NCBI RefSeq assembly: GCF_006345805.1
Contig: NC_042997.1
Location: 112,530,001-112,594,000, forward strand
Length of the DNA: 64,000 nt
Direction: 5' to 3'
From: Octopus sinensis
Taxonomy: Eukaryota
Part shown: in pieces, positions 1 through 64,000 of the stretch
How the letters are laid out: the number at the start of each line of letters is the position of its first letter
Position numbering within the stretch: position 1 is the stretch's first letter
Notes under the pieces: model-generated
The model's database searches: none
Told to the model about the DNA's origin: nothing
The model's input: the letters and a program-made list of their open reading frames with translations, nothing else
Position numbers and translations under genes: made by a program

Positions 1-15569: not shown

Positions 15570-15960
15570 ACTTATATATGATGGCAGTGAAACATGGGCC
15601 TTGAATGCAGAGGAGCTGAGAAGACTGGAAAGAAAGGAAGCGAGCAAGCTCTGTTGGATGTGCAATGTGAGTGTGCATGAAAGGGTTAGTAGAAAGGCGC
15701 TGGGTGAAAAAAACGGCATAAAAGGTATCAGATGCTGTGTTTGAGAAAGAAGATTGCATTGGTATGGACATGGGTTACGTATGGAAGGAGGACAGCTGTA
15801 TGAAGAAACGACAATTGCCTAATGTGGTTGGAATTTACAGAAGACAGAAACCCAAGAAGACATGGGATGAAGTAGTTAAGGCCAACCTCAGGACCCTGAG
15901 CTTCCCTGAGGAGATGACAAAGGGTCAGGATCTCTGGCAAAATGAGGTTCTCACAAACAC
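15570..15960 (+). mobile_element. RTE LINE ORF C-terminal fragment
   Basis: GSETWALNAEELRRLERKEASKLCWMCNVSVH, RLHWYGHGLRM, KPKKTWDEVVKANL. Confidence 0.8.
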
Positions 15961-16988
15961 CTGCCCTCATCAGCGAGACTCCAGCTATGTTATCATGACT
16001 CTCCCAACCCCAATTGCATCTGGCCAACCTCTTCCTTACCCCTCAGCTCTTATAGACAACCCAATCACATCATCGTTCTCTCTGGTCCTTTTCCTCTGGC
16101 AACTGTATTATCTTTACTCTTTTTTTTTATTGCCCACAAGGGGCTAAACATAGAGGAGACAAACAAGGACAGACAAAGGGATTAAGTCGATTACATTGAC
16201 CCCAGTGCGTATCTGGTACTTAATTTATCGACCCCGAAAGGATGAAAGGCAAAGTCGACCTCGATGGAATTCGAACTCAGAATGTAGAGACAGACGAAAT
16301 ACCAATAAGCATTTCGCCCAGAGAGCTAACGTTTCTGCCAGCTCGCCACCTTCTTTAATACTCTTGCCACACCCCACCCCATTTTCTCCTCAGCTCAGGG
16401 ATTTTCGTTCATTCACCCTTCAAACCCTACACATTTTGCCATACTTCCCCTATGCCCTCATTCTCTTTCCCAACCAATCTTGCAAACCACTCACCCACTC
16501 GCTCCTACTCAACTTGTACCTTGTGGGCCCACTTGGGTACCTCATCACCATTATCTACCTTTAACAGCACCGACTGGTCATTTTCTTTCTTCTCCTTGCT
16601 GCTTCTGCCCACAGATCCCTCTACAAGAACTCACTCTGCACCCCCTTCCTTCTCATAGTAACACCTTCATCCCCTAGCATGAAGCTGGCCCTACTCAACA
16701 CCTCATCCACCATTTGTGACCTTGTGAGCTGCATCACAACCTCACTAGTGCTGCTGGCACAAGAAGAAAAAGAAAAGTACCCAGCACACACTGTAAAGTG
16801 GTTGGCGTTAGGAAGGGCCTCCAGCTAAAGAAAAACCATGACAAAGCAGACACTGGGACATGATGCAGTCCTCCATGCACCTATCAAAACCGGTCAAGCT
16901 CCTCAACCCATGATGGAATGGAACACGGATGTTAAATGATGATGATGATGACGACAATCATGATGATATATATGTACACTTATATTTA

Positions 16989-17057
<69 letters not shown>

Positions 17058-17093
17058 TGTGTGTGTGTGTGTGTATGTATATATATATATATA

Positions 17094-18380
17094 TCAGGTC
17101 ATCCCATAAGTTCTATCTGATTTTACCTTTTTTAAAAATTGAATGAAATTTAATAGTATTTTAGAATGTCTAATGGAATTTAAAATTATTTCTATGCATT
17201 TGTGTACATTTAAATCAATTAAATATTATTTTACAGAATAATAGAATTCAAATTTTTTTGATTAAAACCCTTTCTAACATGGAAGTATCCATAGAGCAAC
17301 TGAGGCACATAATGCTTTATGAGTACAAAAATGGAAACTCTGCAGCCGAAGCGACTCGAAACATACACTCAGTTTATGGGAAAGAATGCTTAAATGAAAG
17401 AACTTGCAGAATATGGTTTGCAAAATTCAGGAGTGGAGATTTCAGTCTTGAAGATGAAGATTGAACAGGACATCCAGTTGAGTTTGATGATAAGCTCCTT
17501 GAGGCATTATTTGAAGAAAATCCTGCATTATCAGTTGAATTAGCAATAAAGCTTAATTCAAACAATACAACTGTTCATCATCATCTTCAACAACTTGGAA
17601 AGGTTCCAAAACTTAGAAAATGGGTGCCTCATGAATTGTCCGAAAGCAACTGCAAATCCCAAGTTGACATCTGCTCTTCTCTCCATTCTCACAAACTAAT
17701 TTCACTCTTTTTGGTTAGTCTAGTGACTGGTGACGAAAAATGGATCTTCTATCGAAATGTTAAACATTGTAAACAGTGGCTTGGTAAAAATGAAAAAGCT
17801 CAACCACAACCGAGAAGGGAACTTCATGGGAAAAAGGCTTTTCTCTCTATCTTGTGGGATTGCAAAGGAGTAATTCACTTTGAATTGTTACCACCTAATG
17901 CAACAATCAATGCTCAAATCAACTGTCAGCAATTAGAGTGTTTGAATCAAGCTTTCAAGAAAAAAAGACCCGCTTTAGTGAATCGAAAAGGAGTGATGTT
18001 TCATCAGGACAACGTGCAACCCTACATTGCAAAGATCACATCACAGAAGATTGAAGAGCTTGGTTGGGAAAAAATTCCTCATCCACCTTATTCTTCTGAC
18101 CTTGCTCCTTCAGCCTACCATTTGATTTGTAGTTTACAGAATCATTTGGGGGACATAACTTTCACAAGCCACAAGGAGGTCGAAACTGACATTTCAGAGT
18201 TCTTCGCTTTGAAACCAAAAAAGTTTTACATTGATGAGATTAAAAAGCTTGTAAATAGATGGAGGGAAGTCATACATAATCAGGGAAAGTACATTGATGA
18301 TTAAATTTCAATTAAATATAACATTTTAATCACTTGTTTTCTTTATTCAAAATTCGGACAGAACTTATGGGATGACCTGA
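17094..18380 (+). mobile_element. Full-length (1287 bp) inactive mariner transposon
   Basis: About 27 bp TIRs (tcaggtcatcccataagttct / agaacttatgggatgacctga) with TA on both sides; transposase 17279-18304. Confidence 0.95.
17279..18304 (+). pseudogene. Mariner DD34D transposase pseudogene
   Basis: WVPHEL, VTGDEKW, HQDN and YSSDLAPSAYHL motifs; premature TGA at 17462; third catalytic Asp replaced by Ala. Confidence 0.92.
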
Positions 18381-18383
18381 TAG

Positions 18384-18416
<33 letters not shown>

Positions 18417-18421
<5 letters not shown>

Positions 18422-19977
18422 AATAAAAAATGGAGTTAACGCAGGTTTAAACAAGTATTTTTTCTTTCTACATATGTTTCAAAAATTCCACTGATACTTA
18501 TTCAAAAGAATAAAGGGTATAAACAATGCAATCTTCTCTTCGGAAAGTGAAAAAACAAAACTTGTCAATACGACATTTTAGCAAAAAATGATGGATTCGT
18601 ATAGCGATAGACAGAACGCTATTAATATTGTTTAAAAAAACGTTATATGATATAACGTCATAAGTAGCTAACAGACAGAGTAGGGATATTAATAGTGAAT
18701 GTTAAATATAAAGGAAATTAAAGTCTAAACTATATATAATGATAGAGACTACTTATATGCACTAAAAGTATGTTTTTGCCAATGCTTACATCTGTATGCT
18801 CGTTCTATAACCGTGTTTACTAGAGTATTTTTAGAAAAAATAATGAAAAATAGCTCAGAATTGCAGAGAAGACAGAATTTCCTGCCTTTGTCATATGGTA
18901 TCGAAATTGAGAGGATCAACCATTCCAAATGAAATTGTTCATTGTGGTCTTTTAAATTCCAAATCAGTTTGCTGAGACCGGTACTATTCCGTTTATTTCT
19001 ATCCCTAAATGTTGAGTAATGGATAGAAATTCTCTTAGATAACTCTAACGATGTGCTTCCAATGTAAAATCGTACTTTATTACGAGTACTGATTATACAC
19101 TGGTATATAGAATTTTTAATCTTAGAGTTACTTGACATAATTTAATTCTATTGGGATTGACTTCAGATACAATAACCTTGTTATTAATATTTCTAGAGGG
19201 TTGGATGGTAGTAGCTAAATTAATGTTAGTATTAGTAAATGTATTAATATTTAACAGTTTGTTATTATGAGAAGATATAATTTGCAAGAGATTTTTTGTG
19301 TTTGAAAAACCTATCGTAACCTTATGTGAATTAATTATAGAGTAATATCTAGAATTATTTGGAAAATTCCTAGCAATAGCTTGACGAAACAGCAGTGGGA
19401 GATTAGATTTAATTTGTCTCCCGTAAGGAATTATTAACCAAATATTTTTACTAGTATTCATAGCGTAATTACTTTTGAAGGTGTTATATTTACTTTTAGA
19501 TCGGTAATAGGGGAATAAATAAGGGTTATCTGCCTTCATTCGCTTTGTATCGGTGCGTAAGTTATGTTTGTTATCAATAATTCTTTTACGACTAGAAATC
19601 TTATCTACATTATTGAATTTACAATTAGACTGAGCAGAATCAATGTAGAAAATTTTTTCTGTATAACCTGCTTTGATTAAGGCAGAGTTATAGAATTCAG
19701 CGTTATTATTGAAAATATCAACATTAGCAGATAATTTAGATAATCTAAATGAAATATTCTTAACTAAATTCTTAGTAATTGCTCCAGGATGATTACTAAA
19801 TTTGCTAATGTACTTAAGATTGGTCAACGGTTTATGATATGGGAAGTAAGAGTCACTGTGTAAATTAAGCGTAATATCTAAAAAGTTGGCCTTCGTCAGA
19901 TCGTCATCAAAAACGATTTTTAAGCCCATTCTACTGAAAAAATTAACTAAACTGTTCTTAACTTTTTGTACCTTTTG
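18417..19977 (-). mobile_element. 5'-truncated Penelope-like element (Naiad-type), left inverted copy
   Basis: RT C-terminus (GLKIVF..ANFLDITLNL..YFPYHKP..YISKFSNHP) plus GIY-YIG endonuclease (SIYQC..FYIGST..R..H..STGLSKLIWNLK..CLLC..CKH); 1-bp frameshift near 19140. Confidence 0.92.
18464..18547 (-). ncRNA. Hammerhead-ribozyme-like motif in the PLE 3' region (left copy)
   Basis: ctttc-CGAAGA-long stem II-GAAA-catatg-UA-gaaag; the core is one nucleotide short. Confidence 0.6.
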
Positions 19978-21590
19978 ATTGTTTACTTTACCTCCAAAAT
20001 GTTTCTAACCAAAAGGTACAAAAAGTTAAGAACAGTTTAGTTAATTTTTTCAGTAGAATGGGCTTAAAAATCGTTTTTGATGACGATCTGACGAAGGCCA
20101 ACTTTTTAGATATTACGCTTAATTTACACAGTGACTCTTACTTCCCATATCATAAACCATTGACCAATCTTAAGTACATTAGCAAATTTAGTAATCATCC
20201 TGGAGCAATTACTAAAAATTTAGTTAAGAATATTTCATTTAGATTATCTAAATTATCTGCTAATGTTGATATTTTCAATAATAACGCTGAATTCTATAAC
20301 TCTGCCTTAATCAAAGCAGGTTATACAGAAAAAATTTTCTACATTGATTCTGCTCAGTCTAATTGTAAATTCAATAATGTAGATAAGATTTCTAGTCGTA
20401 AAAGAATTATTGATAACAAACATAACTTACGCACCGATACAAAGCGAATGAAGGCAGATAACCCTTATTTATTCCCCTATTACCGATCTAAAAGTAAATA
20501 TAACACCTTCAAAAGTAATTACGCTATGAATACTAGTAAAAATATTTGGTTAATAATTCCTTACGGGAGACAAATTAAATCTAATCTCCCACTGCTGTTT
20601 CGTCAAGCTATTGCTAGGAATTTTCCAAATAATTCTAGATATTACTCTATAATTAATTCACATAAGGTTAGGATAGGTTTATTGTATTTATTGTATCTGA
20701 AGTCAATCCCAATAGAATTAAATTTATGTCAAGTAACTCTAAGATTAAAAATTCTATATACCAGTGTATAATCAGTACTCGTAATAAAGTACGATTTTAC
20801 ATTGGAAGCACATCGTTAGAGTTATCTAAGAGAATTTCTATCCATTACTCAACATTTAGGGATAGAAATAAACGGAATAGTACCGGTCTCAGCAAACTGA
20901 TTTGGAATTTAAAAGACCACAATGAACAATTTCATTTGGAATGGTTGATCCTCTCAATTTCGATACCATATGACAAAGGCAGGAAATTCTGTCTTCTCTG
21001 CAATTCTGAGCTATTTTTCATTATTTTTTCTAAAAATACTCTAGTAAACACGGTTATAGAACGAGCATACAGATGTAAGCATTGGCAAAAACATACTTTT
21101 AGTGCATATAAGTAGTCTCTATCATTATATATAGTTTAGACTTTAATTTCCTTTATATTTAACATTCACTATTAATATCCCTACTCTGTCTGTTAGCTAC
21201 TTATGACGTTATATCATATAACGTTTTTTTAAACAATATTAATAGCGTTCTGTCTATCGCTATACGAATCCATCATTTTTTGCTAAAATGTCGTATTGAC
21301 AAGTTTTGTTTTTTCACTTTCCCAAAGAGAAGATTGCATTGTTTATACCCTTTATTCTTTTGAATAAGTATCAGTGGAATTTTTGAAACATATGTAGAAA
21401 GAAAAAATACTTGTTTAAACCTGCGTTAACTCCATTTTTTATTCCTATTATTCAAATATTCAACGTAAACACGAAGTTTCAACCTTTATAAACAAGGAGT
21501 TACAACATCTTTACTTGTGAGATTTTTGCTGCCCTGGTAACTATTCATTCATTTATCCGTGTTAATTGTTAACAAGGTAAAATACACTCA

Positions 21591-21592
<2 letters not shown>
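19977..21592 (+). mobile_element. 5'-truncated Penelope-like element (Naiad-type), right copy
   Basis: Same ORF; the frame extends upstream to D-CLLYLQNVSNQKVQKVKNSLVNFFSRMGLKI at 19977. About 122 bp net deletion near 20680; about 140 bp extra 3' sequence, then (TA)n. Confidence 0.92.
21317..21401 (+). ncRNA. Hammerhead-ribozyme-like motif in the PLE 3' region (right copy)
   Basis: ctttc-CCAAAGA-stem II (gaagatt/aattttt, cattg/cagtg, atac/gtat, ttattc/gaataa)-GAAA-catatg-UA-gaaag; G5 is mutated. Confidence 0.6.
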
Positions 21593-21657
<65 letters not shown>

Positions 21658-21659
<2 letters not shown>

Positions 21660-22036
21660 GGAGGCACAATGGCCCAGTGGTTAGGATAGCGGACTCGTAG
21701 TCATAGGATCGCAGTTTTGATTCCCAGACCAGGTGTTGTGAGTGTTTATTGAGTGAAAACACCTAAAACTCCACGAGGCTCCAGCAGGGGTTGGTGGCAA
21801 ACCCTGCTTTATCCTTTCACCACAACTTTCTCTCTTTCTTCCTGTTTCTCTTGTACCTGAATTTCAAAGGGCCAGCCTTGTCATGCTCTGTGTCACGCTG
21901 AATCTCCCTGAGAACTACATTAAGGGTACACAAATCTGTGGAGTTCTCAGCCACTTGCATGTTAATTTCACAAGCAGGCTGTTCCATTGATCGGATTGAC
22001 TGGAACCCTTGTCGTCATAAGCGACAGAGTGCCACA
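21658..22036 (+). mobile_element. tRNA-derived SINE, family B (also 37350-37655 and 42933-43285)
   Basis: Head tggcccagtggttagg..gactcg..tcgattccc with A/B-box-like motifs, followed by a body shared between copies. Confidence 0.8.
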
Positions 22037-22132
22037 AAATGTATATTTGCAAGGTGGATTCGAAAAATTATAACATATAGACATGTGGCGGGTTATTTAT
22101 CGCCCCATATCTATGTGTTCGATCCTTGGCAC

Positions 22133-22219
22133 CCTACTGAAGAAGCAGCACCAGACATAGATGGGAATTATTTTATTACAATCTATATTTAAGTCTGCAG
22201 AAACTATGCATAGTTTAGG
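22133..22219 (+). ncRNA. Type I hammerhead ribozyme with intact core
   Basis: ccta-CTGAAGA-(a)gcag..atagat..atctat..ctgc(a)-GAAA-ctatgcatag-TT-tagg; stem III is the 12-nt palindrome ACTATGCATAGT. Confidence 0.75.
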
Positions 22220-24069
22220 ACAATAAGGGAAAAGTTTTTATTTTTCATTCACTTTCAGAATTACAACAATTAGTGGCTTGGAGTTTAACTGCTCTTTCTA
22301 GTGAGTCAGATATCTTATATTTTGGGGGTATCTCTTATGTGTTTGAATGTACACTGTATTCTTATATATATATATTTACATCTTTTATCTTTTACTTGTT
22401 TCAGGCATTAGACAGTGGCCATGCTGGGGCAATGCTTTGAAGAATTTCAGTCAAATGAATTGACTCCAGTACTTATTGTTTTGAAGCCTGTTCTATCAGA
22501 CCCTTTTGCCCAAACACTAAGTTACAGGGACGTAAATGACAAGCAGTGGTGGAGGACAAACACAGACATACACACATATGACAAGCTTCTTTCAGTTTCC
22601 ATGGATGTAAAACAAACATAACAAAGACATTTTAATTCTCCCTACTTCTCTAGAAAATAATCCCTAATGATTAAGGGGTTAGGGATTATCTGAAAACAGA
22701 CTAGCATAATATCTGAACTAAAATATTAGTAATTGACCCACCATGGAAAGTGGATGTGGAATGATGATGATTATGATGGTGATAATGATGATGTTGATGA
22801 TGACAATGATCTCCTTTTCATCTTATTCCCCCAATTTTACCTGTTCCTAGTTTACATACCTTTTGAAACTTTTTGTTCTGTTTTTTCATTTCTTTTGCTG
22901 CTTTTTTTTTTGATACTTTAACCAAACATGCAACCATATTTCATTCAGATACTTCAGTCTTCATCAATCTACTCATCTTACCCTCCTGTAACTGGCACTC
23001 GTGCTGGTGGCACATAAAAAGCACCTTTTGAGCATTGGGCCTCACGGAGGCAAAGTGGGCAATGCCAGTGGCATGTGAAAAGCACCTTTCGAGTGTTGGG
23101 CCTCACAGAGGCAATGACGAATGACCGAGACCTTTGGCATTATGTTGTGCTTGTAGTTGCGGCAGATACTGGCGTCACACAAATGGAACCTATGCCGGTG
23201 GCACATAAAAGCACTCATTGCACTCTTGGAGTGGTTGGCATTACGAAGGGCATCCAGCCATAGAAACCATGCCAAATCAGACTGGAGTCTGGTGCAGCCT
23301 TCCAGCTTTCCAACCCATGCCAGCATGGACAATGGACATTAAATGATGAGGATGATGATGATCTCCGCTACCATTTTCCCCATTTCTCTGCTTTCTCCCA
23401 CCCCTCCCCCAAAATGAAAACTTTCTCTGTCTTCTTCTAACTTTCTCTGTTCATTGGTGCATTCCTCCTCAATTATTAAATTGCAACAATTAAAACTGGA
23501 CACTAACCACATATTTCTAACCCATTTATTCACGGAGCGCAGTCCGGCAGAAGTTATAATATCTGTAAACACTGTTTTCTTCTTCCTAATATGGAATAAA
23601 AAAAAATTCATTTCAATTTAAGAGATTTAACAGGAAACGTTTCCTTCATCTATTTTCAACACACACATACACACACACACACTTTATAATTTCCACAACT
23701 GGGTATGGTTCTCTCTCCAATGTTAGTGTCATGTAAAAACACACCAGTAAACTCTGGAAAGTGTCAGGTTGTGAAGACCCATCATATATATCGGCTACAT
23801 GGCTACTTTCATTTGTGCAGGTGCTAAGGGCAAAAAAGGTGAAGTACTTAGTACAGTCTGTAAAGTGGTTGGCATTAGGAAGGGCATCTGACAGTAGAAA
23901 CCATGCCATAAATGAAATGTAAAAACAAGATGTGGTCCTCTTAACCCCTCTAGGGGAGCCATACTCCTGACTATTTGCTGATTTCAACAGTGGCAATCTG
24001 TCCAACCCATATCAGGTCAGAGAGCAGATGGAAAACATCAACGATGATGATAATGAAATATCGGTGGTC

Positions 24070-24720
24070 AAGTTTTGGCACAAGGCCAGTAATTCCAGGA
24101 CTGGAGAGGTGGGGGTCAGTCGATTACAGCGACCCCACCCCAGTGCTCGACTGATAGTTATTTTATCGACTCCGAAAGGATGAAAGACAAAGTCAACCTC
24201 ATAGGAATTTGAAATGAGAACGTAGCGGCAGATGAAATACCTATTTCTTTACTACCCACAAAGGGCTAAACACAGAGAGGGCAAACAAGGACAGACAAAC
24301 GGATTAAGTTGATTATCTCGACCCCAGTTCATAACTGGTACTTATTTAATCGACCCCAAAAGGATGAAAGGCAAAGTCGACCTCAGTGGAATTTGAACTC
24401 AGAATGTAGCAGCAGACGAAATACCTATTTCTTTACTACCCACAAGGGGTTAAACATAGAGGGGACAAACAAGGACAGACATAGGGATTAAGTCGATTAC
24501 ATTGACCCCAGTGCGTAACTGATACTTAATTTATCGACCCCAAAAGGACGAAAGGCAAAGTTGACCTTGGCGGAATTTGAACTCACAACAGACAAAATAC
24601 CTCTAAGCATTTCGCCCGTCTTGCTAACGATTCTGCCAGTTCGCCGCCTTGTAAAGACAGATGAAATACCACTAAGCGTTTTGCCTGGAATGCTAATGGG
24701 TCTGCCAACCCACCACTTTA
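24070..24720 (-). mobile_element. Tandemly amplified SINE family C segments (other copies near 16130-16350, 35118-35345, 45980-46195, 46750-47150, 57380-57825)
   Basis: Shared core gagttcaaattccgccgaggtcgactttgcctttcatcctttcggggtcgataaattaagtaccag, repeated three times here at about 180 bp spacing. Confidence 0.75.
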
Positions 24721-24956
24721 AGGACGATGAAAGATCACAATAGCCAACCCAAGGAGAAATTAATGAGACCCTGAGAACTCATTGCTTCAGAAATTAAAAT
24801 GATGACAAAAATATTTTAGTTCAGATATTATGTTTTCAGATAATCCCTAACCCCTTAATCATTAGGGATTATTTTCTAGAGAAGTAGGGAGAATTAAAAT
24901 GTCTTTGTTATGTTTGTTTGTTTTACATCCATTTTCCATGCTTTCATGGGTTAGAT

Positions 24957-25563
24957 CAGTGCTTCTCAACCATTTTTTGTCAATGGACCCCTTTGATTCT
25001 TCTTTTACTTGTGTGGACCCTCAGAGTCATTCAATGTTTAAAAATATTTTCATATTTTTATAACAAAATATTATTAGCAATTACCAACCACATGGTTCCG
25101 GGTTCAGTCCCACTGCATGGCACCTTGGGAAAGTGTCTTCTACTATAGCCTCGGGCCGACCAAAGCCTTGTGAGTGGATTTGGCAGACGGAAACTGAAAG
25201 AAGCCCGTCATATATATGTATATATATGTGTATGTATATATGTTTGTGTGTCTGTGTTTGTCCCCCTAACATCGCTTGACAACCGATGCTGGTGTGTTTA
25301 TGTCCCTGTAACTTAGTGGTTCGGCAAAAGAGACCGATAGAATAAGTACTAGGCTTACAAAGAATAAGTCCTGGGGTCGATTTGCTCGACTAAAGGCGGT
25401 GCTCCAGCATGGCCGCAGTCAAATAACTGAAACAAGTAAAAGAGAGTAAAACAGATATTTTGTGTATTGTACAAGAATAAGAAATTTATTGCTCGTGAAT
25501 TTTAAGGACAAAGTCTTATGTGGACCCCACAGGGGTCACAGGGACAGTGGTTGAGAATCACTC
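24957..25563. mobile_element. hAT-type MITE with a nested SINE
   Basis: TIRs cagtgcttctcaacc / ggttgagaatcact; 8-bp TSD ggttagat/agttagat. Confidence 0.75.
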
Positions 25564-26057
25564 AGTTAGATGAATATGGTATTAATGGCATAGTTTCTAC
25601 AGCCAGATGTCCTCCCTTTTGCTAACCCTTATCTGTTCTTCAAGTAAAGAACCTTTTGTTCCACACAGCTGCAAAGGTGTGAAGCAAGCAAAATGATATG
25701 CTGACAAAAGAAGGGACAAAAACAACAAAGCCAACATGCCACAACTTTTGTAAAAGCAAACAAACTGCAAACAAAACACACACACACATGCATGCACACA
25801 GATATACAGTTGGCTTGATATGGCATAGAATGTTTTCATTTTTCTATTTCTTTTCCAAACCTAAGCAATTCATAAATTGAATAAGGGATCTGTGGGAGAT
25901 GCCTAGTTCATTGGAAGAACCTCTCTTCATTTCTGGGAACTTTGAGAGAAAAGAACATTCCACTCATATTAAGCCACTCTATACATACTTTTTCACACAC
26001 CTGTATATATGTATACACACATACACGCATATATATACGTGCGTGTATATATATATA

Positions 26058-27257
26058 TATACAACCATATCATAAATTTAATGAAAACCTTAGATATATA
26101 AATGTTAATAGTAATCACCTACCATCAATTAAAAAATCGTTGATTAATAATATAAGTAAATGTATATCATTACTTTCTTATGATTTAGAAATTTTTAATA
26201 AACATGCACCTACGAGAGGCAGGTTATAATAATAATAATATTAAATTTTTTAATAAAAATAAAGATAAAAATATTAATAATTATAATAATTATGTTAGTC
26301 ATATTAGTAGTAATTGTAGTAATTATAAAAATAAAATTAAAAAGGAGACAAATTTTAATATTAATTCAATAAATGTTAATTATAATTTTAATATCATAAA
26401 GAAATATAATAATCGTATTGGTAATTATAATAATAATAATAATAATAATAATATTAATAATGGTAGTAATAGTAATAATAATAATAATAGTAATAATTAT
26501 ATGATTAATTATAATAATGTTAATAATAATAATAAGAAGAAGAAAATTTGGTTAATTGTTCCTTATGGGGCTCAAGTTAAAATGAACATTATTAAAGAGA
26601 TTTTAGATATTATTGAACAATTCATTCATGATAATCGTAAATATAAAAAAAATTTTCTCTAGTAATAACTTTGGAGTAGGTTATTCTACCACTAATAGTG
26701 TAGGTAACATTATTTCTTCTTTTAACAAATTTAAGTTGAATAATTTTTATAAAAATAAATTTTATAATCATACCAATAATAATAAAGATAAGACACTCAT
26801 TAATTGTACATGTAGAGATAAAACTAAGTGCAAATTTAATAATAAATGTGATTTAAATGATGTTGTTTATAAATGTATAGTTACATTAATTAATGAGAAT
26901 AATAGGAATAATAATAACTTAAATGCCATTTATATAGGGTTTACTTCCTCTAAAATAAAATTAAGAATCGCACAGCATATGCATTCATTTAAAAATAAAA
27001 ACCTAATTAACTCTACAGGGCTTAGCAAATACATTTGGGGGCTTAAATCCCAAAGTATTAAGTATGATTTAAGGTGGGAAATAATAAGTAAGGCCAAATC
27101 ATATAGTATAGGAGGTAATTATTGTTATTTATGTTCTAAAAAGCTTAAAGAAATTTTGTTTACTGATCATAATAATTTAGTGAATTCTTTGGATGAGCAT
27201 AAAATTAAATGCAGACACAGGTTACTTTACTTATATAATAAATTTCTAGATAAATAA
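26058..27257 (+). mobile_element. Second Naiad-type Penelope-like element, 5'-truncated and frameshifted
   Basis: QPYHKFNENLRYINVNSNHLP (RT thumb), poly-Asn linker, CTCRDKTKC..C motif, VVYKC..IYIGFT..R..H..STGLSKYIWGLK..CYLC..CRH. Confidence 0.9.
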
Positions 27258-29722
27258 TGACTATATCTAAACCCTATTTTGTTCCTATTTTGTAGATATA
27301 TGTACTAATATTAATCTAAAATTTAGTATGTGATTTATAATACATATTACATGATTTTATATGTTAAATTTAATATTATTAAATAAATAATTTAATATTT
27401 TAATAAATTTATTACTTAATGATAGAAGTGTAGTGTTTCCAATTCTGTATGAGGTTTGGTATTAGTCAATAAGAGTTATTAAATGTTCTTTATTTACTTA
27501 AAGTTAGATTATATTTAGATGTTTATTTTATTACTAAATATTTAATGGTTTCAATGAATATAGATTATATGAAGGTTTATAATTTTGAATGTATAAGATA
27601 ATTTTTTCTTTTTGTAATATTTTTTATAATAATTTGTAGTTTTTTTATTCAATTATAGAATGATACATTTGATCTATAGATAAATTAATTTACATATACA
27701 ATTAGTTTAATTTATTATTGGTTAGTATTTATTTTGAGTATTAATATGACATATAATATAAATATATATTTATTTTATACTAGAGTTAAGTTTATAGTTT
27801 GTTATAAATTTTTTAAATTAATCAATTTGTGTGTATTTTCTATATATTTGAAGTAGATTTATTTAGTTGTTTATTTAATCAATATTATAAAGAATTTTAT
27901 TAGAATATAGTTTTTATATTAATTAGTGGTCATATAATAGATAATGCTTGAATTACTACTGAATTAATTTTGAATGTGTCTAATAGTATTTTTTTATTTT
28001 CTTATTTTTTATTTATATTAATTTGACTACTACGTAATTTTTTATATAAATTAATTAAATCTTATAAGATTTTTAGAATATACACAGTAATTGGTAGTTA
28101 TATTAATTATTTAATTTATTGAGTATAATTTATTGTAGTTATTTTTAATGATAAATCTTATAGTATATAGTGGTTTTATTCTCTAATTGTAACTTCGTTC
28201 TATTTACATTTATAGATAAACTATAGCTGTTTCCATTGACAATATTTATTCATAATTTTCATTGATAAAATATATTTGTAGTTTTTCATTGTTAAAAGAA
28301 TTCTTCATCTATTTATTCTATTTCTGTTAATAACATAATTCCACGAGTATTCTTATAAATGCTGTAAAAACATTTTCCGTTTTAAAATTTTAGTTCATGA
28401 TACGGCCTTGGAAAGCTAAGTAATCTATTTCTATTTAAGATTTTAAAGTTTTAAAATATTTTAATAAGTCTTATTGCATTATTTTGTATACTATATAAAT
28501 ACTGATTGTTATTTAATGATTTAGTTGTTGAAGATATGTATATAATTATTAGATTATAACTCTATGTTATTTGTAAGATATTACTTAGCCAAAGAGATAT
28601 ATAGATCGTTAATAGTGATACGGTTTTTTTTAAAGTTAGGTTTCTGGTTTTAATTTGATTTTAATCTTTAATTTTTTTAATGTATCTCATAATTATATTA
28701 TATTAATATTTAATATTTATGTAAGTAGTATTGGATTAATTAATTTATTTATTTTTCTTTATATGTCTATACATTTATTGATAGAGTAAATTTTAGATTT
28801 TAATCACTATATTTGTTGATAATAATTTAGTTATTATTTTTTAAATATTTTATAATTATTAGATGTGTACTTAAATCTAAAATATGAATAATGATTATTT
28901 AGTTAAATAATTTGGTAATTAAATTTTGGACTATAATTGAGTTAAGGATATTCATGAGTTTATTATGTTTTTTAAAACATATTATATATTCATAGATATC
29001 TCTAATAGTGACTTTGTTCTATTATAGCTTAAATATAGCCATTTTCCATTGATAATTTGTATTAGTATTTTTCATTGATAAAATATATTCGTAGTTTTCT
29101 TTGTTAAAAGAATTTTCCATTTGTTTATTATTAGTTTAGTTAATGACACGATTTTTGAAAGTAAACCTTTTTATTAAAGTTATTTTAATAATTTATGTTA
29201 TTTTGTATTATATTGGATACTATATAACTACTGATTGTTAATTTGATTGTATAATTATTTAGTTGTTGAAGATATGTACTTCATTATTAGATTATAACTA
29301 TACGTCTTTTTGTAAGTTATTACTTAGCCAACGAGATATATAGATTGTTAAATAGTTATACGTTTTTTTAAAATAGGTTATACGTTTATAATTTGCTTTT
29401 TCATCTTTAATTTTTTAATATATTTCATAAATATATTACATTAATATTTAATATTTACGTAAGATATAATGGAATAATTAATTTATTTAATAATAGAAAT
29501 ATTAAAATTACTAAGTCTCTCTAAAGGAGATTACGGCAGCGTTACTGGAAATTAATAGTTATCGCCATACTTATATGGCAGTCTTATAAATATAAGACTA
29601 AAGTTGTTGCTGATTAGCTCCATGAGGCCACCGCCTCAAGCTAGCTATTTGACACACAACCTGCGTCCATTATAAACCTTCGAACAGGGGAGGTCAGCCG
29701 CTTCATCCTGCCAGTCAGACAG

Positions 29723-29763
29723 CTGCAGACATGTTTCAGGGTATTTGCTCTTTATCAATGCAG
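29723..29763 (-). ncRNA. Minimal type I hammerhead, U3:A8 variant (inverted copy)
   Basis: ctgca-TTGATAA-agag caaata ccct-GAAA-catg-TC-tgcag; one stem II mismatch. Confidence 0.72.
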
Positions 29764-29889
29764 TGTAGTCAGACCCAGCAGGTGTCGCTACTGACTGTCC
29801 CTGTTCAAAGAATCTATTTACCTAGTTTCAGTGGAATACATCCACTTGTTTTCAATAATAGAAATATTAAAATTACTAAGTCTCTCTAT

Positions 29890-29932
29890 GCTGCATTGAT
29901 AAAGGGCAAATACCCTGAAACATGTCTGCAGC
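29890..29932 (+). ncRNA. Minimal type I hammerhead, U3:A8 variant
   Basis: gctgca-TTGATAA-aggg caaata ccct-GAAA-catg-TC-tgcagc. Confidence 0.8.
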
Positions 29933-30200
29933 TGTCTGACTGGCAGGATGAAGCGGCTGACCTCCCCTGTTCGAAGGTTTATAATGGACGCAGGTTGTGT
30001 GTCAAATAGCTAGCTTGAGGTGGTGGCCTCTTGGAGCTAATCAGCGACAGCTTTAGTCTTATATTTATAAGACTGCCATATAAGTATGGTGACAACTATT
30101 AATTCATTTAGTTTTCATTATACGTCTATATATTTATTGATAGAGAAAATTTTAGATCTTAATTATTATATTTATTGATAATAATTTAGTTATTCTTAAA

Positions 30201-30774
30201 TCAATATCTATAAATCTGAAATGCGAAAAGTTTGTTTGTTTGTCTGGTTTTGGCATTGGAACGGGTTAAAGAGCACTAGATCACGTCAGATTCGCACCAA
30301 AATTTACAGGGACATGTAAAATGAGGTGGGGATGTGAGTGGGCTAGGTTAGAAATCCCTACTAGGGCAAAAACCCCACACTTTGACAAGTTTTTCTCGCT
30401 TCTCCCATTTTCTTATCTGCCTGTCTTCCGCTGTCTCTCTCTCTCTCCCCTCCCTTCCCTTTCTCTCAATAATGACATTTGACAGTGTCTACTATCTTTC
30501 CCCCGCCGCATTCGCTAGTGCTGTCTTTCTCTCTCTACATCTGTCTGCATTCATAAAGAGAATTATTATCGTCACCACCATCACACAATCATGAGAACAA
30601 ATATTATGAATCAGATATTTATTGGGTTAATTTATATGTGTGTGTGTGTGTTCTATATATAAATATGTATATATAATGTGTATATATACAAAGTGTATAT
30701 ATCTATATGTATGTATATATATATATATATATATAATTTGTATATATTTGTATATATAATGCGTACACACACAC

Positions 30775-30827
<53 letters not shown>

Positions 30828-31774
30828 GCGTATATATGTACATGCATATATATATTTTGATGCGTATATATATATATATATAGCGTGTGCATTATGTGGT
30901 CGGTTGAGCTGAAAATATGCACACCTATGTTAAAAGTGCTGGAGAGTTTGCATGGCAACTATTTTTTTCCACAAATGAAAAGAGTGACCTCTAGGACAAA
31001 ATTCCTCATCTTATAAAATGTGGCCCGAGTAGACCTGAATGAAATCGGGTTATATTAACCAAAATGTGAAAAGGGGTCTAAATGGGGCTGGAAGGGGATT
31101 AAAATTGACAGGAGCGAGTGTTTAGGAATTCTCTGTTACATCAAGCTAAAAACTTTGCGCCAGCCTTTAAATCATCAATGTGTTACCGTCCATGATGAAG
31201 ACATTTTGAATGCTTGCCATGGTGAGTCTACTGTCGTGAGAAAGAATCACTTCAAAACTTGGTGTTTAGGAATTTTCTTTTACATCAAGTTCAAAATTTT
31301 ATGCCAGCTGTTAAACTGCCACTACGTTGCTGTCCGTCGTTAAGAAATGCCAGCCATGATGACTCTACTATCCCCAGATTCTATCCCTTCAAACTTTGGT
31401 TTCCAATATTCTTTTATTTTTATTCAGCTCGCAAGTTTGTCTGTCCCTTTTAAATGTTAGTGTTTTGCTGCCTGCCTTGAAGCAGACCTTTCCGTTGTCA
31501 CTGCCTGATATTTATGATTGATCTTTCAAAATATTTTCTTTCTCAACTTACTCAAGATCTTTTGTTGTTTATAAATGGGAGAGAGATAGATAAAGATAGA
31601 GAGTAAGAGAAAGCGAGGGAGAGTCTGAGAGAAAGGAAGAGTAAGAGTGGGAAAGTGAGAGAGAAAGGAGAGAGAAACAAAGAGGGAGAATGTGGTGATA
31701 AAAAACAGAAAGGAAGCAATAGAAAGTAACAACCACACTCTTACCCGCGCATAGAGCGTGTCACCTTAAGCTAG
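30201..31774 (+). mobile_element. Non-autonomous Helitron (1574 bp)
   Basis: A|TC...CTAG|T with degenerate hairpin acccgcgcatagagcgtgt; the empty site ttaaa|tattttataa is visible in the paralogous repeat unit near 28841. Confidence 0.85.
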
Positions 31775-33174
31775 TATTTTATAACTATTAGTTTTGAACT
31801 TCAAATTAAAAATATGAATAGTGATTATTTTGTTAAATAATTTGGTAATTAGATATTAACTATAGCTGTGATTAGGATATTCATGAGTTTATGTTTTTTA
31901 AAGCCATATTATATCCTAATAGATAAATACATTTTCTATCTATTTTTACCTTAAAAATTAATATTTAACATCATAATTGGGTTGTATGACATAATCCTAA
32001 TCGTTAAAGTTTCTAATTTGATAATAGAGTTTTTTATAAGAAAAATTATTATTTTATTTAGTTCTTAAAAAATATTGTTTAAATATATTTGCTTATTTAT
32101 TTAACTTATATAACACAGCGTTTGAGATAGGGATTTCTAACCTAGCTCACTCACATCCTCACCTCATTTTACATGTCCCTGTAAATTTTGGAGCGAATCT
32201 GACAGGATCTAGTGCCCTTTAACCCATTCCAATGCCAAAACCAGACAAACAAACAAACTTTTCGCATTTCAGATTTATAGATACTGATTTAAGAATAACT
32301 AAATTATTATCAATATAATAATTAAGATCTAAAATTTTCTCTATCAATAAAATTTATTGAAGATTGACTATAATTATAATTCGAATTTTTAAATGAATTT
32401 AAATTAATTGTAATTCAAATTGGGTTATGGCCATGAAACCTATGTAGTGGTTTTACTTATTATATTATATTGAACATTTTAATACTTTTTGATAGTTTAA
32501 AAAAAAATTTATAAATTATTAATAAATTTAAAAAATTAAAAGTTTTAAAATTTATAAAATTTTAAAAATATAAAAGATTATAAAAATTTATAAATATAAA
32601 TTAAATTTTAAATTTTATATTTTATATATTATATTAATTATATTTATTTTTATGTTTTGGTTTATGTTTTTCACTGTTTGATTTGCCTAATAGTGGTTTT
32701 ATCTCTAACTTAATTTATATTTATACTGTGAAATTTGATTTAATCCTAAATCTAATTTTTCCCTGTAAGTTTGGATTTACTCCCTAATATTATTATTATA
32801 TATATGTGTGTGTGTGTGTGTCTTCTTTCAGTTTCTTTTTAACATATTCACTCGCAAAGTGGTGACCAACTCAGGGCTGTCATGGAACTCACTTGCCCAT
32901 GGCGCTGTGCAGTGGGGCTGAATCTGAAACCATGTAAGAAGTGAAATTCCTGTGTGGATCCAGATCCAATGCCACTGCAGGAAGTGAAATTATTAACTAC
33001 ACAGCCTTCGCCTACTTCCATTCACCAAGTGTCTAAATTTCATGACTTAAGCAATATTCAAGATGTGTAAATATACAGGGTATATACAGGTGAAAAACAA
33101 AGCATGAATGTAAAATGGCAGAACACGGTGCATATGAAATACTGTTCTACATAAAATCAGAGAAAACAAATTAC

Positions 33175-33252
33175 ATTTCCATTAGGCGCCGGTTTTCAGC
33201 TTCCTGCATTTCTCGTTCTTTACGTTCTCTTTCTTCTTTCTCTTTAACTTCC
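33175..33252 (-). CDS. HYDIN: HYDIN exon, 78 bp, phase 2-2 (charged coiled coil)
   Basis: EVKEKEERERKEREMQEAENRRLME; cttttag acceptor, GTAAT donor; phases match both neighbours. Confidence 0.8.
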
Positions 33253-33424
33253 CTAAAAGAACAAACGAATGCAGATAATCACTTCAAACTACTTCAGTTA
33301 TATACAGTAACATTAGATGTCAATAACACGTCCGTGTATATTTTCGCCTCCTCAAATGTTTCGAGTTTAACCCTCATCACAATTCTATGAGCTACATCTT
33401 AGGACAGCTGTACCTCATCTTTAA

Positions 33425-33643
33425 CCCTTTTGTTACCGTATTTCTGTTGAGATGCTCTGTGTTTCTTTCAATTACTTTAAATATAACAAAGAATTTAGTA
33501 AAATAACTTAGTTATTATTAAGCTAGTGTTAGGAACATAAATTGTGGCTGAGGTTTGGTGGAAGATTTTAATTCAAAACTTATGAAAACAAGACATTTGT
33601 ACTCAGACCAGAGCCAGTTTCAGCCAGGTTGGTATCAAAAGGG
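33425..33643. mobile_element. piggyBac-type MITE
   Basis: TTAA|CCCTTT ... AAAGGG|TTAA; same family as the copies at 52.5 kb and 60.9 kb. Confidence 0.8.
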
Positions 33644-33879
33644 TTAATACACTCTTTTATTTTCTAATCATTCTTATCACCTTCTCATGTCTGCTGTTCA
33701 CAGTCTCTCTCTCTCCCCCTTTGTCCTCGACTCATTATAGTCATCTTCAAATACCTCTGACAGCCATCTCTCTCATTCTACAATACTTTCCCTTCACCAA
33801 GCTGCACATTATCTCCACATTTTCTGATTTACCAACACTGTTATTATACTCCTTCCTTCCTCTTACAACCAATTATCAC

Positions 33880-34380
33880 TTCCACCTTCCTGAGCCACTC
33901 CTATTTCTTTCTCACCCTCATTCCTTAGCTCCTCCTACCTCATTCGCCTCCTTTCCTTTCAACCTTCCTGAGCCACTCCTATTCTTTCTCCACCTCCTAT
34001 CTCCTTTGCCTCCCTCCTTCCTCAGTCCCACCTACTTCCTTTCCCTCCAACCTTCCTTAGCCACTCCTATTTCTTTCTCATCCTCATTCCTTAGCTCCTC
34101 CTACCTTCCTTTCCTTTCAACCTTCCTGAGCCACTCCTATTCTTTCTCCACCTCCTACTTCCTTTGCTTCCCTCCTTCCTCAGCCCCACTTACTTCCTTT
34201 CCCTCCAACCTTCCTCAGCCACACCTATTCTTACTCCCCTCCTTCCTTAGCTCCTAGCTCCTTTGCTTCCCTCCTTCCTCAGCTCCCCTACTTCCTTTTC
34301 CACCAACCTTCCTGAGCCACTCTTATTTCTTTCACCTCACCTTCCTTCCTTAGCTCCTCCTACCCCCCTCCTTCCTCAGA
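33880..34380. repeat. CT-rich minisatellite (ccttcctgagccactcctatt core)
   Basis: Six recognisable units at about 75-110 bp spacing. Confidence 0.8.
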
Positions 34381-34509
34381 AATGAGAAAAAAGTACTCAA
34401 TACACTCAACAAAGTGTTTAGCATTAGCAGGGAATTGAGCTGCAGAAACCATGCCAAAACAGACAATGGAGCTCGCCATAATTCTTCAGCTCATTGGATC
34501 ATGTTACAT

Positions 34510-34811
34510 CAGAAGTTCTCAGACTTTTTGGGCCACTGCACCCCTCAGCGCCCGACCCCTATTTTTATGTATAAATAAATCTTACATTTTACTAATTTAT
34601 GTATACCATGAATCATTTGATATTTAATATAATATTATATAATTTGTATATAATACTATAATATTATAATAAATTCATAGCATCCCCCAATCCACTGCCT
34701 TCCTCCCAACGCCTCCATTTTCTCTACCACCCCCCACCATCACCTTAGGCCCATCTGAACCATCTCAACACCCACTGGGGGGGGGAGTAGCACCCACTTT
34801 GGGAACCTATG
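34510..34811. mobile_element. hAT-type MITE
   Basis: Perfect 8-bp TSD tgttacat; degenerate TIRs cagaagttctcaga / tttgggaacctatg. Confidence 0.7.
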
Positions 34812-36865
34812 TGTTACATCATCCAACTCAGCCAGCATGGAAGACGGATGTTAAGTCATTTTTTTTTCTCTATTTGCATCAGTCATTAAACTGCGGCCAT
34901 GCTGGAGCACTACTTTGTACAATTTGTAGTCAAATGAATCTACTCCAGTAACTATTTTTTGTAAAGTTTGGAACTTACTTTATCAGTTTCTTTTGTTGAT
35001 CCACTAGGTTACGGGGGATGTAAACACACCAACACTGGTTGTCAAGCAGTTGTGGGGACAAATACAAGCACAATGACACACACATGGCATATATATATAT
35101 AATATATATATATGTTAGGTGCGAGCTGGCAGAAACATTAGCGCACTGGGTGAAATGCTTAGCAGTATTTCGTCTGTTGTTACTTTCTGAGTTCAAATTC
35201 TGCCGATGTCAACTTTGCTTTTCATCCTATCAGGGTCGATAAATTAAGTACCAGTTTCGCACTGGGGTCAATGTAATCGACTTAATCCCTTTGTCTGTCC
35301 TTGTTTGTCCCCTCTATGTTTAGCCCCTTGTGGGCAGTAAAGAAATATATATATATGATGGGCTTTCTTCCTATTTCCATTTACAAGGTTGTTGTCTATC
35401 TGAAGCTATTGCAGAAGACACCTGCCCATAGTGCCACTTAGTGGGACTCAACCGAGAACCATGAGAATGGGAAGCATGCTTCTTACCACACAACCATCCT
35501 GCACCTATAATGATAATGATAACCTACAATTTTGTAACTCAATAAAGTTGACTTGTTTATTGGTGTGAGGTGACTGAAGGATGATTTTGGATGCATGAGC
35601 AATCTGCCTCCCATCCACCTTCACTATTTCATACATTTCAAGCCTGTTCAAAGTCGTCATCATCATCATCATCGTTTAACATCCGTTTTCCATGCTTGCA
35701 TGGGTTGAACGGTTCGACCGGGGTCTGGGAAGCCAGGAGGCTGCACCAGGCTCCTGTCTGATCTGGCAGTGTTTCTACAGCTGGATACCCTTCCTAACGC
35801 CAACCACTCCGTGAGTGTAGTGGGTTCTTTTTACATGTCACCAGCACAGGGGCCAGATGAGGCTGGCAAACGGCCATGATCGGTTGGTGCTTTTACATGT
35901 CACCGACACAGACGCCAGTCAGGCGGCGCTGGCAACTGCCACATTGGTGCTTTTAACGTGTCACTGGTACGGGTATCTTAACTACAATTTCCATTTGCTT
36001 TTCATATTGATGTTGATGTTAACATACTTGACTCAATAGGTCTCCTCAAGAACAGCGGGTGATTCTACGATCCAAGGTTAGCACAGCAGGCCGTCCTGTG
36101 ACCCATGGATTCACTTCATTTGTTGGGTCTTCGAAGTCACAGGATATCTCCAGAGGTCTCGGTCTCAGTCAAAGTATTACACAATAATCCGGTTTCACAA
36201 AGATGAAGTTATTTTTCTTCAATGAAACACAAATTATAAACCCAAGTATCATCACCTGTAATGCTGAGGAGAGAAAATTGAATAACGGAGCTTGACCAGC
36301 TGCAATCAGTTTGTGTCCTGGAAGCCATCAAGACTTCAGGTGTTCTTGGACACCACACTGCTGATTTCCTCTGCAAAATCAGGATGACTGTTGTGTATCC
36401 GAGCCTCATAAGGTTGGGGAAGGAGGTTTGCTGCAGTGAATGTTGCTGGTGAATCTCCATGACAACACATCGCAGACATGTCTGCAAGGGATGGCTGACC
36501 ATGCCATCTGGGTCAACACCCTCCCCACCATCTTCTGCTACTTAATCCCACACTTTTTCACTTCTTTTTCATTATTTTCTTGTAATCAAATCATGATTCA
36601 ATCTTTATGTAAATAAAACTAAATACAACTCCTCCTTCATATACTGCTGTATAGTGAAACTGTACACCCCTCCCGGTAAAAAGTGATAGTAGCCAGCCAT
36701 TATAAATAGACCAGTAGCTGGTCGACAGAGGGAGGTCAAGAGTAAAAGTCAAATGTGTTGAAAGTCATGTCTGTGCTGATATAGCAATTATACTGTGATA
36801 CTGAGCGGACGTTACAACGATCCAACTACTACTTTGATGGATCTTAAGAGTTTCTGGTGATTATA

Positions 36866-37206
36866 AAGGTACCGAACCTCTTATCCAGAATCTAGAAATC
36901 CAGAATTACCTGATATCCAGCTATTTTTTAAACTGGCTAGCTTTGAATTTCACGGGCTGTAGTAATTTTCCACACAGTCACTTTGTTTTGGTTTCCATGG
37001 CATATGCATCACATGACACCAGACCAAACAGACCCTGTTTTAGAAATGTATTAATCTGTATATGTTATACAATTCTGTTCTCTACTTTTCATTGTTTATT
37101 TTATATTTTTGGTATATATGTTTAGCCTGTGTCCAGAAATCAAAAAAATCCAGAAATTCGGGCCACCTCTGGACCCAAAGTTGCTGGATAAGAGATCCGA
37201 TACCTG
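36866..37206. mobile_element. pogo/Tc1-type MITE
   Basis: TA flanks; TIRs aaggtaccgaacctcttatccag / ctggataagagatccgatacctg. Confidence 0.7.
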
Positions 37207-37744
37207 TAATAACAAGTGACAGAGCAGACAACTTACCACAGCACAGGGGAGAGTTGCTGAAACAAAAGACAATCTACCAAAGGAAGCTATGGAAGCTGAA
37301 AGGTGTTGTGACAAGCCATAGGCTCAAGGATGTACTAGTTATCATATGTGAAGGTGCATGGCTTAGTGGTTAGGATATTAAGCTCATGACTATAAGGCCA
37401 AGAGTTCAATTCCCAATGGCGCATTTTGTTTTTGAGCAAAATACTTTATTTCACTCAGCTGACAACTCTGAGTTGTACCTGTAATTCAAAGGGCCAGCCT
37501 TGTCGCACCTATGTCACGCTGAATCTCCCAAAGAACTACATTAAGGGTATGAGTCTCTGTGGAGTACTCAGCCACTTGCACATTAGTTTTACATGCAGGC
37601 TGTTCCGTTGACTGGATCAATTGGAACCCTCATTATTGTAACCTACGGGGTGCCAGTTAGTTGTCATATATGATGGGAGGAAGAGGTAGTGACTAATGAC
37701 ATAGATAGGTAAAGCATTAAGTCTTTCCACTGCAAACAACTTAC

Positions 37745-37886
37745 CTGCTCATCCTATTTTTCTTTATTACCATTAATCGGCCTTCTACTCGGGCCCTTTG
37801 TTCCTCGGACATTGCATCATACTCGCCCTCAGACATTTCTTCGATCCATTTCCTCTCCAGTTCGTCTTCTAGAATCTTCTGCTTTT
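37745..37886 (-). CDS. HYDIN: HYDIN exon, 142 bp, phase 1-2
   Basis: EKQKILEDELERKWIEEMSEGEYDAMSEEQRARVEGRLMVIKKNRMSR (HYDIN M.E.EYDA..EE motif); ctttag acceptor, GTAAG donor. Confidence 0.9.
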
Positions 37887-37942
37887 CTAAAGAATATATT
37901 AATCATTAAATATCAAACAGTTTTCCACTAACAAATACAAAC

Positions 37943-38854
37943 TTAGAAAATTACTATTTTAAAATCTCACAAGAGATATTCAACAACAGCACTTTGTAGT
38001 AAAGATTGTTTGCCACCATAACATGGCAGTCCTGGTTTAGGACACATATATTATTTTGAGCTGAGTGGGGGTGCTAGATTCCCTTGTTCAAAAATATAAG
38101 GACACAGATCATGTTGTATAGTCAGCCGGAGATCATGTCTCCTGGGGCTACAAATTACAGCAACATTCATCCTAAACCAGTAATGCCATGTTATGTTGGC
38201 AAACAATCTTTATTCCAAAGTGCTGTTGCTGAATATCTCTCATTGTGAGATTTAAGAAATAGTAATTTTCTAAAAGAAATCTGTTTTAATCTCCTGTTTA
38301 AACCTCACATCTGAGTCAAATTTTATCAAATTCTGATTGTAAACAATTCATCATCATCGTTTAATGTCCGCTTTCGATGATAATGATGATGATGAATAGT
38401 TTACAATCAGAATTTGATAAACTTAGGCTCAGATGTGAGGTTTAAACAGGAGATTAAAACAGATTTCTTTTAGAAAATTACTATAATAATCTTTACTCCA
38501 AAGTACTGTTGCTGAATATCTCTCTTTGTGAGATTTAAAAATAGTGATTTTTTAATTTATAGATCAGTGACTAGTTGTCACTTTGAAAACTATATATTTC
38601 GAATGGGAATTTGGCAGTGCCACCTCTAGCCAAACAATTATTCTGTGCTGATGAAAGAAAATAACCTGAAAATCGCGATACACAGATATTGTTTTGAGCT
38701 GAGTGGGGTGCTAGATTCCCTTGTTCGAAAATATAAGGACACAGATCATGTCGTATAGCCAGCTGGAGACAATGTCTCCTGGAGTTAAATTACAGCAACA
38801 TTAGTCCTAAACCTGGACTGCCATGTTATGTTGGCAGACAATCTTTACTCCAAA
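37943..38854 (+). mobile_element. HHR-bearing 352-bp unit with partial tandem and inverted copies
   Basis: aatctttactccaaa at 38488 and 38840; partial copy 38043-38273; inverted arm 37943-38042. Confidence 0.7.
38642..38686 (+). ncRNA. Minimal type I hammerhead motif
   Basis: tctgtg-CTGATGA-aagaaaataacct-GAAA-atcgcga-TA-cacaga; palindromic ATCGCGAT, one extra A in the GAAA box, weak stem II. Confidence 0.68.
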
Positions 38855-40320
38855 AATTTGACTCAATTTCTCTAAAGGTCAATTTCATGGAGACAGTGAG
38901 CTAATTGTAATGTTATTGTCAGTCCAAATATGCTTGATGCATGTTCGAACTGGAAAACAAGCTGCTCACTGCGTTTTGTCATGGAAAATATATCCTGTTT
39001 GATAACAAATGGTTGTATACAACTAGATCAGCTCATAGCGCCACCTACCCAGAATGTGAGATGCTAGCATTTCGGAGTAGTTATCTCCTCTTGGGTAGGT
39101 GGCACTGCAAGCTGATCTAGGTGTATACACAACATTTGTAAACAAACAGGATAAATTCTCCCAACGTCGCCTTACTGGCACCTGTGCCAGTGGAATGTGT
39201 AAAAGATTCGAGTGTGGCCATTGCCTGTACTGCCTGACTGGCCCATGTGCCGGTGGCACGTAAAAAGCATCCACTACACTCTCGGGGCGGTTGGCATTAG
39301 GAAGGGTATCCAGCTGTAGAAACTCTACCAGATCAAGATTCGAGCCTGGTGCGGCCATCTGGTTCGCCAGCCCTCAGTCAAAGGGCTGATAACAGATTAA
39401 TAATAACATTACAATTTCACTTATCACTGCTTAGCACCCCCCCCTCTGTAAACACTTACATTGGAGCACTATAAACAAATCATTTGCGCAGGGCATTCAG
39501 CAACAACCGAACACTCATGAGTTATCTTTGACAACAGATTCCATCATCATTATCATCGTTTAATGTCCGCTTTCCATGCTAGCATGGATTGGACGATTTT
39601 GACTGAGGGCTGGCGAACCAGACAGCCACACCAGGTTCCAATCTTGATCTGGCAGAATTTCTACAGCTGGATGCCCTGCCTAATGCCAACCACTCTGAGA
39701 GTGTAGTGGGTGCTTTTTACGTGTCATCAGCACGAGGGTCGGTTAGGTGGTACTGGCAACAACCTCGCTCGAATCTTTTTACACATGTCACTGGCACAGG
39801 TGCCAGTAAGGCAATGCTAGTAACGATCACGCTCGAATGGTGCCCTGTTACATGCCACCAGCACAGAAGCCAGTTAGCCGCTCTGGCAACAATCACGCTC
39901 AGATGGTGCTCTTGGCACCCTACTAGCACAGGCACAAGTACCATCATCATATGTAAATATATATACATATTATCATCATCATCATCATTGTTGTTTAACA
40001 TCCGCCTTTCATGCTAGCATGAGTGGGACAGTTTGACAGGAGCCGGTCAGACAGAAGCCTGCACCAGACTTCTGTGACTGTTTTGGAAAGATGCCCTTCC
40101 CAATGCCAACCAATCAGCACAGTGGACTTAGTACTTTTTACATGGCACAAGCACAAGCAAGGTCAGTTTTGGCAAGGTTTTTACAGCTGGATGCCCTTCC
40201 GGATGCCAACCATATATGTATGTATATAAGATGGAGGTGGAAAAAGCACAGAAGTGAATCTAAGACATTTCAAGTTAAGAAGGAATCTAATAAAATGATT
40301 TTTACAATTATATAATGAAA

Positions 40321-40361
40321 ATATTACCGGTTTCAATGATGAATCTCATCTTATCAAATAT
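40321..40361 (-). ncRNA. Hammerhead-like motif, U3:A8 variant
   Basis: atat-TTGATAA-gatga gat tcatc-att-GAAA-ccgg-TA-atat; 3-nt insertion before GAAA. Confidence 0.5.
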
Positions 40362-40989
40362 CATCATCATCATCATTGTTTAACGTCCGTTTTCTGTGCT
40401 AGCATGGGTCGGACGGTTTGACCAGGGTCTGGGAAGCCAGGAGGCTGCACCAGGCTCCAGTCTGATCTGGCAGTGTTTCTACAGCTGGATGCCCTTCCTA
40501 ACGCCAACCACTCCATGAGTGTAGTGGGTGCTTTTTACATGCCACTGGCACAAGTGCCAGGGGAGGCTGGCTAATGGCCACGATCGGTTGGTGCTTTTTA
40601 CGTGTCACCAACACGGATGCCAGTCAGGTGGCGCTGGCATCAGACACATTCAGATGGGGCTTTTTACGTTTAATTAAATAGACAATGTACATTTATATAC
40701 TTATTTCATTTGCCAACATTACAAAGAGGGTAGATATATAGACAGAGAGGTTAATTTTATCATTAAGAACATGGCAGTAGAAGGTCCTTCCCCATGGGCA
40801 GATTTTTTATCACTGAGTTCACTTTGTTATTTAGATTTATCAATGGGGAGGGGGTTTCTTTATTTGGTTTAATATATACATATATATTCCTACAGAACAA
40901 TCTACTAAGGACAACAGACCAAATTTGTTGCTGGAGCAAAGTCCCTGTCAGACTAGAGTGTTAGTGAGAATCGGGATACTGTAAGAGAG

Positions 40990-42240
40990 AAGTATTTGCA
41001 GAGGGACAATGGTGTGGAAAAGTTACTATGTGAGACTGTTGAATGTAGAGAATGAATGGAATAAAGGGAGTCACTTTCATGTGAGCCCAACAGATGGACC
41101 AGCTATCCTAGGGGACAGTAGTATGGTAGATAAAGCAGTTAAAAGTAATGAAACTGGGAAAACCCTTGGTTCATCCAGAATCACAGCTGAGATGCTCAAA
41201 ATATCCAGTAAGGTAGGAGATATGGGCTGGTCACCTGCATAAATAACCAGGTCATTCAAGGTGTAATACCCAGTGACTGGCATAGCAGCATAATTGTTAG
41301 CTGTTACAAGACTAAAAGTGATGTGTTAGACAGAAGCGATTACAGAGGCATTAAACTCTTGGACCAGGTGATGAAAATTACAGAGAGATTTATTGTCCAG
41401 TATATAAGGAGCAGAATTAAGCTACACAAAATGCAGTGCAGCTTTGTCCAGGGAAGAAGCACTAGTGATGCTATTTTCATAGTTAGGCCACTGCAAAAGA
41501 AGTAATTTGCTTAGAATAAGCCATTATACTTGGCATTAACTGGTCTAGAGAAAATGATCCCTGTTGTGATATGGTGGTCTCTGAGGAAGCTAGGGATAGA
41601 TAAGGGGCTGATGAAAGTGTACAGGGCATGTACAAAGATGCTGTCAGTAAGGTGAGAGTTAACCACGAATACAGTGAAGAATTTGGTGTACAGGTAGGGG
41701 TTCATCAAGCTCAGTCCTTAGTCCCATCTTTCTCATCATTGCTTTCCAGGCTGTAACAGAGGAATTCAAGACCAGAAACCCCTGGGAACTACTATATGCT
41801 GATGAACTAGCCCTCATAGCAGATTCCATATCAGAGCTAGAAGAAAAATTTTAGGTGTGGAAAAAAAGCCTAGAATCTAAGGGCCTGAAGCTTAACTTAG
41901 CAAAGACTCATCATCATCATTGTTCGACCGTGGTCGAGACAATGGAATTTACTATATTACACCAAACTTCACAGTCCATCATAGCATTACGGAGGTCCTG
42001 TTGCTGGATGCCTGTATCCCTGGAGATTACATCAGGGTAGGAGAGTGTGCACCCTCTGGTATCGTGAGCAGATGGCTTCCGGAGGAGAAGAGTAGAAATT
42101 ACCTCATTTTCAGCTCTACAACAATGTTCAGCAAACTGGACTCTTCTACCCCACTCAGGTAGGTGGACCTGTTCAATATATAGGAAAGGTGTAGGCAGGA
42201 ACTCCATACAGGGTACCCAGTGCAAGTTATGGACACACAA
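40990..42240 (+). mobile_element. Decayed RTE LINE reverse transcriptase region
   Basis: WKSYYVRLLNVENEW, DYRGIKLLDQVMKITER, GRSTSDAIFIVR, PWELLYADEL. Confidence 0.85.
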
Positions 42241-42637
42241 GAAGTTCCACATAAAAGCATTCGGCACATTCTGTAAAGTGGTTGGCATTAGAAAGGGTAT
42301 CGAGCTGTAGAAACCATGTCAAATCAGACCAGGGTCTGATGCAGCCCTGCCCTCCCCCCAGGCTTGCCAGTTCTGATAACACTGTCCAACCCATTCCAGC
42401 ATGGGTAACGGACATTAAATGATGATGATGATATATATATACACACACACACAACAGGCTTCATACAATTTCTATCTACCCAATTCACTCTCAAAGCATT
42501 TGTTGACTCAAGGCTGTAGTAGAAAACACTTGCCCAAGATGCCACATGGTGGAACTCAACCAAGAGCCACATGGGTGCAAATCAAACTTCTTAAACACCA
42601 CAGCTAGGCCTGAAGAACTATTAAACAATATACTAAC

Positions 42638-42821
42638 CTTCTTGTTCTTTTAATTCTTTTTTCCTGTTTTGGTAAGTATGGAAATCAAGTCTGAGGCTGA
42701 TATGAAAAATGTACCGTCTGTTATTAAAGGCTTTAAGGATGACCTGTTCAAGCAACTGGAAGCTGGGACTGAACACACTTTCAAGACTATCAATGACAAC
42801 ACCTTTGTGACAGTCAGGCAT
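42638..42821 (-). CDS. HYDIN: HYDIN exon, 184 bp, phase 0-1
   Basis: MPDCHKGVVIDSLESVFSPSFQLLEQVILKAFNNRRYIFHISL resembles HYDIN DC..GVV.DGL; tttcag acceptor, GTTAG donor. Confidence 0.9.
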
Positions 42822-43304
42822 CTGAAAGAAATTGCAATTATAAAACAAATATTAAAGGGCTTTTAGCTTCTCTGCTTTCTTTACATCCACCACTTTACAT
42901 CCAAACAACAACAACTGCAGCAGCAACAGCAAGTGGAGGCGCAATGGCCCAGTGGTTAGGGCAGTGGACTCGCGGTTTCGATTCCCAGACCGGGCGTTGT
43001 GTGTGTTTATTGAGCAAAAACACCTAAAGCTCCATGAGGCTTCGGCAGGGGATGGTGGCAACCCCTGTTGTACTCTTTCACTCCAACTTTCTCTCACTCT
43101 TTCTTCCTGTTTCTTGTCCCCAACTTCCTACGCAACCGCTGAGCCTAGATGCACATTCATCCATCCGTTGATACTCTCGGTGTCGAGGGTTGACCTGCTT
43201 TCTCTTCTGCGGGTCTTACGAATAGCAAAGGACCATGTTTCGGATTTCTCCCATCTTGCAAGCTCTGAGACGAAGACCGTTCGCTCAACAGCAACAGCAA
43301 CAAC

Positions 43305-43645
43305 AACGCTTTCTAATTGATGTATCAATACCAACAGATGACAATGTTTTTCTAAAACGAATGGAGAAACTTCCAAAATACAAAGATCTGGAAATAGAGG
43401 TAACTCGAATGTGGAGACTAAAAATAGAAACAATTCCTATCATAGTAGGATAAAAAAAAATATTCAACAAAAACACCAGGGCTAAGAAGTATAAATAACC
43501 ATCAGAAAATAACACTACTAGGCACTGCACACATGCTTATGGTTACTTTCACTACAATAACCATAAGAGCATCACAACAAACTACAGTACATACCCAAGG
43601 CACACAGAGCTGCGCTCGGTAGTGCAGTGAAAGCAAGTGATAAAA
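43305..43645 (+). mobile_element. 3' end of an R4/Dong-type LINE (REL endonuclease)
   Basis: FLIDVSIPTDDNVFLKRMEKLPKYKDLEIEVTRMWRLKIETIPIIVG. Confidence 0.85.
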
Positions 43646-43687
43646 GTAAGACTACTGTATGATGGTGATGATGATGAGGAGGATTCA

Positions 43688-44915
43688 GGACCAGGCGGGG
43701 TCCAAGGTTATTGGATGACGAAATTGACAGGTATCCATGAAAGGATAGTGAAACAGCCAGATGAGTGCTTGCAGGAAGGTGCAGCACCCAGCTGGACGAA
43801 AATGGGAAAGACATTGTTATGTGCCACGGATCCTGAAAAGGGAAATGTTGCATCCAACTTCCAACCAATAATATGTCTTCCGCTAATGTGGGAACTAATG
43901 TCAGGTGCTTTGGCCGGTGAACTGTACAGATACTTAGAAAAAAGTGGGCTGCTACTTACTGAACAGAAAAGGGTGCTGAAAGAAGAGTCGGGGAATGAAG
44001 GATCAGCTCTTAGCCAATAATCTAATAATGAGAAACTGCAAGAGAAGACACACAAACCTGAGCATGGCATGAGTTGACTATCGAAAAGCAGAGGATATGA
44101 TAGCACACTTCTGGATAATATGAACAGTGGAAATGTATGGAGTAGTAGAAAATATGGGAAGCCTTATAAAGAACAGTATGAAATGGTGGAGAATGGAATT
44201 GACAGCAGGGAATCAAGTATTAGGTGAGGTGAAGATCAAGAGAGGAATCTTCCAGGCGAACAGTGTGTCCCCACTGATCTTTGTGCTGGGAATGATCCCC
44301 TTGAGTGAAATACTACAGAAAACAAAGTTGGGGTATGATCTGGGAAGAGGTAAGGGAAAACTGGACCACTTGTTATTCATGGATGACCTGAAGCTATTCA
44401 CAAAAATGAGGCAGAACTGGACAGCCTAATCCAGTCAGTGTGGATTTTCTCCAATGATATTAATATGGAGTTTGGGCTCTCAAAATGTGCTACCATGGTG
44501 ATGAGATGAGGAAAGCTTGTCAGGACAGAAGGTATAGGGTTGCCAAGTGGTGAGATGACAAAGGCAATTCAACCTCAATCCAGTGATAAATACTTGGGAA
44601 TATTTGGGGGAGAAAGAATCAAATACAATGACATGACGGAAAAGACAAAAAGGGAGCACCTGTGACAAGTAAGAGAAATATTGGCTTCAAAACCGAATGC
44701 CAGAAACATAATTTCAGCAATCAACTTGTGCGCAGTCACAGTAGTGTAGTATGGCGCCGGAATCTTCAAGTGGACAGAGAAAAAGCTAAAAGAGATTGAC
44801 AGGAGGTCAAGAGAGCCCCTAACAATGTATGGAGCCCATCATCCACTTGCAGACACTGACTGCCTATACATGAAGAGAGCAAATGGAGGGAGACAGATAA
44901 GTGTGGAAGACTACA
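43688..44915 (+). mobile_element. Decayed R4/Dong-type LINE reverse transcriptase
   Basis: GPGGVQGYWM, NFQPIICLPLMWELMSG, RGIFQANSVSPLIFV, HLLFMDDLKLF. Confidence 0.85.
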
Positions 44916-47217
44916 CTAACCCTAACCCAACCTAGCACCATCGAGGCACTTGAGTGAGGCACTGAGCCTGATCGGGTGACGGCAGGGCAAAAAAATTAAG
45001 AGACTTAGTGCCTCGTATTGTGTATCAATATTAAAGCAAGAGGTTTAATGACTCAGTCTGTTGTTTCGTTTTGTGTTTTGAGTTTATTGTTTGTAAGAGG
45101 CTCAGAGCCTCAATTTATAATGAATTATGGAACTAAAGTAAGAGGTTTAATACCTTGAATTGTTTATACTACATAAAAAAAAAAGAATGTTTTAGCGAAG
45201 CAAAAAATCAGCAGGCGTTTTTTGTCTTCTCCCATCAATATCATCCTTCTTCATCATTCATCTCATCAATGTTTTCGTCCAGCCCGCAAGCTACTCCCTC
45301 TGTGTTATGCCTTTATGGTAAAATTTTGAAATAAAGTGTGGAAGACTACATACATATTGAACTTGAGAGGTAAAGGAGATACAGCTGGATGCCCTTCCTA
45401 ATGCCAACAACTCCAATAGTGTAGTGGGTGCTTTTTACGTGCCACCAGCACAGGTGTCGTTGACCCCACACTGACATCAGTCATAACTATGGTCTTACTT
45501 GGCTTGACAAGTCTACACAAGCACGGTGTATCACCAAGGGTCTTGGTCACCTGTCATTGCCTCCATGAGGCTCAACACATGAACGGTACTTTATACGTGC
45601 CAGTCAGATGGCACTGGCATTGGCTACAACTACAACTACAACTGGTTCAATATTAGGCAAGTTCACACACACACACTGCCTACCTTTTTCTCTCTCACTT
45701 CTGTGTATCTATCTATACACACACACTTTCCTCCTCATTCTCCATAGTTCTTTCTCTGTGTGTGTGTGTGTGTGAGTGCTTGTGTATGTATGTATAGCAT
45801 TCTTTAATCATTCTGTGCTCTCAAGCCTAGTCTGTGCACCCATCCAGAACGTCACATAATAAATCTTTTTGCTTCTCTCTTTTACTCCCCACCTACCCCC
45901 GACTCTCAAAACAATGTAAAGCATGAATGGAGAAATCAACCAATCAACCAGCTAATATTATTATTATCATTATAATATAAGGCAGTGAACTGACAGAATC
46001 ATTAGATACTGGACGAAATGCTTAGCACTATTTCGCTCGTCACTACATTCTGAGTTCAAATTCCGTTGAGGTTGACTTTGCCTGTCATCCCTTCAGGGTC
46101 GATAAGATAAGTACCAGTAGAACACTGGGAGCAATGATATCGACTCATCCCCTCACCCAAAATAGCTGCCCTTGTGGCAAAATTTGAAACCATCGTTATT
46201 ATTATTATTATTATTACTACCCGGGAAAGACCCGGGATGCTTCCGGCTCCAGTTCCGCATAGCCCCTGCCCATTCAAAGTACCTCGGATCCCGGAACATC
46301 TCGCTGTGCTTGAGGAGACCTGTTGAGTCAAGTGCATGTACACGAACATCGAAACAAATATCAATGGAAATAGTAGTTGTGATACCTGTATCGGTGGCAC
46401 ATAAAAAGCACCATCCAAACGTGGCCGTTGCCAGCGCCGCCTCGACTGGCTTCTGTGCCGGTGGCACGTTAAAAGCACCAACAGATTGTGGCCAATGCCA
46501 GACCCCCCTGGCACCTGTGCAGGTGGCATGTAAAAAGCACCCACTACCCTCGCGGAGTGGTTGGCGTTAGGAAGGGCATCCAGCTGTAGAAACACTGCCA
46601 GATCAGACTGAAGCCTGGTGCAGCCCTGGCTTCCCAGACCCCGGTCGAACCGTCCAACCCATGCTAGCGCAGAAAACAGACGTTAAACGATGATGATGAT
46701 GAAGATGATTACTATTATTACAATCATTACATTGAGCCTTTTGGTCGTCTTCATATTCTAAGTTCAAATACTGCTGAAGTCGACTTTGCCTTTCACCCTT
46801 TCAGGGTCAGTAAAATAAGTGCCAGTTGAGCGCTGGGGGTTGATGTAATTGACTTAACTCCTCCCCCTGAAATTGCTGGCCTTGTGCCAAAATTTAAAAT
46901 CATTATTATCATTATTATTGTTAAGGCAGCGAGGTGGTAGAGTTGTCAGCACACGGGGCAAAATACTTAACAGGATTTTGTCTGTCTTTACGTTCTGAGT
47001 TCAAATTCCACCAAAGTCGGCTTTGCCTTTCATCCTCTCACGATCGATAATTAAGTACCAGTGAAACACTGGGGTGGGGGTGGGGGTGATGTAACTGACT
47101 AGTCCCCTCCCGCAAAATTTCAGACCTTGTTTCTTTTAGTAGAAAGGATTATTATTTTTATTATTAATAGTAACATTGGAAAAAATTTAGACAGGATATA
47201 AAACATGAATAGTTTAC

Positions 47218-47358
47218 CTGCAGACGGTCAGCTAAAATTTCAACAAGAACATCTTCAGGTAAGATACAACTTACAAGTCCAGCTTCCCCAGCAATTCCAG
47301 ATTTAATGTTTAATTCTTTAACAGGGGGGTACACGAGTGGCGGAGGGCTGACTGATTG
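47218..47358 (-). CDS. HYDIN: HYDIN exon, 141 bp, phase 0-0
   Basis: QSVSPPPLVYPPVKELNIKSGIAGEAGLVSCILPEDVLVEILADRLQ resembles HYDIN GE.GL.SC.LP..LL..IL.ER.Q; ttcgcag acceptor, GTAAA donor. Not in the ORF track. Confidence 0.9.
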
Positions 47359-47954
47359 CTGCGAAATATGGAAATATCAAAAGAGGATTATAATCAGACT
47401 TAATTAAAAAGATGCAGTTTAACATTTACAAGGGATGAACTATAATTTTATAGCCTAAATACCAGAAAGAAAAGGCGGATGGATAACAAATGGTAAAAAT
47501 GTTGGAGGATGTTCCTTTATATTCTAATTTCAAGTCCAGCCTATGTCCACTGTGTTTCCATCCTTTCAAGGTCAATGAAATAAGTGCTAAGGTAAATGTA
47601 ATCAGTTTTACCTCATATAGGCGTAGGAGTGGCTGTGTGGTAAGTAGCTTGCTTACCAACCACATGGTTCCGGGTTCAGTCCCACTGCGTGGCACCTTGG
47701 GCAAGTGTCTTCTACTATAGCCTCGGGCCGACCAAAGCCTTGTGAGTGGATTTGGTAAGACGGAAACTGAAAGAAGCCAGTCGTGTATGTATATACATAT
47801 ATATATATATATATACATGTGTGTATATGTTTCTGTATCTGTGTTTGTCCCCACAACATCGCTTGACAACCGATGCTGGTGTATTTACGTCCCCGTAACT
47901 TAGCGGTTTGGCAAAAGGGCCCAATAGAATAAGTACTAAACTTACAGAGAATAA

Positions 47955-49781
47955 ATAATAAATAATAATAATAATAATGAAATTATTGTATACAGTACTC
48001 AGGTGCACCACAACTTGTCAAAAAGTGCATATAAAGTATATGCAGTAATGTACAAATGTCTGGAAAATAAACAGTGTATGAGTCAGATACATGCTTGCAT
48101 GTGTATGGAGGGGAGAAAATCAGGTGTAGTGTTGGCGAATCTCAGGAAGCATGGAAGTTTTGAAGGATGCAGTGCTCCAACAACTAACAACTGATGCCAG
48201 CAGTCTGTTCCATGCTTCAGCAACTCTTAGCGTGAAAAAATGTTTCCGAAAGTCATGGGAGCTGTGCTGTTTTCTGACTTTGTAAATATGTCCACGGGTG
48301 TTAGACAGGTGGAGTTTGAAAAGGTGCTCAGAGTTATTGTTTGTAAGATGGTTAACAATTTTATGGGTGTCTGCTGCCAGACGTCGGAGTTTCAATGTAT
48401 CCATGCCCAGGGAAGTAAGGCGTTCAGAATATGGCAAATGCCTGATGGAGGGTATTCTCTTGGTTGCACGTCGCTGAACGGCTTCAAGACGATTAATATC
48501 CTGGGCAAGATAGGGGTTCCAGACCGGTGATGCAAATTCCAGGTAAGGTCTTATCATAGCTATATAAAGCCACAGATAGATAGCTGGAGAGCGGCTCACA
48601 AAGGACTTGGTGAGTGATGCCAAGACATCAGCCTTCTTGGCAATTTTAGCAATGTGTTTTGTCCAACGCAAATTGCTGTCGACAATAACACCCAGGTCAT
48701 GTTCACACAAAGACTTTTTGAGAATAGTGTTGTGGAGGGAGTAAGCAGACACTGGGTTTTTCCTCCCAAAATGTATGGTGGTACATTTGTCCACAGCCAG
48801 CTTGAGTTGCCAGTCCATGATCCACTGCTGCATTGTGTCCAGGTCTGATTGCAATAGAGATCAATAGTGTACAGGATCTGACCTCTTTATTTCGAGGTAC
48901 AGCTTGATGTCATCTGCATATTTCAGCACTGTAGCATTCTTTAAGTTGGCATCTATGTCATTAACATATGCAACAAATAAAAGGGGGCCAAGAACAGATT
49001 CCTGTGGTACATCAGATGTCATCTCATAGGGTGAAGAGTGCTGTCCTAGAACTGTGACAACCTATTTTAAGCCGAAAATAAAGGACTTCAACCAGTTATA
49101 GAGATCGTCTCTTACGCCCAATGCAGAGAGTTTCCCCATAAGTCTTTTGTGTGGCACAGAGTTAAAAGCCTTAGCAAAGTCCAGGTAAACAACATCCACC
49201 CATGATCCGCGATCAGTGATTTGGGTAATGTCCTCAAGAAACTCGATGAGTTGATTACAGCAGCTGGAGTAAGGAATAAAATTGTGACGGTTGGATGAGG
49301 CTGTGAGACTTCCAGAAGTTCCAGAGGGTTTCCCTGACACAGGATTCCATCAGCTTGGCGATGCAGCTAGTAAGACTAATGGGGCTATAGTTGACAGGCA
49401 ATGTGCGGTCGCCTTTTTTGAACAGAGGGATAACACTGGCAGTTTTCCACTGCTCTGGAGTAACACCATTGTCAAGACAGAATTGGAAGAATAGAGAAAG
49501 TTGACTTAGAAGAAAGTACCCACCGCATTTGAGAAGTAAGTATGTAACACCATCGAGACCAGGAGAGGCATAGTTGTGTTTATTCTTAAGGTGACGTTGT
49601 AGCATTGCTGGTGTAAATTTCATAGTAGATATAGAGTCCGGTGTCAGAGGTGATGAAGATGGAACATTTTGGTCTTCAACAGTAAAGATGCTTGCATAGC
49701 ATCCAGTAATGATTTCTGTACAATCTTTGGGATTGCCAGTAATCTGCCCAGTGTGGGGATTGCGAAGGGGACCAACTGGAG
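47955..49781 (-). mobile_element. 5'-truncated CR1/L2-group LINE inserted into a SINE
   Basis: PVNYSPISLTS, VDVVYLDFAKAFNSVPH, YADD (tatgcagatgac), DLGVIVD, FFTLRVAEAWN; short-repeat tail; the SINE segment agtacta..cttaca.agaataa is duplicated on both sides. Confidence 0.9.
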
Positions 49782-50299
49782 AGTACTAGGCTTACAAAGA
49801 ATAAGCCCTGGGGGCGATTTGCTTGACTAAAAGGTGGTGCTCCAGCATGGCCACAGTCAAATGACTGAAACAAGTAAAAGAGTAAAAGAGTAAAGAGTAT
49901 ATGGCAATGCTAACCATGTAATTAAGGTTTTGGTTCTGTCCCATTGTGTGACACCTTGGGCAATGACCTCCATCATAACCCTGGGCCAACCAAAGTTGTG
50001 TGAATGGATTTGTTAGATTAGATGGAAACTGAGAGAAGCCCATCACTTATATTTGTATGCATATGTTTTTGTTGTTTGTGCCCCCCCTCCCCATCACCAC
50101 TTGAGAACTGGCATCGGTGTGTTCATGTCCCCATAACTTAACACTTCAACAAAAGAAACCAACAGAATAGACATGAGGCTTATTCTGAAAGCACTTGTGG
50201 GCAATTTGGTTTGACTGAACCCTCCAGCATGGTGCCCCTCCCCCAACATGGCCGCAGTCCAATGACAGAAACAAGTCAAAGACAAAAACCTTTACAAAC

Positions 50300-50394
50300 C
50301 TGCTGAGCCGTATCACCACCTCTGTTGCTGGTCATGTTCGCACCTATGAGTCCTTTGTTCATATTGCTGGCCTTTCTGGGATAAGCACCACCAG
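50300..50394 (-). CDS. HYDIN: HYDIN exon, 95 bp, phase 1-0
   Basis: ctttgtag acceptor, CAG/GTTTG donor; open frame TGGAYPRKASNMNKGLIGANMTSNRGGDTAQQ; supplies the phase 1-to-0 change needed between its neighbours. Confidence 0.75.
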
Positions 50395-51309
50395 CTACAA
50401 AGAGGAGAAGTAAAAGGAAATAAAATCATGATTAACCCTTTTATTACCATGTTTCAATTAATTTAGAAACTCATAACGAATTTAGTAAAATAACTCAGTT
50501 ATTACCAAGTTGGAATTTGGAACAGATTAACATGAAATTTTGATGGACAATTTCAATTTAGATCTCTTTAGCCTTTTTATTACCATATTTCTGATCGTGG
50601 CCGTTCGCCAGCCTCATCTGGCACCTGTGTCGGTGGCACATAAAAACACCATCCGAAGACCCGGCAAGACTAGTCAGGCCATAACCCATGGCCCCTACCT
50701 GGGACGTAGTTAGTCCACCTGTGCATACCTTCCTTCTTGTGACACTTGTGAAGACCTGTTGAGGCAAGTGAAAATCAAATCAAAACAAATCAAAATAGAT
50801 GAACATCAATGGAATTTGTATCTTTGTGGTACCAGTGCCGGTGGCACGTGGCACACAAGAAAACCATCCGAACGTGGCCGTAGCCAGTACCGCATCGACT
50901 GGCCTCCGTGCTGTGGGCACGTAACAAACACCATCCGATCGTGGCCGTTTGCCAGCCTCATCTGGCACATAAAAACACCATCCGAGCGTGGCCGTCTGCC
51001 AGCCTCGTCTGGCACCTGTGTCGGTGGCACATAAAAAACACCATCCGAGTGTCAGTGGCACATAAAATCACCCACTACACTCTCGGAGTGGTTGGCGTTA
51101 GGAAGGGCATCCAGCTGTAGAAACACTGCCAGATCTGACTGGACTGGTGCAGCTTTCGGGCTCCCCAGACCCCAGTTGAACCGTCCAACCCATGCTAGCA
51201 TGGAAAGCGGACGTTAAATGATGATGATGATTTCTGTTGAAATGATCTGCCTTTGTTTCAGTTAATCTTGGAAATTAACAAGAATTCAGTAAAATAACTT
51301 ATTGCATAC

Positions 51310-51690
51310 ATACAGCTATACAACTATGCTTCATGGCAGTGAAACATGGGCCATGACTACAGAGGATGTGAGAAAGCTTGAAGGAAATGAAGCCAGCATG
51401 CTCTGTTGGATGGGTAACGTCAGTGTGCACATATGACAGAGTGTCAATGGTTTAAGAGATATTACATGTTGTGTGCAAGAGAGAAGACTGCACTGGTGTG
51501 GTCATATGATGCGCATGGCTGAGGACAGCTGCATAAAAGTGCTGATCTCTAATTGTGGAGGGAACGTGTGGAAGAAGTAGACCCAGGAAGACATGGGATG
51601 AGGTGGTGAGAATGGATCTCCAGACACTGGGCCTCACTGAGGAGATTAGAGACCAAGGCTTACGGCGATTTGCTGTACTTCAGAAGACAT
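51310..51690 (+). mobile_element. RTE LINE ORF C-terminal fragment
   Basis: MLHGSETWAMT, RRLHWCGHMMRM, GRSRPRKTWDEVV. Confidence 0.8.
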
Positions 51691-52488
51691 ACATTGAGCT
51701 AAGTAAAACTATGACCTTTATAGAAACAGGGAAGTCCTTAACAGCCCAAGCTGGTGCAATGTAAAAACCATGTGTGCTAGCACCACATACAATAGCACTT
51801 GTTCTAGCACCACCACATCATCATCATCATTGTTTAACGTTCGCTTTCCATGCTGACATGGGTTAGACAGTTCGACTGGGGTCTGGGAAGCCAAGAGGCT
51901 GCACCAAGCCCCAATCTGATCTGGCAGTGTTTCTACAGCTGGATGCCCGTCTTAATGCCAACCACTCTGAGAGTATAGTGGGTGCTTTTTACATGCCACC
52001 GGCACAAGTGCCAGAGGAGCTGGCAGTGACCACAATTGGATGGAGCTTTTTACGTGCCACTCGCACGGAAGCCGGTCAAAGTGGCACTGGCATCGGCTAT
52101 GTTCAGTTGGTGCTTTTTACATGCCAATGGCGCAGGGCACAACTACAATTTCCATTTGATTTGATTTTGATATTGCTGATGTTGATGTACTTGACTCAAT
52201 AGGTCTCCTCAAGCATAGCATGTTGCCCTACAATCCAAGGTACTTTTGAGTGGGCTGGTTATGCGACATTGGTGTAGGTTACAGCTAGCAATTATGCTGG
52301 TGCCATGTAGAAAGCACCCAGCACACTCTGTATAGCGGTTAGCATTAGCATGAGCATCCAGCTGTAGCAACCATGCCGAAACAAACAAATGGAGCTGGGA
52401 GTTGCTTTTCAGCTTGCCAGCTCCCTGTCAAACCATCCAACCCATGCCAGCATGGAAAACAGACATTGAATGATGTCTTGAACATTAA

Positions 52489-52963
52489 CCCTTTCGTTAC
52501 CAACCTGCTTGAAACCAGCTCTAGCTCTGTAGTACAAATGTCTTGTTTTCATAAGTTCTGAATTAAAATCTTCCACCAAACCTTAGTCACAATTTATGCT
52601 CCTAACACTAGCTTAATGAAAATTAAGTTATTTTACTAAATTCTTTGTTATATTCAAAATTAATTGAAAGAAACCCAGAGTATCTCAACAGAAATATGGT
52701 AACAAAAGGATCAAAATATATAATAGAGAAACAATTCTTAACTCTTTCAATACCAACCTGGCTGAAATCACCAATGGCTCTGTAGTACAAATGTCTTGTT
52801 TTCAAAACTTTTCAATTAAAACCTTCTACCAAACCTTAGTCACAATTTATGCTCCTAACACTAGCTTAATGATAACTAAGTTATTTTACTAAATTCTTTG
52901 TTATATTTAAAATTAATTGAAATAAACACCAAGAATCTCAAAATAAATACAGTAACAAAAGGG
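52489..52963. mobile_element. piggyBac-type MITE dimer
   Basis: Two tandem units of about 225 bp bounded by TTAA-CCC..GGG-TTAA. Confidence 0.8.
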
Positions 52964-53962
52964 TTAACTAACATGCAATCTTTTGTGGAAGGTTTTAATT
53001 TAGATCATTTTAGAAGATGACATCTATACAAACAGAACCAGGGACAGCCTTGGGTGAGAAATTATCATAAGAGTTGTAGAATTATGGTTGTTGTTTTATT
53101 TTTTACACAATTTTATACTTAACAAAACTTTCAACAATTCACAAAATAGAAAAATAAGTCATTAAAAGACTGAAAATATATTTTGAAATTTAAAATCTTT
53201 GAATAATGGAAAGAAAGTAAAAAATTATTTTACTGTCATTTAACAAAATCATTCTCAATCCACACCATCACCCTCTCTCCCTTTCTCTAACTCCTAATAT
53301 TACACTTTCCCTTCTACTTCTCCCCTTCTGCTCCTCCCTCCTTATCTGATACTCTCCCTACAACCACCCTCTCCCAATAATAACCCTATTCTTCCCACCA
53401 TAGTGTTTAGCTTTCATTTGTCTGAGTCGGTAGATTGTGGTCATGCTGGGGCACCACCTCGAAGAATTTTAGTCAAACAAATTGACCACAGCACTTGTGT
53501 TTCAAAGTCTAGTATCAGTCTCTTTTGCTGAACCACTAAGTTACGAGGTTATAAACATACCAACACTGGTTGTCAAGCAGTGACAAGGAACACACACACA
53601 GAACAGGCTTCATTCAGTTTCCATTTACCAAATCCTCTCCCAAAGCTTTGGTCAGTCCTAGGCTATAGTAGAAGACACTTGCCCAAGCAACTAAAACTGA
53701 AACCCTTCAAAGTTTTGGCCCAGTGACCCAGTGGTCTAGTAACCCAGTTCGCAGTGCAATGACTAAAACAACAACAGAAATTAAAAGAAAAAAAAGCAAA
53801 ATGTGAAACTGCATCAAATCTTTTATCCACCCTGCAACCCCAACCCCCACCTTAACATCTCAAGTGATCAGAGTTTTGCCATTCATTCCACGACATATCT
53901 AAGACATTGCCATGTTAAGAGGAGGGGTAGTGAAGGGGTGGATATTTTACTATTTTACTTAC

Positions 53963-54181
53963 TCGTGGTAGTATTGGTTTCTGTTCCAGGTTTTTTCTCC
54001 TCGCTCTCTTCTTGTGTTCTTTGCTCTTCTCTCCAGCGCTGGGCAGCATCGGCACAGAGTTCCCGTGCTTTTAAGCTTGCTGGTGTTGCACCCTTTGCAA
54101 TTGCATCTATGACAACGTCATCAATATTCAGTAATGCTGCATCGTAGTAATGTGCAATGTCAGTAGCCGTTGTGGATTTTC
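53963..54181 (-). CDS. HYDIN: HYDIN exon, 219 bp, phase 1-1
   Basis: GKSTTATDIAHYYDAALLNIDDVVIDAIAKGATPASLKARELCADAA completes the P-loop HGSPFSGKST; ctgtag acceptor, GTAAG donor. Confidence 0.92.
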
Positions 54182-55213
54182 CTACAGAAAAAGAAGACAC
54201 CACAAAGAAATGACAAAGAAAGTTGTTATATTATGGGAGTATAATTATACCAATAACCCCCGCACACACACACACTGGTTCTGTTTTCATCATCATCATC
54301 GTTTAACGTTTGTTTTCCATGCTAGCATGGGTTGGACAGTTCGACCGGGATCTGGGAAACCAGGAGGCTGCACCAGGCGCCAGTCTGATCTGGCAGTGTT
54401 TCTACAGCTGGATGCCCTTCCTAACGCCAACCACTCTGTGAGTGTAGTGGGTGCTTTTTACGTGCCACCGGCACAGGTGCCAGGCGAGGCTGGCAATGAC
54501 CACGATCAGTTGGTGCTTTTCATGTGCCACCGGCACGGAGGCCAATCGAGGTGGCACTAGCAACAGCCACGTTTGGATGGTTCTTTTACATGCCACCGGC
54601 ACTGCTATCACAACTACAATTTCCATTGATTTTTGATCGATCATTAATCAACTGATTAATCATTTAACCAATTAACAAATCAGTTGCTTGATTAATTGTT
54701 TGGTCAATCAATCAGCTAGATTCATTGGAGTCCCTTCGTCACCATTTGCAATCTCATCAATGACCTGCCCTCTCTAATCTGGGTCTGTTTGTCTCCTAGT
54801 TTACAGATTCCATCATCATCATCATCAAAATTCAGTGTCCGTTCTTTTCCATGCTTACATGGTTGGCTGCTTTGACATGAGCTGGTAAGGCCCAGAGTCA
54901 CACCAGGCCCTGCTGTTTGTTTTGGAATGGTTTCTATGGTTGGATGCCTTTCCTAATGCCAACCACTTTTACAGATTGTGCTGGGTGCTTTTTACAAGGC
55001 AGTAGCACAGGTGTTTTATACATGGCGCCAGCATGGGGGCGTTTGACATGGTACCAGCACCCACAGCTGAGGGAGGGAGTGGAACTGTGAGATTAGAGTA
55101 TGACAGAGGTACAGAGATAGCCCTTTCACTATTGTGAAGATATGTAACATATCGTATAATTATAAAAGGGTGAAATTTAGCCATTTCTCTGCAGACTGAA
55201 AAAATGATGAACA

Positions 55214-55252
55214 ACCTTAATTTTCAAACCTTATTGTGTTCTCATCAGAGGT
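55214..55252 (-). ncRNA. Ultra-minimal type I hammerhead with intact core
   Basis: acct-CTGATGA-gaac acaataag gttt-GAAA-at-TA-aggt; stem III is only the palindrome AATT. Confidence 0.68.
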
Positions 55253-56836
55253 GTCTACATCATTTTGACAGTCTCCAGAGAAACAAGCAGCCAAACTGTT
55301 TATATACTCGACAAATGCAGCAGTTATTCTATGAAGAAGTCCCTAATTTGCATACCGAAAGTGTTTAACACTATAAATACCAGCGGCCTGTCATTGGGGA
55401 TCTTAGTCCACACAGTATCAAGGTATGATCAAACTCGGTGACTGGCATCCGTTGCTAGTGGAGCGTTAAGAGTACCATACGAGTGAGATCATTGCCAGAG
55501 CAACAAGCTGGCCTTCGTGCCGATGGCACGTTAAACACACCATTCAAGTGTGATTGTTACCACGTCACCTTACTAGCACTTGTGCTGGTAGCATGTGAAA
55601 CATTCGAGCGAGGTCGTCGCCAGTGCCGCTGGACTAGCTCCCGTGCAGGTGGCACATAAAAAGCACCATTTGGGTGTGGTCGTTGCCAGTACCACCCAAC
55701 TGGCCTTTGTGCCGGTGGCACGTAAAAGCACCCACTACAATCTCGGAGTGGTTGGCATTAGGAAGGGCATCTAGCTGTAGAAACTCTGCCAGATCAAGAT
55801 TGGAGTCTGGTTCGCCAGACCTCAGTCAAATCGTCCAACCCATGCTAACATGGAAAGTGGACATTAAATGATGATGATGTAACATATGGTATAATTATAA
55901 CCAGGGCAAATTTTAGCCATTTCTCCATACCTTGGTAAGGCATGGAAGGAGAGGAAGGTGAGAGAAAGTTAGAGACAGAGAGACACATATATATTTATGG
56001 GTGCACTGAGAATGTCAGAGAGAGACAGACAGACAGACAGAGACACAAGGAGAGAGAGAGAACAATATTGTATGTCATACAAACAGTCCTGGAATAGAGA
56101 GGGCATGTCATTGAGGGAGGGAAAAAAGGAGAAGAATCAGAATGTATATTTAGAAGAGGAGGAGAAAAACTTGTTGAGAGGGAAATACACTGAGAGAGAA
56201 AGAGAGAAAGAAAGATAGATAGATAGTGTTATTCACCATAAGTTTTCATTAAAAACATGGTAGTTTTAAGTGCAAGTCTGTCAACACAACACAGAGCAGA
56301 CTTTAAAAAATAGCTATGTATGTATGTATATATATATATATATATAATACATATAATACAAATGACAACAAACCTGGCTGATTGATTGATTGAATAAATG
56401 TATGATTAAACAATCAATGAGTTGATTGGTTAAATGATTAACATCTAATTAAGAAGCCCAAATAAATAACCATTATTATCATTTCCATTATTATTATTAT
56501 TATTACTAGTCAGTATCTATTGCTATGCTGCCGGGTAATCAGCCAGTCAAGATGAAATGGATCCTTCAGCGGAAGCCAACTGCAAGAATAGGTTCAACAA
56601 CAAACCTGTTTTTTTTTTAAACATATTTTAATTCTATCTTACACACACACACTATTTCTCTCAACAAGAACAACAACAACATGACATCATAGAGAAATTT
56701 CTTTTTTCAAAGTCTGTGTTGCATTGTCTATATGTTGAAAGATGTACAGAAACTCACACACACACACAGAAACATGCACACACACAAACAACCAAATAAA
56801 TAACTATATGTATTATATATATGTATTATATATATG

Positions 56837-56866
<30 letters not shown>

Positions 56867-56870
<4 letters not shown>

Positions 56871-57090
56871 GTAAATGTAATATGTGACAATTATTCGGTA
56901 GCCATGATATAACTCTGAGCTTCGGATGCCGAGGTGGAAATCCACACCGCCATCACTTCAGTTATCCGGCCATCGGACCGAGTTTCGGAGGCTACCAAAT
57001 AATTGTCACATATTACATTTACAGATACATTCCTCTATTTACATAATATTGAGGTCTCTTTCTTTCTTTTGTTGTCTTACCGTTTTTATC
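56867..57090 (-). mobile_element. PLE-terminal-like fragment with 37-bp inverted arms enclosing decayed HHR motifs
   Basis: Arms 56867-56903 and 56990-57026; gataa-CTGAAGT..GAAG-ctcagagtt-atatc; flanked by (TA)n. Confidence 0.5.
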
Positions 57091-59375
57091 AATATATATA
57101 TATACATAGCTATTTTTTAAAGTCTGCACTGTGTTGTGTTGACAGACTTGCACTTAAAACTACCATGTTTTTAATGAAAACTTGTTAGTTACTATGGTGA
57201 TAACACTATCTTTCTTTCTTTCTTTGTCTCTCTCTCTGTATTTCCCTCAACAAGTTTTTCTCCTCCCCTTCTAAGTATACATTCTGATTCTTCTCCTTTT
57301 TCCCTCCCTCTAATAGATGTTGTGACAGACAGGCAGATGGCGATCAGCTTCTCTTTTACAATTTAAGATTATTAAACAAAATGCTTAGCAGTATTTTTTC
57401 CAGTTTTCCATTCAGAGTTCAATTTCCACCAAAGTTGACTTAGCTTTTCACCCTTTCAGCGTTGATGAAATACATAACAGTTCAGTACTGGGGTCAATGA
57501 CTTTGACCACTCATGCATCCACTAAAAAATTTCAAGCCTTGTGACTACAACAGAAAAGATTATAATTATTACTTTCAAGGTGGCAGGCTGGCAAAACTGG
57601 CACCATGCTGGTGAGCTGGCAGAATCATTAGCACAATAGGCAAAATGCTTAGTGACATTTTGTCCACCTCAACGTTCTGAGTTCAAATTCCACCAAGGTC
57701 AGCTCTGCCTTTTATTCCCTTCAGGGTCAATAAAATAAACACCAGTTATGCACTGGGATCAATTTAATCAACTAGATCCCCCTCCCCCAAAGTTTCAGGC
57801 CTTGTGCCTATAGTAGAAAGGATTATTATCATTCTATATCTCTCTCTCATCCTGTACTCAACCATCCCATTTATATTCTGATCTTTATCCCTTGTGAGAA
57901 CGCCTGACATTTTGTCACCATCTCCATCCTGCTTTCTCCAAACTCTCTCTCTCCTTCTCCTACTCTTCCCTTAGGTTGGGTAACCATGTATTACTTTTGT
58001 GACAGCACACCTGTTCTTGTCCTCATTCCTGATCTCTCTCTCTCTCTCTCTCTCTGACCAGGTAACCTTTTACCTCCTCTACAGCAAGACACCCGTTTCT
58101 GTCTCTGTCTCACTATAACCGATCACCTCCTCCAATGCCCCCTCCATTCACAAAAGATTTTTTTGTCTTACAAGGTACTTGGTGACCCTGACAAGGCAGG
58201 TGCCACTTAAAAAGCATCAAATCCACACTGTAAAATGGTTGGCATTTGGAAGGGCCTCCAGCTGTAAAAACCTTGCCAAAACTGACCTCGCCTGTGCTTG
58301 TGCCACATAAAAGTCACTAAGTTCACCTTGCTGAGTTGTTGCTGTTAGGAAGGGCAACCAGCTGTAAAAATCCTGCCAAAACAGTTCCAGAAGTCTGGTG
58401 CAGGTTTCTGCCTGGCTGGTTCCTGTCAAAATGTCCCACCCATGCCAGCATGGAAGATAGATGTTAAATGATTATTATTATTATTATTATTATATTATTA
58501 TTATTATTGTTGTTATTGTTATATTATTTCATTTTTTAAACTTTTAATCTGCATGTTTGTTACAGTCATTTGCCAAGATACACCCAGCATCCTGAGGTGA
58601 GTGAAGGATAAGAGATGTTACAATATGACTGAAAGTTTGAGAAGGGGAGATAGTGAAATATTTTCATTTAATACAACACAGACATTTAAATGGATAAGGT
58701 GTTTCTAAGGATGTGGGAAGTACTTGTCAGTACAATCTTTTGGATTTCTCTAAGACATGGTTCTCCTGGGATCTTATGTAGATGTTTCTCACATCCCTTT
58801 TTTATCATACCTGGGATAGCTACAATAACAGGAACAATTCTCGCTTAAAAATATCACATCTTTTATATTTCAATTTCCAGATCCTTATATCTACTTAGTT
58901 TGTCAAATTCCTTTACAGATATATTTTTATCAGTGGGAAAATTTACATCCATTATTATTATTATTATTATTATTATTTTACAAACTACATGTCAATTTGT
59001 ACTAAACTGTATCAAGAATGAAAAAGAATACAATTTCAAGTAAAAGAATTTAAGGTGCCATGTAAAAAATGCTGGTGACACATTAAAAGCACCCAGTACA
59101 CTCAGTAAAGTGGTTGACATTAGGAAGGGCATTCAATCATAGAAACCATGCCAAAGCAGATAATGCAGCTCCTGGCCTTGCCAGTTCTGGTCAGACTGTC
59201 AAACCCATGCCAGAATGGAAAGTGAACACTAAATGATGATGATGGTGAAGGCTGCATGATAAATTCTAAATAATTTTAAAACAAAAATTTTCTGTATTGT
59301 TTTTGCTTCTTGAGATATTTCAACCAAAGACTCAAACTGAAGAATAATTTTGGGGTTCCTAACTACAGAACTCAC

Positions 59376-59537
59376 CAGAAAACGGTGACCCATGTATGAT
59401 GATGGCTATTCCCCTTCTGTTTCGTGCTGCTTGACCATCGGGAGACAGATCAATTCCAAGATAACGTGTAATGGCAGCAGCAACTGGTGTCATTTCAAGT
59501 TCCCCAACGCCAGAACTGTCAGCATCTCTCACTTTCG
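59376..59537 (-). CDS. HYDIN: HYDIN exon, 162 bp, phase 1-1
   Basis: AKVRDADSSGVGELEMTPVAAAITRYLGIDLSPDGQAARNRRGIAIIIHGSPFS closely resembles the conserved HYDIN segment (ARHLGID..ARNRRGIAIIIHG); tttcag acceptor, GTGAG donor. Confidence 0.93.
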
Positions 59538-59702
59538 CTGAAAAATCAAACATAGAAGAGAGGTTTTAGGTTAAGGCTGAGGTTCAAAGCAACACTATTG
59601 TATTAAGAGGATAACAGCAGGATGGTCTTGGGCTACTTGTGCCCATTATCAGTTGTGAACATCTGGCAGGATGATGATGATGATAAAAAGTATAATGGAA
59701 TA

Positions 59703-60610
59703 TTGGGTCATCCCATAAGTAATGTGGTTTTTCCAATTGCATGAACTAAAAATTGGAGGAGGATGGGATAAACTACCTGCATCAACTTGCTATAAAAGCA
59801 GGTAGTAATTTTACCTTGTCCTTATTCTTAGTGCAGGTTTTGAAGAGTGCAGTTCAATTTTAACAGTTATTTTTTCAAAGCTATATTGGAAGTGACAAAG
59901 GAGCATATTTGGTATATTTTGCTTTGAGTTCAATAAAGGCAACAACACAATGGAAAGTGCGAGGAATATTAATGCAGTATATGGGGATCGGACAATAAGT
60001 GTAAGCTAGTGTCAATAGTGGTTCCAGAAATTCCAAGCCAGAAACTACAGCCTAGAAGACAAGCCTTGTTCTAGAAGATCTGTATGCTCAACAAGGAAGT
60101 CCTGCAAACCCCTGTGAAAAAAATCCCATTGTAACTGTTGAGGAACAAACACAGAAGCTTGGATTTGGTCATTCAACCAGTCATTAAAGTCAACACTACA
60201 AGAAAAACAACCATCTTTGGTTTGAAGATAAAATATGTTCTTCAATCAGGATAATGCTTGACCACATACAACAGGGATGGCATTCCATAGGCTGGAGTAG
60301 TTTGAATGGGAAACAATGCCCCCCACACAATATTTGCTGGACATTGCCCCATCTGATTATCATTTATTTTGCATTCTTTAAAACCATTTGGATGGAAAGA
60401 ATATGAATTATGATGAGGTAAGAACAGTACTGGAGGAGTATCTTTCATCACGGACAAGTGAATTTTGGAAAAGGGGCCTTGCAAGTCTACCAGATAAATG
60501 GAAGAGCATTGTAGAAAATGAATGATATTTTAGATTAAAGAAGAACTTTATCTTAATTTTGAAAAATAAAAGAAGTACAAAAAAACTGCATTATTTATCA
60601 GATGCCCCAA
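59703..60610 (+). mobile_element. Internally deleted, decayed mariner
   Basis: TA flanks; TIRs ttgggtcatcccataagtaatg / cattatttatcagatgccccaa; remnants resembling WFQKF..NYSLED, FNQDNA and IAPSDYHLF. Confidence 0.85.
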
Positions 60611-60896
60611 TACAGAAAATTGAAAACATTGGTGTGACTCAGGCAACATGGTTAGAGTTTAGTAAGATAACAGGGTAACATCATTAGAAGGGTAGGGAGG
60701 GAGGAAGATGAGAGGAAATGAAATAGAATAAAATAAAATAAAAATAAAACAAGATATGATACCATAAAGCGGAGAAGTGAAAGAAAAGAAAATAAACGAA
60801 AATAATATAAAATACACAGAGGATAGTAGAGTAGAAGGAGGTTTAATTTTCTGTAATAGGTTGGGGGATATAAAAGGCTTTTTTAAAAGATCTTAA

Positions 60897-61371
60897 ACTC
60901 TTTTGTTACCAACCTGGCTGAAACTGCCTCTGGCTCTGTAGTACAAATGTCTTGTTTTCATAAGTTTTGAATTAAAATCTTCCACCAAACCTTAGTCACA
61001 ATTTATGTTCCTAACACTAGCTTAATGATAACTAAGTTATTTTACTAAATTTTTTGTTAAATTTTAAATTAATTGAAAGAAACACAGAGCATCTCAAAAT
61101 AAATATGGTAACAAAAGGGTTAAAATATATAAGGTAGAAACAATTCTTAACCCTTTTTATGCCAACCTGGCTGAAACCAGTTCTGGCTCTGTAGTACAAA
61201 TGTCTTGTTTTCATAAGTTTTGAATTAAAATCGTCCACCAAACCTAAGTCACAATTTATATTCCTAACATTAGCTTAATGATAACTAAGTTATTTTACTA
61301 ACCTCTTTGCTATATCTAAAGTAATTAAAAGAAATACAGAACATCTCAACATAAATACAGTAAGAAAAGGG
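60897..61371. mobile_element. piggyBac-type MITE dimer
   Basis: Two tandem units bounded by TTAA; linker very similar to that of the 52.5-kb dimer. Confidence 0.8.
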
Positions 61372-61842
61372 TTAAAGGTTTATGGATGTAGATGTTTTAT
61401 AAGTTTTAAAAGTTTAAAAAATTTTTAAGCTTTAAAAGTTTAAGGATATATAAAAGGTATGTGGATATAGAAATAGGTATAAAAGTAGGTAGGTAGGTAG
61501 GTAGGTAGATGGATAGACAGATAAATGGGTTGATAGCAAGATAGACAAATCAATGTGTGTATGGTGTAGATATATATCTAGATGGATGAATGAATGGACG
61601 GACAGACAGACAGATTGATTGAGTAATTGATAGATAGATATTGATAGATAGATAGCTAAATTGATACATAGATAGATAAAGGGATTGATAGGTAGATAGA
61701 TATTAATAAAATATAACATGAAGAGGCTTTGTAGTCTGATAGTTTGTTAAGTGAGGAAGAATATATGACTAATTTTCTGTGAAGCTTTTACAAACACCTG
61801 CAGATTTAGCAAACAATACTAATTAGTAAAAAAAGAACCCAC

Positions 61843-62004
61843 CTTCTTCTATGTCATCAACATTCAACTTTTCAGTTTGTTCCACACTTTCCAAAGTCAC
61901 ATTTTCAGGTGATGTACATTTACTGGTGAAAGGAGGTATAATCACTTCTATTAAATTCTCTGCAGAATCATATTTTTTCACCTCGATGCCTTCAGTTTCT
62001 GTAT
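61843..62004 (-). CDS. HYDIN: HYDIN-like internal exon (first in window), 162 bp, phase 1-1
   Basis: ttgtag acceptor and GTGGG donor; reads DTETEGIEVKKYDSAENLIEV...DDIEE; phase fits the next exon. The sequence itself is poorly conserved, so the call rests on splice and phase logic. Confidence 0.7.
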
Positions 62005-64000
62005 CTACAACATAAAACAAGTTTGCTGTGAATTATATTCTTCCATTTTAAATAGAGTAAGGTGGGGTTATGAACTCATTTGCATACAGCCAATCAGAGC
62101 TCAACTATCAAACTACTGTCCACCTGGTCACGAAAATACTCTGAGTTCAGTGGAAAATGTACGTTATAGCAAAATCTAACTGTTCTACACAGGTTAACAG
62201 GGGTGACAAATGTGAAATTTAGTGTATAAAATGAATGGAGAGCTGCTCACTGATAATGCCATAAGTGTTGCCAATTTGTGCAATTTACTAGAAAATGTAA
62301 ATGAGTCGAGCGTGATCGGAGCACAATCCGAGCGTGATTGTTGCCAGAGCAGCCAACTGGCTTCCATGCCAGTGGCACATAAAAGGGCACCATTCAAGCG
62401 TGATCGTTACCAACGTTGCCTAACTGGTACCTGTGGCAGTGGCATGTGTAAAAAGATTCAAGCGAGGTCATTGCCAGTACTGCCTGATTGGCCCCCGTGC
62501 CGGTGGCACGTAAAAGCACTCACTACACTCTCGGAGTGGTTGGCATTAGGAAGGGCATCCAGCTGTAGAAACTTTGCCAGATCAAGATTGGAGCCTGGTG
62601 CAGCCATCTGGTTCGCCAGCCCTCACTCAAAATTGTCCAACTCATGATAGCATGGAAAGCGGACGATAACCGATGATGATGATGATGATTACCTAATTTT
62701 TTTACTAATTTTGTATATTCCTAAATTAAAATGTTGGTGTTGATCTGGAAACATCATAATCAATATGGTGCTGTGTTGTATTGCACCCTCCTTGCATTTA
62801 TCAATGGGTACATGCAGTATCCCTAATCTCAGTCTGAGCATAAGTACCTAATGTTAGCTCCTGTCCCTCTATTATACTTTCACCTTCTCGCATCACCTGA
62901 CACAAAGCCACCTCCCTTAACACTACCTCAACTCTCAATTGAAGTAGCTTGCTTTTCAAGTTGCTTAGAATTTCTCACAAGTTTTGATGCCACGTATAAA
63001 GTGCCCAGTGCACTCTGTAATGTGATTCTGTTCATCGTTGTCATTCATCCTCATCATTAAATATCTGTTTTTCATGCAGGCATGGGTTGGGCAAGTCAGA
63101 AGTCTGCTCCAGGTCCCATTGCTGTTTTGGCATGGTTTCTTCAGCTGGATGCCCTTCCTAATGCTTCAGGCCAACCAAAGACACAAAGACACACACACAC
63201 ACATAATGGGCTTCTTTCAGTTTCCGTCTACCAAATCCACTCACAAAGCTTTGGTTTGCCAAACCAGCAATGGGACTTGGGGCAGACTTCTGACTTGCCA
63301 GCCCCTGTTGAACCATCCAACCCATACTCTTTTACTTGTTTCAGTCATTTGACTGTGGCCATGCTGGAGCACCGCCTTTAGTTGAGCAAATCAACCCCAG
63401 GATTTATTCTTTGTAAGCCTAGTACTTATTCTATCGGTCTCTTTTGCTGAAACGCTAAGTTACGGGGACGTAAACACACCAGCATCGGTTGTCAAGCAAT
63501 GTTGGGGGGACAAACACAAACACATAAATACACACACACATACATATATATACGACGGGCTTCTTTCAGTTTCCATCTACCAAATCCATTCACAAGGCTT
63601 TGGTCGGCCCGAGGCTATAGTAGAAGACACTTGCCCAAGGTGCCACGCAGTGGGAATGAACCCAGAACCATGTGGTTGGGAAGCAAGCTACTTACCACAC
63701 AGCCACTCCTGCACCCATGCCAGCATGAAAAACATATTTAATGATGATGATGAACGACAATGATGAACAAAACTATAAAATCTAAAGACACAACATCCCC
63801 AAATCTTTTATCTTTTACTTGTTTCAGCCATTAGACTGTGGTCATGCTGGGGCACAGCCTTACAGAATTTTTAGTCAAATGAATCAATTCCAGTCCCTTT
63901 TCTTTTAAAGCCTCGTACTTATTCTATCAGCCTCTTTTGTCAAATGATGGTGGTGGGCGTGACAAACATAGACACAAAGACACACACATAATGGGTTTCT

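Follow-up and report, generated by a model that had tools for sequence, protein, structure and literature searches.

A head-to-head pair of young Hydra-like PLE copies in Octopus sinensis, with twin target-primed reverse transcription as the favoured origin

The window, that is the whole stretch of 64,000 nucleotides analyzed here (Octopus sinensis, GCF_006345805.1, NC_042997.1, positions 112,530,001 to 112,594,000), carries a palindrome of two truncated PLE copies at 18417..21592. The following features were located, with positions counted from the first letter of the window.

18380..18419, no strand: left part of the (TA)n target microsatellite, abutting a mariner terminal repeat
18417..19977, minus strand: left arm, a 5'-truncated PLE copy (unit ~1301-2863) ending at the 'short' 3' end of the family
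19976..19977, no strand: head-to-head junction microhomology of 2 nt (TG)
19978..20009, plus strand: spacer of 32 bp, in-frame coding sequence of the right copy
20010..21448, plus strand: right arm, the mirrored part of a 5'-truncated PLE copy
20680..20687, plus strand: deletion scar, 8 nt in place of 132 family bases (net -124, frameshift)
20672..21115, plus strand: GIY-YIG endonuclease (EN) reading frame, CxxC..E..N..CxH (PF01541, E 5e-4, under the curated cut-off)
21449..21592, plus strand: one-sided 'tail' of 144 nt, up to the 'long' 3' end of the family
21593..21647, no strand: right part of the (TA)n target microsatellite

The two arms, 1561 bp on the left and 1439 bp on the right, are reverse complements of each other, and the palindrome was confirmed as originally described, with both arms, the spacer and the (TA)n flanks, at the level of the assembly only. 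The left arm contains the end of the RT palm, the thumb, the GIY-YIG EN and the 3' UTR. Its 5' end lies at unit position 1301 and that of the right copy at unit position 1267. The right copy begins at YRDD, with the final base of the codon for the first Asp followed by the second Asp, and the spacer is read in frame with it, both in agreement with the original prediction. The junction microhomology reaches 5 bp if extended to include one G-T pair, and the 144-nt tail has the sequence of the start of the next tandem unit. The EN frame at 20672..21115 lacks both CCHH and the CxCX5C linker. The DNA on the two sides of the palindrome is not mirrored, and the longest unbroken stretch of the stem is only 149 bp. 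With both ends inside (TA)n, any target-site duplication would be masked by the repeat. A joint recorded in X15 as 'opposite strands 19977-20009' was rejected, being ordinary family sequence. The locus is a dead copy without a function of its own, an ordinary by-product.

Raw reads on 17300-20009 numbered 0 and 2 in two runs. Among the pieces listed of the read contigs from four runs, which drop rare variants and from which the assembled individual may be absent, none crosses the centre. The neighbor on the left is a decayed mariner (PF01359, window ~17093-18381, plus strand) with terminal inverted repeats and one stop at ~17464; it is itself situated between TA/TG microsatellites, and the PLE lies directly at its right end. 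A degenerate (AT)n array of 3.2 kb occupies 144-3323 of the window.

A search of the same genome yielded 3202 candidates, 40 of which were scored, and the best copies among these 40 were 96-99% identical to the window element. It had been suggested to look for a full-length source element, and intact copies were indeed found: L002 and L003 (99% identical) retain an unbroken frame of 778 aa with RT and a C-terminal EN. The unit (period) is 2863 bp and holds a single ORF in the order RT, thumb and GIY-YIG, with YRDD at aa 353 and YIG at aa 671 when counted from the Met (775 aa). The 778-aa ORF matched no RT family in Pfam, and the RT assignment was based on motifs and on 42 homologues, one of them from Argonauta; the best homologue was 34-36% identical. 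In the element DKG is replaced by DKT (SDKTGN), RWL aligns with RWK/RWR of the homologues, and the EN reads CLLC..E..N..CKH, its conserved E and N being enclosed by CxxC and CxH. A 44-aa insert follows the thumb. The CCHH motif was absent from the EN in the homologue alignment. All 30 homologues that have an EN possess the CxCX5C linker, while the element does not, and it was also missing from the 12 most frequent translations obtained there (65 reads, counting redundant loci). No Rfam HHR match was obtained at E<=5 for L002 and L003, the other Rfam hits being chance matches. CTGANGA occurred only twice, both times inside the ORF and with no GAA core after it, which leaves room for a degenerate ribozyme. 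Nearly all listed 3' ends of the family continue into (TA)n or into degenerate TA sequence.

The identity of the element as a PLE was predicted correctly, but the label 'Naiad-type' fails because Naiads are defined by an N-terminal EN (PMC8557442) and the EN of the intact 778-aa sisters is C-terminal. Naiads also differ in their CxC linker, their CCHH and their body of 3.4-4.4 kb. The likeness to them lies in (TA)n targeting, tandem and inverted insertions and the lack of a canonical hammerhead. The same paper describes a Hydra clade of C-terminal EN+ PLEs (Craig et al., 2021, PMC8557442). The present element resembles this clade in its unit of less than 3 kb, its single ORF with RT and C-terminal GIY-YIG, its (TA)n targets, its DKT motif, the absence of CCHH, and CxxC and CxH around the conserved E/N. 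Compared by eye, its RT motifs also match those of the Hydra-1_Obim protein. Hydra elements differ in having the CxCX5C linker and a canonical hammerhead, and the element differs in its 44-aa insert after the thumb. At the N-terminal RWK motif of Hydra, the agreement is partial, the element having RW followed by L. Since the CxCX5C linker and the canonical hammerhead are missing, the element is probably better regarded as a Hydra-like PLE than as a plain Hydra member, a placement made by motifs and published descriptions. Hydra-1_Obim itself was ruled out as its family, the protein start and the ribozyme being different in the portion of that element available. In a quick tree made up of unnamed homologues, the element fell on a long branch together with P0001, P0002 and P0010.

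Other retroelement sequences were encountered as well. At 26065-27257 (plus strand), the window contains what is left of another Hydra-type PLE, unrelated to the first, which has an insert rich in Asn; its Cys linker is intact (NCTCRDKTKC), and it is 32-37% identical to the studied family. In L004:169-2730 (minus strand), a frame of 854 aa joins ~80 aa of unrelated sequence, which may be PKD-like, to a nearly full PLE ORF. LINE-type reverse transcriptase fragments, presumably CR1/L2-like, are located at 48120-49785 (minus strand) of the window.

Over ~1437 bp of alignment, the arms differ by four substitutions, by a pair of 1-bp gaps in the left arm and, in the right arm, by a block of 8 for 132 bases. 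The left arm accounts for one substitution and two 1-bp deletions, one at 19139/40 that shifts the frame at the start of the EN and one at ~18540 in the 3' UTR, while three G>A changes and the net 124-bp deletion belong to the right arm. Some of the 1-bp differences may be consensus errors. The left frameshift and the complementary nature of the lesions were thus as predicted, but the net loss on the right is 124 bp and not about 122 bp, which is the difference in arm length. Rebuilding a continuous ORF from the two arms, as had been proposed, is needless given the intact copies. The deletion scar at 20680-20687 was present in 0 of 29 other copies, and its 8-nt insert repeats adjacent sequence. 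Deletions with a templated insert are of the repair type left by polymerase theta, and this scar may be the record of one break. An arm divergence of four substitutions in 1403 bp (0.3%) indicates a young insertion.

Four non-majority variants are common to both arms. The first was found genome-wide only in the two window arms (2 matches), the second and third occur elsewhere only in single, more distant copies, and the fourth marks a small sub-lineage. Therefore, the arms either derive from one template or were homogenized later. The shared near-private variants are all confined to the outer 600 bp, a part in which the arms are identical, and the inner 674 bp contain three arm-specific substitutions (Fisher p 0.1 for the outer/inner contrast); at this p value, gene conversion in the outer arms was not accepted. 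The other pairs with long overlap (L031, L035, L037, L043 and L065) have 0-1 shared private variants each.

All exact matches in the one assembly to a word of 26 nt from the 3' end of the youngest subfamily were fetched, giving 67 matches at 53 loci. These comprised 35 head-to-head pairs, two loci with direct tandems only and 16 singles, so that the head-to-head shape is the commonest insertion form of the family in its youngest subfamily. Thirty-three pairs were scored by script, and L076 and L079 were added by reading short stubs. The copies stop at two fixed 3' sites, 'short' at unit 2863 and 'long' at ~3007-3013, followed by (TA)n. All 35 pairs combine a short with a long end (chance ~1e-11 under independent choice of ends), and the window pair follows this rule with its short end on the left and its long end on the right. 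An older subfamily included 22 pairs among 100 listed of 546 matches. Short and long ends were combined in 17 of the 18 pairs scored there (three already among the loci of the first set and one duplicate were left out), the exception being L112 with two long ends.

The two arms of a pair are not equally long. In 11 of the 35 pairs, the long arm consists of the tail only and the arms do not overlap, apart from one overlap of 3 nt, indicating that neither arm was copied from the other. The short-end arm extends further 5' in 22 of the 33 measured pairs; in the window pair, it is the long-end arm that does so. The 5' ends are scattered over unit 593 to 2981. Near-symmetric pairs, with 5' ends within 35 nt, numbered 8 of 33 versus 2.0 expected, a count reached in none of 20,000 permutations, which suggests some coupling of the two 5' ends. 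Microhomology at the clean junctions (17 of 33) averaged 3.5 nt versus 0.84 nt for random joins, a mean that omits the 16 junctions with inserted or mismatched bases. The original prediction stressed truncation at the RT active site. The position is correct, but a meaning at the protein level is not upheld, the cluster of 5' ends at YRDD (unit 1255-1325; 5/29, or 3/27 without the window arms) being not significant (p 0.14 for a fixed window and 0.59-1.0 for any window).

Some loci deserve separate mention. L044, L079 and L080 have an identical 5' truncation at unit 2739, which suggests L044, a partial tandem, as the source of L079 and L080. L031, L052, L119 and L043 show template switches that link far-apart regions of the unit or a captured foreign segment of 1.9 kb between the arms. 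L041 (G000:C9:689300-695500) is a palindrome with arms of 5.4 kb (98.5%), in which host DNA is mirrored together with a PLE copy; both of its ends are long, its arms have 11 private variants in common, and it represents a fold-back duplication or an assembly artefact. The window pair is unlike L041 in its unmirrored flanks and its short and long ends.

Taken together, we consider it probable, with moderate confidence, that the head-to-head pair of this young Hydra-like PLE arose as one real insertion through twin target-primed reverse transcription. The steps of such an insertion were all deduced from DNA. The GIY-YIG domain would nick both (TA)n strands, and the two nicked 3' ends would each serve as primer for a cDNA, with the same RNA (or a sister RNA) as template; one cDNA would start at the fixed short site, the other at the fixed long site, which lies 144 nt beyond it in the 3' direction. 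The two cDNAs would stop at most 34 nt apart, either at a shared broken RNA end or at a predicted RNA hairpin that covers the YRDD codons. The cDNA 3' ends could then anneal through 2-5 nt of complementarity and be filled in, the spacer of the resulting palindrome being the surplus length of one cDNA. After insertion, the arms would mutate separately, including the deletion with its templated insert. The left arm stops immediately 3' of the predicted RNA stem (14 bp, unit 1241-1294, z -2.3), at 1301, and the right arm inside its loop, at 1267; the stem is no more than a lead, because the clustering of 5' ends there is not significant.

Two-strand priming is favored by the end rule, by the tail-only arms and by the fact that either arm can be the longer one. 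This is in agreement with the biochemistry of a purified Poseidon PLE (PMC11167929), which cleaves the two strands of its target and extends both, begins RT at two sites within the RNA that delimit the tail, and is predicted to dimerize; the strict end rule and the non-overlapping arms fit such two-strand, two-site activity. Several points count against it, and all of the evidence stems from a single assembly. The excess of near-symmetric pairs calls for a coupling of the two 5' ends, and L112 has two long ends. The sequence of the window centre is identical under twin priming and under fold-back of a single cDNA, and the window geometry fits both. Shared private variants are rarer elsewhere, so that those of the window could be copied RT errors or the result of later arm-to-arm conversion. 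Staggered EN cuts trimming a hairpin intermediate could also yield short and long ends.

In twin priming of L1, both target strands prime cDNA on one RNA and microhomology joins the products. The present family would share the two-strand priming on one RNA and the joining by microhomology. However, L1 gives an inversion without duplication and primes internally at variable sites, whereas this family has two fixed start sites and an arm overlap that can exceed 1.4 kb. A literature search outside subscription journals found no paper applying twin priming to PLEs, and the available part of a recent preprint (bioRxiv 10.64898/2026.07.22.740005) does not treat it. Inverted 5'-truncated PLE copies with a one-sided tail are already known (PMC3846280; PMC8557442). 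They resemble the present pairs in the head-to-head copy, the tail at one end, the AT-rich or (TA)n target and the microhomology at the junction, but their tails are 30-40 nt long versus 144 nt here. As both window arms are 1.5 kb long and almost equal, the whole insert is palindromic and includes no full-length copy.

The original prediction of one young insertion event is borne out; the fold-back to which it was ascribed may apply to the window copy, but it is not the best account of the family. A cDNA from the long end would stop at the YRDD codons, snap back through 2-5 bp of pairing with a loop of 26-32 nt and copy itself to the short end, again as a single real insertion, or would self-prime on antisense RNA in a variant of this route (Arkhipova et al., 2013). 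We regard this origin as rather unlikely. The window geometry permits it, near-symmetric centres four times commoner than chance are directly explained by it, near-private variants common to both arms speak for it, and self-priming was proposed for palindromic inverted junctions in PMC3846280. However, no simple route leads from fold-back to the 11 of 35 non-overlapping pairs or to the 22 of 33 pairs with a longer short-end arm, and 11 pairs without arm overlap favor two-strand priming over it. The cDNA 3' end is not predicted to fold into the hairpin either, the computed structure being a different one (MFE -2.2 kcal/mol; z +1.2). Three copied RT errors in 1.5 kb would also be a high rate.

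It is very improbable that the palindrome is an assembly artefact, either a fold-back chimeric long read or two copies or haplotypes wrongly joined. PLEs in tandem or inverted arrangement are known to trouble assemblies (PMC8557442), L041 shows mirrored host DNA in the same assembly, and the possible consensus errors among the 1-bp arm differences would fit such an origin. A chimera, however, would mirror ends and flanks, which is not the case here, and the 124-bp deletion with its templated insert is confined to one arm. Two unrelated copies joined by mistake are excluded by the private variant that both arms share. About equally improbable are two independent neighboring insertions, or an older asymmetric insertion extended or homogenized by arm-to-arm conversion, for which the outer/inner distribution of variants speaks, because no (TA)n or target scar is present at the centre, the end rule holds, the junction microhomology is as in the sister pairs, and conversion, which may have acted later, does not account for how the pair arose.

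The way in which inverted repeats and tails of PLEs arise is an open question named in PMC8557442, and the strict combination of short and long ends together with the non-overlapping arms bears on it. Tentatively, with somewhat less confidence than in the origin of the window pair, we propose that a recently active Hydra-like lineage may have lost the Cys linker and the hammerhead and still targets (TA)n, that twin priming at two fixed RNA sites 144 nt apart would dominate its insertions, and that kilobase palindromes would be its normal product. If so, the intact copies at hand would make the origin of inverted pLTRs and tails testable in vitro. The Cys linker was associated with (TA)n targeting by Craig et al. 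(PMC8557442); the present family separates the two and retrotransposes without a canonical hammerhead. The structure of inverted truncated PLEs was known; the complete census of one subfamily and a family without linker and canonical hammerhead are new. Elements of such a kind seed tight palindromes throughout the genome and may be a source of fragile sites.

The persistence of the palindrome, which had been called notable, is only mildly so, 35 of 53 loci being head-to-head. With inverted Alus in eukaryotes, replication forks stalled at a spacer of 12 bp and not at 52 bp (PMC7999016). A spacer of 32 bp, an unbroken stem of 149 bp and a young age make persistence unsurprising here. No other pair examined forms a tight palindrome as long as that of the window, the next being L116 (~690 bp) and L072 (~360 bp); L065 has an arm overlap of 1.4 kb with a spacer of 178 bp. 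The value of the locus is thus that of the longest example in a clean natural series of insertions.
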